Source: Nitrospirota bacterium (lineage in GTDB: Bacteria; Nitrospirota; UBA9217). Taken from it: DNA of 64,000 nt. Positions 1 to 64,000 of the stretch are shown here, in pieces. The stretch is from contig DASPSR010000045.1 in assembly GCA_035623825.1 (NCBI GenBank), positions 23,630-87,629 on the forward strand. The letters run 5' to 3'. The notes beneath the pieces were generated by a model, which made no database searches, had not been told where the DNA came from, and worked only from the letters and a program-made list of their open reading frames with translations. Both the position numbers and the translations under genes were made by a program. The stretch's first letter is position 1, and the number at the start of each line of letters is the position of its first letter.

Positions 1-25
1 GGTGAAACTGAAAGATAAGGCCTGA
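1..25 (+). CDS. 3' end of a CDS entering from upstream (...VKLKDKA*)
   Basis: Frame 2 reads GTG AAA CTG AAA GAT AAG GCC TGA; too short to identify. Confidence 0.35.
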
Positions 26-274
26 CCGCTGTGCGGCCGAACCGTTAAAGAACCGCCGGAGAGAAACGGCCTAAAAGGCGTCACTCGCAACCGCTAAATT
101 TACACAGAGGCGCTAATACTTTAATCTGATTGACATTTTTGGTGACCATGCTATTTTTAGACAGGGTGGTTTCTAAACTGTCTAAAATCAGTCGCATAGT
201 TCCGGAAAATATTCATGAGCGGACATCTTCGCGGGCTTAAGGGGAAATAAGCAGGTCATAACGGAGGAAACATC

Positions 275-562
275 ATGCGTGCGATCAGATCATTCACTAT
301 GGTTACCATGTCCTTCTTGGCGATCTGCCTCGTTGCCGTATTACCGGCGTGTGAAGTGCAGGGAGGGGAAGCGCTGTTTAAAGACAGATGCCAGCAGTGC
401 CATACCCTGCCGAACCCTGAGATGCGTAGCGCTGCCGAGTGGCCTGCCCTTGTCGAAAAAATGGGCAGATTCATGCACATTGCTCATAAGAGAGAACTGA
501 CAGAACAGCAAAAGCAGGAGATAATCGACTACCTGCAGGCGCACGCTGGCGGAAAGAAGTAA
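275..562 (+). CDS. Small monoheme c-type cytochrome
   Basis: GGAGG RBS, hydrophobic signal peptide, CQQCH heme motif, distal Met in W..LVEKM. Confidence 0.85.
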   Translation: MRAIRSFTMVTMSFLAICLVAVLPACEVQGGEALFKDRCQQCHTLPNPEMRSAAEWPALVEKMGRFMHIAHKRELTEQQKQEIIDYLQAHAGGKK

Positions 563-608
563 CAGTGCTCGTTGAGAGAGACGACTCCTTCCGAAAGAGG
601 AGGCTATT

Positions 609-1094
609 ATGAAAAAAATCGGAATGGCAGGGAAGTCAGGGCTGCTTGCAGTAAGCGTTTTCGTGGCTGCTGTGATTTTCGTAGCGTGTCAAAGCGCCCC
701 GCCGCAGATCAGCATTGAGGGAGCACAAGCCGAATTGTCTCCTGCAATCGTGGGAGAAGCCATGGTGACCATGACTATCAAGAACCAGGGGGGCTCGGAC
801 GCGCTTACGGGAGTATCGACTGACATCCCGGGTGCGAAAGCTTCATTCCACATTATGCAGGGTGAGCACATGGCCAGTGTCGCCAGGGTGAAAATACCGG
901 CAAAAAGCAATGTGGAATTCAAGATGGGCGGCAGCCATATCATGATCATGGATATGCCCAAGACCGCAGTGGAAGGTTCCCAATTCAACGTGACGCTGAC
1001 CTTTGAGAAATCCGGGGAAAAGCAGGTACCGCTTACGCTTCGGGGAGCATCCAGTATGCCCGGCATGCCCATGGGCCATGAGCATCATATGTAA
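609..1094 (+). CDS. Copper chaperone PCu(A)C, lipoprotein
   Basis: Lipobox-like FVAC; H..M..M...GGSHIM copper motif; His/Met-rich tail MPGMPMGHEHHM. Confidence 0.9.
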   Translation: MKKIGMAGKSGLLAVSVFVAAVIFVACQSAPPQISIEGAQAELSPAIVGEAMVTMTIKNQGGSDALTGVSTDIPGAKASFHIMQGEHMASVARVKIPAKSNVEFKMGGSHIMIMDMPKTAVEGSQFNVTLTFEKSGEKQVPLTLRGASSMPGMPMGHEHHM

Positions 1095-1194
1095 CAAACG
1101 GAGCCGCCTGCTTTTTTTCAGTCACAGGATTCCGGCATGGAAATTATCTTTACAGCAAGTGTCCATGTAAATGCCGTCTGTAAAATGCGTTCTG

Positions 1195-2553
1195 TCACGC
1201 CGTCTCTATTCTGAGCTTCTTCAACTTTCTATACAGTGTGGCAAGGTCGACGCCGAGCTTGTTCGCAGTAGTCTCTTTGTTCCCCTTGTTTTCCGTCAGA
1301 CTGCGGCGGATGTAATCCCTCTCAAAGGTATCCAGGGCCTGGCGGAGTGACGATGTAGAAACTCCCTCGACATCCAGGGTCCTGAACTTGTCCGGCAGGT
1401 CGTGGATGGTTATCACTTCTCCGTCGGCGAGCACGGTTGCCCGTTCTATCGTGTTCCGGAGTTCCCTGATGTTCCCCGGCCAGTCGTAGGCGAGAAGCGC
1501 TTGCGTGGCCTCGTAGTCGATATCCTTGATGCTCTTTCCGGCCTCTTTCGAGAAAATCTCCCTGTAATGCTTTATCAGAACGGGGATGTCGTCTCTCCGC
1601 TCCCGCAGCGCCGGCATCCGGATCTCGATGACATTGAGCCGATAGTAGAGGTCTTCCCGGAAACGGCCTTTCTTTACCCGCTGCATGAGATCGGCATTCG
1701 TGGCTGCGATGATCCTGACATCGACGGTGATGACACGGGTATCTCCAACGGGCGTCAGTTCCTTTGTCTGGATCACATGGAGCAGCTTTACCTGGAGGGC
1801 GGAAGGGAGCTCGCCGATCTCGTCGAGGAAAAGCGTGCCGCCGTTCGCCATGGTGATGAGGCCCTTTTTGTCGTCGACGGCAGAGGTGAACGCGCCTTTC
1901 TTATGGCCGAAAAGCTCGCTCTCAAGCAGGTTTTCGGGGATTGCGCCGCAGTTGATGGCGATGAACGGCTTGTCCTTGCGCGCGCCGCCCTCGTGGATGG
2001 CCTGGGCCACGAGCCCTTTGCCCGTGCCGCTATCACCGGTGATCAGGATGTTGCTCTTGCTCGGAATGACCTTCTCCATCACACTGAAAACCTTCTGCAT
2101 GGCTTCCGAACTGCCGATGATGTTGGTGAACGCCGCCGGCCGCTGGCTGAGTTCCTGCCGCAGGATCTGGTTTTCCATCTGGAGATCTCTGCTCTTCAAG
2201 ATCCTTTTGATGGTAAGCCTGATCTCATCGTTGATGAACGGTTTGGTGATATAATCAGCGGCGCCCGCCCTCATGGCTTCAACGGCCGAGCCTACCGAAG
2301 CGAATGCCGTCATCATGATCACCGCCGTCTCCGGGCTTATCTTTTGCGCCTCCCTCAGGACCTCGAACCCGTCCATTTTTTCCATCTTGATATCGGTCAT
2401 GATGATATCGAAGTTCTCCTTCCGGATGCGTTCGATCGCCTGTTCGCCGTTATAACACTCCTGGACATTGTAACCCTCTTTTGTCAAGAGGATCCTTAGT
2501 GCCATGCAGATGTCTTTTTCATCGTCCACGACCATTATGTTCGGTTTTTGCAT
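1195..2553 (-). CDS. Sigma-54-dependent response regulator (NtrC/AtoC family)
   Basis: Receiver domain, GDSGTGKG Walker A, ESELFGHKKGAFTSA loop, Fis-type HTH ATLYRKL. Confidence 0.95.
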   Translation of the reverse strand: MQKPNIMVVDDEKDICMALRILLTKEGYNVQECYNGEQAIERIRKENFDIIMTDIKMEKMDGFEVLREAQKISPETAVIMMTAFASVGSAVEAMRAGAADYITKPFINDEIRLTIKRILKSRDLQMENQILRQELSQRPAAFTNIIGSSEAMQKVFSVMEKVIPSKSNILITGDSGTGKGLVAQAIHEGGARKDKPFIAINCGAIPENLLESELFGHKKGAFTSAVDDKKGLITMANGGTLFLDEIGELPSALQVKLLHVIQTKELTPVGDTRVITVDVRIIAATNADLMQRVKKGRFREDLYYRLNVIEIRMPALRERRDDIPVLIKHYREIFSKEAGKSIKDIDYEATQALLAYDWPGNIRELRNTIERATVLADGEVITIHDLPDKFRTLDVEGVSTSSLRQALDTFERDYIRRSLTENKGNKETTANKLGVDLATLYRKLKKLRIETA

Positions 2554-2571
2554 GATGGCTGCTCCCTTGTC

Positions 2572-4809
2572 TCATCCGTTCTCTACGGGAAGTATGACGG
2601 TAAACACGGTCCCTTTCCCGGTTTCGCTCTCTACCTTGATATCGCCCTTGAACCGTCTGACTATGCTGTAGCTGACGGAAAGGCCGAGGCCCGTGCCTTT
2701 GCCTGCTTCTTTGGTCGTGTAAAAGGGGTCGAATATCTTCTCGATTTCGCGCTTGGCCATGCCGATGCCTGTATCGGCGAACTCGACCATGACCGAGTTG
2801 TGCCCCTGGTCGTCTGCTCCCCGGTGCGTGGAAACGCTCAGCTTGCCCCCGTCAGGCATCGCGTCGAACGCGTTCAGAATGATATTGATGAATACCTGCG
2901 ATATCTGGCCTTCGTCAATCATGATCTTCGGCAAGGCGGGATCCAGGACGACGCCGATCTCGATGGAGCTTTTCATGCGCTTGTCAAAGCGCATCAGGTC
3001 CAGCGTCGAATTCACCACGTCATTGATCTGCACTGATTTTATGTTCAATGCGTCGGCTCTGGAAAAAGTTGACATCCGCCTCACGATGTCGGTGATCCTC
3101 TGGATGTGGTTGTTGATGATGTCGAGGCTGTTCTGCGTGAACTCATCCGTCGCCATCTCCCGCAGGAGCTGGGCGAAGGTGGAGATGGAGGTGAGCGGAT
3201 TGCCGATCTCGTGGGCAACTCCCGCAGCGAGCCTGCCGAGCGCCGCGAGCTTCTCGGAGTGAAGCACCTGCTGTTCGAGCTTCTTTGCAGTGGCCGTGCC
3301 CCTGTCGACCTTGTCCTCGAGCTCCACGGTATACTGTTTGAGCGCTTCTTCAAGCTCGACGCGCTTGGAGACGTCGTTGCTCGCGATAAGGATGCCGGGC
3401 GTCTTCCCGTCGAGCAGGAGCGGGCTGATGTTCATGCTAAAATATACCGGTGAAACGAGAAGCCCCGTTATCTTGTAGTCCCTGATCTCGAAGCTGCGGC
3501 CCGCAAGGGCCTTCTGGAATATGGCCTCAATGGGGATCTCCTCGTACGGGGGAAGCTTGTCCGGGAAGAGGGATAATAACGGCTTGCCGACGATGTCCTT
3601 TTTGGAACGGCCGAAGGTCCGCGCCTGGGCGGAGTTCACGGTCCTGACCACCATATCCTTGTCGACGACCATGAGGTTCGTTTTTGTTTTCTCGATGATA
3701 TTCTCCAGAAAGTCTTTTGAAATTTCGATCTCACGTTCGAGTCTGCGCCGGTTCTCGAGATGCAGGGCCTTTTCTTCCGCCTGGATCTTCTTTTTGTAGT
3801 TGATGACCGTGGCTCCCGAAGCCAGCAGGGTGGTAAAAAAGATGGAGACGATGAGAAGAGAGTAAAATCGGCGGCTTTTCTGCATGAGCGCTATCACATC
3901 CGAATAGGGCGCCGAGACCACGACGATCCATGACCTGTGCGCGATCGAGAACCGATAGAATCCTGCAAGCTTGTTCTCACCGCCCGGGGCCTCGTAGGAA
4001 CCGAAGGTTTCTTGTGCGCCCTCGATCATCTTCTTTTCAGTGTCGAAGGACTTATGGCACTGGAAACACGATTTCCCGGTCTGATAGAGGTTCTTCCCGA
4101 CCATCTGGGGCTGGGTGGGGTGATAGAGCAGGGTCCCGTCGCTGTCCATCATCCAGGCATAGCCGCGCGTCCCTGATTTGACAGGTGCAATATATCTCTG
4201 GGTGATGCCTTCCAGGGAGAGCACGGCAAGAACGACGCCGCCGAATTCAGGGACGGGCACATTGGGCAGATGATGGTAGATTGGGGTTGCGATGATGAAC
4301 CGCTTGGACTCAGGCCGCGGGTCCGTTGACGGGAGCAGGTCGGTGATCAGCTTCTCGCTTCTGGGGAGAACCCGGGCTCTTTGAAAATAATCTGTCGTGG
4401 ACAGGTCCACTCCCTCCCGGCCGGGGGACGCGCTGTCGTAGATCACAATGCCGTGCTTGTTAAGGATGCGGATGGAGACGAGCACCTCGTTCTGGATGTT
4501 GAAGTTCATTGCCTCCAATACGGTACGATTCTGGCTGCTCTGATTGATTCTTTGAATTTCGGGCATTCGGGAGATCACGAGGATATCCTTGTACGTGTTG
4601 TCGATGAAGCTCTCGATGTTCATCGCAACCTCGCGGGCGAGCAGCAACTGTTGCTTGTTGAACTGCTCGGCCATTTCCTCCTGAAGCGACTGGTGAAAGA
4701 ACTGCCCGAGGATGATGATGAAAGAAAGCACGACGAGGAGGGACAGAATGAATATGGTGGGCGTAAACAGCCCCCTCTGCTTAAGGGAACGAGTAAGGCT
4801 TTGAAACAT
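2572..4809 (-). CDS. Sensor histidine kinase: TM, dCache with CXXCH, TM, PAS, HisKA, HATPase
   Basis: GYAWMMDSDGTLLYHP Cache signature, CFQCH, H-box AHEIGNP, FDPFYTTK, GTGLGL. Start moved from 4992 to ATG 4809 because a promoter lies just upstream. Confidence 0.9.
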   Translation of the reverse strand: MFQSLTRSLKQRGLFTPTIFILSLLVVLSFIIILGQFFHQSLQEEMAEQFNKQQLLLAREVAMNIESFIDNTYKDILVISRMPEIQRINQSSQNRTVLEAMNFNIQNEVLVSIRILNKHGIVIYDSASPGREGVDLSTTDYFQRARVLPRSEKLITDLLPSTDPRPESKRFIIATPIYHHLPNVPVPEFGGVVLAVLSLEGITQRYIAPVKSGTRGYAWMMDSDGTLLYHPTQPQMVGKNLYQTGKSCFQCHKSFDTEKKMIEGAQETFGSYEAPGGENKLAGFYRFSIAHRSWIVVVSAPYSDVIALMQKSRRFYSLLIVSIFFTTLLASGATVINYKKKIQAEEKALHLENRRRLEREIEISKDFLENIIEKTKTNLMVVDKDMVVRTVNSAQARTFGRSKKDIVGKPLLSLFPDKLPPYEEIPIEAIFQKALAGRSFEIRDYKITGLLVSPVYFSMNISPLLLDGKTPGILIASNDVSKRVELEEALKQYTVELEDKVDRGTATAKKLEQQVLHSEKLAALGRLAAGVAHEIGNPLTSISTFAQLLREMATDEFTQNSLDIINNHIQRITDIVRRMSTFSRADALNIKSVQINDVVNSTLDLMRFDKRMKSSIEIGVVLDPALPKIMIDEGQISQVFINIILNAFDAMPDGGKLSVSTHRGADDQGHNSVMVEFADTGIGMAKREIEKIFDPFYTTKEAGKGTGLGLSVSYSIVRRFKGDIKVESETGKGTVFTVILPVENG

Positions 4810-4814
4810 GAAGT

Positions 4815-4844
4815 AATTTACCGCTAAAACATGAACGATGTCAA
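4815..4844 (-). promoter_or_regulatory. Sigma70-like promoter for the HK-RR pair
   Basis: TTGACA-18nt-TAAATT on the minus strand, 5 nt before ATG 4809; no SD. Confidence 0.55.
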
Positions 4845-5087
4845 GGAGGAAAACCGGGACGAAGGACGAAAGAACCTGTTCCGTCTGGTCTCCGTCGAAG
4901 GACAGAAGAGCATTAGGAGGGAATACGGCAGAGTCCTCCAGATGAACGGGAAGCGCATGGTCGCAAACAGGAAGTGACGCATTTCCCCCCATGGTGATCT
5001 ACTGCTACAGGCACAGGTATTTGGCCAGGCTTTTAAGAACAGTTTGATCATAAGCAGGGAAGACGGAGGGGGATGTGGCTCTCTGGG

Positions 5088-6911
5088 TCAAAGCTGGGCG
5101 ATGATGCTCTGTTGCTGGCCGGCTACATGCCAGGCTTTGTCCAGGGGGAGGGTGAAGGTGAATACGCTTCCGTGGCCCGGCGTGCTCTCGGCCCAGATAG
5201 AGCCGCCGTGATACTCTATGATCTGCCTCGTGATCGTGAGGCCAAGCCCCGAGCCTTCCGTATTGTTGGTCAGGACATCGCCGGAACGCCGGAATTTATC
5301 GAAGATCAGATTCAGGTCCCCTGCCGGAATGCCGATACCCGTATCAGACACGGACACCAGGATTCGCGGTTTCGGCGTCTCCCCAAGGCTGGTCGTGATC
5401 TGGATCTTGCCGCCTTGCGGCGTGAACTTGATGGCGTTCGAAAGGATGTTGTTTATCACCTGTATCAAGCGGTCCCTGTCACCGAAGATGAGCGGCAGCG
5501 GGTTCTTCACGCTGGTCGAGATGGCAATGCTTTTGTTGTCAGCGAGCGACTGTATGCCGGACACCGAAGTCTGGATTATCTCCTCGAGAGATACCTTGGC
5601 GATGCGCCAGCTCAATTTCCCGGCCTCGATCTTCGTGAGATCAAGGACATCGTTTATGAGTCTGGCCAGACGGTCGGTCTCATTGTTGATGATCGTGAGG
5701 AGCTTGCTCCGTTTTTCCGCGGGCATCTTGGGCTTGATCAGGATAAGCTCCGTGAAGGCCTTGATGGAGGTGAGCGGTGTCCGCAGCTCATGCGAAACAA
5801 TGGATATGAAGTCGGATTTGACCTGGTCGCTCTCTCTGAGCTTCCTGTTCGCCTCTTCAAGGTAGCGATTTGCAGTGGCGAGATTCTGGTTGGATGTCTG
5901 AAGACGCTCATACGCCTTCGTCAGGTGCTCGGTCTTCTCTATCACCCGGAATTCCAGGTTGCGGTTGAGGTCCTCGAGCTCGCTCCGGTTCTTCTCGAGC
6001 TGCAGCGCCATTTTGTCGAAGCTCTCGGACAGCACCCCGGTCTCGTCATTGGAAATGAGGTTCGCTCTTGCGTGCAGGTCGCCTTTCTCAATCTCCCGGA
6101 TCACGGTCATCAGGTGTCCGAGCGGTCTGGAAATGCTGGTGGCGAGCAGGATGCCGATGCCTGTTGCCAGAACGAGAGCGACGGCGGTGACGACGAGAAT
6201 GATCCCGAAAAGGTGTGACATCACATGCTGCACGAAGGGGACGCTCCCTAAAGCGGCGCCCAGCTCCGTTCCCGTACGGTGATAGACGAGCGCCCCCAGG
6301 GCCAGAAGTGGCACTATCACCGTCGCAAGCAGGATGGACAGGAGCCGCATCCGGGTGCTGACATGGATGACATTGGACTCGTTGACGCGAACGGACTTGG
6401 TCTTCTCGGCGAGGACCTTCCGGACCGGATAGAGAAGGCGCTCGGTTAAAAAGAACGAGAAGATGGGATAGACGGCAAGGAGCGCTGCGGCAGAGATCCC
6501 AAGACGGATGTTTTCCTTGAGCGGAAGGCCCCCGAGCGTTCCCATGTAGATGCAGACGAGCATCGTTACGATTTCGTAGCGGACGAGGACGGATAAGGCA
6601 TGGACAAGGGGAAGGTTGAGAGCCCTTACCCTGGCGGCGGCAATGACGTCGTGAGGAGGTTCCAGCCGGCGCTCCATGTAGAAAGTGAGCATCTCTATGG
6701 GGCGGCACTCCCATCGGTCGATGAAATAGAACGCCGAGGCGATCCCCAGCGGGGTGAGAATGATCATTGTCACAATTATGTAATGGAACAGTTGGATCGG
6801 GCTGAAATCCATGCTCACCAGGATGTAGGGTATCAAGGTGGCAAAGATGACCGCAATGATAGCCAATTCGCTGTATGCAATTTTTGCCGAGACTTTTAGT
6901 TGTGTCGTCAT
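5088..6911 (-). CDS. Multi-TM HAMP sensor histidine kinase
   Basis: About 6 hydrophobic segments, HAMP, SHELRTPLT H-box, NAIKFT, DTGIGI, GSGLGL; start ATG 6911, 7 nt after the upstream stop. Confidence 0.92.
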   Translation of the reverse strand: MTTQLKVSAKIAYSELAIIAVIFATLIPYILVSMDFSPIQLFHYIIVTMIILTPLGIASAFYFIDRWECRPIEMLTFYMERRLEPPHDVIAAARVRALNLPLVHALSVLVRYEIVTMLVCIYMGTLGGLPLKENIRLGISAAALLAVYPIFSFFLTERLLYPVRKVLAEKTKSVRVNESNVIHVSTRMRLLSILLATVIVPLLALGALVYHRTGTELGAALGSVPFVQHVMSHLFGIILVVTAVALVLATGIGILLATSISRPLGHLMTVIREIEKGDLHARANLISNDETGVLSESFDKMALQLEKNRSELEDLNRNLEFRVIEKTEHLTKAYERLQTSNQNLATANRYLEEANRKLRESDQVKSDFISIVSHELRTPLTSIKAFTELILIKPKMPAEKRSKLLTIINNETDRLARLINDVLDLTKIEAGKLSWRIAKVSLEEIIQTSVSGIQSLADNKSIAISTSVKNPLPLIFGDRDRLIQVINNILSNAIKFTPQGGKIQITTSLGETPKPRILVSVSDTGIGIPAGDLNLIFDKFRRSGDVLTNNTEGSGLGLTITRQIIEYHGGSIWAESTPGHGSVFTFTLPLDKAWHVAGQQQSIIAQL

Positions 6912-6918
6912 ATTTCCG

Positions 6919-8094
6919 TCAAGGGAACAAGAGCTTGATCGCTGCTTTCCGGAGCATAGCGGGATCGAGGCCGAGCTTCTCCAGTATGGGCGGCACCGCA
7001 ACCAAAAGATCCTTTGCCGTATTTACGTCATTGTTGCTGAGCTTCCATCTATCGGAATCGCTCATGCCGGTTACCCTGCTGAGCGGGGCGTCGTTCTTCG
7101 ACGTGTACATGACCACCATCCTTGATTCACCCTGGATGATCGGCAGGAAGGTATAGTGTTTTATGCCGGCTTTCCTGATGATCTCGTCAGCCTCGGTCTC
7201 GGTAAAAAATCCTGTGTAATCGGTGAATAACGTCGAAAGAAGCACATCGACGGCGATCGTTTCGACGTTATTGACGATCACCTGGTTGAAGAAAATGCCG
7301 TACCGGGAAACTCTGACCATTTCCTGGAGGAACCTTTCCCTCTTGTAGACGGGAAGATAGTGCAACACGTTTATCGCGGATACCCAGTCGTATGCACCGT
7401 CGTTGAATCGTGACAGGTCCATGACATCGCCAACCTGAAGTTCGACCTGGTCCTGGAGGCCCGCATCCGTATTCTTCCGTTTCCCGAGCTCGAGGGTATG
7501 GATATTGATGTCGAGCCCCGAGGCGCTGATGCCAGGGCAGACCTTAACCGTCTCCCGGAGGACCGTTCCGTCCCCGCAGCCCAGGTCAAGGATCATGTGG
7601 CCGGAGGAAAGTCCGGCCCACATGAAGAATTCAGCGGAAGCCTTGGAAAGATGAGAGGCTACCCGAGGAATGTATTCGCGGCTGATTTTCCCCTGCGTGA
7701 TGCTGTCTAGGCCGACCCCTTTCTGATAGGCCTCTTTGGAGTTCTGGAGGGCCTTGGTAAAATAGCTGAACATATGATGCAGCCCGAGCAGGTCGGGCGC
7801 CGGAGTGCCCCGCCGCAAGAGGACGCCCTTGGCTGTCAGGCAGTAGCCGTTATCGGCCCTGCTGACATAACCGTTGGCGACCGCAAAGCGCAGCCACCGT
7901 TCGACCTTGCTGATGTCATATCCCATCTGGGCGGAAAGTTCCTGGGCCGTAACGGCTTTTTTGTCCGGTATCCAGTCGAAGAAGCCGAGCTCGATCCCCT
8001 GGACGGTGTCGAGGGCAATGGTGCCCTGAACGAGCATGTTCAGGAGGTCAGCCGAAAATTTCTTTATGTCATCAGGGTCCATTGACCGCTCCAT
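6919..8094 (-). CDS. Class I SAM-dependent methyltransferase with N-terminal winged helix and C-terminal HhH-like extension
   Basis: ILDLGCGDG motif I; N-terminal ELSAQMGYDISKVERWLR; C-terminal PLSRVTGMS...LSNNDVNTAKDLL. Confidence 0.85.
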   Translation of the reverse strand: MERSMDPDDIKKFSADLLNMLVQGTIALDTVQGIELGFFDWIPDKKAVTAQELSAQMGYDISKVERWLRFAVANGYVSRADNGYCLTAKGVLLRRGTPAPDLLGLHHMFSYFTKALQNSKEAYQKGVGLDSITQGKISREYIPRVASHLSKASAEFFMWAGLSSGHMILDLGCGDGTVLRETVKVCPGISASGLDINIHTLELGKRKNTDAGLQDQVELQVGDVMDLSRFNDGAYDWVSAINVLHYLPVYKRERFLQEMVRVSRYGIFFNQVIVNNVETIAVDVLLSTLFTDYTGFFTETEADEIIRKAGIKHYTFLPIIQGESRMVVMYTSKNDAPLSRVTGMSDSDRWKLSNNDVNTAKDLLVAVPPILEKLGLDPAMLRKAAIKLLFP

Positions 8095-8121
8095 ACGGCA
8101 TGTGACTGGAATGTTTATCCA

Positions 8122-8796
8122 TCATTTCTTGTTTATCAGTGCGCCGGCAGCGATGAGACCGTAAACAACCCAGATGATCAACAGCGTCCCCCAGATGTAG
8201 AAACCCATTCTCTTCACGGTATCCGTACGGGTTGCCTTGTTTTCGCGCCTGGTCTCTGCGTCCTTCTGCCGAGCACGCCGGTAAAAATCCTCGAATTGCC
8301 GGTATTGATCCGGGGCAAGTTCGTAAAGCCTGGCAAGGGGGATCGCGCTCTTGGGGAGCGAGAACGGAAACCGGAAGGAAATGTCGACCTCCGGCTCTCG
8401 GGATAGCAGGGCGTTCTGCGTCCCGAGGTCGGTGTTCTCGAGCTCTTTCGCATAACAGTAGATCATATTCTGGGAGAGGTCTTTGCAGAATTCGCGGAAA
8501 GGTTTCTTTTTTTCGAATTTCGAATTGATGAGGCTGGTTTCGTAACAGGTCAATGCCGTTTTGTACTCGCCGAGTTTCTGGTGACACAGACCGGAGACAG
8601 CGAGCGAGGTTGCAAGCCCTGATACCCCGTTCGCGAGGGGATCGCTGAACGGACGTCCTTTCACATCCAGCTTGCGGAAGGAGTCTTCTGCCCGCCGCAG
8701 CTCATTGAGCGCCTCTTCGTAGAGTCCTTGCTGAAAGAGGGCGTGGCCCGAATGATAAAGCTTTTCGGCCGTTTGCCTTTTAATGGTTGTGGCCAT
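8122..8796 (-). CDS. TPR protein with C-terminal membrane anchor
   Basis: TPR-like helices (GHALFQQGLYEEAL, GLCHQKLGEYKTAL) and a hydrophobic C-terminus. Confidence 0.75.
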   Translation of the reverse strand: MATTIKRQTAEKLYHSGHALFQQGLYEEALNELRRAEDSFRKLDVKGRPFSDPLANGVSGLATSLAVSGLCHQKLGEYKTALTCYETSLINSKFEKKKPFREFCKDLSQNMIYCYAKELENTDLGTQNALLSREPEVDISFRFPFSLPKSAIPLARLYELAPDQYRQFEDFYRRARQKDAETRRENKATRTDTVKRMGFYIWGTLLIIWVVYGLIAAGALINKK

Positions 8797-8803
8797 ACCG
8801 GCA

Positions 8804-9175
8804 TTACTTATCGAAGATATGCTTTATCTTCGAAAGTATTTCCATCGGGCTGAACGGTTTCACGATGTATTCATCTGCGCCGACTTCTTTGCCGCGTTCC
8901 TGCTCGGCCGCCTGACCTTTGGCGGTCAGCATGATCACGTAGGTGTTTTTGAGGACAGGGTCGCTCTTGATGGCTCGGCAGACATCGTAGCCGTTGATTT
9001 CCGGCATCATGATATCGAGGAACAGGATGTCGGGGCGGAATTCCTTGACTTTCTCGATCGTCTCTGCCCCATCCTTCGCCAGCGACAATTCGTATCCCTC
9101 ATCTTCGAGAAGATAGGTGAGAGCGTCCCTGATATTTTCGTTGTCGTCGGCTATGAGGATCTTCTTCTGTTCCAT
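8804..9175 (-). CDS. Single-domain response regulator
   Basis: ILIADD, LFLDIMMP, MLTAK, KPFS. Confidence 0.95.
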   Translation of the reverse strand: MEQKKILIADDNENIRDALTYLLEDEGYELSLAKDGAETIEKVKEFRPDILFLDIMMPEINGYDVCRAIKSDPVLKNTYVIMLTAKGQAAEQERGKEVGADEYIVKPFSPMEILSKIKHIFDK

Positions 9176-9466
9176 GATTGTGAGTCAACCAATATTTTAT
9201 AGTCTATTAAAAAAATATTAGCTACTATTTATGTTTTTGTCAAGCGTGAAAAGGGTTCCTTTCCCTTCACTGTGTATTTGCGTAGAGGCGGGGGGATGTC
9301 GCTAGAGAAAAATTCTCTTTTAGCGGCGGCAAAGTTGAAAAAATGACGAACTGGATGTATTATATAAGGAAATAGTATTCTTTGGGCTGTGGGCGGCAGT
9401 GACAGGCCCTGAGATCACAGTGACTCGCGGGAGTCTTCGTAAACATCCGACCGAGGGGGGCTTCAA

Positions 9467-10870
9467 GTGCAGGACAGGTATTTTGATGTCGACTCTCGTT
9501 CAGTCTTGGCGAGGGCGTTAAGGAACGGAGGTGAATATGCAGATCTGTTCCTTGAGCGGAGTACGCCTTTTTCCATCATGTGCGAGGACGGCAGGATCGA
9601 GAAGATCCTTGCCGGTCTTGATTGCGGTGTCGGTGTTCGGCTGATATTTGGAGCGCGGACGGCCTATGCCTATTCAAATGATATCTCTCTTGCATCCCTT
9701 CTGGCTCTCGCCGATGCGGTCAGCCAGGCAGCTGCAGCTGAACGCAATGCTTCGCATGCTTCTGTCATAAACCTTACCCGAAAAGATACTCACGTCGATT
9801 TCCCCATCGAGAAGTCGCCGGAAGCGGTCAGCACCGATCAAAAGGTCGGCATGGTGCTCCAGGCGAACCGCGTCGCCCTTTCCATAGATTCCCGCATCAG
9901 GCAGGTGATGGTCGTGTACCGGGAGAACCGTCAGCAGGTGCTTATAGCAAATTCCGACGGGTTCGTTGCAGAAGACGAACGCAGGCACCTCACCGCGGTT
10001 GTCCACGTGGTGGCGGCAAGCGGTGAAGTCGTGCAGACGGGATACGAGCCGGTCGGCGGGTTTGCCGGCATGGAACTGTTTGATCGTGAACCGCTTGACA
10101 AAGCGGCAGAGATCGCGGGCCGGCGCGCTGTCATGATGCTGTCAGCCCGGAAGGCGCCTGCCGGGAGGATGCCGGTGGTCCTGTCGTCTTCGGCGGGGGG
10201 GACGATGATCCACGAGGCGGTCGGCCACGGGCTTGAAGCGGATCTGGCGCAGTCCGGTCTCTCCGTGTATTCGAACAAGATCGGCCAGCGGATCGCTTGC
10301 CCGCTCATCACCGTGGTGGACGACGCTACGCTCGCAGGGAAACGAGGTTCGTTCCGGTTTGACGATGAAGGCACCGAGGCCGAGCGAACCGTGCTGGTGG
10401 ACAAAGGCGTGCTCAAGACGTTCATGTATGACAGGCTGACGGCCATGAAGGATGGGGCGCGCTCTACGGGTAACGGGAGACGTGAATCCTACAAGAATCG
10501 GCCAATCCCGCGGATGACGAATACCATGATAGCTCCGGGGACATCCGATCCGGGAGAGATCCTGCGCACTACATCGAACGGCCTGTTCGTAAAGAAGATG
10601 GGCGGCGGTCAGGTGAACACGGTGAATGGCGATTTCGTGTTCGAGGTGAGCGAAGGGTACCGGATCGAGAACGGTACGATCGGCGAGCCGGTGCGCGGCG
10701 CCACGCTCACGGGAAACGGTCCGCTGGTGCTCATGTCCATCGATATGGTCGGGTCCGACCTGGGATTTTCCATCGGCACCTGCGGCAAGGACGGCCAGGG
10801 CTCTCCGGTAAGCGATGCCCAGCCTACGCTCAGGATCCCGGAGATCACCGTCGGCGGAGAAGTGGCGTGA
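9467..10870 (+). CDS. tldD: TldD-family metalloprotease
   Basis: HEAVGHGLEAD, DDEG, STGNGRRES, PIPRMTNT, GTCGKDGQ. Confidence 0.92.
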   Translation: MQDRYFDVDSRSVLARALRNGGEYADLFLERSTPFSIMCEDGRIEKILAGLDCGVGVRLIFGARTAYAYSNDISLASLLALADAVSQAAAAERNASHASVINLTRKDTHVDFPIEKSPEAVSTDQKVGMVLQANRVALSIDSRIRQVMVVYRENRQQVLIANSDGFVAEDERRHLTAVVHVVAASGEVVQTGYEPVGGFAGMELFDREPLDKAAEIAGRRAVMMLSARKAPAGRMPVVLSSSAGGTMIHEAVGHGLEADLAQSGLSVYSNKIGQRIACPLITVVDDATLAGKRGSFRFDDEGTEAERTVLVDKGVLKTFMYDRLTAMKDGARSTGNGRRESYKNRPIPRMTNTMIAPGTSDPGEILRTTSNGLFVKKMGGGQVNTVNGDFVFEVSEGYRIENGTIGEPVRGATLTGNGPLVLMSIDMVGSDLGFSIGTCGKDGQGSPVSDAQPTLRIPEITVGGEVA

Positions 10871-10894
10871 GGACCGGGAGAGAAATGGTGCGGC

Positions 10895-12637
10895 ATGATT
10901 GAGATCGTCAAAAAAAGGCTTGAACTAAAGATCATCATATCCCTCATTGCCGTCCTTTGCTGCATTATCGGGATTTTCACCTATGCAGATATCCGGACCA
11001 TGCGGGCCGACACGATCCGGGACTCGGAGCAGAATCTCGGGGCCCTGGCACGGTCGGTCAAGGAGAGCGTGGCGGCCGCGATGAGAAAGCAGCACCAGGA
11101 CGAGGTCCAACACATCATTGAAGGGGTGCAAAACACTTTCGGCGTTGCCGGCATCGTCATTTACAATGAAGAGGGGAAAGCGCTGCGTCGCACGGGAACG
11201 GAAAGGAACGGCAAGGAACCTGATCTGCCGATTCCGCCGCAGATACTTCACACCGTGTCCGATCGTGACCATGCCGATATCCAACGGCGGAATGGGATTT
11301 ATTACCTCTCCTATTACTCGCCGATAGCAAATCTGTCCGAGTGCATTACATGCCACGGAGATCAGAATAAGCTGAACGGAATTCTCAGAATAGATTTTTC
11401 CCTTCAGGACAGAGAAAAACTCATTGCTTCACGCCGCAACACCATTCTTATATGGTCTGCGTTCATGATTGCAGCGCTCATCGTGGCGCTGATGATCCTG
11501 CTTAGAGTCGTCGTATACAGGCCGGTCAGGGAACTGCGTGACGCCATGGTCCGTGCCGAATCGGGGGAGGAGAAGGTGCTGCTGTCGACTGCCGGTGACG
11601 ATGAACTCTCCGATCTCAAGCGGAGGTTTGTAAGCATGCTCGACAGGATAAACGCCCTGCATGCAGCCAATCTCGAAAAGGAAAAGGAAATAGCGCGGAA
11701 TCAGGAGATCATGCGGTTTCGAGCTGAACTCCAGACCATGTTCGATGCCATGCCCGAGGGCGTGCTCCTGATCGACGGGGACTTGAAGATCGTTCAGATA
11801 AATCCCCGGGCATATGAATTGCTGCCATGGCTGAAAACAGCCGCCGGACGGATTCCGCCCGAAAGAACGAAAAAAAGTTCTTGCCCCCATAAAGGCATAC
11901 CGGAAGCGTTTGAAGAAGGAAAGATGTTTGAGCATCAGTGCAGTATCAAGCTGCCTGACGGCACGGTAAGGCATCTCCACAGCATCTGCGCGCCGATCCT
12001 CGAGGACGGCAGGGTGCTCTACGTGGTCGAGGTCATCCGGGACATCACCGAACGGGTCAAAACAGAAAGGGAGCTTGAGGAAAAAAAGTCGGAACTTCTC
12101 GCCGCGAACAGGCTGCTGTCGCAGGTTGCCATTACGGACAGCCTCACTCAGGTATATAATCGCCATCACTTCGATGGGCTCCTTCACAAGGAGATAAAAC
12201 GCCTTACCCGGAGGAAGTATTCACATCTCTCGCTCATGATGATCGATATCGACCATTTCAAAAAGCTAAATGACAGGTATGGCCACCTCACCGGAGATGC
12301 GGTGCTCAGCGAGGTCGCGAAAGTGCTCAAGGAGCACATCAGGACAACAGATACCATCGCACGATACGGGGGCGAGGAATTTGCCATTGTCATGCCGGAT
12401 ACCCACCTGGAAGGCGCGGTGTACCGGGCGGAGGTTCTGAGAAAGACAATTGAGAACACAGAATTCCAGGGACATTACGGTTCAATCCGGATTACGATCA
12501 GCATCGGAGTGGCTGTCTATTCCGTCGGTTCTCCCCGTGACTTTGTTGCGATGGCGGACCAGGCACTGTATCAAGCCAAGGACTCCGGCAGGAATGCGGT
12601 GGCCGCGAGCAGAACCGAAGATGTGGCAACCCTGTGA
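10895..12637 (+). CDS. Diguanylate cyclase: periplasmic heme-c sensor, HAMP, PAS, GGDEF
   Basis: Two TMs flanking PIANLSECITCH; DIDHFK, RTTD I-site, RYGGEEF. Confidence 0.92.
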   Translation: MIEIVKKRLELKIIISLIAVLCCIIGIFTYADIRTMRADTIRDSEQNLGALARSVKESVAAAMRKQHQDEVQHIIEGVQNTFGVAGIVIYNEEGKALRRTGTERNGKEPDLPIPPQILHTVSDRDHADIQRRNGIYYLSYYSPIANLSECITCHGDQNKLNGILRIDFSLQDREKLIASRRNTILIWSAFMIAALIVALMILLRVVVYRPVRELRDAMVRAESGEEKVLLSTAGDDELSDLKRRFVSMLDRINALHAANLEKEKEIARNQEIMRFRAELQTMFDAMPEGVLLIDGDLKIVQINPRAYELLPWLKTAAGRIPPERTKKSSCPHKGIPEAFEEGKMFEHQCSIKLPDGTVRHLHSICAPILEDGRVLYVVEVIRDITERVKTERELEEKKSELLAANRLLSQVAITDSLTQVYNRHHFDGLLHKEIKRLTRRKYSHLSLMMIDIDHFKKLNDRYGHLTGDAVLSEVAKVLKEHIRTTDTIARYGGEEFAIVMPDTHLEGAVYRAEVLRKTIENTEFQGHYGSIRITISIGVAVYSVGSPRDFVAMADQALYQAKDSGRNAVAASRTEDVATL

Positions 12638-12667
12638 ATTTGCGCAGTTCCAATACGGGGGGGAACC

Positions 12668-13159
12668 ATGATCCGTGCGGCAATTATCACGCTGAGCGAC
12701 AAAGGCGCATCGGGAGAGCGGCTTGACGAGAGCGGTCCGATTATCCGCGAGATGATCGCCGGCATCGGCGCCTCTGTCGTTCACTACGACATCCTGCCGG
12801 ATGAAAAATCGGGAATCATCGACCTATTGATAAGATTATGTGACGCTGGAAACGTCGATCTCATCATCACGACCGGCGGTACAGGCGTGGCCCCGCGGGA
12901 TGTGACGCCGGAGGCCACGCTTTCTGTGATCGACCGCGAGCTTCCAGGCATGGCGGAAGCCATGCGAGCCGAAAGCCTCAAAAAGACGCCGCGCGCCATG
13001 ATATCCCGGGCCATTGCCGGCATCAGGAAACACACCCTGATCGTGAACCTCCCAGGCAGCCCCCGGGCTGTGCGCGAAAACCTTGCCGTGATCCTTCCTG
13101 CCATCCCCCATACGATCGAAAAGATCAAGGGTGATCCTTCGGAATGCGGCGGTTTGTAG
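12668..13159 (+). CDS. mog: Molybdopterin adenylyltransferase (MogA/MoaB)
   Basis: TLSD, TTGGTG, RDVTPEA, NLPGSP. Confidence 0.9.
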   Translation: MIRAAIITLSDKGASGERLDESGPIIREMIAGIGASVVHYDILPDEKSGIIDLLIRLCDAGNVDLIITTGGTGVAPRDVTPEATLSVIDRELPGMAEAMRAESLKKTPRAMISRAIAGIRKHTLIVNLPGSPRAVRENLAVILPAIPHTIEKIKGDPSECGGL

Positions 13160-13334
13160 CCGGGGCACGGCGCACACCTGCGCATGGCGAACAGCATCCG
13201 ACGTAGCCCCGTTCTCGCGCGATGCGGCACTTTCCCCTGGTCATTCCCATGAAAAAATCCATTTGTCTCTCTCCGGTCTCTGTGATACACTTCTTAAAAA
13301 TGCTCAATACGACCATGCATAACGAGGAGGGCCT

Positions 13335-14087
13335 ATGTTCTGTTCCCAATGCGGCAAGGAGGTAGCTGAAGGCCAGGCATTCTGCCCGCACTGCGGAGCC
13401 AGTCTTGCCGAACCCGCGCCGCCTGCCGGGGCGAGGGAAAAGACGCCTTGGGAGGACCGTGAAGCGCGGGGTTTTTTCACCGGGCTTTTTACGACCGTCA
13501 GGGACACATTGTTCCAGCCATCGGAATTTTTCAAGAAAATGCCGGTCACCGGCGGGCTTACAGACCCATTGCTGTATGCTCTGATCGTTGGGATGATCGG
13601 CCTTATGTTCTCGTATTTCTGGCAGGTCCTGCTTCAGGGTGCAATGCAGGAGACCATGTTCCCCGCGATGAAGACCGTTGCAGGGCAGAACATGTTCCGA
13701 GGAATCGGCATGGCCGCTCTGGCCTTCTTCAGTCCTTTTCTGATCATTCTCTGGCTCTTTGTCTGGTCGGGGGTTCTCCACCTGTTTCTTATGATGGTCA
13801 AGGGTGCGAGGTCCGGCTTCGAGGCAACCTTCAGAGTGGTAGCCTACAGTTCCAGTACGAACCTTCTTCTCATCGTCCCCTTTTGCGGAAGCATTTTCGC
13901 GGGGGTGTGGGCCATCGTTCTCACGATCATCGGGATCAGGGAAGCACATGAGACGACGGGGGGAAAGGCGGCCATTGCGGTCTTCTTCCCTATCGTCGTC
14001 TGCTGTGGACTGATTCTTGCCGCCATAGCGCTGTTCGTGGGCGCTGCAGCGGTATCATTGGGCACTTTCATGCAGATGCAGCAGTGA
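13335..14087 (+). CDS. Zinc-ribbon plus YIP1-family membrane protein
   Basis: CSQCG...FCPHCG, TPWE, P.EFF, five TMs, RVVAYS. Confidence 0.85.
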   Translation: MFCSQCGKEVAEGQAFCPHCGASLAEPAPPAGAREKTPWEDREARGFFTGLFTTVRDTLFQPSEFFKKMPVTGGLTDPLLYALIVGMIGLMFSYFWQVLLQGAMQETMFPAMKTVAGQNMFRGIGMAALAFFSPFLIILWLFVWSGVLHLFLMMVKGARSGFEATFRVVAYSSSTNLLLIVPFCGSIFAGVWAIVLTIIGIREAHETTGGKAAIAVFFPIVVCCGLILAAIALFVGAAAVSLGTFMQMQQ

Positions 14088-14105
14088 TGTGAAACGCATA
14101 CTGAT

Positions 14106-14513
14106 ATGCGCCTGATACTGAAAGAGCGGATGCGTGGTCAAATAGAGTTCGGCATCATTTATGGCGGCATTGCCTTGCTCGCGGTCTTCGTAGGGCGGTT
14201 TGTGCCCGTACTTTCGTTTGCCCCTTCCTGCGTTTTCAAAGGTCTCACGGGCGTTCCGTGCCCCACCTGTGGCGCCACGCGTTCGGTTGTGCATTTTGCC
14301 CATGGAGAGCTTTCCGCGTCGCTTAGTTTGAACCCGCTGGTCCCGTTGTGCCTTGTCATTGCTTCCATTATATTTTTTTACAGTCTGACTACCCTGATTC
14401 TTGGCATCCCGCGCATCGGGATCATTCTTTCCGATCGTGAAAAGAACATTGCAAGGGCCGCAATGATCGCTCTCGTTTTGGCGAACTGGTGTTATCTGAT
14501 CTTTTCGCGGTAA
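14106..14513 (+). CDS. DUF2752-like membrane protein
   Basis: CVFKGLTGVPCPTCGATRS and LNP motifs. Confidence 0.85.
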   Translation: MRLILKERMRGQIEFGIIYGGIALLAVFVGRFVPVLSFAPSCVFKGLTGVPCPTCGATRSVVHFAHGELSASLSLNPLVPLCLVIASIIFFYSLTTLILGIPRIGIILSDREKNIARAAMIALVLANWCYLIFSR

Positions 14514-14641
14514 TTTCCTTATCTTCACGTCTGTCCTTTCTGTTTGAATAATAATATTATTTACATTTAGTCCATAGTATGTTAAAATAATTATCTTTTA
14601 GGAATAATCCAAATAAATTAGGCGGTTACGGAGGGTACGGC

Positions 14642-15595
14642 GTGGACCGTGCTGTGATAGGCGTGGACCTGGGGGGCACGAATTTAAGGACGGCCCTTGT
14701 AAGTCCCGACGGAGAGATTCTCGACAAGCACAAGGAGGCAACTCAGGCGGCCGACGGCTGGATGAAAGTTGTAGCGAGGCTGATTGATAACATCAAGCGG
14801 CAGAAAGAAAAAGGTGCGCAGAATGGAATGGAAGTTTCTTCCGTCGGTGTCGGCGCACCGGGCGTTATACTGGTGAACAAGGGTATCGTCGTGAAGTCTC
14901 CCAACTTCCCTGATTGGAACAACCTCCCGCTGAAGAGCGAGCTGGAGAAGGCGCTCAATATCCCGGTCTTTATCGAAAATGATGCCAATGCTGCGGCCCT
15001 CGGGGAGAAATGGCGCGGCGCGGGACGCGATGTCGCGAGTATGATATTGCTTACCTTGGGCACAGGTGTGGGCGGCGGTATCATCCTCGATAACAAGGTA
15101 TGGCATGGAGCAGACGGCATGGCCGGCGAGATAGGGCACATGACGCTCATTCCGGACGGCAGATCGTGCACCTGCGGCAATAACGGCTGCCTGGAAATGT
15201 ACGCATCGGCACGCGGCATAGTGCGAAGTTACCGGGAAGAATTGGAAAAGCGCAATCTGTCCGCGACGGCTAAAGACATCACGTCGGAAAAAGTGTATCA
15301 GGCGGCGCGCGAGGGAGACGCAGTCGCCCGAGGGGTGATGAAGGACATGGGCCGCATGCTCGGGATCGGCATCGCGAGCTTGATCAACATCTTTAACCCG
15401 GAGAGGGTCGTGATCGGCGGAGGGGTCAAGGATGCATGGTCGCTGTTCATCGGGGCAACGCATGAGGAGATCATGAAACGGGCATTTCAGGTCCCTGCTG
15501 AGCGGACCGAGATCGTGCCGTCATCGCTGGGCGATGACGCAGGCATGGTAGGTGCCGCCGCAGTAGCGCTCGAGAATCGTGCCGGACGATGTTGA
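14642..15595 (+). CDS. glk: ROK-family glucokinase
   Basis: GVDLGGT, ENDANAAALGE, LGTGVGGG, GEIGH, CTCGNNGCLE. Confidence 0.88.
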   Translation: MDRAVIGVDLGGTNLRTALVSPDGEILDKHKEATQAADGWMKVVARLIDNIKRQKEKGAQNGMEVSSVGVGAPGVILVNKGIVVKSPNFPDWNNLPLKSELEKALNIPVFIENDANAAALGEKWRGAGRDVASMILLTLGTGVGGGIILDNKVWHGADGMAGEIGHMTLIPDGRSCTCGNNGCLEMYASARGIVRSYREELEKRNLSATAKDITSEKVYQAAREGDAVARGVMKDMGRMLGIGIASLINIFNPERVVIGGGVKDAWSLFIGATHEEIMKRAFQVPAERTEIVPSSLGDDAGMVGAAAVALENRAGRC

Positions 15596-15709
15596 GGGAA
15601 ATATCGCGGTTTCAGATGAGGGTCAGGACCGAAGATACTGTTTCAGCGTGATGATCATCATGCCTATGATCCAAACGTTGTAGAATTGGAACGCGGGATC
15701 TCAGGGGTT

Positions 15710-17521
15710 ATGGCAAGTACGAATATCAGGAATTTCTGCATTATTGCGCATATCGACCACGGCAAGTCCACTCTTGCCGACAGGATTCTTGAATATACCG
15801 GCGCGCTTTCGGATCGGGAAATGCAGGCTGCTGGCGGCGACCAGGTGCTCGATGACATGGACCTCGAGCGTGAGCGGGGCATCACCATCAAGGCCCACGC
15901 CGTGCGCCTCCGCTATAAGGCATCGGACGGCAAGGAGTATGTGTTGAACCTGATCGACACCCCTGGCCACGTGGACTTCACCTACGAGGTTTCGCGCAGC
16001 ATGGCGGCCTGTGAGGGAGCGCTCCTCGTGGTGGATGCGTCCCAGGGGGTGGAGGCCCAGACACTGGCCAACGCCTATCTTGCGATCGACCACAATCTCG
16101 AGATGGTCCCCGTTATCAATAAGATCGACCTGCCGAGCGCGAACATCGAGGATGTAAAACGGCAGATCGAGGAGGTCGTCGGGCTCGACTCCTCCGGCGC
16201 CATTCCGGCGAGCGCCAAGGAAGGCATCGGGACCAAAGATATCCTCGAGGCAGTCGTGAAGCATATCCCGTCGCCGTCCGGAAGCCCGGATGCTCCGCTT
16301 CGGGCGCTGCTGTTCGATTCCTGGTATGACACCTATCAGGGAGTGGTCATCCTTGTGCGGGTAGTCGACGGGACGGTGCGGCCTAAGCAGAAGGTCAAGC
16401 TCTACTCGACCGCCGCAGTGTACGAAGTTCAATCCGTCGGGGTCTTCACGCCGAAGATGCAGGAGACGCCGGAGCTGTCGCAGGGCGAGGTGGGCTACAT
16501 CATCGCCGGCATCAAGCGGGTCTCGGACGCGAAGATCGGCGATACGATCATGGATGCCGACCGACCTGCGGACGCGCCGCTTCCGGGATACAAGGATGTG
16601 AAGCCCATGGTCTTCGCAGGCATCTACCCGGTGAACAGCGATGATTACGAGGACCTCCGGGACGCACTCGAAAAACTGAGGCTGAACGACTCGTCATTCA
16701 GCTATGAGCCGGAGACGTCGCTCGCCCTCGGGTTCGGGTTCCGCTGCGGGTTCCTCGGCCTCCTGCACATGGATATCATCAAGGAGCGGCTCGAGCGCGA
16801 GTTCAAGCTCTCGCTCATCCCCACGGCGCCGACGGTCGTCTACCGCGTGACGAAGAACGACGGCGATATCGTGATGGTCGACAATCCGGCCAAGCTGCCG
16901 AAGGTCCAGGACATCCAGCGCATCGAGGAGCCCTTTATCGTGGCCTCGATCATCACTCCGGAGCAGTATGTGGGTTCGCTCATCGCCCTCTGCCAGGAGC
17001 GGAGGGGGACCCAGAAGGAGATAGAGTACATCACGAAGGACCGTGTGCTGATCACGTACGACCTGCCGCTCAACGAGATCGTAATGGATTTCTACGACCG
17101 GCTCAAGTCACTGACCAAAGGGTACGCGTCGCTCGACTACGAGCTTTCGGGCTATGTTGAGTCGGATCTCGTGAAACTCGATATGCTGCTGAACGGCGAG
17201 CCAGTGGATGCGCTGTCGCTCATCACGCACCGCGACAAGGCAGCTGTCCGGGGCAGACAACTTGCCGAAAAGCTGAAAGAGGTGATCCCTCGGCAGCTGT
17301 ATGAGGTGATCATCCAGGCGGCGATCGGGTCCAAGATCATCTCACGCGAGACGGTGAAGGCGCTCCGCAAGAATGTGACCGCAAAGTGTTACGGAGGCGA
17401 TATCACGAGAAAACGCAAGCTCCTCGAAAAGCAGAAGGAAGGCAAGAAGAGGATGAAACAGGTAGGCAGCGTGGAACTTCCGCAGGAGGCGTTCCTTGCG
17501 GTGCTGAAGGTGGGAGAATAG
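15710..17521 (+). CDS. lepA: Elongation factor 4
   Basis: [45 protein letters not shown]; start moved to ATG 15710. Confidence 0.97.
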
Positions 17522-17625
17522 ACAGGTCAAAGGGCGAAGCTGAAAAGTCCACAATAGTGAGGGTAAGGTTCCAGTGTATAGCATTAATTTCGGCGTTCTT
17601 GATGCGGTGATCCGCTGTTGGAGGC

Positions 17626-18333
17626 ATGATGTCTGAGACTAAGCAGGAAATCACGAAGAAAAAATCATTTTACAAGGAGTGGATAGAGCCTTTTCTGATC
17701 GCGGCGATCGTCGCGCTGTTCATCAGGCAGTTCATCGTGGAAGCGTTCAAGATCCCGTCGGGGTCCATGATCCCAACGCTCACGATCGGCGACCATCTGC
17801 TCGTAAACAAGTTCGTTTATGGCCCGCGGATACCCTTCATGGACAGCAGGATCTTCTCCTGGCAGGTCCCGAAGCGCGGCGAGATCATCGTCTTCAAATA
17901 TCCTGAGAACGAGGACAAGAACTTCATCAAGCGCGTGGTCGGTCTGCCGGGAGATAAACTGCAGATCATAAGCGGCAAGCTGTATATCAATGACCAGGCC
18001 GTTCTCATAACGTCGACCGGGCCCCCTGCGGATAGCAGCGTTGAGGAGGGGCCATCGTTCGGCAAGCCGGCGTTTTACGAGGAGCAGCTCGGAACGGTCG
18101 AACACAGGATCCAATACCTTATTGACCAGTCCCACAAAAACGAAGGCCCCTGGCTTGTGCCCAGGGATTCTGTGTTTGTTATGGGAGACAACCGCGACAA
18201 CAGCCAGGATAGCCGCGTATGGGGATTCGTCAAATTCAACAAAATTCTCGGCCGGGCATTCGTCATTTACTGGTCATGGGATGGGGACGGCCGTTGGGTA
18301 AGATGGGAGCGGATAGGAAAGCTGATCAAGTAG
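17626..18333 (+). CDS. lepB: Signal peptidase I
   Basis: IPSGSMIPTL, FIKRVVGLPGD, MGDNRDNSQDSR. Confidence 0.96.
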   Translation: MMSETKQEITKKKSFYKEWIEPFLIAAIVALFIRQFIVEAFKIPSGSMIPTLTIGDHLLVNKFVYGPRIPFMDSRIFSWQVPKRGEIIVFKYPENEDKNFIKRVVGLPGDKLQIISGKLYINDQAVLITSTGPPADSSVEEGPSFGKPAFYEEQLGTVEHRIQYLIDQSHKNEGPWLVPRDSVFVMGDNRDNSQDSRVWGFVKFNKILGRAFVIYWSWDGDGRWVRWERIGKLIK

Positions 18334-18351
18334 GGCCAGGAGGGGACTCCA

Positions 18352-18744
18352 ATGGGCATTCTCGCGAATCAGAACGGAGCGAGCAGATTCAAGGTGTTCT
18401 TGTGGTTTCTTTTTTTGTTCCTCGCCGTGCATGTCGCCGTCAAAGTGATACCGCCATACATGGATTATGCTAAGATGGAAGACGAAATGAAGACGAAAGC
18501 CAGCGTAGCCCAGGTGCTGAAAGACGAAGAAATACTGAAGGATCTAGAAAATAAGGCAAAAGAGCTTGACCTGCCGCTCACGCAGGACAGTTTCGTCCTC
18601 CACAGAGACATGGAAAGACGCAAGATGAAGATAAGCACAAAAGGCGGATGGGACGTCGAGGTGAACTTTCTGTGGGGCGCCTATGTTAGAACGTTTCATT
18701 TTGAGCCGGTGGTCGAAGAAGGTTTCATGCAGTCCCTGCCGTAG
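18352..18744 (+). CDS. DUF4845-like membrane-anchored protein
   Basis: Pilin-like NQNG + TM, KVIPPYMDY; usual position after lepB. Confidence 0.65.
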   Translation: MGILANQNGASRFKVFLWFLFLFLAVHVAVKVIPPYMDYAKMEDEMKTKASVAQVLKDEEILKDLENKAKELDLPLTQDSFVLHRDMERRKMKISTKGGWDVEVNFLWGAYVRTFHFEPVVEEGFMQSLP

Positions 18745-18764
18745 CGGGGCGTCATACGGTGAGT

Positions 18765-18793
18765 TTGACAAATACAGCCCGGTAGCGTAGTAT
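18765..18793 (+). promoter_or_regulatory. Sigma70 promoter of the yicC-remA-gmk-rpoZ-coaBC run
   Basis: TTGACA-17nt-TAGTAT. Confidence 0.55.
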
Positions 18794-18814
18794 TTCTGCC
18801 GTGAACAAGGTGGT

Positions 18815-19699
18815 GTGCTGGTGATCCGCAGCATGACGGGATATGGCCGGAGCGAAATGAGCGATGCCGGCAGACACTTTACCATAGAAGTCCGCTCGGT
18901 GAATAACCGCTATATCGATATTCAGGTAAAGGCGCCGAGGGAGTTCTCGGTGCTCGAACAGCGTATCAGAAAAAGCGTTCAGGACCGCTTTTCCCGGGGC
19001 CGCTTCGACGTCTACATCACCCGAAACGGCGAAAAAGAGGGCGCCGGCAGGCTCGTCGTCGATGAAACGCTGGCTGGGCAGTATGTTGCGGCGCTCCGCG
19101 ATCTGAAGGCGCGCTTCGGACTTGGCGGCGACGTCGATCTGTCCTTCCTGGCGGGATTTCAAGACCTCTTCTCGCTGACCGAGGTGAAAGAGAATATGGA
19201 GGCCGTATGGCAGGCGCTTGCCGACGGTCTCACCCATGCCCTCAAGGGGCTTGAAGGCATGCGGGCCGAAGAAGGCAGGGCGCTCGCCCGCGACATCTCG
19301 GGACGGCTCGAGACCATCGACAGATTGCTTGCCGCCATCCATGAACTTGCGCCGGCGTCGGTGGAGGCAGCGCGGAAGAGGATGTCTGATGTCCTGGCAA
19401 AACTTCTCCATGAACAGCCGGACCCCGTACGGCTGGCGCAGGAAATAGCCATTCTGGCAGAACGCACCGACGTGACGGAGGAGCTCACGCGCCTGGGAAG
19501 CCATATGAGGCAGTTTCGGGCCCTGCTCGCGGACCCGTCCGAGGCGGTCGGCAGAAAACTTGATTTTCTCCTGCAGGAGATGGGGCGAGAGACGAACACC
19601 ATCGCGTCGAAGGCCATGGATGCGCAGATATCATTGAGCGTGGTGAACATCAAGGCGGAACTGGAAAAGATCCGGGAACAGGTCCAGAACATCGAGTAA
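18815..19699 (+). CDS. yicC: YicC/YloC-family endoribonuclease
   Basis: [41 protein letters not shown]. Confidence 0.93.
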
Positions 19700-19704
19700 A
19701 GACT

Positions 19705-19956
19705 ATGGCGAACCAGCTCGTCAATATCGGGTACGGTAACATGGTGATGGCCTCGAAAGTTGTCGCGGTCCTGTCGCCTGAATCAGCTCCGATGCGCCGG
19801 ATCAAGGACGATGCCAAGGAGCGGAAGATGCTGCTCGACGCCACCCAAGGAAGAAAAACGCGGTCGATTATCATCACCGACAGCGACCATGTCATACTGT
19901 CGGCCGTGCAGGTCGAAACGCTCATGCAGAGATTTTCCGGTCGAGGGGAAGAATGA
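19705..19956 (+). CDS. remA: RemA/DUF370-family protein
   Basis: [33 protein letters not shown]. Confidence 0.9.
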
Positions 19957-20561
19957 AGAGGAAAGACGGGCTGCTCTTTGTAATCTCGGCCCCTTCGGGC
20001 GCCGGGAAGACCACCCTGTGCAAGGCGCTTACGGACTCACTCGAAAACCTCAGGCACTCTATCTCCTACACCACCCGGAAACCCAGACCCGGAGAGATCG
20101 ACGGGAGGGAGTACAATTTCGCCACGGAAGAGCGCTTCCGGAACATGGTCCAGGCAGGCGATTTCGCGGAATGGGCGCGCGTGCATTCCCATCTCTACGG
20201 AACGTCGAGACGGGTGCTCGATGAAATGCGTACAGAGGGGATCGATGTGATCCTCGACATTGACACCCAGGGAGCCAAGCAGATCAAGGAAAAGTATGGT
20301 GAATCGGTCTTCATATTCATCATGCCGCCGTCACTGGAGATACTGGAAGAACGGCTCCGGAACCGTAAGTCGGATCACGAAGATGAGATCAAAAGGAGAA
20401 TGCTTCGGGCTCGGGACGAGATCAAGGATTACGCCATGTATGACTATATCATCATCAACAGGGATTTCGAGCGGGCGCTTGCCGAACTACGCGCCGTCGT
20501 CATTGCCGAGCGGTGCCGGACCAGGATGATCGATCGAACATGGATAGAAGGCATGTTCTGA
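19953..20561 (+). CDS. gmk: Guanylate kinase
   Basis: [26 protein letters not shown]. Confidence 0.96.
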
Positions 20562-20599
20562 CACAAAACCATACTATTTATTCCACCGGGAGGTGAACG

Positions 20600-21040
20600 A
20601 TGCAAAAAAACGCTGAAGACATAATATCGCTGCCCATCGAGATGAAGGACGATATCGCCGACACCAAGTTCCGTCTGGTCCATGTTGCGGCCCAGAGGGT
20701 GAGACAACTGTCTGCAGGCGCCCCGATGCAGGTCGCAACAAGGTCAATAAAGGATACGACGATCGCTCTTGAAGAGAGCCTTGTCGGGAAATTCAAGATC
20801 CTGATGGGGGAAGAGGCCAATAAGGCGAAGGAGGAGTTCCGGAAGCGGGAAGAGCAGGCCCGACTGGAGGAACAGCTCTCCGCCAAGGAAGAGGAGATTC
20901 GGAAGGAGCTCAGCGCGTATCTTTCAGAGACGCAGGGTGAGGAAGAATCTGAGGAGTCTCGGCTTCCGGAAGGCAACGGCGACGAATCGCCCGGGGCTGA
21001 AGACGCACTCGGTGAAGAGTCGGACGAACCGGAAGAATAG
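20600..21040 (+). CDS. rpoZ: RNA polymerase omega subunit with long acidic C-terminal extension
   Basis: KFRLVHVAAQRVRQL, TTIALEE; between gmk and coaBC. Confidence 0.85.
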   Translation: MQKNAEDIISLPIEMKDDIADTKFRLVHVAAQRVRQLSAGAPMQVATRSIKDTTIALEESLVGKFKILMGEEANKAKEEFRKREEQARLEEQLSAKEEEIRKELSAYLSETQGEEESEESRLPEGNGDESPGAEDALGEESDEPEE

Positions 21041-21058
21041 TCGGGGGAGCAGCGAAAC

Positions 21059-22252
21059 ATGCTTTCCGGAAAAAGGATCCTGCTCGGGGTAACTGGCAGT
21101 ATCGCCGCGTATAAGGCCGTTGACGTCCTGCGCCGGCTAAAAGAGTCGGGTGCCGACGTGCGCGTGGTGATGACGAAGAACGCCACACGTTTTGTTGCGC
21201 CCCTGACGTTCGAGGCTCTGAGCGGAAGGCCAGTGCTCTGTGATGAGTTCCTCGATTGGGGGAAGAGCAGTATCGGCCATATCGATGTCTCGGCGAACCT
21301 AGACCTTGCGCTCATCGCGCCTGCGACGGCCAACGTCATCGGCAAGGCCGCAGCCGGAATTGCCGATGATGCGCTGACCTCGGCCCTCATGGCCCTAGAG
21401 TGCCCCGTCATGATGGCGCCTGCCATGAACGACAGGATGTACCGGAATCCCGCGCTGCGCAGAAACATCCAGCTTCTCAAGGAACAGGGAGTGCGGTTCA
21501 TAGAGCCGGAAGCCGGTCCTCTTGCCTGCGGCACGACCGGACAGGGGAGGCTCGCAGACCCTCTGAGGATCGTCCAGGAAGTGTCCTCGATGCTGGCGTC
21601 ACAGGATTTCACAGGCGTCACCATCCTTGTGACGGCAGGTCCAACGCGGGAACCGATCGATACCGTGCGGTTTATCAGCAACCCCTCCAGCGGAAAGATG
21701 GGCTATGCCATAGCGGCCGCCGCGCGAGACAGAGGGGCGCAGGTCGTTCTGATCAGCGGGCCCTCCGATCTCCCGCCGCCATACGGCGTAAAAACCGTTC
21801 AGGTCCTCTCAGCAGATGACATGTACCGTGCCGTCATGGGGCATATCGGGGGGACACAAATAGTCATCATGGCGGCAGCGGTATCAGATTTCAAAACCGC
21901 CACCTTCACGGACCGCAAAATCAAGAAACAGGAAGCGCCTACCATTCTGCATCTTGAACCTACCAGGGATATCCTCCTGGAACTCGGCAAAGCTGCGAGC
22001 AAACGATTCCTAGTAGGTTTTGCCGCTGAAACGGACAATATCCGCCAAAACGCCCTTAAGAAACTTCAGGAGAAGAACCTTGACATGATCGTGGCTAATG
22101 ATCTGATGAAGGCAGGTGCCGGTTTTGGCGCTGATACGAACGCGGTCACCATTATAGACCGAAACGGAACGGAAACAGAATTGCCGGTGATGCCCAAGTC
22201 CGAAATCGCAGCGCATATTTTGGATAAAATCCTAGAACTCAAGGCAAATTAA
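21059..22252 (+). CDS. coaBC: Phosphopantothenoylcysteine decarboxylase/synthase
   Basis: GVTGSIAAYK, PAMN, TAGPTRE, SNPSSGKMG, VGFAAET. Confidence 0.96.
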   Translation: MLSGKRILLGVTGSIAAYKAVDVLRRLKESGADVRVVMTKNATRFVAPLTFEALSGRPVLCDEFLDWGKSSIGHIDVSANLDLALIAPATANVIGKAAAGIADDALTSALMALECPVMMAPAMNDRMYRNPALRRNIQLLKEQGVRFIEPEAGPLACGTTGQGRLADPLRIVQEVSSMLASQDFTGVTILVTAGPTREPIDTVRFISNPSSGKMGYAIAAAARDRGAQVVLISGPSDLPPPYGVKTVQVLSADDMYRAVMGHIGGTQIVIMAAAVSDFKTATFTDRKIKKQEAPTILHLEPTRDILLELGKAASKRFLVGFAAETDNIRQNALKKLQEKNLDMIVANDLMKAGAGFGADTNAVTIIDRNGTETELPVMPKSEIAAHILDKILELKAN

Positions 22253-22323
22253 AGGTTTTTACCTTGACTTTTGTCCACTTTTTTTGGTAAAATTTGCAAG
22301 GATTTTGGCATGTTGCGCAAATT

Positions 22324-23688
22324 ATGGATAAAGAGACCTCCGAAATAGCTAAGTTAACGGAGCGTATTTTAAAAGACCCGAAGTCCAAGCTTTTTGTGCC
22401 GCTCGCCGAAGAGTACAAAAAGGCTGGGGACCTAGAGATGTCCATCCATGTGCTAATGGAGGGCCTCAAGAACAACCCGGAATATGTCACTGCCAGATCG
22501 TTCCTTGGCAGGCTTCTGTTCGAAAAAGGGGATTTGGCCGGAGCACAGAAAGAATTTGAAGAGGTTGCGAGGACGATCCCTGACAATCTGATGGCCCATC
22601 GAAAACTCGGTGATCTCTATGTACTCCAGGACAGGCCCGCCGATGCGCTGAAGCACTACAAGATGGCACTTTCTCTCAACCCCGGAGACGAGGAACTGGC
22701 AGCGCTGGCTTCAGATGTCGAAGCCGGTCGAGATGTCAAAGAGCGACTGCTCAAACCGAAGCAGCCGACGACAGATAAACCTGCCAAGTCAGCGCCCGTA
22801 AAGGCGCAGGTAGAACCCAGGCCGGCCCCAAAAGCACCCGAACCCCCCCGGGCGCCGGCGATGTCTGCCGTGAAACCGGAAGAACCCGAGGAAGTTCTCG
22901 TTGTTGAACCATTGGACGTTGAACTGCAGGGGCACGGAGACCTCGCAACGGGGATCGCGGGTCAGAAGATGGAGGAGATACCTCCAGAGGCTGCAGAGCA
23001 AGGTGAAAAGAAGGTGTCGGCTGGAGAATTTGATTTTCTGGCCGAACAGGGACAAGGGACCGGCCCGGCTCCAATGCAGGAAGAGCCTGCGGAAATTACC
23101 TTCGATACGGCCGAGCCGGGCCAGGGTATACCAACGTCCCGTGCCGCTACCGCTGAACCCGCGCAGGTCGAGACGGAACCTGCCCTGAAAGTCCCGGAAG
23201 CGGCCTCCCAGAAGGGTGACGATTTCACCACGGATACGCTGGCCGAGCTCTATATAGCCCAGGGATTTTTCGAAAAAGCAATAGACATATACCAGCGGAT
23301 GCTGACCGACAATCCGGACAGCCAGAAATTAAAAGACAAATTGGCGCACGTGCGGGCCATGGCCAGCGAGGCTGAACGCACTGGAGAATTAAAGATAGAT
23401 GGCACACCAGTCACCACCGCCAGCGAAGAGGTAATTGTCTTAGGAGGACCGGGAAAACCCGCTGAGACCGGGAGCGGCCTCACAGTCGAAACGGTACCTG
23501 ACGTCACACCACCAAAGCCTTTAGAAACTGGTTTTGAACCTGTAGAATATGTGCCTCCTCAAGCTGCAGAAAAGCACGAGCCGCTTGAGAAGAAAGCGCC
23601 ACCCATGATGAAGTCCCCGATGGCCGGCCGGAAAGAGACCATAGACAGGCTGGAAAACTGGCTTAAAAATATCAAGAAGGAGAAATAG
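22324..23688 (+). CDS. TPR protein with Pro/Glu-rich linker
   Basis: N-terminal TPRs (SKLFVPLAEEY), TDTLAELYIAQG TPR, C-terminal LENWLKNI; start at ATG 22324. Confidence 0.85.
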   Translation: MDKETSEIAKLTERILKDPKSKLFVPLAEEYKKAGDLEMSIHVLMEGLKNNPEYVTARSFLGRLLFEKGDLAGAQKEFEEVARTIPDNLMAHRKLGDLYVLQDRPADALKHYKMALSLNPGDEELAALASDVEAGRDVKERLLKPKQPTTDKPAKSAPVKAQVEPRPAPKAPEPPRAPAMSAVKPEEPEEVLVVEPLDVELQGHGDLATGIAGQKMEEIPPEAAEQGEKKVSAGEFDFLAEQGQGTGPAPMQEEPAEITFDTAEPGQGIPTSRAATAEPAQVETEPALKVPEAASQKGDDFTTDTLAELYIAQGFFEKAIDIYQRMLTDNPDSQKLKDKLAHVRAMASEAERTGELKIDGTPVTTASEEVIVLGGPGKPAETGSGLTVETVPDVTPPKPLETGFEPVEYVPPQAAEKHEPLEKKAPPMMKSPMAGRKETIDRLENWLKNIKKEK

Positions 23689-24045
23689 ATGCCCTTTTCC
23701 GATATCCTGAAAAATGTAGTCAATGGTACGGAAGGGGCGCTGGGTGCGCTTGTCGTCGGGCTCGACGGCATCCCGGTTGAAGAGTATTCCGTGAGCAGCG
23801 AGATGGATCTCCAGTCCATGACCGTGGAATATTCCGCCCTTCTGAAGGAAATAGAAAAAGGTTCGCAGTCCGCACAGCTAGGTTCCACGAATGAAGTCAC
23901 GGTCATCGCTGATAAGGCCATGATCATGCTGCGGCGGCTCAACGACGAGTATTTTTTCGTGCTTATCATAAAGCCGGGAGGGAACTTCGGCAAGGGGAGA
24001 TTCCTCCTCAGAATGTCGGTCCCCAAGCTGCTCAAAGAGTTCTGA
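23689..24045 (+). CDS. Roadblock/LC7 protein (MglB/MglC-like)
   Basis: LVVGLDGIPV and GNFGKGRFLLR motifs. Confidence 0.85.
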   Translation: MPFSDILKNVVNGTEGALGALVVGLDGIPVEEYSVSSEMDLQSMTVEYSALLKEIEKGSQSAQLGSTNEVTVIADKAMIMLRRLNDEYFFVLIIKPGGNFGKGRFLLRMSVPKLLKEF

Positions 24046-24117
24046 TTGCAGAGTTTTTTCGATCTGCACTGCATCTGAAACTGCCTCAGGCAGTTTTTTG
24101 TTTTGTAAGGGGTCTTC

Positions 24118-24567
24118 TTGAAGATACTCGTGATACATGGACCAAACCTGAATCTGCTCGGAAAACGAGAGCCGGATATCTATGGAAACTTCACGCTCGA
24201 CGACATCGAGAGGCGACTCTCCTCGCTCGCCGGAGAACTCGGTGTCGAGGTGTCCTTCTTCCAGTCGAACCATGAAGGCGAGCTGGTGCAGAAGATCCAG
24301 GACGCCATGGGCGAGTACCAGGCGATCGTTATCAATCCCGGTGCTTATACGCACACGAGCGTTGCGCTCCGCGATGCTATCTCCTCGACGGGCATCCCGA
24401 CCGTCGAGACCCATATCTCCAACATCTACCGGCGCGAGGAATTCAGGAAGCATTCGTATATTTCCGGCGTTGCCGTGGGACAGATCACCGGCTTCGGCCC
24501 CGACAGCTACCTTCTCGCGCTCCGGGCCGCTGCTGCGCTCGTGAAGGGCGGCGCAAAGAAACGATGA
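24118..24567 (+). CDS. aroQ: Type II 3-dehydroquinate dehydratase
   Basis: [31 protein letters not shown]. Confidence 0.96.
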
Positions 24568-25649
24568 TGAAGAGGCCCAAACCGGACCGCATCGACAACC
24601 TCAGGCGGCTCATGAAGGCAGAAGGCGTCGATGCGCTTCTCGTGACGAAGCGGGAGAATGTCCGCTATCTCACCGGTTTCACTGGTTCCGCAGGCTCCTT
24701 CCTGGTCACTCCCGGAAGGTCGTGGCTGATCACGGATTTCCGATACAAACTCCAGTCCCGCCGGGAGACCTCGGGAACGACGATCCTGATCCAGAAGACG
24801 GATTTTCCCACGGCGCTGCAGGAGACCGCTCTGAGCGCAGGCATAGATTCGCTCTGGTTCGATGAATCTTCGCTCACCATAGAAGAGCTGAAGAAGCTCA
24901 GGAAACGGGGGCTGAAGCCGAGAGGGCACCGAGATATCGTGGGGGAACTCAGGAAGCGGAAAGACAAACAGGAACTCGCAAGCATCCGCAAGGCTATCAG
25001 ACGGGCAGAAGAATCTTTTCGGGAATTGAAAAAATATATCCGGCCCGGAGCTCGCGAGCGCAGACTCGCGTTCACGCTCGAATGTCTGATGCGCGAAAAA
25101 GGCGCCCGTAAGGCGGCATTTGACACTATTGTGGCATCGGGCAGAAACGGGGCCATGCCGCACGCCTCGGTGACGGACCGGCGCATCAAAGCCGGCGACC
25201 TCGTGACCTTCGACTTCGGCGCAGAGGCAGGCGGATACTTCTGCGATATCACCCGAACCTTCTGCCTGGGCCGGCCGTCGGCCAGGCAGCTGGAGATTCA
25301 CGGTCTTGTCCAGGAAGCGCAGTTGGCCGCGATAAAGAGCGTGCGTCCCGGCGTCAGCTGCAAATCCGTGGATGACGCGGCGCGGGATGTCATTAAAAAA
25401 GCAAATCACGGAAGTCATTTCGGCCACGGAACCGGCCATGGCATCGGCCTCATGGTCCACGAAGCGCCTTCTGTGTCGCCTCTTTCCCGCGACTCTGTCG
25501 CGCAGGATATGGTATTCACCGTCGAGCCGGGAGTCTATATCCCGGACTGGGGCGGCGTCCGGATCGAGGACATGGTGCTGGTGACGGAGAGAGGGGCAAA
25601 AGTGCTGACGACGCTGCCGAGGGAATTGGACGGTCTAAGGAGCTTGTAG
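24564..25649 (+). CDS. Xaa-Pro aminopeptidase (M24)
   Basis: [34 protein letters not shown]. Confidence 0.93.
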
Positions 25650-25725
25650 GGGCTTGAAGGATCGGGTGAGCCTTAAAGAACAAAAATAGTGTCATTGTCG
25701 ATGACGAAAGGGAGGTAGTAAGAAG

Positions 25726-26292
25726 GTGCCTGTATCTACAGCGGAGTTCAGGAACGGATTGAAAATAGAGATCGACGGGGAACCCTACGTGATCGTAGAG
25801 TTTCAGCACGTGAAGCCCGGCAAGGGCGGAGCGTTCGTAAGGACCAAGATGAAAAGTCTTAAGTCGGGCAATGTGATCGACCGGACGTTCAGGTCGGGCG
25901 AGAAGGTTGAAGTGCCCGAACTGGAAGAAAAAACCATGCAGTACCTCTATTCGGCGGACAAGGACCGCGTGTTCATGGACACCAGCAGCTACGAGCAGAT
26001 AAGCATGAGCGAGCAGCAGCTCGGCGAAAGCATCAATTATCTCAAGGAGAACATGGAGATCAAAGTGCTCTACTACAAGGGACGCCCCATTAATATCGAC
26101 GTGCCGATGTTCGTAGAGCTTGCGATCGCCAAGACCGACCCGGGCGTACGCGGCGATACGGCATCAGGAGGTTCAAAGCCGGCGACACTCGAGACCGGCG
26201 CGATAGTCAAGGTGCCGTTCTATCTGAACGAAGGAGATGTGATAAAGGTCGACACGCGTACGGGGACCTTCATCGAACGGGTCAAAAAGTGA
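25726..26292 (+). CDS. efp: Elongation factor P
   Basis: [28 protein letters not shown]. Confidence 0.97.
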
Positions 26293-26335
26293 GTCTCCAT
26301 CACTATCAATACTGCGACGCGGAAAAGGAGTGATC

Positions 26336-26806
<471 letters not shown>

Positions 26807-26914
26807 CGCCGCACGAGTGGGGGATATCCCAGGTTCACGATCCAAATTAAGGTAGACCGACTTGGAATGAGGTCTCAAAAAAAAATGAAACATGATCTCC
26901 ATTGAGGTGTCTGA

Positions 26915-28261
26915 GTGTTTAAGAAAATACTAATCGCCAACCGGGGCGAGATAGCGCTCCGTATCATACGGGCGTGCAAGGAGATGGGCATCAAAACCGT
27001 TGCCGTTCATTCCACTGCGGATGCGGACTCCCTTCACGTGCGTTTTGCTGATGAGAGCGTGTGCATCGGGCCGCCCAAAAGCGCTGACAGCTATCTCAAC
27101 GTTCCGAGCATCATAAGTGCCGCCGAGATCACCGATACCGAAGCCATCCATCCGGGCTACGGCTTCCTGGCCGAGAATGCCAGCTTTGCCGAGGTATGCA
27201 ACTCAACCGGAATTCGCTTCATCGGTCCGAGCCCGGAGAGCATAAAGCTCATGGGGGATAAGGCCAAGGCCAGGGAGACGGCGCAGAAGGCGGGCGTCCC
27301 CGTCCTGCCAGGGAGCAACGGCGCGGTGACCGAGGAAAACAGCGCCATAGAGATCGCGCGAGAGCTCGGATTCCCGGTGATCGTCAAGGCCGCGGCCGGT
27401 GGCGGGGGCAAAGGCATGCGCGTCGTGATGAACGAAGCGGACTTCGCCAACGCCTTTGTCATGGCGCAAGCCGAAGCCCTTGCGGCCTTCAGCAACGCTG
27501 ATGTGTACATAGAGAAATACATACTCCAGCCGCGTCACATCGAGATCCAGATCATGGCCGACGAACAGGGCAATACGGTCTATCTGGGCGAGCGGGAGTG
27601 TTCTATCCAGCGGAGACATCAGAAGCTCATTGAAGAGGCCCCCTCGGTCATCGTCGACGACGGTCTTCGGAAGCAGATGGGTGAGATGGCAGTGGCAGTG
27701 TCCAAAAGCGTGAAGTACCGCAACGCGGGCACGATAGAGTTCCTCATGGATGAGGACATGAACTTCTATTTCATGGAGATGAACACCAGGATCCAGGTCG
27801 AACATCCCGTCACCGAAATGGTGACAGGCATTGATCTCGTGAAAGAGCAGATCCGCATAGCGGCCGGCCTGCCGCTTTCCTTCGCCCAGAAAGACATCAG
27901 GATCAAAGGTCACAGCATCGAGTGCAGGATCAACGCGGAATGCCCGGATAAATTCACCCCTTCGCCGGGCACCATCACCGCGTTCAATCCTCCCGGCGGC
28001 CCCGGTGTACGCGTGGATACATTCGCCTACACCCAGTACGTCATCCCGCCGTACTACGATTCCATGATAGCGAAGCTTATCGTGCATGCGGACACGCGTG
28101 ATGATGCGATCAGGAGAATGCAGCGGGCGCTCGATGAGTTCATCGTCGAAGGGGTAAAGACCACGATCCCCATGCACATGAAGATACTCGCAGACCCTGA
28201 TTTCCAGCACGGGGACATATCAACGAAATTCATGGAGAGATACAATAACCCGGCCAAATGA
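26915..28261 (+). CDS. accC: Biotin carboxylase
   Basis: [33 protein letters not shown]. Confidence 0.97.
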
Positions 28262-28904
28262 GCTCAGCGGGCTCTGCCTGATCCTTGACCAGGCAGTGCT
28301 TCGCGCCGATCCCGCGCAGGCCATGTCACAGGCCCTTGCCGCAGGCGTGAGGTTTTTCCAATATCGAAACAAAAGCGGGACAAGGCGTGAAATCTACGAG
28401 ACGTCAATGCGGCTGGCCCTCCTGGCGCGGGGGGCAGGGGCCCTATTTATCGTAAATGACCACGCGGATATCGCGCTTGCGGTGGACGCGGACGGGGTCC
28501 ACCTGGGACAGGATGACCTGCAGATAGAGCATGCCAGGGGCCTGCTGGGGAGCGGTAAACTCATCGGTGTCTCGACACATAACCCCGAGCAGGCGAAGGA
28601 CGCAGAGGCCGGAGGCGCCGACTACATAGGATTCGGGCCTATATTCCGGACTTCGACAAAAGACGCTGGACCAGTTCAAGGGATCGAAATGATACCCGTG
28701 ATCAAAAGGACCGTCGCGGTGCCCGTCTTCGCTATCGGCGGCATCACGCACGGAAACGTCGATAAGGTGATAGCTGCCGGCGCGGATGGAGTGGCGGTAA
28801 TATCAGCTATCCTTTACGCGCCTGACAGAAAGGCCGCGGCAGAAGAGCTGATGCGGAAAATTCGGCGCAGCAAAAATCTGGAGCCGGGAGTCGGGAGGGG
28901 ATGA
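28245..28904 (+). CDS. thiE: Thiamine-phosphate synthase (start uncertain, see findings)
   Basis: [27 protein letters not shown]; ThiE-like LSGLCLILD lies in frame upstream of the GTG at 28296. Confidence 0.85.
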
Positions 28905-30017
28905 ATGATGAACAGGTTGACTAAGTTTGTTTTCATCGCGTTTGTTGCGGTACTCGCGGCTTCCAGTTGTACCCGTCAGGATGATCAGGTGATCAGGATC
29001 GGAGCAGCGGGGCCGATGACCGGCGACCAGAGCAAAATGGGCGTGGATCTCAGGAATGCCGTAGAGCTTGCCGTGACAGAGTGGAACGAAAAGGGAGGAG
29101 TCCTGGGGAAAAAGATCGTGATGCTCGCGGGCGATGACCAGGCCGATCCCAAACAGGCAGTGTCTATCGCGAACAAGTTCATCAACCAGAAGATCGTTGC
29201 TGTCGTCGGCCACTGGAATTCGAGCTGTTCGATCCCCGCATCGAAATATTACAGTGACGCGAACGTCGTCATGATCTCGCCGGCTACGACGAACCCTCAG
29301 CTGACCTTGCAGGGCTTCAAAAGGGTTTTCCGCGTCTGCGGAACCGATGACCAGCAGGGCCGGGTGGCCGCTGAATTTGTGTTGAAAACGCTCCATCCCA
29401 AGAGAGTCGCCATCATCCATGACAAGACCGCATACGGCCAGGGGCTGGCCGACTTCTTCAAGAAGGCCCTCGGTGACAAGATCCAGGTCGTTTATTACGG
29501 CGGGATCATCCAGCGTGACCCCGATTACAAGGCCGTGCTCACGACGATCAAGGAGAACAAACCGGAGCTCTATTTCTTCGGAGGCATCTATCCTGAAGCT
29601 GGCAGGCTCGTGAGACAGGCGAAGGAGATCGGCATGAACATCCCCATGATGACCGGGGACGGCGTATTTGACCCCACCTTCATCAGCATCGCCGGCAAGT
29701 CGGCCGAAGGCACCTACGTAACGTTCGGTCGGGAGCCGGCCGGCCTCTCGTCGGCGAAAGCATTCCTGGAAAGATACAAAGCCCGCTACGGTGATCCCGG
29801 CCCCTATTCAATATACGCTTATGATGCGGCAAATATCATTCTTACATCCATTGCAGAGACCGGGACCACGGATGGAAGCAAGCTCGCGGAGTTCATTTCC
29901 AGGACGATCTTCCATGGCGCGTTCGGCGACATTGCGTTTGACCAGAACGGCGACGTGACCAAAGCGCCCTATGTGGTGTGGCAGGTGAAAAACGGAAGGT
30001 TCGAGCAGTTACCGTGA
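28905..30017 (+). CDS. Branched-chain amino-acid ABC substrate-binding lipoprotein (LivK/LivJ)
   Basis: Lipobox-like ASSC, GPMTG, DDQADPKQAV, GHWNSS, HDKTAYGQGLA. Confidence 0.93.
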   Translation: MMNRLTKFVFIAFVAVLAASSCTRQDDQVIRIGAAGPMTGDQSKMGVDLRNAVELAVTEWNEKGGVLGKKIVMLAGDDQADPKQAVSIANKFINQKIVAVVGHWNSSCSIPASKYYSDANVVMISPATTNPQLTLQGFKRVFRVCGTDDQQGRVAAEFVLKTLHPKRVAIIHDKTAYGQGLADFFKKALGDKIQVVYYGGIIQRDPDYKAVLTTIKENKPELYFFGGIYPEAGRLVRQAKEIGMNIPMMTGDGVFDPTFISIAGKSAEGTYVTFGREPAGLSSAKAFLERYKARYGDPGPYSIYAYDAANIILTSIAETGTTDGSKLAEFISRTIFHGAFGDIAFDQNGDVTKAPYVVWQVKNGRFEQLP

Positions 30018-30104
30018 TTAGATCGCAAGATAGCAAGAGCACCATGAACGTGGATATGGAGTAAACGCCTTTATCCTGAATATTTTCTTTATCACTCCGC
30101 GGTT

Positions 30105-31007
30105 ATGTTTATACAACAGCTTATCAATGGCCTTACCCTGGGTGCGGTGTATGCGCTCATCGCGCTCGGGTATACAATGGTCTACGGCATCCTCCAGCTT
30201 ATCAACTTCGCCCATGGTGAGGTGTATATGCTCGGGGCCTATCTCGGGATCATCGTCCTCGGATTGCTGACCGCAGCCGGGCTCCCAGCCTACAGCCTCG
30301 CCCTTACGATCTTTATCTCGATCCTCGTTCCCATGTTTTTCTGCGCTGCCTACGGCGCAGCCATCGAGCGTGCCGCGTACCGTCCTCTCCGGCAGGCGGT
30401 AAAGCTCGCTCCGCTCATCAGTGCCGTGGGTGTGTCGATCATTCTTCAGAACTTTGTGATGCTCACGCAGGGGAAGGAGTACAAGAACCTGCCCCCTCTT
30501 CTTCCTTCTGAGGGTTTTACCTTATTCGGCGCCATCGTATCGCCTGTGCAGATCTTCATTCTGATAGCCTCAATCCTGCTCATGGTCGTCCTCAATTTAT
30601 TTGTAGCCAAAACCAGGATAGGCAAGGCCATGCGCGCCACATCGCAAGACCGGGTAATGGCCGGCCTTGTCGGGATCAATATCAATCAGGTCATTTCAGT
30701 AACGTTCATGATCGGATCAGCGCTTGCTGCCGTGGCCGGGGTGATGGTGACGCTCTATTACGGCGTGGTGCATTTCTTCATGGGCTATGTGGCCGGTATC
30801 AAGGCATTCACCGCCGCGGTGCTTGGCGGGATCGGCAGCATCCCTGGAGCCATGCTGGGCGGGTTCATGCTCGGCCTCATTGAAAATTTCGGCGCAAGCT
30901 ATATCTCGAGCGTCTACAAGGACGCCTTCGCCTTTCTGGTCCTTATCATTACCCTTATCATTCGCCCTTCGGGCTTGCTCGGCCAGAAGTCCCTGGACAA
31001 AGTGTAA
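30105..31007 (+). CDS. livH: Branched-chain amino-acid ABC permease
   Basis: YALIALGYTMVYGILQLINFAHGE, KAFTAAVLGGIG. Confidence 0.93.
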   Translation: MFIQQLINGLTLGAVYALIALGYTMVYGILQLINFAHGEVYMLGAYLGIIVLGLLTAAGLPAYSLALTIFISILVPMFFCAAYGAAIERAAYRPLRQAVKLAPLISAVGVSIILQNFVMLTQGKEYKNLPPLLPSEGFTLFGAIVSPVQIFILIASILLMVVLNLFVAKTRIGKAMRATSQDRVMAGLVGININQVISVTFMIGSALAAVAGVMVTLYYGVVHFFMGYVAGIKAFTAAVLGGIGSIPGAMLGGFMLGLIENFGASYISSVYKDAFAFLVLIITLIIRPSGLLGQKSLDKV

Positions 31008-31146
31008 TGCAAGGGTCCCACGGCCGGCAGCTATCGGGTCACGGATCAGGGAGGATAGGTCATCGTTCGCTGCCAATAGCAGGTAGCGCGATCTCACGAG
31101 CACGAGCCGTGAAATGTTGGCTCCACGCATCATAGGGAGGGTTTCC

Positions 31147-32439
31147 GTGTCTGATATCAAGAAAATGTACAAGACCATTATGGCTGATAATTTTCCGCCT
31201 GAAATGACCGTTTGGTTCGGCGATCAGAAGCTCGTGTACAGAAAAAGGGCATGGAAACTGTCCGACGAAACCACGGGAGAACTGATCGAGAAGGGCCTTC
31301 GGTACGGAGAGAATCCAGACCAGCAGGCAGCCATGTACGAGCTGGCCGCCGGCAATCTCGTGCTTGCCGGCGTCAAATTTATCGAACCGGGCAACGGGCT
31401 CGTGAGCAGCATCACCGAAGAGCAGATGATCCAGGCAGGCAAGCACCCCGGCAAGACGAACTTCACGGACCTCGACAATGCCCTCAACATCCTGAAGTTC
31501 CTAATGGATCGTCCGGCAGCCGCCATCATGAAGCATAATAACCCCTGCGGCGTCGCCCATGGCGGGACCATTGCGGAGGCCTACGACAGGGCGAACATGG
31601 CCGACCGCATCGCCGCCTTCGGCGGCTGTCTGGCCGTCAACAGGCCCATCGACAGGCAGACTGCTCAAATGGCGAGCGCAAACTACCTGGAAGTCGTTGC
31701 TGCGCCGGATTATGAGGACGGCGCGGTCGAAATTCTCTCAAAGCGGAAGAACCTTCGCATCATTCGCCTCGAGAAGATCAGTGAGCTTGCGAAATACCGG
31801 GACAAGAACTTTGTCGAGTTCAAAGCACTCATCGACGGCGGCCTTATCGTCCAGCAGTCACAGGCGAATAAGATAAGAAGAAAAGAGGATTTCCAGGAGG
31901 CGAAGACTACATACAAGGGGAAGGAATATAAGATTGAACGGAGACCGACCAACGCGGAGTATGACGACATGCTGTTCGGCTGGAATGTGGAGCAGGGGAT
32001 CACATCGAACTCGGTCATCTATGTGAAGGACGGTGTCACCGTAGGCATCGGGACGGGCGAGCAGGACCGGGTCGGCGTGGCCGAAATAGCCATCTTCAAG
32101 GCCTATACGAAATATGCCGACGCCCTTTGCTTCAGGAAGCATGGCATCCCGTACAAGCAGTTCGAACTCGAGGCGAGCCAGGGGAAAAGGGATAAAGCCG
32201 CTCTCCGCGAGATCGACGAATTGACCAAGAAGGACAAGGGCGGCCTCACCGGGTCCGTCATGGTCTCGGACGCCTTCTTCCCGTTCAGGGACGGTGTTGA
32301 TGTGGGTATCAAGGAGGGGATATCGGCGATCGTTCAGCCCGGCGGCTCTGATCGCGATTTCGATGCCATCACGGCCTGTAACGAGGCCAATCCTAAAGTG
32401 ACGATGGTCTTCACCGGTCAGCGGGTGTTCAAACATTGA
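31147..32439 (+). CDS. purH: PurH-like AICAR transformylase domain protein lacking the MGS-like N-terminal domain
   Basis: LRYGENPDQ, KHNNPCG, SDAFFPFRD, QPGGS, FTGQRVFKH; GGAGG RBS before GTG 31147. Confidence 0.8.
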   Translation: MSDIKKMYKTIMADNFPPEMTVWFGDQKLVYRKRAWKLSDETTGELIEKGLRYGENPDQQAAMYELAAGNLVLAGVKFIEPGNGLVSSITEEQMIQAGKHPGKTNFTDLDNALNILKFLMDRPAAAIMKHNNPCGVAHGGTIAEAYDRANMADRIAAFGGCLAVNRPIDRQTAQMASANYLEVVAAPDYEDGAVEILSKRKNLRIIRLEKISELAKYRDKNFVEFKALIDGGLIVQQSQANKIRRKEDFQEAKTTYKGKEYKIERRPTNAEYDDMLFGWNVEQGITSNSVIYVKDGVTVGIGTGEQDRVGVAEIAIFKAYTKYADALCFRKHGIPYKQFELEASQGKRDKAALREIDELTKKDKGGLTGSVMVSDAFFPFRDGVDVGIKEGISAIVQPGGSDRDFDAITACNEANPKVTMVFTGQRVFKH

Positions 32440-32518
32440 TCAGTTGAACGATCAAGACGATCCCCATCTCCGATCATTCGGGTCTGCACGGATAAAGGCG
32501 GAGGAGGCCGGAGGCCTT

Positions 32519-33298
32519 TTAAATCAATTTCCTTATCTCCGGCAGCTTCTCCTCGGCCGCCTTCCTGCCGCGCCGTAGAAGTTCACGCGACTTGGACAAG
32601 TCATACAAAGCGATGCCGGTCGCGTTAACCTGAATGGCCACATCCGCGAGCTTTTCCTCTTCCCGCGAGTTCCGCGAAGCCCAAAGCATGGACAGATGGG
32701 TCGCGATCTTTATGATATTGTCGTACTCGTCAAATTCCAGCGCTTTGTAATTCACATTGACGGAAATTACCTGCTTCGCCCTTAATTCTTCTCGCACCGC
32801 TCTTACGGGCACTTGGCTGGCGACGCCGCCGTCAACGAGAACCTTCCTGTTTATCTCGGTGGGGGTGAATATAACAGGCAAACTGCAGCTGGCCTGCACC
32901 GCCCTCGCGATTGAACCGCTCGTTATAACGACCTTCTCGGCGGTCCTCAGGTCTGTGGCGATGGCTGCAAAGGGGATGGAAAGGGAGGAAAATTTCTTGA
33001 CCGGGAGGACATCTTCCATGAAGCGGTAGATGCCCTCGCTCGACATTAGCCCTCGTTTGGGAATTGTGAATTTAAGGATGTCCTTCCATTTGGCATGGAG
33101 CAGAACGCGCTTGATCTCCGAGGGCGTCATGCCGGATGCATAGAGAGCGCCGACGATGCTGCCGGCGCTCGTGCCTGCGATGGCGTGGATGGGGATTCCT
33201 TCCTGCTCAAGGGCGTCTATGACGGCGATATGGGCGATTCCGCGAGCAGCCCCTCCGGAAAGCGCCAGCCCTATTGATGGGTTAGATGTTCCAGGCAT
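32519..33298 (-). CDS. Patatin-like phospholipase
   Basis: LSGGAARG, GTSAG, DGG. Confidence 0.93.
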   Translation of the reverse strand: MPGTSNPSIGLALSGGAARGIAHIAVIDALEQEGIPIHAIAGTSAGSIVGALYASGMTPSEIKRVLLHAKWKDILKFTIPKRGLMSSEGIYRFMEDVLPVKKFSSLSIPFAAIATDLRTAEKVVITSGSIARAVQASCSLPVIFTPTEINRKVLVDGGVASQVPVRAVREELRAKQVISVNVNYKALEFDEYDNIIKIATHLSMLWASRNSREEEKLADVAIQVNATGIALYDLSKSRELLRRGRKAAEEKLPEIRKLI

Positions 33299-33334
33299 GG
33301 TTCCCTTTGAGGATGGAAAAGAAGGGGATGTTGA

Positions 33335-33937
33335 TTATTTTTTTACCAGCCTTTTTACTGCGTCCTTAATGTGCCCACCCATGTCTTCAAACGCATAGAG
33401 GATACACAGGTACGTCGATGACGACTTCGGCGAGCACTCGCCGGTTACGAGCCTGTCCTCGTGAGCGGTCGCGTAATCGTTCGCCATACGCTCGATCATG
33501 TCGCTCTCTGCAATGGCGCTGTCGATGGTGGCTTGAGCCCCCGTAATGGTCGCCTCGCCTGCCTTTTTGAGAACATCTTTGGTCTTCGTGAAAAGCTTGC
33601 CGGTCTCAAGTATGGCCTTGTCGCTGAACAGCATCCCCTCCTTGATCCTCGTGCGGCTGCTATCGGCGATTCGCGAGATGCTCGTTGCGATCTTTTCTAT
33701 GTGCGAGGGGACGGTCAGAAGGGCACGTGCTTCATTATGTGATGACGCCATTTTCGCAAGCGTCCCGGTAAGAAGGTTCTCCTTGGTTTGGATCTCCTTG
33801 GCAAGATCGTCGGCCTGATCCAGAGCCGATATCTTGTTTTTCGTGAACCCGTCCTCAGTAAGTTCCAGCATCTCCTGTGCCTTGTGCACGACCAAGTAGA
33901 TTTCTTTTTTGATGTCCTTTAGAGTCTGTTCCGGCAT
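33335..33937 (-). CDS. PhoU-like all-helical protein (resembles the C-terminal part of Na/Pi cotransporters)
   Basis: Two helical repeats; LFSDKAI.E, HEDRL..GECSP, EDMGGH. Confidence 0.6.
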   Translation of the reverse strand: MPEQTLKDIKKEIYLVVHKAQEMLELTEDGFTKNKISALDQADDLAKEIQTKENLLTGTLAKMASSHNEARALLTVPSHIEKIATSISRIADSSRTRIKEGMLFSDKAILETGKLFTKTKDVLKKAGEATITGAQATIDSAIAESDMIERMANDYATAHEDRLVTGECSPKSSSTYLCILYAFEDMGGHIKDAVKRLVKK

Positions 33938-34176
33938 AAGATGCGCTCTCCTTTCAGCAAATCCTGTCGTTTATAAGTAGTATGGCGACGCGAAAACTGA
34001 GAAACTATAGCAGAAAACCATTGATATGACATGTTAAATTTTTTTATATTTATATTTTAATGATTTATAGAAAAGGTTGCCGTTTACGCATCATGAGGAA
34101 TTTACGATACGGCCATGCGATGATGCGCGGCGTGTGATAACTGCGTGATGTTTTGGACTTCTGTCGGGTTTTTCCT

Positions 34177-34206
34177 TGACATACCAAGTGACCGCTGGTA
34201 TAAACT
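34177..34206 (+). promoter_or_regulatory. Sigma70 promoter for the Mg transporter pair
   Basis: TTGACA followed by TG(G)TATAAACT. Confidence 0.5.
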
Positions 34207-34243
34207 AATCCATTGATTTTCTTGTTACTCTAGGGAGCATGAC

Positions 34244-35509
34244 ATGCCCTTTTTTGCCGGAGAAATCTTTGTCAGCGAGGTCTCTAGTAAACCAGTGCTC
34301 GATCAGACCGGCGAGGAGATTGGCAAGCTCAGAGATATTGTCGTGGGCATGGGTGACCTTTTCCCCGCCGTCACTGCGCTTGTAGTCGGCGCAGGTAAAG
34401 ATGACTATATCCTTCCCTGGGAGAGCATCAATCTCTTTAATCGGCGCGTCATTTCGGCGAACGTTTACGTCAAGGACCTCAAAAAAGCATCGGCTGCGCC
34501 AACCGATATCCTTATCTTCCGTGACCTCCTCGACAAACAGATCGTGGACATCAACGGTGCCAAGCTGGTTCGGGTTAATGACCTCAAGCTGGGCGACGTC
34601 AAAGGGAGGCTGTGCCTCGTAGCGGCAGACATCGGGTTGGGGGGCCTCCTGCGCAGGCTCGGGGTAGAGTCCCGCGGGGAAAAACTCTTTTCCCTGTTTC
34701 ACTACAAGCTCCAGCAGCGGCTGATAGGATGGCATTATCTCCAACCCATCGAACCCAAGCTGACGCGCCTGACGCTCACGATCTCCCGGCAGAAGCTGCC
34801 CAGCCTCCACCCTGCCGACCTGGCAGAGATCATCAGCGAAGTTTCCCAGAAAGAGCGCACGGCGATCTTCGGCAGCCTGGACGTGGATACGGCCGCTGAA
34901 GCCCTGCACGAGCTCGAACCGCGCGTGCAGGCGGATATTATTGACGACATGACCAAGGAGCGGGCGTCGGACATCCTGGAGCGAATGCCCCCCGACGAAG
35001 CCGCGGACGTGCTCGGCGACCTGCCTGAAGCGAAGGCCCAGGAACTCATCAACCTCATGGAGAAAGAAGAGGCTGAGGACGTGCAGGAGCTTCTCGAACA
35101 CGAAGAAGACACCGCGGGCGGCCTCATGACCACCGAATATCTGGCGTTTCCGCCAAATATGACCGTCGATGAAGCCATCAAGGAACTGCGGCTCGAGGCT
35201 CCGAACGTCGAGACCATTTACTACCTGTATATTATCGATGGTGAAGAGCGGCTGCTCGGCGTGCTATCGCTCAAGCATCTTATCCTCGCCGCGCCGCATG
35301 AGAAGCTCAAGGATATCATGATAGCGCCGGCAAAGACCCTGCCGCCTGAGGCAGGCGAAAAAGATGTGGCAGAATTCATTTCAAAATACAATCTCCTCGC
35401 TGCGCCCGTGGTGGACGACAACATCGTCATGCGGGGGATCGTGACTGTGGACGACGTGCTCGATTTCCTTATGCCGCCGGCGTCGAGGAAGAAGCGCAGG
35501 AGGCGGTAA
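34244..35509 (+). CDS. Soluble MgtE-like protein (PRC barrels, MgtE_N, CBS pair; no TM domain)
   Basis: LLDKQIVDING..VRVND, LHPADLAE, MPPDEAAD, TAGGLMTTEY, GIVTVDD. Confidence 0.9.
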   Translation: MPFFAGEIFVSEVSSKPVLDQTGEEIGKLRDIVVGMGDLFPAVTALVVGAGKDDYILPWESINLFNRRVISANVYVKDLKKASAAPTDILIFRDLLDKQIVDINGAKLVRVNDLKLGDVKGRLCLVAADIGLGGLLRRLGVESRGEKLFSLFHYKLQQRLIGWHYLQPIEPKLTRLTLTISRQKLPSLHPADLAEIISEVSQKERTAIFGSLDVDTAAEALHELEPRVQADIIDDMTKERASDILERMPPDEAADVLGDLPEAKAQELINLMEKEEAEDVQELLEHEEDTAGGLMTTEYLAFPPNMTVDEAIKELRLEAPNVETIYYLYIIDGEERLLGVLSLKHLILAAPHEKLKDIMIAPAKTLPPEAGEKDVAEFISKYNLLAAPVVDDNIVMRGIVTVDDVLDFLMPPASRKKRRRR

Positions 35510-35579
35510 CTGCTCCTTTCACGCAGTTCCGCATCGCAGGTTTAACCCGTACCTCATCAATGCGAAGAAGACAGAAACG

Positions 35580-36803
35580 ATGACCCGCTGGAAAAAATTC
35601 ATACTGCTCTTGTCTGTTATCGGTCCCGGCATCATTACCGCGAACGTTGACAATGATGCAGGAGGGATCACGACCTACTCCATGGCCGGCGCGCACTTCG
35701 GCTACTCCCTGCTGTGGTCTCTCGTCCCCATCACGGTCGCGCTCATCGTGGTGCAGGAAATGTCGGCGAGGATGGGGGCTGTCACGGGCAAGGGTCTTGC
35801 CGAGCTCATCCGGGAAAATTTCGGGGTTAGAGTGACCTTCTGGCTCATGCTGTTCCTGTTCGTCACCGACCTCGGAAATACCGCCGCGGAGTTTGCCGGG
35901 TGGGCGGCAAGCAACGAAATATTCGGCATCAGCAAATACGTGTCGGTCCCGCTCGGCGCTTTCATCGTATGGCTTCTTGTCGTAAAAGGGACCTACCGCG
36001 TTGTCGAAAAGATTTTTCTGGTCATCTGCGTCGTCTATCTCGTCTACATACCGGCTGCCGTACTGGCAAAACCCGACTGGGTTGATGTCACACTGCAGAC
36101 CCTCAAGCCGTCGTTTCAGTTCAATACGCCCTATGTAGTGATGCTTATAGGCGTCGTCGGTACGACCATTGCCCCCTGGATGCAGTTCTACATCCAGTCG
36201 TCGATCGTCGAAAAGGGCATCAGGAAGGAACAGTACTGGGCATCGAGGATCGACGTGATCGTCGGATGCTTTTTGACGGACATTGTGGCTTTTTTTATAA
36301 TTGTTGCATGCGGCGCAACACTTTTCAAGGCTGGCGTGCATATCGACACCGCCGATGCCGCAGCCCGTTCGCTGGCGCCGCTCGCCGGCAGATACGCCTC
36401 GATCCTGTTCGCGGTCGGACTCGCCAATGCCTCTCTATTTTCGGCGTCCATCCTGCCCCTTGCGACGGCCTACTACATCTGCGAGGGCATGGGTTGGGAG
36501 GCCGGCGTCAGCAAGACATTCAAGGATGCGCCCCAGTTCATGTGGCTCTATACCATCCTGATCGTCATCGGCTCGTTGATCGTCCTCATCCCGAATTCGC
36601 CTCTTATCGCCATCATGTGGATATCGCAGGTGATCAACGGGGTCATGCTGCCCTTCGTGCTCATCTTTATGCTCTTGCTGATCAACAAGCAGGATCTGAT
36701 GGAGCAATACACCAACTCCAAGACGTTCAACGTCATCGCCTGGGTGACGGCTGTGGTGATGATCGTGCTGACGTTGATGTTTGTGGCCACGATGTTCTTT
36801 TGA
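35580..36803 (+). CDS. NRAMP-family divalent cation transporter, NrmT-like (probable Mg2+)
   Basis: GPGIITANVDNDAGGITTYS, GTTIAPW; lacks the MntH DPGN and MPH motifs. Confidence 0.88.
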   Translation: MTRWKKFILLLSVIGPGIITANVDNDAGGITTYSMAGAHFGYSLLWSLVPITVALIVVQEMSARMGAVTGKGLAELIRENFGVRVTFWLMLFLFVTDLGNTAAEFAGWAASNEIFGISKYVSVPLGAFIVWLLVVKGTYRVVEKIFLVICVVYLVYIPAAVLAKPDWVDVTLQTLKPSFQFNTPYVVMLIGVVGTTIAPWMQFYIQSSIVEKGIRKEQYWASRIDVIVGCFLTDIVAFFIIVACGATLFKAGVHIDTADAAARSLAPLAGRYASILFAVGLANASLFSASILPLATAYYICEGMGWEAGVSKTFKDAPQFMWLYTILIVIGSLIVLIPNSPLIAIMWISQVINGVMLPFVLIFMLLLINKQDLMEQYTNSKTFNVIAWVTAVVMIVLTLMFVATMFF

Positions 36804-36848
36804 GATCCGGGACGACTGACGATCGGGAGACGGAAAGGCCGCCCAGAA

Positions 36849-37505
36849 TTACCGGCGCCGGACGACGCCTCGCTGATCGCAGGCGGAGCATATCCAGCAC
36901 CGGGAGCAAAAGGGGGATACGGGCTGACAGATGCTCTGACCGAAGGCGACGAGGACGCCGTTCAGGTCCTTCCAGAATCGTTTGGGCAGCACCTGTCGAA
37001 GGGCGAGCTCCGTGTCATTGGGGCTTTTCGTCGTCACCAGCCCCCACCGGTTTGTGATTCGGTGAACGTGGGTGTCGACGCAGATGCCGTATTTATTGAA
37101 CCCGCGGGTCAATACGAGATTGGCGGTCTTTCTTCCGACGCCTTTTAATGCGAGCAGCTCCTCGAGCGTATCAGGAACCCGCGAGTCGTGCGTGCGGATG
37201 ATCTCCCTGCTGATGTCCTTGATTGTTCCTGCCTTGACCCGGTAAAAGCCCACGGGATAGATGGCCCTTTCTATGGTTTTGAGGGAAAGCCGGGACAGCG
37301 CCTCCGGCGTTGAAGCGAGTGCGAAGAGACGTGCAGATGCATCTTCCGTCGTTTTGTCCTGCGTCCTGAGGCTTAGGATGCAGGAGATCAGTATTTTGAA
37401 AGGGTCACGGTCCTGGGAAGCGAAGTCTTCGAGCCACGGGATGTGGAGGGTTTTTACCTGTTTTTTGAGCGTCGGCCAAACCTTGATAAATTCCTTGACG
37501 GTCAT
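36849..37505 (-). CDS. nth: Endonuclease III
   Basis: [18 protein letters not shown]-x6-C-x2-C-x5-C cluster; start ATG 37505 overlaps the queC stop. Confidence 0.93.
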
Positions 37506-38233
37506 TGCCCGTGCCCGCGCAAGTCCCGTTCGTACGGGATCGGGTCCTTGATCCCGGCTGCCCTGAACCCTTTCAGCCGTAAAGCACAGCTTTCGCACCT
37601 CCCGCACGCCTTTTCGCTGTTCTGATAGCAGCTCCAGGTCAAGTGAAAGGGAGCTCCCATCTCCATGCCTTTCGTCACGATCTGCGACTTCTTCATGTGG
37701 ATGAGGGGCGTGACGATCGCTAGCTGCGTCTCCGGCTTCGTGCCCATTTCAATGACCTTGTTGAATGCCTGGTAGAACGTCTCGCGACAGTCGGGATAAC
37801 CCGAACTGTCCTCCTCCACAGCGCCGATAAAGATCTTCCGGGCGCCGATCACCTCGGCCCAGGACGTGGCGATGGAAAGGAGATGTGCGTTCCGGAAGGG
37901 GACGTAAGTGGACGGGATTGCGGACTGCGCAGGGGGGGACGGCGATACCGCCGTGCTTTCGGTGCGCACGATGTCTACCTCAGGCACCGGGATACTCGCG
38001 TCCGTCAGGCTCGACCCGCCGATCACCTTCAAATGCTCAAGGCTGACCGAGAGCCGTTTCTCCGCCTTGTAGAAACCGGCTATATCGTTGAACGCCTGAA
38101 GCTCGCGCGCTTCTGTCCTCTGGCCATAATTCACATGCAGGAATGCCAGCCGATACTCCTGGTTCGCTATTGCGGCCGTGACGCAGCTGTCCATGCCCCC
38201 GCTCATGAGCACCACTGCCATATCCTTTTTCAT
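37502..38233 (-). CDS. queC: 7-cyano-7-deazaguanine synthase
   Basis: SGGMDS, YGQR, TYVPFRN, GYPDCR, TWSCY...CGRCESC. Confidence 0.96.
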
Positions 38234-38297
38234 ATGGTCAATCTACCAGTATCGGCAGTAAAATTCTACAGCTTTTTGAACGGTCCCGGATGCCGGG

Positions 38298-38340
38298 AAA
38301 GAAAATCCCCGACGGGGTAAACCGGGAACCCCATCGGGGA
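38298..38340 (-). terminator. Rho-independent terminator after the DUF1858 and small Cys protein genes
   Basis: Minus strand TCCCCGATGGGGT-loop-ACCCCGTCGGGGA followed by TTTTCTTT. Confidence 0.8.
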
Positions 38341-38359
38341 CTGGGGGGAGTGTTTCGGA

Positions 38360-38497
38360 TCAGTGCGCTCCGTGAATGAGCATGGGCAAACACCGGGTAC
38401 AGACGATCTTTTCTTTGCCTTCGTGGAAACAGGGGAGATACACCCTGGTCTTATCATCGGCTCCGCAGACAAAACATTTGATTTCTTTGCTGACCAT
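38360..38497 (-). CDS. 45-aa CxxC...CxxC protein (not in ORF track): MVSKEIKCFVCGADDKTRVYLPCFHEGKEKIVCTRCLPMLIHGAH
   Basis: GGAGGAG RBS, starts 1 nt after the DUF1858 stop, ends just before a terminator. Confidence 0.85.
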   Translation of the reverse strand: MVSKEIKCFVCGADDKTRVYLPCFHEGKEKIVCTRCLPMLIHGAH

Positions 38498-38498
38498 G

Positions 38499-38711
38499 CT
38501 ACTCCTCCAGGGCGTTGATTTCGTCGACGATCTTGTTCGGATCGATGTTATGCATCATCGAGCCGAATGAAATGGACTCCATGTTTATCCCGGGGCAGGT
38601 GAAGCAGCCGTTCCCGAAATATTTCTGGATAACCGCCTTGGCTCCCGGGCTCATCTTTATCACATCTCCAATGATTGAATCCTTCGTGATTTTCTTTTTC
38701 TCCGCGATCAT
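38499..38711 (-). CDS. DUF1858 / hybrid-cluster-associated redox disulfide domain protein
   Basis: ITKDSIIGDVI, YFGNGCFTCPG, ESISFGSMMH; AAGGAGG RBS. Confidence 0.88.
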   Translation of the reverse strand: MIAEKKKITKDSIIGDVIKMSPGAKAVIQKYFGNGCFTCPGINMESISFGSMMHNIDPNKIVDEINALEE

Positions 38712-38767
38712 AGTGACCTCCTTGGTTATTGGTTGATCATACTATAGCAAAAACGCCGTTTCCCCGA

Positions 38768-38783
38768 TATGACCTGCATCATA
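38768..38783. promoter_or_regulatory. Crp/Fnr-type box TATGA-N6-TCATA at a class II position for the DUF1858 promoter
   Basis: TATGAcctgcaTCATA, centre 29.5 nt from the minus-strand -10 TATAGT (38741-38746). Confidence 0.75.
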
Positions 38784-39268
38784 CTCCGAAATTTTTGCTA
38801 CAGTATTACGTATTACACAAAAGAAATGAGACATTTCTCTAGTTCTTTGAGCTTTCAAGAACATGATTCCCTGAAAGGGACTGACAGAGAGAACGGCTAA
38901 TTGGTCTAAGTAGCGCCTTAGGATGCGGCTACTAACATGACAACTGACACAGGTCCTTGGGTGGCCAAGACCCTTTTTTAACAATCAGCCATTGAAACAT
39001 TTTTCTAATAATAGAACTCTTCCAATGATACCTCTACTACAAAAAGTGAGTATTTTAAATGGTAATGATGAGTACGGGACAAGTTGCCTGTGTTATACTA
39101 ACTTGGTTTTTAGTCCTTTTTACCGAAAAAGCTAGATAGTCTAATTGTTGAAGCTTTAAATCAAATTTATATTTATTTTCCTCCTCTATCCCACAATATG
39201 CTATATTTCCCGTGGGGTCACCGAAGAATCAACTTGGTATAATATATGTTGGCATATCTCGGAGGAAG

Positions 39269-40813
39269 ATGCACAGTATGCAAACCCTAACCTCTTGGCT
39301 GATGAAGTATCGATTCCCCATCTTATGCCTCTCGGTTTTTGGGGTCATGTGCTTACACACGAGAAACGGGCAGTGGATTGGAGACTTTTGGGAACATAGT
39401 GCGGTCGTCAGGGAGCTGGCAACGAACATTCTGCAACCGAAACATCCACAGCTCTTGCTGGACGCCCCTCATGCTTTCTACTCTCCCTACGCGGTCATAG
39501 TAGCTCTCCTTGCTCGCACATTGCACTCGGGCGCTGTTATGGCACTCTCTATCATGGGGCTGGTCAACTTATGCCTTTTGTTCCTGGGTCTTAGGCTCTT
39601 TGTCTTTTCAATAGTGCCCAAACATCGAAGTGCGACAGCTTTCTATGCGCTGTTACTGACTCTCTTCTGCTGGGGCTCTCACCCTTGGATTTGGAGTGGC
39701 TTCTTTCATATCGGTGTCCTTGGTTATGTCCTTCCATACCCGTCAACATTTGCTGCGGCGCTTACCCTGATCGCACTTGGGGCGAATCGGCTTCGAATAG
39801 AGACCAAGAGGCAAATCTGGATTGTCGCCATCTTCTTTATTTCTGTCACAGTTCTGATATCACATCCGACCACTTTTCTCTTCTTAGTAGTGGGACTTAT
39901 CTCACAAGCGTGTGCCGAAAAAGGCTCTGTTCCATCTCAGATCGTCTTGGTCGGAGGTCTCTTGACTCTGGCTTTCCTTGTCGCGACTTTCTGGCCATAT
40001 TTTCCCATGTTGAGTTTATTCTCGGATGCCAGTACCAGTATGCGTGATATGCAGAGCAGAATCATGTATCAGCAGGTCTTGAGCAGGATATGGCCGTCTC
40101 TGATTGTGGTGCCATTGATCATCGCTAACATGAGGTCAAATTGGCGCCGCCCATTGGTGTTGATGCTAGTAATGCTGTTGGGGATCTACGCATTTGGAGC
40201 AATATCAGGGAATTACTCCTACGGCCGAGTCATCGCATACATTGTGCTGCTTTTGCATGTCACTATTGCTGAGCATCTTTCCATTCTTGAATCCAGGGTA
40301 CATCAGATCCATGCCCCGACCTGGTTCCAGCGACTGATCGTGCCAGCGAGCGTCATGGCTCTCGCCCTGCTCCTATCCTTTGCGCCGCTGAGAAGTACGC
40401 TTGCGCATGCGTCTCTTAAGCAAGAGCCCACATACAAGTCCTATATGTTCCTCTCGCAATTTACCGGCCAGTACGATGTCGTGATGTCGGACATAAAAAG
40501 CAGTTGGATCGTACCAACGTTCGGGGGAAAGGTTGTAGCCGCTTCCAATCCACTCGCTTTTGTTCCAGACTATGGAGTTAGAAGGGCAGATCTGGACCGA
40601 TTCTTTGACAGAGAAACAGTGCTCAGCGAGCGTCAAAAGATCATACAGAAATATAAAGCAAACTACTTGTTGCTTAGTAAGTCGGAGGACGTGAGCTGGC
40701 AGGACTTAAAGCAATCATTTATGTTTCAAGGGCAAGTCGAGTTTGAAAGCGACAGATTCGTGCTCATTTCGCTCAAACCAATCCTAGAAAAGGACACCAC
40801 ACCTTGTCAATGA
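39269..40813 (+). CDS. Polytopic membrane protein, possibly GT-C-like glycosyltransferase; lower GC than flanks
   Basis: More than 10 TMs, WIGDFWEH after TM1, soluble C-terminal domain ending KYKANYLLL; atypical codon usage. Confidence 0.7.
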   Translation: MHSMQTLTSWLMKYRFPILCLSVFGVMCLHTRNGQWIGDFWEHSAVVRELATNILQPKHPQLLLDAPHAFYSPYAVIVALLARTLHSGAVMALSIMGLVNLCLLFLGLRLFVFSIVPKHRSATAFYALLLTLFCWGSHPWIWSGFFHIGVLGYVLPYPSTFAAALTLIALGANRLRIETKRQIWIVAIFFISVTVLISHPTTFLFLVVGLISQACAEKGSVPSQIVLVGGLLTLAFLVATFWPYFPMLSLFSDASTSMRDMQSRIMYQQVLSRIWPSLIVVPLIIANMRSNWRRPLVLMLVMLLGIYAFGAISGNYSYGRVIAYIVLLLHVTIAEHLSILESRVHQIHAPTWFQRLIVPASVMALALLLSFAPLRSTLAHASLKQEPTYKSYMFLSQFTGQYDVVMSDIKSSWIVPTFGGKVVAASNPLAFVPDYGVRRADLDRFFDRETVLSERQKIIQKYKANYLLLSKSEDVSWQDLKQSFMFQGQVEFESDRFVLISLKPILEKDTTPCQ

Positions 40814-40981
40814 AAACCATGGCCTGCCATGGGCGGAAAATTAGAGTCCGATATAACTCCTACCCAACCAGCAGTGGAGCGGAGGGCTAATCACCGCTTA
40901 CCTTTTTTACTGCGAATTTTTCCCCTGAATCTTCACTATTGCACTTTTTGAATCACCGTGAGTAGTCGGTGTAAGACGGAA

Positions 40982-40997
40982 TATGAGTTATATCATA
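40982..40997. promoter_or_regulatory. Second Crp/Fnr-type box TATGA-N6-TCATA
   Basis: TATGAgttataTCATA, centre 29.5 nt from the -10 TATACT (41019-41024). Confidence 0.75.
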
Positions 40998-41058
40998 GTG
41001 CACTGCAATTGAATTCTTTATACTGTACTCAACTTAAGACCACAGGAGGAAATTTGCA

Positions 41059-41472
41059 ATGGACAGATATGTCAAAGGATTCATCGTAATGAGTATCGTG
41101 TATCTCGGTATTGCGGCGGTCCTGGGAATTGTCATGCTGGCGAACCAGAACGTGATGGCGATAAAGTTCGTGCATTCCCATCTCAACATGCTCGGCTGGG
41201 TATCGATGATGATCTACGGCGTCGGCTACCATATCCTTCCGCGATTCATGGGGCGGCCGGTGTACAGCAACAAAATCGGCGAGACGCAGTTCTATCTCGC
41301 GAACATCTCTCTCGTGGCAATGCTGGTGTTCTATACCCTCAATGTCTACAATCCGAGCGGCATATACCGGATGATCACGGTAGTTTCGGGCGCGGTCCAG
41401 GCAATCGCCATTTTTCTCTTCTTCTATAACATGCTGATGACGCTGCTCACCAAAGTGGAGCAGGCGCATTAA
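41059..41472 (+). CDS. Four-TM protein resembling a heme-copper oxidase subunit I fragment
   Basis: HSHLNMLGWVSMMIYGVGYHILPRF; AGGAGG RBS. Confidence 0.8.
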   Translation: MDRYVKGFIVMSIVYLGIAAVLGIVMLANQNVMAIKFVHSHLNMLGWVSMMIYGVGYHILPRFMGRPVYSNKIGETQFYLANISLVAMLVFYTLNVYNPSGIYRMITVVSGAVQAIAIFLFFYNMLMTLLTKVEQAH

Positions 41473-41577
41473 AAGCGCACGGGGCTGAAGTCATAGGGCA
41501 TGAGGCTGCATCACCCGGCGCCTTTTGACCTTTCTGCGCCATGCTCCCGATGTGAGCTTTTTGCCGGGCTTGATCCC

Positions 41578-42255
41578 TCACGACGAAAGGGACATCAGGC
41601 CTTCACGGTCCCTGATGATCATTTTGCCTTCAGACTCCGTCACGAGGCCCTGTTTCTTGAATTTGCTGAAGGTCCGAATCGATGTTTCCACAGTGGTCCC
41701 TACCATGTCGGCGACATCCTGCTTGGTGAGGCGCATGTCGATGAGGACGCCCTTGTCCGTCTGCACTCCGACCTTGTTGGACAGCTTGAGGAGCAGCGCG
41801 GCGATCCTCGCTTCCACTCGCTCCAGGGCGATATTCTTGAGGGAATCATAGGAGCTCTTCATCCGGTCCCCGAGCTGGAGCGCGATGCAGTACATGAGGT
41901 TCGGGAAGCGGTCCACCAGGCGCATGAGGTTTTTTCTCGATATTTTGAGCACGTCGCTGTCCTCCATGGCGACGGCATTGGCGGGGTAGGGGAAGTTCCT
42001 CAGAACTGCCACACCGCCGAAGATATCATGAGGAGAGATCACCTCGAGGATGATCTCCTTGCCTTCATGGGATAGCTTGGTGACCTTGACCTTGCCCTTC
42101 ATGACGATGTAAAACCATTCCGGCGGTTCTCCTTCGGAGAAAATGGTCTCTTTTTTCCCATACGAAACGACAGCAAGATACGGTTCCAGTTCCTTGAGCT
42201 CGTCATCTGACAGATTCTTGAGAAGGTCTATCTTCTTGAGGTTCTTCAGGATCAT
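41578..42255 (-). CDS. Crp/Fnr-family regulator (HcpR/DNR-like; no FNR Cys cluster)
   Basis: IFSEGE, GKVKV, YPANAVA, LTKQDVADMVGTTVETSIR; ATGA overlap with GNAT. Confidence 0.92.
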   Translation of the reverse strand: MILKNLKKIDLLKNLSDDELKELEPYLAVVSYGKKETIFSEGEPPEWFYIVMKGKVKVTKLSHEGKEIILEVISPHDIFGGVAVLRNFPYPANAVAMEDSDVLKISRKNLMRLVDRFPNLMYCIALQLGDRMKSSYDSLKNIALERVEARIAALLLKLSNKVGVQTDKGVLIDMRLTKQDVADMVGTTVETSIRTFSKFKKQGLVTESEGKMIIRDREGLMSLSS

Positions 42256-42746
42256 GGCCGTTGTGTTCTCCTGTTCTTGGCGGCTGATGGCCGTAAGCAT
42301 TTCCAATATATGTGCTCCGAGGTCCCTCGAGCGATCAGGTCGGGGATCCTTCCAACCCGTTTATAGCCAAGGCTCTGGTAAAATCTCTGGCCGCGCCGGT
42401 TGAACGAAGAAACGCAGAGATAGACGTTCTGAGACCGGCGCGCGATGACCGTTTCCGCAAAGGTGAGCAGTCTTTTCCCTATACCGTGCCTGCGCACGGC
42501 AGGAGCCACTGCGACTGCTCGGATATAGCCTCCCCGGGCGAATATCGGTTCCGGGGTAAAAATGATGAATCCGCCAACCTCTCCATCCTGGAGGTATACA
42601 TAAGCCTTGTTTAAGGCCGTCGACTTTGAAAAGTCAATGCGCTCGCGCAGTGTTTTCCACGGCTCTGACAGAGCGACGATCCTGGCACATGCCTTTCTCT
42701 GGGAACGCGCCATGGGAACGATCTTGGCGGCGATGCATTTCAACAA
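42252..42746 (-). CDS. GNAT N-acetyltransferase
   Basis: AVAPAVRRHGIGKRLL, VSSFN...FYQSLGY. Confidence 0.88.
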   Translation of the reverse strand: MLKCIAAKIVPMARSQRKACARIVALSEPWKTLRERIDFSKSTALNKAYVYLQDGEVGGFIIFTPEPIFARGGYIRAVAVAPAVRRHGIGKRLLTFAETVIARRSQNVYLCVSSFNRRGQRFYQSLGYKRVGRIPDLIARGTSEHIYWKCLRPSAAKNRRTQRP

Positions 42747-43357
42747 TATGCCCCTTCTGCCTCCCGCTTGAGTTTTTGAAAGACTTCCCTGGCCTGCCGT
42801 TCTGTTTCTTCGCGCGTCCCCGTGTTTTCGATGACATAGTCGGCATGCTTGCGCTTCTCGGAGAGCGGCATCTGGCTTCTGACCCGTGTCAAGGCCTGTT
42901 CCCGGCTGAACCTGTCGCGGCTCGTCAACCGTTCCACCTGCTGCTCCTCGTCGGCATAGACGACGACGAGCCTGTCCATTTTCTTATGGTAGCCGGTCTC
43001 TATGAGAAGTGCGGCATCGAATACGACGAGGGCGTCGGGCGCCCTCGTGCACAGGTTCCTGACGCTAGCAGTATATGCCTCGAATACCTTGGGATGGAGG
43101 CATCGATTGAGCCATGTTCGTTTCTCTGCATCGTTGAATACGATTTCGCCGAGCTTTCTGCGATCGATCGTCTTATCCGTGAACAGGATTTCCGGGCCGA
43201 AGTATTCTATCACCTCTTCCCATGCCTGCTGGCCGGGCTCCAAAAGCGCATGGACGATCTTGTCGGCGTCGATGATGTGAGCGCCGAGGCCCTGGAAGAC
43301 CTTCGCAACGATGCTTTTGCCGCTTGCGATCCCGCCGGTGAGTCCTACGATGAGCAT
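42740..43357 (-). CDS. coaE: Dephospho-CoA kinase
   Basis: GLTGGIASGKS, IDAD, DRRKLG..VF, LHP, ADYVIEN. Confidence 0.95.
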   Translation of the reverse strand: MLIVGLTGGIASGKSIVAKVFQGLGAHIIDADKIVHALLEPGQQAWEEVIEYFGPEILFTDKTIDRRKLGEIVFNDAEKRTWLNRCLHPKVFEAYTASVRNLCTRAPDALVVFDAALLIETGYHKKMDRLVVVYADEEQQVERLTSRDRFSREQALTRVRSQMPLSEKRKHADYVIENTGTREETERQAREVFQKLKREAEGAYC

Positions 43358-43431
43358 GCATCACCCTCCCCACCTATGTCCCTATGAGAATCCCTCGATG
43401 CTGAAGACGGCTCCATGGCACAGCCCCGCTC

Positions 43432-44112
43432 TTATGCCCTGGCGCGGATGATCCCATGCAATTTATCGAACAGAACGGACAGCATCTTCGTACTTTTCAG
43501 TATACCACCGTACAGGAATTTTGGGTAGCTCATGTTGTCGGCAAGGAGCAGCCAGATGAGAAAGGCCGCGAACAGGATGTTGAACAGGTAGATGAGCGGG
43601 TAAGAAAAGACCGCCCCGTGCTCCTTGATGTCGTTCTGGTCCGTTTGGAGGAAGAAGAAGGTCAAAATCAGATGGAATGAGTAGGTCGTCCCTGATGCGA
43701 AGACGAGCCATCCGGCTGCCGTCCGGACGTTTGCAATCACGGCGAGCCAGTACATGATGAGCGCGGCGAATGTGTATAGGGGGAAAAAGTAAGGGGCGAG
43801 GGTGATGATGAAATTTGATTTGGTGATGGTCACGCGACCGCCGCGGTCGCTTGCATGGAAAGACTTTACCCTCCCGCCGAATAGCATTGTGAAGAACGCA
43901 TGCGTCAGCTCGTGCCCGAAGACGTAGGTAAGGATCGGTTTTTTAAAGAGGATGTGCGCGGTGATGTAGGTCAGGCCGCCGGCGAGGAAGTAGTAGGGTA
44001 CTTCACGCTTATAGGTCACGCCGAAGACCGTTGACCCGAACTGCCAGGTAAAACCTATGCAGAAGGGGACCAGAGCAAGCCCGAGGAGTATCTTGAATGT
44101 TTTGTTCAGCAT
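43432..44112 (-). CDS. M50-like membrane metallopeptidase
   Basis: GHELTHA HExxH, ITLAPYFFP, Q.D motif. Confidence 0.75.
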   Translation of the reverse strand: MLNKTFKILLGLALVPFCIGFTWQFGSTVFGVTYKREVPYYFLAGGLTYITAHILFKKPILTYVFGHELTHAFFTMLFGGRVKSFHASDRGGRVTITKSNFIITLAPYFFPLYTFAALIMYWLAVIANVRTAAGWLVFASGTTYSFHLILTFFFLQTDQNDIKEHGAVFSYPLIYLFNILFAAFLIWLLLADNMSYPKFLYGGILKSTKMLSVLFDKLHGIIRARA

Positions 44113-44245
44113 GGATTAGAGCCAGAGCGTGTTCATCGGCCAATGGCAAACGCACACTATAAGGACCGCGGCGGCATCACAGCCGCGTGATAAGAGGGGG
44201 CCCCCATGTGCGTATCGCGGGTCGATGCTTATGGGCCGTCACGCG

Positions 44246-45331
44246 TCAGATCGTCCTCTGCATCCGGAACAAGATATATGCCGAAGCTGAGGCGAACAGC
44301 ACATTGGCAAGCCAGGCCGATTCCAGGGGCGGAAGCGTGCCCGAGCGTCCAAGCGCGGTACCCACGCTCACAAGGCCCGTATAGATGAACGCGATGAGGA
44401 CGGCAAAGGCAATGCCTTTGCTGGTTCCTCCGCTTCGAACCTTCTGAAGAGAGAGCGGGGCAGCGATCATCACCATGAGCAGGCTTGAAAGCGGAAATGC
44501 CAGCTTGCCCTGCAGATCGACTTCGTAACGCGTTGCTTTATAACCGCTTAACTTGAGCCTCTTTACGTAGTCCCACAATTCCCTGAAATTCATCTCTTCT
44601 GAGTTCTTCGCGATCGCCTTGAGGTCATCGGGACTTCTGACGATATTGAAGGCCTCGTCATCTGCGGACTGGGAAGCTACGGTATCCTGGCCCAGGATGA
44701 ACTTCCGGCTGTGCTTGAGCCTCCACGCCCCGTTCTCCCACAGGAGGCTCTGTGCCGTGATCCTTTCACGCACGGTATAATCGGAGTTGAGCTTGTAGAT
44801 GTTTACACCGATCATCTCGCGCTGGTCGGGTGAGACAAGGTCGATGTTCGCAATGCTGTTGTCCGGACCGCGAAGCCAGAGCTTCCGCTGCTGAAACACG
44901 ACCGGCTGCTGCTTCTTTTCGATCTGAACGTTCTTGATGAAATTGGCACGGGATGTAAAGGTCGGCATGAGATACTCGTTGTTGATGAAACCGAGAGCGG
45001 ATATGATGACCCCCCCGAGAAGCACGGGCGTGATGATCGCAGCGATGCTTACGCCGCCCGCCCGCATGGCGATGATTTCGTTATGCCGGGAAAGATTGCC
45101 GAGCGACAGGAGTGTTGCAATGAGGGCGGCGATCGGGAAGGTCGACGTGGCCATTCCAGGGAGGCTGTAGAGGGAATATCTTGCGATCTGAGCCACGGTC
45201 GCGTTGTATCTGATGAAGTTATCGGCCTTTTGGAGAAAATCCACGCACAGGTATACAGCAAGGATCCCGATGAGGACCATGAGAAAGATCCGGAAGAATT
45301 CGCTGAATATGTGCCTGCTCAGTATTGACAT
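44246..45331 (-). CDS. lptG: LPS export permease LptG
   Basis: LGNLSRHNEIIAMRAGGVS, KLAFP, AWLAN. Confidence 0.9.
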   Translation of the reverse strand: MSILSRHIFSEFFRIFLMVLIGILAVYLCVDFLQKADNFIRYNATVAQIARYSLYSLPGMATSTFPIAALIATLLSLGNLSRHNEIIAMRAGGVSIAAIITPVLLGGVIISALGFINNEYLMPTFTSRANFIKNVQIEKKQQPVVFQQRKLWLRGPDNSIANIDLVSPDQREMIGVNIYKLNSDYTVRERITAQSLLWENGAWRLKHSRKFILGQDTVASQSADDEAFNIVRSPDDLKAIAKNSEEMNFRELWDYVKRLKLSGYKATRYEVDLQGKLAFPLSSLLMVMIAAPLSLQKVRSGGTSKGIAFAVLIAFIYTGLVSVGTALGRSGTLPPLESAWLANVLFASASAYILFRMQRTI

Positions 45332-45350
45332 CGCTGTTTCGCAACCCTCC

Positions 45351-46529
45351 TTAGAACGTTCGCTTCCGCTTAGCTCTCCACCGATAGTACGCTTCCGAGA
45401 CGGCGCTGAATATGCTGAAATCGATATCCCGCCCCTTCTTATAGAGGAAAGCGACTGACAGAAGCGCCATGACGAGATTCGGGACCCAGAATGCGAGGAT
45501 GGGGGCGACTTGCCCGGTCTTGGACAGGTTCATCCCGGCGGCGAAGACCATGTAAAATGCAAGAAAAACCAGCAGCGCTATCGCCACTCCAGCCGATTTG
45601 CCCGAACGGCTCTTTCGTATGCCCAGGGGCGCGCCGATAAGCCCGAAGAGAAGGCATGCGAACGGGATCGAAAGGCGTTTATGGATCTCATTTTTCATGT
45701 CGAGGACGGACTGGTCCGGGGCCGCCGCTCTCCTGATCGTCCGAAGAAGCTCAAGACTGTTGGTCTCCTCCACCTCCTGCTCGGAGGATCCCTGGCGGAT
45801 GAGGGCGTGACTGATGTCGAGGAAGAGGTTGCCCGAGTCAAAGGACATGACCGAATAGGACTGGTCATCTCGCGGAGGGGTGTGCACGGAGCCCTGCTTC
45901 ATCGCCAGCGTGACCTGCAAGGACTGCGGGTCCGCGATGAGTACGCCGCGGCGCGCGAATATCGCATAGGGGTCCTTAGGAGAACGCTCATCGGCTATGA
46001 AAATGCCTTCCATCTGATCCAGTGACTCCATCTTGTCGACATAGATAACCATGCCGTCGAAGGTGCTGCTGAATACGCCGGGCTCGATGCCGATCATAGC
46101 CTTCGATTTCACCAGATTGAAGAGGTGTACTTTGAGGGCGTGGTTGGCCTCGGGCGCGACGAACAGCGACATGGCGGAGGTGAAGAGGAAGGAGAGCAGG
46201 GCGAACAGCATGACCGGCCGGGTCATGCTGTAGAGGCTGATGCGGGACGCCTTCATTGCGGTCACTTCAGAGTCGGAGCTGAGCCGGGAGAACGCCGTGA
46301 GCGTGCCTACAAGAAACGACATGGGGACGGTGATGACAAAAAAGCTTGGCATGATATAGGCGAAGATCTTGGCGGTTGAAGCCACCGATGCGCCTTTCGA
46401 GATGACAAGCTCGGCCAACCTGAACATTTTTTGGACGAACAAAACGAGGGTGAGCGCGGCCATGCTGAGGAAAAACGGCACAAGGATCTCACCGAAGATA
46501 TATCGGTCCATTATCCTGATCTTGCACAT
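45351..46529 (-). CDS. lptF: LPS export permease LptF
   Basis: RLSSDSEVTAMKAS, IEPGVF, EIHKRLSIPFAC, WVPN. Confidence 0.9.
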   Translation of the reverse strand: MCKIRIMDRYIFGEILVPFFLSMAALTLVLFVQKMFRLAELVISKGASVASTAKIFAYIMPSFFVITVPMSFLVGTLTAFSRLSSDSEVTAMKASRISLYSMTRPVMLFALLSFLFTSAMSLFVAPEANHALKVHLFNLVKSKAMIGIEPGVFSSTFDGMVIYVDKMESLDQMEGIFIADERSPKDPYAIFARRGVLIADPQSLQVTLAMKQGSVHTPPRDDQSYSVMSFDSGNLFLDISHALIRQGSSEQEVEETNSLELLRTIRRAAAPDQSVLDMKNEIHKRLSIPFACLLFGLIGAPLGIRKSRSGKSAGVAIALLVFLAFYMVFAAGMNLSKTGQVAPILAFWVPNLVMALLSVAFLYKKGRDIDFSIFSAVSEAYYRWRAKRKRTF

Positions 46530-46531
46530 GG

Positions 46532-48352
46532 CTATTTCCTGATCTCATCGAGGATATCGTTTCCAATCCTGTTCATCTCGAAGTAGTCCTTTTCGAGTTC
46601 TTCGACGTAGAACCGGTCGAGGCCGCTGTTCATCAGGAAATCCTCGCGTACATGGTTGTCCCTGGATATGATGATGTGAGGAAGAAGGTTGTTCAGGTAG
46701 AACGACTCTTTCCTGATGTCGAGGATGATCTCCTCGAACACCACGTGCGGGACGGGCCCCTGTACGATCCCTTTGGACTGGATCTCCCGGTTGAGGTCCT
46801 GAATGAATATTTCCTGGTCTTCTTTTGAGTTCAGCTCGGCGTAGATGCTCTTGAAGCGGTCCTTGATATATCGATGGATCGTGGTATACAGCTTGTCATC
46901 TTTGTTTATTTTGGCCAGCGACGCGGCGAGCTGCCGATAGGTGCTATCGCCGGACTTGATCTGCATAAGCCCATGGTAGAGCGTGTCGACCTTTTTCCTG
47001 CCGTAACGGGTAAGATAGCGGTTTTCCCTCAAGCTGTCGATGAAGAGTTCGCGGAAGAGGTCAGGGTAGATCTTGTCGAACACTTCCTTGTTCCCGAAGA
47101 GGCTCCTGATGTTGTCCACGTTCAGGGTCGCGCTCTCCATGAACGCGAGGTTGTTGATCGTCGCCGCTACGCTGTCGTAGCGGTCGAAGTAAGTGAGGAT
47201 TGAGCTCATGGCCTCGAGCGCGCTCATGTCGTTCGAATCCCTGGTGTGTTCGTCGCAGGCGCGCACGGTATCGAGCAACAGGCTCTCGAAAGCAGGGTCG
47301 CGGTGGTTCGTCGATTTTTGCTTGGCCTTCAAGAGCTTGATGAGATCCTCGGGCGAGACGTGGCCCCTGATCTTGTCGGCCGTGAAGAACAGGCCTTCGA
47401 AGATGGCGCGCGTGTCTCTGATGTAATCCGGTTCTTCCACTTCGACGATGTGCATGCCCTTGAGGAGAAGCTCATCGAGCGTATCAAAGAGGTTGTGGGG
47501 TATGTTGAGCCGCAGGCTCAGCGTCCTGAGCCGCGAGAGCTTTGCGAGCTCGGACGGATTCACTTCGGTTTTTTCCGATACGCCGATAAGGATGTCCTTG
47601 TATTCATCGACGATCTTTTTGTTCTCGGGAAGCTTGTACATCCCGTCTATCTTGATCCGCTCCTGCTGGTAGGGTATGATGTTGTATCTCTTCGCCAGGC
47701 TGTCAAGAACGGAATGGCCCTGGGGCGTGAGCATCTTCTTCCCGGAATAGATCCTGTTGAAGGCGTCATAATACTCCTCGTTGTGTCTGTTCACGAGCCG
47801 GAACAGGAAGACGAGGGCACGGGGATCTTCCAGAGCATCAAAGATCTCGCGGCAGAGCTTTGTGTCGTCGTTGTCGCCGACGGTTGTGCTCCTCTTGATC
47901 TGTTTGCCGATGCGGCGCAGGATCGTGCGCTGCATGTCCTTGATATCCGTTTCCAGGTTGCTGTGGACGAAGAAATAGTAGTTTGAGACGGCATGGCCCG
48001 TGAGGAAGACCTGGTCGAAGGACTCTTCGGACTCGGTATTATTGGTGAACGTGATATTATCGTCATTGTCGTAAAAGGCTCCGTACATGACCAGGCGGTT
48101 GGACACATCTTTTCGCAACAGGTCTTTGAGCGGCAGGTCTACGCCGAACATGTATTCGCACAGGCTTCCGCCGCTCCCCCCGTACCGCACGCCGTGGGGC
48201 AGAATGATGAACTCGTTTCCTCCCGAAAAGAACCGGTCACCATCCGGAAGTGACTCATAAAAATATCTGTTGCTCAGGTCGGTGCCGGTTACCGTCACGA
48301 AATAGTCGAGTTTTTCGTCGGCTTTCCCTTGGAATTTTATTTCGCGGATCAT
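46532..48352 (-). CDS. Conserved hypothetical protein, TIGR04442-like
   Basis: RFFSGGNEF, GGSLCEYMFG, NRLVMYGA, YQQERIKID, REDFLMNSGLDRFYVEELE; family recalled from memory. Confidence 0.7.
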   Translation of the reverse strand: MIREIKFQGKADEKLDYFVTVTGTDLSNRYFYESLPDGDRFFSGGNEFIILPHGVRYGGSGGSLCEYMFGVDLPLKDLLRKDVSNRLVMYGAFYDNDDNITFTNNTESEESFDQVFLTGHAVSNYYFFVHSNLETDIKDMQRTILRRIGKQIKRSTTVGDNDDTKLCREIFDALEDPRALVFLFRLVNRHNEEYYDAFNRIYSGKKMLTPQGHSVLDSLAKRYNIIPYQQERIKIDGMYKLPENKKIVDEYKDILIGVSEKTEVNPSELAKLSRLRTLSLRLNIPHNLFDTLDELLLKGMHIVEVEEPDYIRDTRAIFEGLFFTADKIRGHVSPEDLIKLLKAKQKSTNHRDPAFESLLLDTVRACDEHTRDSNDMSALEAMSSILTYFDRYDSVAATINNLAFMESATLNVDNIRSLFGNKEVFDKIYPDLFRELFIDSLRENRYLTRYGRKKVDTLYHGLMQIKSGDSTYRQLAASLAKINKDDKLYTTIHRYIKDRFKSIYAELNSKEDQEIFIQDLNREIQSKGIVQGPVPHVVFEEIILDIRKESFYLNNLLPHIIISRDNHVREDFLMNSGLDRFYVEELEKDYFEMNRIGNDILDEIRK

Positions 48353-48487
48353 GACGTCATAATTATAACAGACTGCCTTGAATTTTCAAACAGAAAGTGT
48401 TGGCACGTCACGCAAAACGGCTTGCCCTGGCGCCGCAAAAAAGGTATAATTCGAGCACAAGTTTGATCACGGCATGAAACGAACGTC

Positions 48488-49066
48488 ATGAGTGAGACAG
48501 AAAAAACCTTGAAACCGGGAATCCGGACATCCTCTGCGAAGCAGCGGACCTTGCTTGCAGTTTTTACCCTGCTGATCGCCCTTTTCGTCATATTGCTGTC
48601 CGCCCGCTGTACGCCAAAAGAAGGGAAGATCATAGGCTACGGCGACAGAGCGCCTGGGTTCAGTCTTCAGGCCCTGGACGGGAAGACGGTGAGCCTTGCG
48701 GACTTCAGGGGCAAGGTGATCCTGGTTCATTTCTGGGCTACGTGGTGCCCGCCGTGCGTAGAGGAAATGCCGGCCCTCGAACAGTTCGCACGATCGATCA
48801 GGGCCAAGGATTTTCAGATCCTGGCAGTGAGCGTTGACGAAGGAGGGGCAGCTGCCGTCGCTGCATTCATGCAAAAGAACGGGTTGAGCATTCCAGTGCT
48901 CTTGGACCCTTCAAGATCGATCGCAAAGCTCTACGGCACGTTCAAGTTCCCCGAGACATATGTGATCGATCGACAGGGTGTCGTCAGGGACAAGGCAATC
49001 GGCCCGAGGGACTGGACGGTTCCGTCAAATACGAGTATCATACGGCAACTGCTTGAAGCCGGATAG
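48488..49066 (+). CDS. TlpA/ResA-like thiol-disulfide oxidoreductase
   Basis: N-terminal TM, FWATWCPPCVEEMP, PETYVID. Confidence 0.93.
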   Translation: MSETEKTLKPGIRTSSAKQRTLLAVFTLLIALFVILLSARCTPKEGKIIGYGDRAPGFSLQALDGKTVSLADFRGKVILVHFWATWCPPCVEEMPALEQFARSIRAKDFQILAVSVDEGGAAAVAAFMQKNGLSIPVLLDPSRSIAKLYGTFKFPETYVIDRQGVVRDKAIGPRDWTVPSNTSIIRQLLEAG

Positions 49067-49152
49067 GTACCAGAGCGCCTCGATACGGGTGCGCTGCGAA
49101 AGGCATCAGCTGGGTGGAACGCACGGTATGATATCATGTGGAGTTGAACTGC

Positions 49153-49305
49153 ATGTCTGATATAATAATCACTGCCATCGCGCTTGTCGTTGTCATATTG
49201 GCCGTTGCCCGATTCAACAGAGGCATGGGTTGGGGCTGACCCGTCGATGACGATGAACCCCGCTGTAAGCGGGGGAAGGGCGATCACCAGGAATCTGACA
49301 ACTAA
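49153..49305 (+). CDS. Small membrane protein, candidate selenoprotein: MSDIIITAIALVVVILAVARFNRGMGWG-U-PVDDDEPRCKRGKGDHQESDN
   Basis: -10 TATGAT and GGAG RBS; TM helix; in-frame TGA 49237-49239 followed by hairpin CCCCGC-UGUAA-GCGGGG; frame open to TAA 49305. Confidence 0.6.
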
Positions 49306-49328
49306 GGAGAAGAAACGCATCTCGCACC

Positions 49329-50498
49329 ATGAAGAAGGTTTTTCTCACAGGGCTCGGCATCCTCGCGCTCTGTGCTACCATACTTGCCCTCTGGGTGGCC
49401 CTGGCCCTTTCCAACTTGCCCGATGTCTCGGTCCTAAAACGCTACCGTCCCGCTGCTGCGGCCGAGGTCCTGGACAAGGATGGCAACGTCCTTGCGGAAT
49501 ACTACGACCGTAAGTTCCGCATCTGGGTCCCTATCTCCTCCCTCCCCGATACCGTCATCCAGGCTGTGGTGATCGCCGAGGACGACACTTTTTTTGAGCA
49601 CAAAGGAATAAACTACAAGGCGACATGGGACGCCCTGGTCCTCGATGTCCAGAAGCGGAGGTTTGCACGGGGCGGGAGCACGATCACGCAGCAAATGATC
49701 AAAAACGTGCTCCTGTCAAAGGAAAAAACCATCACCCGCAAACTGCGCGAATACGTGCTCGCATGGAGGGCGGAAGAAATCCTCTCGAAGCACAAGATCC
49801 TCGAGATATATCTGAACGAAGTCGAATGGGGGGATAACATTTACGGTATCGAGGCTGCAAGCCGGCACTATCTCAACAAACATGCCTCAGAGCTTACGGC
49901 AGGGGAGGCAGCGCTTCTTGCCGGTATGCTGCCGAACCCGCGTTACTACAACCCATTTAAACGGCTGGAGAAGGCGAAACATCGGCAGGAGCAGGTGCTC
50001 TTCAACATGCATCAGGCGAAGCTGCTCGACGATGAGGAATACAAGACATCCCTTGAAGCGCCGATCATGCTGCGGCAGGGAGGAAGCGGCAGGTTCGATC
50101 TTTCCGCGTTTTCAGGCGACAGCGGGAGGGCCTGCTACCAGCAGGCGCTGGAGCGGATGCTCATTGCCCTCTACGGAGAACAGACACTGTACCGAAACGG
50201 CTTGATGATCAGGACGACCCTGGATAAAGCGCTCCAGGAGCATCTGCGAAGCTGGGAAGCTTCCCTCCAGGACACGTCATCGGGTCTCCCCCACGACAGG
50301 GTCACCGTCATCAAACAGGGCGATGTGATACGGGCGATCGTCTGTTCGGAGGGGAAAGAAGAAGATCTGCGGTCGCAAATCGACTCTCCGGGTTTTCCTT
50401 TCAGCGGATATGATGTGAGCGTTGTCTCGCCCGAGTCGGTGAGCCGCGAACAGATCATCCTTCCTGCCTCCCAGCCGGGAGTGCAGGCCACTCATTAA
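49329..50498 (+). CDS. Peptidoglycan glycosyltransferase (GT51) without transpeptidase domain
   Basis: AEDDTFFEHKG, GGSTITQQ, RKLRE, ILEIYLN; the C-terminal region is too short for a transpeptidase. Confidence 0.88.
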   Translation: MKKVFLTGLGILALCATILALWVALALSNLPDVSVLKRYRPAAAAEVLDKDGNVLAEYYDRKFRIWVPISSLPDTVIQAVVIAEDDTFFEHKGINYKATWDALVLDVQKRRFARGGSTITQQMIKNVLLSKEKTITRKLREYVLAWRAEEILSKHKILEIYLNEVEWGDNIYGIEAASRHYLNKHASELTAGEAALLAGMLPNPRYYNPFKRLEKAKHRQEQVLFNMHQAKLLDDEEYKTSLEAPIMLRQGGSGRFDLSAFSGDSGRACYQQALERMLIALYGEQTLYRNGLMIRTTLDKALQEHLRSWEASLQDTSSGLPHDRVTVIKQGDVIRAIVCSEGKEEDLRSQIDSPGFPFSGYDVSVVSPESVSREQIILPASQPGVQATH

Positions 50499-50515
50499 AA
50501 TACGATATCCGGGCG

Positions 50516-53500
50516 CTACGCCATGGCAGGCTCGCGGAGCTTTACCGAGACGACCCGGGAGCTTCCGGGTTCTTCCATGGTGATGCCGTAGAGCGCATCG
50601 GCCATTTCCATGGTCCGTTTGTTGTGCGTAATGACGATGAACTGAGAGCGGCTGCTCATCTCGCGGATGAGGCGGGTGAATCGCGTGATGTTCGCCTCAT
50701 CGAGCGGCGCGTCGACCTCGTCGAGCATGCAGAAGGGGCTCGGCTTGACCAGGAAGGCCGCAAAGAGCAGGGCAATGGCTGTGAGCGCCCGCTCACCGCC
50801 CGACAGCAGCGAAATGCTCTGGAACTTCTTACCTCTGGGCTGGGCGATGATCTCGATGCCCGACTCGAGGATGTCGGATTCATCGAGGAGCACGAGTTCG
50901 GCCCTGCCCCCTTCGAACAGGAGAGCAAAGACCTCCTTGAACTTTTCCTGAATGGCGTTGAAAGCCTCGCTGAAGAGTTCCTTGGTCTCGCCGTCGAGCT
51001 TGGCGATGGTCGCCTTAAGGTTATTGATGGACTCGTTGATGTCGTTTTGCTGCGCGCTCAGGGTTTCATAGCGTTCCTTGAGCTCGTCATATTCCTGAAG
51101 CGCGTCGATATTGATTGGCCCCATCTGGTCGATCTTCTGGCGCAGTTCGTCGAGCTGGAGTTTCGCCTCCTCGACGTTGATCTCGAACGGGCCGAGCTCC
51201 TGGACCGCGGTCTCGAGCTCGGTGTGGTAGGTGCTCCATATCCGGTCTTTCAGGTGTTCGATCTTCATGCGCAGCTCGGTGCGTTTGACTTCTCCTGAAG
51301 AAAGACGCTTCTGGGACGCTTCGATGTCGTGCAGGACCTGGCGTTCCTGTTCCTCCTCGGCATGGAGCGCCTGGGTCTTTTCCGCATGCGCATCCTGCTT
51401 GGCAACAAGAACCCGGCGTTCTGCTTCGAGTATCTCGATGTCCCGTTTGATCTCGGTCTCGGCCTCGGCGATGGACGCTTCCAGCTCGGTCAGTTTTTCC
51501 GCAATGCTCGCGATCTCGGCCTCCCGGGAGGACATCCGCTCGGCAAGTTCCGATTCGGTTTTTAGGAGCGCATCACGATTTCTGGCTGCCGACGACTGTT
51601 TTTCCTGGAGCGCTGCGATCTCCATCATGATCTCGGTTATGGCGGCGCGTGCAGTCTCAAATTCTTCTTTTTTCAGGGAGAGCTCTGCCTGGAGCGATTC
51701 GACGCTGGCAAGGGCGTTCGCATGGCCTGCCTCCAGGCTCCTGAGCGCCTCCTTTGCCTTTTCAATGCCGGCATTCAGCTCACGTCTCAGTGACGCGCGT
51801 TCCGATGATTCCGCGTCGATGGCCCTGACCCGTTCGTCGGCACGGCCGATCTCGTCCCTGACCGCGGCACAATCCTTTTCCCGGTTCACGAAATCGATCT
51901 CCATGCGGTGGATCTGCTGGGCGAGGTCAGATTCCATTTTTTTGCCGAACTCTATGGCCGCGTCCAAGGACGTGAGCTCCGCTTCGAACTTCGCAGCGCC
52001 GACGGTAAGTTCCGCCACCTCGAGCTCCAGGTCCTTGATCTCGCGGCGCTTGGTCAGCATGCCGGTTCCCACGGCTTCCACCGTGCCGCCCGTGACCGCT
52101 CCCCACGGGTCCAGGATTTCGCCCGAAAGGGTGACGATGGTCTTGTGCATGCCGTTCTTGTTCCACAGGTATAAGGCGGTGTCCATGGTATCCACGACGA
52201 CCACATCGCCGAGGAGGTACTGGGCCACGCTGCTGTAGCTGTCCTTGTATCGGACGATGCTCAAGGCCGATCCGATGACGCCTTCATGGCCGTTCTTGAT
52301 GAAAGGCTCCGACTTGATCTCGCGCGGCGTCCTCGGCACGAAGGTGCTTCGACCGCCGCTCCTGGTCTTGAGGTAATCGATGGCCTTCAGTGAATCGTGC
52401 TGCGAATCCACAACGACATACTGCAGCCGATCGCCGAGTACCGCCTCGATGGCCACTTCATACTGGGGCTCGGTCTCGATCATGTCCGCAACCAGCCCGT
52501 GGATCGTGCCGAGACGTTCCGCCGCGGTAGCCTCTTTCCGGGCGGACATGACAGTCCGCACTCCCTTCTGATAGCCCTCCAGACTCTGCTCCAGCTCGAT
52601 GAGGGACCGCAGACGGGAATTCTGGCCGGCAAGCCTGTTCCTGGTGTCGTTCAGGCCCGCTTCAACCGCCTTCCTTTGAACAAGCGCCTCCTCCAGCCGT
52701 TCGACGACACGCGTACGCTCTTCCTGATCTGCCTTCTTCCTGACGGAGACCTCCTCGATCTCGCGCTCTCTGACGGCAAGGAGGGCGGCCAGTTCCTGCA
52801 GCTTTTGCGCCAGATCCTGTTTTTCTCTCAGGCTGCGCGCATCTTGTTCGTCGATCTGAGAAAGCCGTGCCTGCAGGTTCGATATCGTGGTCTTCTCGGC
52901 TGCGGACTCGGTCATCGTGTTCAGGATTCCGGCCCGTGTTTCTTCGAGCGAGAATTCTTTGTCCTTGAGCGTCTGGGCGAGGGAATCCAGGTTTGCTGTC
53001 CGGTCACCGAGCACGGCGTTCTTCCCCTCGATCGATGCTGCAAGGGCCCCTGACTCTTGTTCGAGCCGGGCCTTCTGTTCCGCAAACCGGGCCGTTTCCT
53101 GTTTCAGATACTCCATGTCGGCGAGGTCGCGGCCGCGCTGCTCGATGAACGAGGCGATACGGCTTTTCGACATCTCAACGCGGTGCTCGGCGCGGCTGAG
53201 CGCACTTTCGGTCTCGTGGATCTTGTGCCGGAGTGCGGTAAGCTCATGCTCTTGAGCGAGGACGTCGGCACGAGACTCCTCAACGAACGACTCGATTCTC
53301 CCGAGATTAGCATGCAGTTCCGTGACCTCGTCTTCCGCCTTTTTGAATTCCTCGGTCGCGGCAGTCCATTCGGTTCCGAGGTTCGAGTACTCAACGGACG
53401 CAAGACGAAAATCGAGGTCCTTCATCTCCGCGCGAAGCTTCTGGTAGCGCGCGGCTTTCTTTGCCTGGCGGTCAAGGGAGTTTACCTGGCGCTTCACTTC

Positions 53501-54097
53501 GGTGATGATGTCGTTCACCCGAAGCTGGTTCTGCTGGGTGGATTCGAGCTTGGACATCGCTTCCTGGCGACGGGCCTTGTATTTCATGACGCCAGCCACT
53601 TCCTCGAACAGGAACCGGCGGTCCTGTGGCTTGGACGAAAGGATCTGATCGACCCTGTCCTGCTCGATGATGGCGTGTATCTTGGCGCCCACGCCCGCGT
53701 CCATCATGAGGTCTCGGATGTCCTTGAGACGGCAAGGGATCTTATTGATCAGGTATTCACTGTCGCCGGAACGGTAGAGCCTCCGCGTGATTTCAATTTC
53801 CTCGTACTGCCCGAACTCGGAGGAGAGGTTGCCGGCAACGTTCGTAAGCGTGAGGGTAACTTCGGCCATCCCCTGGGGTTTGCGGCTCTCGCTCCCGTTG
53901 AAGATCACGTCCTCCATCTTATCGCCGCGGAGATGCTTTGCGCTTTGCTCGCCGAGAACCCAGCGGATCGCATCGGAGATGTTGCTCTTGCCGCAGCCGT
54001 TCGGGCCTACCACGGCCGTGACGCCCTGCTGAAACGTGATGGTTGTCTTGTCTGAGAAGGATTTAAAGCCGATCATTTCGAGGGTCTTAAGCTGCAT
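50516..54097 (-). CDS. smc: Chromosome segregation protein SMC
   Basis: [14 protein letters not shown], hinge, [14 protein letters not shown]. Confidence 0.97.
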
Positions 54098-54266
54098 AGG
54101 CCTCCCCTGATTTAAAAAAAGTATAATGCAATATTCAAGGCTTAAAATCTAAATGTAACTATCGGAAGGAATTCAAGAATCACTGTTTCGTTAGTGGGTT
54201 TATAGCATATATGGGGATATTTGTAAAGTGAAAAGTAACAAGCTGAGGTGTTGTCTTTCGGTAGGA

Positions 54267-54282
54267 ATACAATATATAGTGG
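54267..54282. promoter_or_regulatory. NrdR-box-like site upstream of smc
   Basis: ataCaATATATaGtgg matches acaCwAtATaTwGtgt at 14 of 16 positions. Confidence 0.45.
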
Positions 54283-54295
54283 TGCCGGGGCTGTC

Positions 54296-56011
54296 TTAAA
54301 TGTCTCCCTCTTTGAGACGGTTCATCCCCATGGACATGGGCAAGAAAAGCGCCACAATGTTTACGATGACCACCATAATGAATGAGACCGCTATGCCGGC
54401 CCATCCCGACAGCGAGATACGGCCGCCAAGGGTTTGAACCGTGAAGATGCGGTACACGGGCCAGGCCTCGAGGACGATCACTACTCCGATGAACATCATC
54501 GCAATGATCATGTACACGATCCCTCCGAAGCCCGTAGGGATCTGGGCAACATTCTCGTGTTTGAACTTGGGGAAAACGGCCCCGAGGCCCACGCCGAGGG
54601 ACGTGATGCCGAAGGTCATCATGAAGACCGTCACGATACCGAGATCCATCATGAACGGGGTCACTTTGAGGAGCGTATTCGAAAGTATGATCAACACTTC
54701 GGAAAGCACCAGAAGCGGGAGAAGGCTGCTCCAGAACTTGGCCCAGAGAAAATCCCGGATCGATATCGGCGCGGCGCGAATGATCCAGAACGAAGCCCCT
54801 TCGAGGCTCACCGCGGGGAAGACGAACCGGACGGCCACGGCCGAGGTCACGAATCCGACCAGACCGAGATTCAAAAACGAGATCAGATTCTGGAGGTAGA
54901 AGCTCGGCAGTGCCGCGTGCTCGAGGGGCAGGAGCTTGAAGCTGTAAATATAGACGACCATGAGCGCGAACAGGAGAAACAGCTGAGACCACTGCGACGT
55001 GTCGCGGAAAAAGAGCTTTACGTCCTTCAGTACGATGGCGCGCATCTTCCTCCGGAATGGAAGTGACAGCAGCCGGAAAAGCGCGTCAGCGGCGCGCGAT
55101 CGTGAGAGAGGAGCTCTCTTACCTTCCTGCGAACGGGACCACCCTGTGTAGTAGATCCTTCCGCAAACCCATTCTCCGATCACGATGCTTGCGGCAGCCG
55201 TGCTCCACAGCATGAGCAGGGAGAACCACGTATCGCCTCTGGACGTGCGCAAGAGCGGGGAGAGCGTCTCCGTCGCCCAGTTGCTTGGCAAAAGCGGAGA
55301 AACGGGGGCCCTCATGGCCGTGAGGTATTGCACGAGCGTGGGGAACGCATCGGGGTCCACAAGCTTCTCCGGCCTGAGCATCCGGAACAGGATATACATG
55401 ACGACGAAAAAGAGTAGCCCGATCAGCACCAGTATGTCCTTGGCCCGGCGCGCGGGGAAAGCGTTCACGAGCAGCATGGTCACGATGATGCCGAAGCCTG
55501 CGGGGATGATCAGAAAGGGGATAATGGTAAGAACCAGTCCGAAATAGTACACGGCGGTAACTTTGAATACTGTCCCGTAGGAGATGAAGACCGGCAGGCC
55601 GTAGATGAGCGTCATCCAGGACGAGTCGACAATGGTCTCAATGAACTTGGCCCGGTAGATGGTCTCGATTTGCACCGGCGATGACAGGAGGATGTCGAGC
55701 TCTCCTGACAGGTAGAAGGTCGAGAGGGATGTTACGATGTTGCTGAAGACGAGAATGGAAAAGAATGTCAAGAGTATCATCGACAGCAGCCGGAGCGCGA
55801 GCAGATCGCCGAGGCCTTCAATTGTCCTGAAGTAGGCCAGGACCTTGTATGACACCCCGAACATGAAAGCCCAGAAACCTAAACCGAGCAGGAAAAGGAC
55901 GACTGTTTTGAGCCCGTCACCGGGAGCAAGCCGGTTCAGACTGTTCTTTACCGCATGATATCGCGGAGCGAGAAGAAGAAAGACGCGTCCATGCTGAAAT
56001 GAAGGTGTCAT
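54296..56011 (-). CDS. Putative ABC exporter permease
   Basis: Many TMs, ELDILLSSPV, KDVKLFFRD, SLEG.SFW. Confidence 0.85.
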   Translation of the reverse strand: MTPSFQHGRVFLLLAPRYHAVKNSLNRLAPGDGLKTVVLFLLGLGFWAFMFGVSYKVLAYFRTIEGLGDLLALRLLSMILLTFFSILVFSNIVTSLSTFYLSGELDILLSSPVQIETIYRAKFIETIVDSSWMTLIYGLPVFISYGTVFKVTAVYYFGLVLTIIPFLIIPAGFGIIVTMLLVNAFPARRAKDILVLIGLLFFVVMYILFRMLRPEKLVDPDAFPTLVQYLTAMRAPVSPLLPSNWATETLSPLLRTSRGDTWFSLLMLWSTAAASIVIGEWVCGRIYYTGWSRSQEGKRAPLSRSRAADALFRLLSLPFRRKMRAIVLKDVKLFFRDTSQWSQLFLLFALMVVYIYSFKLLPLEHAALPSFYLQNLISFLNLGLVGFVTSAVAVRFVFPAVSLEGASFWIIRAAPISIRDFLWAKFWSSLLPLLVLSEVLIILSNTLLKVTPFMMDLGIVTVFMMTFGITSLGVGLGAVFPKFKHENVAQIPTGFGGIVYMIIAMMFIGVVIVLEAWPVYRIFTVQTLGGRISLSGWAGIAVSFIMVVIVNIVALFLPMSMGMNRLKEGDI

Positions 56012-56103
56012 AATTTCCTTGCATTAGTAATTCAGATAATTCGCAAACCTCATGACTGGCGTCCCTCTGGAAGCAATGCTCCCCGCTATGCCTGAATATC
56101 TGA

Positions 56104-56835
56104 TCACGATACCGCCTCATCTCCTCCTGTCAATTTGAGGAAAATCGGCTCGAGATGGCTATTCGGCATGCGGGCCATATGGCCAAGGTCTTCGACGCTG
56201 CCTTCAGCTATGATCACACCTTTGTTGATGATGGCAACTCGGGTGCACATTTGTTCAACGATCTCGAGGGTGTGCGTGGACATGAACACAGTGACGCCTT
56301 TTGACGCCAGATCCTTGAAGATGTCTTTCACGAGCCGTGCGCCTCGAGGGTCCAGGCCCACCATGGGTTCGTCCACGATGAGCACCTGCGGCTTATGGAG
56401 CAGGGCGGAGGCCATGACCAGACGTTGCTTCATGCCGTGGGAGAAGTTTTCGACGAGTTCATCGGCCCATTCCTTCAATCCAAACAGGGCCAGCAGCCCG
56501 CTGATCTCCTTTTCCGCGTCGTCCATGTCATAGAGCTTCGAGACAAAGCGCATGAACTCAGTTGCCGTGAGTTTCTCGTACAGGAAAGGCCTGTCGGGAA
56601 TGAAGCCGATGATGAGCTTCGCCTTGAGCGGTTCCTGCTGGACATCATACCCGCCGATGAATGCGCTGCCGCTCGTTGGTTGGAGCAGACCCGCCATCAT
56701 CTTGATCGTCGTGGTCTTGCCGGCGCCATTGGGGCCGAGGAAGCCGAAGACCTCGCCCTGCGCGACTTCGAGGTTAAGGCTGTCCACAGCCGTGAGCTTG
56801 CCGTAGAGCTTTGTCAGGTTCTTCAGTTTGATCAT
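56104..56835 (-). CDS. ABC transporter ATP-binding protein
   Basis: GPNGAGKTT, FSHGMKQR, VDEP, STH; start moved to ATG 56835. Confidence 0.95.
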   Translation of the reverse strand: MIKLKNLTKLYGKLTAVDSLNLEVAQGEVFGFLGPNGAGKTTTIKMMAGLLQPTSGSAFIGGYDVQQEPLKAKLIIGFIPDRPFLYEKLTATEFMRFVSKLYDMDDAEKEISGLLALFGLKEWADELVENFSHGMKQRLVMASALLHKPQVLIVDEPMVGLDPRGARLVKDIFKDLASKGVTVFMSTHTLEIVEQMCTRVAIINKGVIIAEGSVEDLGHMARMPNSHLEPIFLKLTGGDEAVS

Positions 56836-56985
56836 GGTTTTTATAGGCGAATATCCGCACGTGCACGGATTAAAGGTGAAATCTAGAACCGTCCAGGACG
56901 CGGAGGTACGCCGAAAACCGTCTCTGCTCATGACTGAAACAGTCAGTCCAGGGAGATCTGCGCCTCCGGTCTTGACCAGCGAATC

Positions 56986-58437
56986 TCATTTATATTCCAA
57001 AACGTCAACCTTCAATTTTCCCACGAGCCTCAGGATGTCCGACTGTCGGTCGAGGTTGCCTGCGATGAACCGGATATGCGTGGCGTCGGCTGGGAACTGG
57101 TTGAAAGTCGGATCAATGGCAGTCCAGCGGCCGAGCCACACTTCGGGCCAGGCATGATAATAGAACCCGTCCCGCATGTACACGATGCCCGCGGCCATGC
57201 GTGTCGGAATGCCCGCGGCGCGCGCGAGGGCCGTATACAGCGTCGTGTGTTCGTTGCAGTCTCCCACTCGCTGGCTCAGGACCTCGATTGCGCTCGGGAT
57301 GCTCACGACCGGTTTTTTCTCGATCGCGCTGTAGACCCATTCGTTGATCTTCCTTGCTGCCTGCAGCGCATCTTTTTCTCCTGAGAGGATCTTTCCTGCT
57401 TGATATTTTATCCTTTCGTCGTCGCTCTGGATCAGGGCCGTCGGCTGGAGCGATTCATTCCGGTCTTTTCCCGCGTAGGGGAGAACATAGGAAACGGGAT
57501 TATCCTGAACGTGCACCTCGACGATGTCCTCTTTGAATATCTGCCGGTCGCCGTCGAGATCGAAACCCTGGAACGGAGCCCCGCTGAGCCTTGCTTTGAG
57601 GTATTTTGTCTGATCGGAATTGTCCACGTGATTAGACTGGATCATCACGAGGGCGATGATGTCCACCGCGGGGCCTTTCTTGTCCCTCTTTAAGGCCTCG
57701 GCCATACTCTCTTTCAGCAGCACGTAGCCGAGCGGACTTTCTTCCTTAATGGTATCCCCATCCTCGGTGATCCAGGAAAAGGCCTCGAGGCCCTGATAGG
57801 TTTCCTTTAGTTTATATACGGTCTGTTCCTTGTCGCCGATCTTGATGCTTTCCTTGGACTCGATGGAGATTGAGGTATCTTCCATGTTCATGGTGGCGGG
57901 GTTGAACACGGGAAAGCGGTATGTTTTGCCCGGTTCCAGACCGAGGAGAATGAGAGCGGGGATTATGGTCGGCGAAAGGTGAGGCGGCTCCTTGAGCCGG
58001 ATGCGCTCCTTGCGTATCTGGCCGCCGGTCAAGATATCCAACACGAGCTGATTGCCGACGACGGCCCCCTTGATCGTCATGGAACTTGTATCTGACTGCA
58101 TGGTGAAGTCGAAGTACTTGAGCAGGAAGTTCTTGGTGGTGTAGCTATTGATGACGGTCTTGACGTGCTGCAACGAGCCAAGGACGAGAATATCAAGCTC
58201 CGACTCTTCCGTCAGACGGTAGGTGTCTGCCTCGCGTACGACCCGGGAGTGAGCATATCCGATTTTTCGGCCCTGCTGATAAATGCCTGACCATTCGTCT
58301 TTGGCGTGTACACCTTCCTCGGTTACGACATCGAGTGCGATGACCGCTGAGGGACGGAGGTAGTTGCGTTCGATGAGCAGCCCCAGCATCACGAGCCAGA
58401 AGATGAGGATGCTCAGTTTAATCAGTCTCTGCATCAT
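56986..58437 (-). CDS. Membrane-anchored transglutaminase-like protein
   Basis: N-terminal TM; GDCNEH, YHAWPEV, DPT catalytic triad. Confidence 0.9.
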   Translation of the reverse strand: MMQRLIKLSILIFWLVMLGLLIERNYLRPSAVIALDVVTEEGVHAKDEWSGIYQQGRKIGYAHSRVVREADTYRLTEESELDILVLGSLQHVKTVINSYTTKNFLLKYFDFTMQSDTSSMTIKGAVVGNQLVLDILTGGQIRKERIRLKEPPHLSPTIIPALILLGLEPGKTYRFPVFNPATMNMEDTSISIESKESIKIGDKEQTVYKLKETYQGLEAFSWITEDGDTIKEESPLGYVLLKESMAEALKRDKKGPAVDIIALVMIQSNHVDNSDQTKYLKARLSGAPFQGFDLDGDRQIFKEDIVEVHVQDNPVSYVLPYAGKDRNESLQPTALIQSDDERIKYQAGKILSGEKDALQAARKINEWVYSAIEKKPVVSIPSAIEVLSQRVGDCNEHTTLYTALARAAGIPTRMAAGIVYMRDGFYYHAWPEVWLGRWTAIDPTFNQFPADATHIRFIAGNLDRQSDILRLVGKLKVDVLEYK

Positions 58438-58629
58438 AGCGGGATACGACAAAAGGTTAATTTCTTCGTAATGTTAACCAGAAATCGGATCATTGTCAAA
58501 TGAGCCCGGTGATTCCAGACGCCTGCTATACAATAATAATGCCGTAATTTCATGGATATAGAAGAAATTTTGCCTTGACTTTGAAATGTTTATCCTCTAT
58601 ATTATGCTCCGTGGGCGGAGGAGGTGTCT

Positions 58630-58920
58630 ATGACGAAGGCCGATATCATCTCGGAAGTTTTTGATAAAACAGGCTTGCCGAAGCAGGACGCGGAAGAACT
58701 GGTCGAGATGATTCTGGATTTAATCAAACAGATCCTGAAGGAAGGCGAGACCGTTAAATTATCGGGTTTCGGTAACTTTGTTGTCCGTAAGAAGAATTCA
58801 AGAAAAGGCCGCAATCCCAAGACCGGCCAGGAAATTGAGATAACACCGCGAAAGGTTGTCAGTTTCAGGCCCAGCATGATTTTCAAAGAACATGTCATTG
58901 AATCCCCCAAAACCGAGTAA
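58630..58920 (+). CDS. ihfA: Integration host factor alpha
   Basis: MTKADI, VKLSGFGNF, GRNPKTG; followed by merR and tRNA-Pro. Confidence 0.92.
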   Translation: MTKADIISEVFDKTGLPKQDAEELVEMILDLIKQILKEGETVKLSGFGNFVVRKKNSRKGRNPKTGQEIEITPRKVVSFRPSMIFKEHVIESPKTE

Positions 58921-59215
58921 GCTTTTTTACCGGATCGGTGAAGTGAGCCGTCTGACGGGGCTCGAACCGTATGTGCTCCGCTATTGGGAAACTGAGTTTC
59001 CTCAGCTCAGGCCCAACAAGGGCAGGTCAGGGCAGCGCCTTTACAGTAAAAAGGATATAGACAACATCCTCCACATAAAACAGCTGCTCTATAAGGATGG
59101 TTATACCATCGCCGGAGCGAGAAAGAAGCTGAACGGCAAAACGGGTCCGGATGTTGAAGCTGCCATAGAGTCGGCCAAAAAGGAATTGAGGGAAATACTC
59201 GAAATACTGAAATAA
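58892..59215 (+). CDS. MerR-family regulator
   Basis: YRIGEVS, VLRYWETEFP, LLYKDGYTIAGAR. Confidence 0.92.
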   Translation: MSLNPPKPSKLFYRIGEVSRLTGLEPYVLRYWETEFPQLRPNKGRSGQRLYSKKDIDNILHIKQLLYKDGYTIAGARKKLNGKTGPDVEAAIESAKKELREILEILK

Positions 59216-59316
59216 TAATAATAATGTATATCGCAATTCAATGTTCCAGCGAAATCCTTGACCTGATTTAAACGGTCATTGAAGACTCCATGGAATTTTG
59301 AATTTACTTTTAAGTT

Positions 59317-59393
59317 CGGGGCGTGGCGCAGCCTGGTAGCGCACTCGTTTGGGGTGCGAGTGGTCGGCCGTTCAAATCGGCTCGCCCCGACCA
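59317..59393 (+). tRNA. tRNA-Pro (anticodon GGG)
   Basis: Cloverleaf: CGGGGCG/CGCCCCG acceptor stem, loop TTGGGGT, TTCAAAT T-loop, encoded CCA. Confidence 0.96.
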
Positions 59394-59398
59394 ATTTT

Positions 59399-59439
59399 AA
59401 GCCCATAAACATCAATGTTTATGGGCTTTTTTATTTTTT
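59399..59439 (+). terminator. Terminator after tRNA-Pro
   Basis: AAGCCCATAAACA-TCAA-TGTTTATGGGCTT plus T-tract. Confidence 0.85.
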
Positions 59440-59543
59440 AAGGGTATAACCCTTCATGGTTAAGGGGGCGAAAAGGGGGCAATATTTTTTAGACAGCCGG
59501 AAAATCCAGCGTAGTCTCTTAGAGTAAGATGCTAAGATACCAT

Positions 59544-59582
59544 TTGACAAGTGACGTATATTAAATTATATTATATACGTCA
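59544..59582 (+). promoter_or_regulatory. TA promoter with overlapping inverted-repeat operator
   Basis: TTGACA-17-TATATT; IR TGACGTATAT (59552-61) / ATATACGTCA (59573-82). Confidence 0.7.
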
Positions 59583-59596
59583 GGAGGGAATTAGTT

Positions 59597-59845
59597 ATGA
59601 GCACAAAATTGACATTACGGCTCGATGATAAGCTTATCAATAACGCTAAGAAAGCTGCACGTTCACGCGGTGTGAGTCTATCGAAGATGGTTGGCGATTA
59701 TTTCAACACCATTTCATCACAGCAAAAAAAAGAAATTCAAGAATCCCCTGTTCTCTCTGAGATATCGGGAATTCTCCCGCCGAGAACCGATGTGAAGAAA
59801 CTTATCAAGAGCTACAAAAGGCATCTTGAGGAGAAGTATCGGTGA
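59597..59845 (+). CDS. RHH-type antitoxin (DUF6364-like)
   Basis: TKLTLRLD...AK..A...GVSLSKMV, YKRHLEEKY; overlaps the PIN gene. Confidence 0.85.
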   Translation: MSTKLTLRLDDKLINNAKKAARSRGVSLSKMVGDYFNTISSQQKKEIQESPVLSEISGILPPRTDVKKLIKSYKRHLEEKYR

Positions 59846-60258
59846 AAACGGTTCTCTGCGATATCAACTTTTTTCTCGATATTTTCTTGAAGCGGGAACC
59901 ATTTTATACGGCTTCTGCGCGACTGTTCAAGAAAATTGAGGAAAAGGAACTGAAAGGTTACGTGTGCGCACTCAGTTTTCCCGTGCTGTTCTATCTGCTC
60001 TCCAAAGAACTACGCAGAGATCGCGCGATGAAGACGCTAGAGAAAATCAGGATCATTTTTCGCGTTGCGCCGGTCGATGAAAAAGTAGTCGATCTATCGC
60101 TGGTCTCCAGTTTTAAGGATTTCGAGGATGCTGTTCAGTATTATTCGGCCCTACAGGTTAAAGCCGATTGCGTCATCACACGGAATAAGGCAGATTATAA
60201 TGAGAGAGCAATCTCGGTTTTGACGCCGGAGGAATTTCTTTCTACCTTAGAAATGTAG
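59842..60258 (+). CDS. PIN-domain toxin
   Basis: VLCDIN..LD, DFEDAVQY, ITRN..DY, VLTPEEF. Confidence 0.88.
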   Translation: MKTVLCDINFFLDIFLKREPFYTASARLFKKIEEKELKGYVCALSFPVLFYLLSKELRRDRAMKTLEKIRIIFRVAPVDEKVVDLSLVSSFKDFEDAVQYYSALQVKADCVITRNKADYNERAISVLTPEEFLSTLEM

Positions 60259-60566
60259 TGGCTTATTCTTTTTGCAGTATTGATTCCTTCCTCTACTCTT
60301 GGAGTTGCCACACATCTAAACAAGCAACAATACAACAAGTATGCACGCTGCATATCCGAGATGAATGCGGATTTCCGGATGAAATATGGTAATCGCGATT
60401 CTTCGAAATCTTATCAACATCATCCTGGAATCCGCAACAGTTGTCATTATTCAATATTGTATCTTTTATCCAGAAATCGGTGGGTAGTAAAAGACTATCA
60501 GGAAACTGCCTTTGCGAAATCAATGATCACTCGTTCATGTAGTTCATAAGCAATATAATCAGTTAT

Positions 60567-60588
60567 AAAAAACCCGTCCCTAGCGGGC
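60567..60588 (-). terminator. Probable terminator downstream of the selenoprotein gene
   Basis: Minus strand GCCCG-CTAGGGA-CGGGT followed by a T-tract. Confidence 0.5.
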
Positions 60589-60669
60589 GTCTTACTGATT
60601 ACCGGAACCTCTTTCCTGCGACTCAGGCTCTGCGCCTTGCTTAGAACGGGTCATTAAGCATACCTTCTT

Positions 60670-60686
60670 CCCAGCTGACCGCCGGG
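60670..60686 (-). promoter_or_regulatory. SECIS-like element for Sec69 (in the 3' UTR)
   Basis: CCCGGC-GGUCA-GCUGGG, loop 18 nt after the UGA. Confidence 0.7.
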
Positions 60687-60689
60687 TTC

Positions 60690-60905
60690 TCAAACGCCTC
60701 AGGTACCACCGTAGCCTACGGTAACCTTTTCACCCTCCACTATCACCGGGACATCTCTCTTCCCCTTTGAATAGGAAAGCATTTCATCGAGCCTTGTAAC
60801 GTTTTTCTTCACATCATAATACTCGACCCTACCTCCGAAAACCTCCCGGGCCTTCTTCGTGTAGGGTCAACCCGACACCCCATATATTTTGATTTTTTCT
60901 CCCAT
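60690..60905 (-). CDS. Glutaredoxin-like selenoprotein with two Sec (U13, U69), UXX*-type
   Basis: AAAGGAG RBS; MGEKIKIYGVSG-U-PYTKKAR...RDVPVIV...VGYGGT-U-GV*; a SECIS-like hairpin after each UGA. Confidence 0.88.
60825..60868 (-). promoter_or_regulatory. SECIS-like element for Sec13
   Basis: GACCCUAC/GUAGGGUC lower stem, CGAAGA/UUUUCG and GCC/GGU upper stems, loop CGGGA 18 nt after the UGA. Confidence 0.75.
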
Positions 60906-61348
60906 GATTTTACTCCTTTCCACCTGCACTGGTATTCGATCATCCTTTACAATTATATTATAGCTCTTCTTGACATTCTCCTAAGAAATATCTCTTCCGC
61001 CTGTTTCAAAGTCTGAAATTATTCGATGGCCCTCCAACCTTCCCGCGATATCTGGATCTTTTGCTATACTATTGTTTATTAGAGGTTTCGTGAGAAGCTG
61101 CTGAAAAAACGGGCTTTACCAGTTCGGCAACTGTGTCACTGTTCCCTCTCAGGGGTCATGGGGAGCACGGGGTGCTGTCAGACGAAAGGAACTGAGGAAG
61201 GGAGATAGGGAAACCAAAGTTGTATCCATTGTGTGAATGTTGACCGGCTTAGTACTGCACTTCTTGCCAGCAATCCTGCTCTTTGCTTCATGTGATGGCA
61301 GACGCAGACTTTAGAGATAATTATTTTCAATAGAGGAGGCGATGCATT

Positions 61349-61558
61349 ATGAAATACGGTGCGAGAAATAACATCAAAGCGACAGTAACATCGGTAAAAA
61401 AAGGCGATGTCATGGCGTTGGTCAAATTCAAAGTGACCACCCCTCCCGAGATGGCTTCAGTACTTACCACCGAATCCGTCGAAGCCTTGGAACTCAAACC
61501 GGGCGATGCAGTTCAGCTGATTGTTAAAGCCATTCACGTATTACCCATAAAAGAGTAA
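61349..61558 (+). CDS. TOBE/Mop molybdate- or tungstate-binding protein
   Basis: GARNNIKATVT, SVLTTESV..LELKPGD.V...VKA; GAGGAGG RBS. Confidence 0.9.
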   Translation: MKYGARNNIKATVTSVKKGDVMALVKFKVTTPPEMASVLTTESVEALELKPGDAVQLIVKAIHVLPIKE

Positions 61559-61798
61559 ATGCCAGAGCTGTATTACTGTATATAGAAAGCCTGGGAATAA
61601 ACCCGCAAGGGTCGCTATCACTGGAAGGGAAGCTGGAAATTGTCATTTTCCGGTTATGACCTTTGTCGAGACCCTCATCCTAAACTTCGCAAGGCTTGCC
61701 TCTAGCAGTTACTGCATCCTTCAACAAAGACGCACGTCTAGCAACGGAATGGAGTGTGTATTTCTGTATGGTCTCCCCCCGAAAAAGTGGACACCTGG

Positions 61799-62690
61799 TT
61801 AAGTTTCTTTCAGGGTCTTTTCGTACTGTTCCGGGCTCTTATATCCCAATCCCGAGTGTTTTCTGACCCGGTTGTAGAAAACCTCTACATACTCAAAAAT
61901 GCTTAGTTTAGCTTCTTCCTGCGTTCGATATCGTTCACCGTGGACCAGCTCCCGTTTGAGCGTGCTGAAGAAAGACTCCATGTAAGCATTATCATAACAA
62001 TTGCCTTTTCTACTCATGCTCGGCGTTATGCCGTAGCGCCTCAAGAGCGCCTGGTATCCATAACAGGCGTACTGCCTGCCGCGATCAGAATGATGGATCA
62101 GACCCATGGTCGGCTTTTCTCTCGTCACAGCCTGCTTGAATGCTGCGGTTGTCAGATCCTCCGATAGCTGGTTCTTCATGGACAGCCCGATGATCTTTCT
62201 GCTCTGCACGCTCATGACCGCCGACACGTAGAGCCAGCCCTCCTTGGTCGGAACATACGTGATATCCGATGCCCAAAGAGGACCTTTATGGTTACGATCG
62301 ATCAGCAAATTGGCAGCCAGCGAATAGTTATGTTTTGACTCCGTGGTAGCCTTCCTGAACCTCCTCTTTAATTCCGCCCGAATCCCGTTATCTTTCATGA
62401 TCCTGGCGATCCGGTGATTCCCCCATCGGGTCCCCTGGTCGCGAAGCTCTGCCGTTATCCTGGGGCTACCGTAGATCCTTCTGCTTTTCTGATGAATCTC
62501 TTTTACGCGGTCCAGGAGCTGCTCGTTCTCTTTCCACCGTTTTCCCGGTTTTCGATTCCTCCACGCATAATAACCACTTCGAGATACTTCCAAGACCTCG
62601 CACATCTTCGTAAGCCGGTGGATCCCCCGGTGTCTTTCAATGAACAGGTACTTTACCAGTTCCGTTTGGAAAACACGCCCAAGGCTTTTT
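61799..62690 (-). CDS. IS3 transposase OrfB (DDE), reached by -1 frameshift
   Basis: WASDITY, HHSDRGRQY, GNCYDNAYMESFF; frame open back to the A7G slippery site at 62685-62692. Confidence 0.92.
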
Positions 62691-62943
62691 TTAAAATATC
62701 CCGCTCTTCCTTGACATCATCCAATTCTTTCCGGAGACGTCTTATCTCTGCGTCTTCGGGTTTCACGCCCTTACCGGTAAAAGCTCCATCTCCTTCCATT
62801 TCGAACCGTCTTCTCCATTGATGAATCAAATTCGGATGGACATCGAGATCTCGGGCCACCTTCTTGACAGGTATGCCTTTCTCCAGTACCATGCTTACTG
62901 CATTTCTCTTGAATTCATCATTGAACTGCCTTTTCGCCCCCAT
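62653..62943 (-). CDS. IS3 transposase OrfA
   Basis: EFKRNAV...VARDLDV..NLIHQWR, EERDILKKA; GAGGAGG RBS. Confidence 0.92.
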   Translation of the reverse strand: MGAKRQFNDEFKRNAVSMVLEKGIPVKKVARDLDVHPNLIHQWRRRFEMEGDGAFTGKGVKPEDAEIRRLRKELDDVKEERDILKKALGVFSKRNW

Positions 62944-63157
62944 TTGGACCTCCTCTCGCAATTGTACAACTATTTGAGGTGTCCATCAAATCGGGGGAGG
63001 CTCAGTATGAAATGTTGGTGGCGCTATTCGTCGAAACCATATTAAAATTCCTTGTTACATCGCAATTTTTCACGTTCGTTAGAACGGCATCTTTCAACCC
63101 GAAGTTTTGCATACCCCAATATGGGAAAGAATAAAAAAACTTGCTCTTTTGGAGATA

Positions 63158-63184
63158 ATAGTATATATTAAAAATATATACTAT
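63158..63184. promoter_or_regulatory. vapBC operator palindrome
   Basis: ATAGTATATATT-AAA-AATATATACTAT just upstream of the RBS. Confidence 0.7.
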
Positions 63185-63199
63185 AAGAGGTGGTGCGAT

Positions 63200-63427
63200 A
63201 TGAAAACAGCTAAACTGTTTAAAAACGGCCAAAGCCAAGCTGTTCGTTTGCCTAAGGAATTCCGGTTCGAGGATGACCACGTGTTCGTTAAGAAATCCGG
63301 AAATGCTGTAGTACTTCTTCCAGCTAAGAATTCTTGGGACGTCCTAATACACAGCTTAAATAAGTTTTCCAATGACTTTATGGCTGAGAGGGAACAGCCG
63401 GCCATCCAAAAGCGGGAGACCTTTTGA
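63200..63427 (+). CDS. vapB: VapB antitoxin (AbrB/MazE fold)
   Basis: MKTAKLFKNGQSQAVRLPKEFRF; start moved to ATG 63200. Confidence 0.93.
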   Translation: MKTAKLFKNGQSQAVRLPKEFRFEDDHVFVKKSGNAVVLLPAKNSWDVLIHSLNKFSNDFMAEREQPAIQKRETF

Positions 63428-63828
63428 TGAAGTATTTGCTCGATACTAATATTTGCATTTACCTCATCAAGCAGAAACCGCTCAAACTACTGAAGCATTT
63501 CAAGTCCCATAAAGTTGGCGACATCGGTATTTCCTCTATAACCCTCGCGGAGCTTCGTTACGGCGTATCGAAAAGCCAGCATGTAGAGAAAAATCGTCAG
63601 GCTTTAGATGAGTTTATCCTTCCTCTTGAGATTGAAGACTTCGATGAAAAGGCAGCTGCCGAATATGGAAATATGAGGGCTGACCTAGAAAAAACAGGAA
63701 AACCTATTGGGTCTATGGATATGTTGATCGGTGCTCATGCCCTTGCTCTCGGTGTTACGCTCGTCACCAATAATATTAAAGAGTTTAAGCAGATAAAAGA
63801 CCTAAAAGTCATTGATTGGAGCTCATGA
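63424..63828 (+). CDS. vapC: VapC PIN toxin
   Basis: YLLDTNICIY, ELRYG, DMLIGAHA, LVTNNIKEF. Confidence 0.94.
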   Translation: MMKYLLDTNICIYLIKQKPLKLLKHFKSHKVGDIGISSITLAELRYGVSKSQHVEKNRQALDEFILPLEIEDFDEKAAAEYGNMRADLEKTGKPIGSMDMLIGAHALALGVTLVTNNIKEFKQIKDLKVIDWSS

Positions 63829-63921
63829 TTATCGGTGAGCCCTTCTTCCGTGCTACAACTACTAATATAAACGCGCTAAATATTGTTACAATTTCGCTGG
63901 ATTTATGCTATACTGGGAGGC

Positions 63922-64000
63922 ATGAATACCTCCCCTTTAAACCCCGATAAAGCATCGAAAGAACAGTTATTGGCGTTAGCCGAGAAATTGCCCGGTGCCT
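63922..64000 (+). CDS. 5' end of an unidentified CDS (MNTSPLNPDKASKEQLLALAEKLPGA...)
   Basis: TGCTATACT extended -10 and GGAGG upstream; frame open to the window end. Confidence 0.5.
   Translation, partial: MNTSPLNPDKASKEQLLALAEKLPGA

Follow-up and report, generated by a model that had tools for sequence, protein, structure and literature searches.

A probable two-selenocysteine UXX-star family 1 gene carried as an accessory copy in a tRNA-Pro-linked insertion of a Nitrospirota genome

The gene and the variable region around it

The window, by which we mean the whole 64,000-nucleotide stretch of Nitrospirota DNA that was analysed, carries on its reverse strand a short gene for a glutaredoxin-like protein that is easily overlooked. 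The features of the locus are listed in Table 1. When TGA is translated as selenocysteine (U), codons 13 and 69 are the sole TGA breaks in a 71-codon frame, and the frame contains no frameshifts. A first-pass annotation of this DNA had read the frame in the same way and the reading, which ends in UGV, is exact. The AAAGGAG Shine-Dalgarno-like sequence (60919-60913) and the ATG at 60905 named in that annotation are both present, and GGAGG-like sites occur at the equivalent place in relatives. A promoter consensus scan upstream of the gene found nothing; TATAAT-like hexamers were seen at 60962-60952, by eye only. The terminator-like hairpin downstream was found by folding to be part of a long structure (z -3.1).

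Table 1 Features of the UXX-star locus and of the variable region that contains it (window coordinates).
Feature	Coordinates	Strand	Basis and remarks
tRNA-Pro (GGG)	59317..59393	+	Insertion point of variable region; ARAGORN, Rfam
Low-GC variable region holding the gene	59394..64000	.	Runs to contig end; Pfam, GC, absence in G001/G002
DUF6364/PIN_3 pair	59597-60258		In variable region; Pfam
556-bp cassette	60419..60972	-	Gene with its 5' leader, the two SECIS elements and the 3' region; blastn vs L060, 94% identity
Terminator-like hairpin and T run	60565..60588	-	~100 nt past stop; consensus match only
SECIS-like element 2	60670..60686	-	Wholly in 3' UTR; 6-bp stem, loop GGUCA
True stop codon, itself TGA	60690..60692	-	6 nt past Sec UGA
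UXX-star family 1 selenoprotein CDS	60693..60905	-	71 codons, Sec at codons 13 and 69; TGA=U translation, NF041114, PF00462
UGA codon 69 (predicted Sec)	60699..60701	-	GGTUGV-stop, three residues from C-terminus; invariant in 23/23 relatives' genes
SECIS-like element 1	60824..60869	-	Within CDS; lower stem includes UGA13; upper stem 60855-60849/60843-60837, loop CGGGA 60848-60844
UGA codon 13 (predicted Sec of UPYT motif)	60867..60869	-	Aligned to first Cys of glutaredoxin CPYC
ATG start codon	60905-60903	-	Read from sequence
Shine-Dalgarno-like AAAGGAG	60913..60919	-	7 nt 5' of ATG; read from sequence
TOBE protein	61349-61558		In variable region; Pfam
IS3-type orfA/orfB	62961-61799	-	In variable region; Pfam
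MazE-like/PIN pair	63107-63828		In variable region; Pfam

Standard ORF calling misses the gene, as had been supposed: translation table 11 gives only a 37-aa piece and an out-of-frame 44-aa piece. The entry for the locus in the protein collection is likewise a 43-aa fragment (P0004); the search of that collection was based on a word index and returned 3 matches only.

Against NF041114, "UXX-star selenoprotein family 1" (cut-off 72), the translated protein scores 103.1 bits and matches profile positions 1-70 of 70, which shows that the family name given in the first-pass annotation was correct. In the whole-genome NF041114 scan the window copy scored 89.4 bits with 2 TGA. PF00462 (Pfam) is matched at 30.1 bits (cut-off 22.9), and its alignment, together with profile alignments to solved glutaredoxins, places U13 on the first Cys of CPYC, T16 on the second Cys and V52-P53 on the cis-Pro motif. 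This agrees with the UxxT active site and cis-Pro VP described earlier. The solved glutaredoxin chains compared are 82-154 residues long, and in the best matches the aligned part of the query goes no further than residue 66; the window protein stops soon past the conserved Gly, where glutaredoxins continue. The classical dithiol CxxC site is absent from the window protein, which has UPYT with T16 invariant in 23/23 relatives' genes. Curated glutaredoxin equivalogs all scored below cut-off (TIGR02181, 27 vs 90; TIGR02196, 35.4 vs 88.55; TIGR02180, 18.9 vs 87.25).

The locus is very probably a genuine two-Sec UXX-star gene. Since this kind of protein has already been curated by NCBI (NF041114), the kind is not new and the gene is an annotation gain, not a discovery. 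NF041114 itself lies within NF041212, "Uxx-star family glutaredoxin-like (seleno)protein", and the window gene is a member without structural difference: both have ~70 aa, a glutaredoxin fold, a Sec three residues from the C-terminus and a second Sec at the active site. The window copy, as a second and accessory one, does not have the neighbours found beside this lineage's core copy.

The first-pass annotation had also described the gene as island cargo. This description is supported, though an integrase was not found. The region that begins at the tRNA-Pro has a GC content of 41-46%, against ~55% upstream and a genome value of 53%, and contains an IS3-type transposase and two toxin-antitoxin pairs by Pfam. 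In the same-genus genomes G001 and G002 the variable region is absent, and what comes after the tRNA-Pro is sequence homologous to G000 from C9:32472 onward. Partial copies of the tRNA-Pro 3' end occur at C9:9548-9640 (94.7% over 94 nt) and C9:32335-32391 (91% over 57 nt). Contigs C42 and C9 are probably joined through the island; the window's contig ends at base 64000. No integrase appears among the Pfam matches for window 59394-64000 or C9:1-32123, the stretch between the contigs being unseen. A contig from run X8 joins 60292 to 61675, skipping 1382 bp, and with 26 nt on one side it is too weak for a claim of presence/absence polymorphism.

The cassette that contains the gene is shared with L060, an unrelated Nitrospirota MAG whose flanks match nowhere else in this genome. 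Compared with L060, the ORF differs at 5/213 positions and the flanks differ at 26/308 (about 8-9%). What the window holds is a second, accessory copy of the gene, borne by a small cassette within an insertion linked to tRNA-Pro. A reading of the 556-bp unit as an integron cassette (attC) was rejected, with no core sites found by eye.

Conservation of the two UGA codons and their hairpins

Relatives of the gene were collected as the 23 over-cut-off NF041114 genes from 22/41 related genomes. Two in-frame TGAs are present in 21/23 of these genes, and the other two combine Cys13 with a Sec near the C-terminus. All 23 end in U-x-x-stop, so that the two-residue tail past the second Sec, which had been singled out beforehand as a check, is conserved throughout. 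The positions C/U13, P14, T16, V52, P53, G64, G67 and C/U69 are invariant across the 23-row alignment. Contig C53 of this genome holds another copy, which has TGA at both equivalent places and ends UGV-TAA.

A wider sample gave a similar picture. Codon 13 is TGA in 65, TGT in 8 and TGC in 7 of 80 named homologous loci, a set found by a single-protein query and biased to sequences sharing query peptide words such as PVIVEGEK. The terminator is itself TGA in 6/23 relatives and 43/78 named loci. Regex classification of the best 150 database representatives, which left 22 without the VP motif and 7 long proteins unclassified, yielded 7 all-Cys forms ending C-x-x. P0017 is one example of an all-Cys homolog. 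A further 96 of the best 150 "end before or without C", as read from protein sequences only, in which TGA status is not readable. Cys/Sec exchange is seen at both sites among homologs, a check that the first-pass annotation had proposed. A tree of 91 rows leaves the deep forks without resolution and no donor is named; the 12 rows left out comprise the long-tail subfamily plus L105 and L134, both of them cut off by the ends of their contigs.

Each UGA is followed by a hairpin. With +1 set at the U of each UGA, element 1 has an upper stem at +15..21/+27..33 and the loop CGGGA at +22..26, and element 2 has a stem at +16..21/+27..32 with the loop GGUCA at +22..26. The G-containing loop reported to start 18 nt downstream of each UGA was confirmed with that spacing at both sites, and the second hairpin begins 3 nt after the stop codon, hence past the final stop as claimed. 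The 46-nt structure of element 1 folds at -23.3 kcal/mol (z -4.0), the upper stem alone being weak (-5.5 kcal/mol, z -0.88); element 2 folds at -10.1 kcal/mol (z -2.65).

The proposed fit to the bacterial SECIS model was upheld by the register of the hairpins, which is the same at both UGAs and is shared by homologous loci. Within the 80 named loci the loop after UGA13 starts at the identical offset in 47/65 sites, compared with 8/400 random windows. For UGA69 the loop starts within -1 to +2 positions (0-based index 20-23) in 70/78 sites, compared with 55/400 random windows. Across the 23 genes, 84.1% of cells in the element 1 upper stem are paired, vs 20-62% in shifted registers. The conservation of element 1 is confounded by the conserved KAREA coding sequence.

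Element 2 shows 95.1% of cells paired in alignment A1 (MAFFT, 3' UTR), where 3/23 rows (G029, G038 and G030) are misaligned and counted as gaps, their hairpins being visible by eye. In the covariance-model alignment (A4) pairing reaches 97.8%, with compensatory changes in 6/6 pairs, and the covariance model places 36/38 matches at the expected site over 784 kb. No Rfam SECIS family was matched at E<=1 in window 58000-64000, the hits being limited to the tRNA and, below threshold, a trpB motif.

Neighbourhood of the core copy and proposed redox role

In Nitrospirota the core copy of the gene lies in a conserved module. An ECF sigma/anti-sigma pair comes first, followed by the UXX-star gene itself, a hydrolase of the isochorismatase family and an AhpF-like PDO-thioredoxin reductase (PDO-TrxR) fusion. 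The ECF sigma/anti-sigma pair is divergent, and the fusion is described as its neighbour. In this genome the fusion is a 545-aa protein encoded at G000 C53:63494-65128. The isochorismatase-family gene and the fusion stand beside the UXX-star gene in 16/23 relatives' loci and in 4/80 named loci. TIGR03140 spans residues 9-530 of the fusion (296 bits), TIGR02187 residues 8-211 and TIGR01292 residues 231-527, all below the curated cut-offs, and the fusion carries CPYC and CATC motifs. Seven genomes (G008, G010, G013, G020, G021, G024 and G036) have the fusion without an over-cut-off UXX-star gene, and the reductase partnership is not strict. Pfam matches for window 59394-64000 include no isochorismatase or PDO-TrxR neighbour of the window's own copy, and outside Nitrospirota the family-1 genes have neighbours of mixed kinds.

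The module recalls the AhpF/AhpC and PDO-thioredoxin reductase systems, in that the gene beside the core copy has AhpF architecture and places what would be a dedicated NAD(P)H-driven reductase next to a small redox client. The client here would differ in being a Grx-like diselenol protein, not a peroxiredoxin, and the partnership is suggested by gene neighbourhood only.

A literature search found no experimentally known function for the UXX-star family. A 2026 review calls the role unknown and cites Haft & Tolstoy 2025 (mSystems) for the UXX-star families. Identity as a two-Sec UXX-star gene combined with a redox role, leaving the diselenide step aside, is likely.

The locus is probably a functional gene that encodes a small cytoplasmic glutaredoxin-fold selenoprotein translated from the ATG at 60905. 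SelB and tRNA-Sec would recode both UGA13 and UGA69 to Sec, with a separate hairpin guiding each event, and the third UGA, 6 nt on and out of register with the hairpin, would terminate the chain. Judged from sequence, Sec is probably inserted at both UGAs. In the glutaredoxin active site (UPYT), Sec13 would take the place of the nucleophile, with an invariant Thr standing where the resolving Cys usually is, and Sec69, on the glycine-rich C-terminal arm (GYGGTUGV), would serve as its resolving partner. This arrangement would give a redox centre based on a long-range diselenide, with a selenenylsulfide taking its place in the Cys13 forms. For the core copy the AhpF-like PDO-TrxR fusion would be the obvious candidate reductase. 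A U13-U69 diselenide mechanism is consistent with the conservation pattern, and we put its chances near, or a little under, one in two.

Mammalian thioredoxin reductase offers a partial precedent. It has a C-terminal Sec arm (GCUG-stop) in which the partner of Sec is the adjacent Cys, and it relies on the eukaryotic SECIS machinery. A role in passing electrons between the tail and a buried redox centre, in either direction, is ascribed to it. Both it and the window protein have Sec near the C-terminus on a glycine-rich flexible tail and a SECIS past the stop codon. The two differ in fold and size, and the partner proposed here is 56 residues away.

SelL and other UxxU proteins (Shchedrina et al. 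2007, as cited in PMC2398784) reportedly contain two Sec for which a diselenide has been proposed or shown, and a UxxU Prx-like 2 is described in PMC2398784. Like the window protein they place two Sec in one thioredoxin-fold redox protein; the SelL pair lies within one UxxU motif, whereas Sec here stands at residues 13 and 69, with a separate SECIS for each. The Clostridium selenoprotein glutaredoxin, reportedly of the UxxC type (Kim et al. 2011, as cited in the review), has one Sec and keeps the resolving Cys. It has in common with the window protein the glutaredoxin fold and a Sec at the N-terminal active-site position, but in the window protein Thr (UPYT) replaces the resolving Cys and a second Sec lies on the C-terminal tail.

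The main competitor to a catalytic diselenide is that the selenols are ligands for a metal or metalloid (e.g. arsenite or mercury), or that the protein is a selenium/sulfur carrier. In favour of such a role, several loci place a related long-tailed subfamily (CPFC or UPFC, with C-terminal GGTUxV) close to ArsR regulators and 24-45 nt downstream of ACR3-type arsenite carriers, and TerB neighbours occur in 3 loci. Family-1 genes themselves, however, have no consistent metal-resistance neighbour among 130 flanking ORFs. A flavoprotein of the thioredoxin-reductase type adjoins the Nitrospirota core copy, an arrangement that speaks for redox cycling, and the fold and active-site position are those of thiol-disulfide oxidoreductases. 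We consider the ligand or carrier role unlikely.

Sec decoding in the genome and implications of the locus

The Sec machinery that the first-pass annotation had proposed to look for was recovered in part. The genome encodes SelD, itself Sec-containing (GAGUACK site), as well as three FdhA-like genes, each broken by a single in-frame TGA, of which the best scores 1394 bits; selA, selB and tRNA-Sec were not found in the assembly, which is 89.65% complete. An assembly gap was examined by synteny. The flanks of the sel locus in G001 and G002 map to the interiors of G000 contigs and not to their ends, so a simple gap at the syntenic place is unsupported.

These absences, together with the synteny result and the position of the gene within horizontally acquired DNA, are what would be expected if the gene were a non-expressed acquisition or a relic in an organism that has lost its Sec insertion machinery. 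Against this, tRNA-Ile, tRNA-Phe and a complete tuf gene are likewise missing from the incomplete assembly, and at least six genes, including SelD and the 1394-bit FdhA, need Sec decoding. Among relatives, same-genus genomes included, selA is over cut-off in 27/41 and selB in 28/41, and tRNA-Sec is present in 18/25. The ORF is moreover better conserved than its flanks, and RNA-library sequence covers the gene: a metatranscriptome contig (335 nt, word depth 44) spans 60611-60921 with 12 differences and keeps both TGAs. This RNA evidence consists of one assembled contig from one run, belonging to a variant that is 96% identical, and DNA can occur in RNA libraries; for RNA run X10, depth does not rank expression and uncovered parts carry no meaning. 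Taken together, we judge a non-expressed acquisition or relic to be very improbable.

Two further readings are effectively refuted. That TGA is a sense codon for Trp or Gly in an alternative genetic code is suggested by homolog database entries with W at both positions (P0002, P0003, P0005 and others), some pipelines having translated TGA as W, but TGA is the commonest terminator of long open frames in the genome (704/1546), the same gene ends in TGA, homologs have Cys and not Trp at both sites, and a conserved hairpin follows each UGA. A chance frame or a decayed glutaredoxin pseudogene would fit the fragments given by standard ORF calling, but not the NF041114 score far over cut-off, the stops at identical positions in 21/23 relatives' genes and in the paralog, or the lack of further stops and frameshifts in the frame.

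The preferred reading remains a genuine two-Sec selenoprotein gene; none of the refuting conditions set out in the first-pass annotation overturned it. Natural proteins with two separately encoded Sec residues and a possible diselenide are rare. The arrangement UGA-N6-UGA, in which Sec is read at the first codon and the chain ends at the second, is found in 43/78 named loci and gives a natural illustration of how strict SECIS spacing is in deciding the meaning of UGA. For Nitrospirota, the module of the core copy supplies a concrete pair of reductase and client that is testable in vitro.

The presence of a 94%-identical cassette in an unrelated genome shows that such genes move horizontally along with their recoding signals. 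More tentatively, and with the odds against the proposal as a whole, family 1 may use a long-range catalytic diselenide (Sec13-Sec69), recycled in Nitrospirota by the AhpF-like PDO-TrxR fusion, and may travel between distant genomes as a self-contained cassette of ~550 bp. If this is true, any Sec-competent host could gain a two-Sec protein in a single step.

Reading frame and family assignment

The 71-codon frame of the window's gene is interrupted only by TGA at codons 13 and 69. The Shine-Dalgarno-like sequence, the start codon and both TGA codons reported in the first-pass annotation were all found in place, and the product translated with TGA read as selenocysteine (Sec, U) was identical to the one it described; the observation of a two-TGA gene is confirmed. 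The gene also escapes standard ORF callers, as had been proposed: table-11 calling returned only two pieces, one of 37 aa and one, out of frame, of 44 aa, and the protein collection holds only a 43-aa fragment (P0004).

Coordinates of the UXX-star gene and associated features (window positions unless a contig is named)
Feature	Position	Strand	Remark
Shine-Dalgarno-like AAAGGAG	60919-60913	-	Upstream of ATG 60905; read from sequence
UXX-star coding frame	From ATG 60905, 71 codons	-	Translation with TGA read as Sec
TGA codon 13 (Sec)	60869-60867	-	In-frame
TGA codon 69 (Sec)	60701-60699	-	In-frame
Terminator, third TGA	60692-60690	-	End of frame
tRNA-Pro(GGG)	59317-59393		1.3 kb from the UXX-star gene, which is downstream
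Conserved Nitrospirota module around core UXX-star copy	G000 C53:61707-65131 (L151:8227-12661)		

Profile searches were run on the protein with Sec read as Cys. The protein scored 30.1 bits against Pfam Glutaredoxin (cut-off 22.9) and, far more strongly, 103.1 bits over its full length against NCBIfam NF041114, "UXX-star selenoprotein family 1" (cut-off 72); the parent model NF041212 gave 74.7 bits (cut-off 66). Because both NCBIfam cut-offs were exceeded, the family name given in the first-pass annotation is right, and the profile matches place the gene in an already curated family rather than a new kind. Curated glutaredoxin equivalogs all scored far under their cut-offs; the protein is termed "glutaredoxin-like" here rather than a glutaredoxin. 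Profile alignment to solved glutaredoxins put U13 at the first Cys of CPYC, T16 at the second and P53 at the cis-Pro, in agreement with the earlier placement of the first UGA and cis-Pro. With the diselenide and a complete Sec machinery excepted, the interpretation as a two-Sec glutaredoxin-like gene is supported.

The available passages of a 2026 review (PMC13188914) describe UXX-star family 2 and a HUGP/GUXX-star fusion, credited to Haft & Tolstoy 2025, and call the UXX-star role unknown. NF041114 was not mentioned in the accessible portion of the Haft & Gwadz 2022 preprint. The literature search found nothing further on family 1 in accessible text, the term "UXX-star" being met only in PMC13188914.

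Conservation of the two Sec positions and recoding hairpins

A whole-genome scan of the source assembly (G000) located a second UXX-star gene, the core copy, at C53:62471-62674, with TGA at the same two places and the ending UGV-TAA; the window's copy is 59% identical to this paralog. Over-cut-off matches were present in 22 of 41 related genomes, giving 23 genes. Two in-frame TGAs occurred in 21 of these, while one of the other two encoded Cys13 with Sec69 and one Cys13 with a TGA just past the HMM match. All 23 ended U-x-x-stop (TAG 11, TAA 6, TGA 6), showing conservation of the short tail after the second UGA, and C/U13, P14, T16, V52, P53, G64, G67 and C/U69 were invariant in the 23-row alignment.

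Codon 13 was TGA in 65, TGT in 8 and TGC in 7 of 80 named loci from public genomes (Nitrospirota, Thermodesulfobacteriota, Brocadiales, Acidobacteriota, Pelotomaculum, Spirochaetota and others), a set biased by selection through peptide words shared with the query. Among 1.84 billion representatives, a profile search recovered 861 matches at E<=0.001. When the best 150 of the 861 were sorted by sequence pattern, 96 ended before or without a C-terminal Cys, most of them at ...GG[ST], the site where the UGA would be; 16 had been translated with TGA=W and showed W-x-x ahead of the end or of another W, 7 were all-Cys forms ending C-x-x, 2 had longer tails, 7 were long multidomain proteins and 22 were unclassifiable by pattern. 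Since TGT or TGC stands at codon 13 in 15 of the 80 loci and all-Cys C-x-x forms exist, Sec/Cys pairs occur at both sites, as expected if Cys homologs align with both UGAs. The two-residue tail is retained in the Cys forms too.

The hairpins proposed to follow each UGA at the same spacing, the second past the final stop, were recovered. Counting the U of each UGA as +1, the loops lie at +22..26 in both cases (CGGGA after UGA13, GGUCA after UGA69). Element 1, within the coding sequence, is a 46-nt bipartite structure with the UGA inside its lower stem (-23.3 kcal/mol, z -4.0); taken alone, the upper stem is weak (-5.5 kcal/mol, z -0.88). Element 2 has a 6-bp stem (-10.1 kcal/mol, z -2.65) and begins 3 nt past the stop codon. 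Pairing in the 23 genes reached 95.1% of 122 cells for the element-2 stem (three misaligned rows scored as gaps) vs 15-62% in shifted registers, and 84.1% of 138 cells vs 20-62% for element 1, the latter being confounded by coding constraint.

A covariance model of element 2, run over 784 kb from 81 sources, gave 38 matches at E<=1, with 36 at the expected site. In the alignment derived from this model, which is fitted to it and so biased toward the structure, 97.8% of 183 cells paired and both-side changes were seen in all six pairs (33 cells), a compensatory signal matched by 0 of 500 shuffles. In a simple hairpin scan of the 80 loci, 47 of 65 UGA13 sites had the loop at this spacing vs 8 of 400 random windows; after UGA69, 70 of 78 sites had a loop start within -1 to +2 of it (0-based index 20-23) vs 55 of 400 random windows, and the loop contained a G in 77 of the 78. 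Two codons past the Sec UGA, TGA also serves as the terminator in 43 of 78 loci and in the window's gene, so the same codon would be read as Sec or stop by its distance to the hairpin.

Sec decoding capacity and the window's extra copy

The first-pass annotation had looked to the genome for Sec machinery, and this expectation was borne out in part. The G000 assembly (3.24 Mb, 67 contigs, 89.65% complete) encodes SelD (375.7 bits), whose one in-frame TGA falls at the canonical GAGUACK site, and three FdhA-like genes with one in-frame TGA each (best 1394 bits); at least six genes require Sec decoding, both UXX-star genes counted. An alternative code with TGA as sense was excluded because TGA is the commonest terminator of long frames (704 of 1546). 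selA, selB and tRNA-Sec were not found in the 89.65% complete assembly. Among relatives, selA passed its cut-off in 27 genomes and selB in 28 (both of 41), and tRNA-Sec was present in 18 of 25. The three genes lie within ~8 kb of one another in the same-genus genomes G001 and G002, so a single missing stretch would take out all three; tRNA-Ile, tRNA-Phe and a whole tuf gene were also not found in the assembly. The flanks of the G002 sel locus, however, align inside G000 contigs C44 and C48 and not at contig ends, which counts against a simple gap.

GC around the window's gene is 41-46%, vs ~55% upstream and 53% genome-wide. Within this low-GC stretch lie two toxin-antitoxin pairs and the genes for an IS3-type transposase and a TOBE protein; the contig ends at base 64000. 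Upstream of tRNA-Pro, G001 and G002 are 80-82% identical to G000; directly after their tRNA-Pro comes sequence homologous to G000 contig C9 from base 32472 onward, with the low-GC region absent. Partial tRNA-Pro 3' copies occur on C9 at 9548-9640 (94.7%) and 32335-32391 (91%). By sequence comparison, the pattern matches tandem integration of one or two elements at tRNA-Pro; no integrase was found in the assembled parts of the insertion.

A unit of 556 bp (60419-60972) matches part of L060, a contig of an unrelated Nitrospirota MAG, at 94% identity, and on L060 the cassette adjoins a group II intron reverse transcriptase; the L060 flanks had no other meaningful match in G000. Differences numbered 5 of 213 positions in the ORF (2 synonymous, 3 not), 1 of 33 in the element-2 stretch, 6 of 67 in the leader, 8 of 95 in the 3' UTR and 12 of 146 beyond. 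Together these features bear out the earlier description of the gene as island cargo. The UXX-star copy of G001-G003 is syntenic with the core copy and not with the window's, which by this synteny is the extra copy. A 91-row tree joined the window's copy to L060 in a clade (100/94) outside the 65-row group holding the core copy and G001-G003; no donor is named because the deep forks are unresolved.

L060 also carries, at 2487-3074 (-) and 3945-4995 (-), an FdhA-like N-terminus ending ...NQARV and group II intron reverse transcriptase fragments. The Sec UGA of FdhA is typically found at the point where this N-terminus stops. The rest of the tRNA-Pro insertion, C9:1-32391 (L149, L150), would continue from the window's end at 64000, and the partial tRNA-Pro 3' copies on C9 form its boundaries. 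Its cargo at 10-32 kb looks like a corrinoid methyl-transfer cluster: a PAS histidine kinase and LuxR-type regulator, a URO-D-like methyltransferase, CobW, CbbQ with a VWA protein, two DUF2284 proteins, a B12-binding protein, RACo, CobT, two B12-radical SAM enzymes and a ThiC-like protein. At L150:5171-5434 (C9:24171-24434), a CGTC-containing Rdx/SelW-like ORF has a mid-domain non-TGA stop and is possibly a pseudogene.

The cassette is present in peat and wetland metagenome runs. One metatranscriptome contig (335 nt, word depth 44, one run) spans 60611-60921, starting 16 nt ahead of the ATG and reaching 79 nt past the stop, with 12 differences and both TGAs intact; this 96%-identical variant, seen as contigs only, gives a weak hint of expression. 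A ~95-nt repeat at 60332-60426 adjoins the cassette and recurs at G000 C45:8648-8742 (91.6%). In DNA runs, summed contig depth at 60327-60448 was 93-148 vs ~12-16 nearby, and many contigs break there. A contig of run X8, from a related population, joins 60292 to 61675, skipping 1382 bp with the UXX-star and TOBE genes; with 26 nt only on one side, this joint is too weak to establish presence/absence polymorphism.

Genomic neighbours and proposed function

Upstream of the core copy lie a divergent ECF sigma factor and zf-HC2 anti-sigma factor. On its own strand, an isochorismatase-family hydrolase follows 119 nt downstream, and the second gene downstream encodes a 545-aa AhpF-like fusion of a protein-disulfide-oxidoreductase domain (PDO; CPYC) and thioredoxin reductase (TrxR; CATC; TIGR01292, 323.8 bits). 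By tblastn, hydrolase and fusion flank the UXX-star gene in 16 of 23 relatives' loci, the sigma factor too in 14 of the 16, and among the 80 named loci both adjoin it in 4, each from Nitrospirota. Full-length fusion homologs occur in 24 of 41 related genomes, two of them (G008, G023) with an in-frame TGA; the link to UXX-star is not strict, since in 7 of the 24 no UXX-star gene scored over cut-off. For family-1 genes outside Nitrospirota, the 130 closest flanking ORFs were heterogeneous, and beta-CASP nuclease, rubrerythrin, TerB and NlpC/P60 neighbours each recurred within narrow clades only.

A leader motif, TGTATCG...GTTTACTTTTGCAC...TAAAATG followed by an A/T-rich -10-like box, is conserved between the ECF sigma gene and UXX-star, within 110 nt upstream of core copies (L021, L025, L027, L028, L031, L038, L039, L043). 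This motif is missing from the window's copy, which carries separate TATAAT-like hexamers.

The principal competing account of UXX-star function is the binding of a metal or metalloid, and we consider it unlikely. A passage to that effect on the UXX-star family appears in the available text of PMC13188914, and a related long-tailed subfamily (L114, L116, L117, L135, L136, L138; also L109, L125, L129, L131) is found 24-45 nt downstream from the gene for an ACR3-type arsenite carrier, near ArsR regulators and a DsbD/CcdA-like membrane protein. The active site of these relatives is CPFC or UPFC, and ~15 additional residues form a tail that ends GGTUxV.

We favor a thiol/selenol-disulfide oxidoreductase, which the protein probably is, with Sec13 as the nucleophile. 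The resolving partner may quite possibly be Sec69 on a glycine-rich C-terminal arm, not position 16, an invariant Thr. In glutaredoxins a conserved Gly motif flanks the active site, and it is this position, together with the conservation pattern and the fold alignment, that suggests the diselenide. The redox centre would then be a Sec13-Sec69 diselenide recycled by an NAD(P)H-dependent flavoprotein, which in the Nitrospirota lineage would probably be the neighbouring PDO-TrxR fusion.
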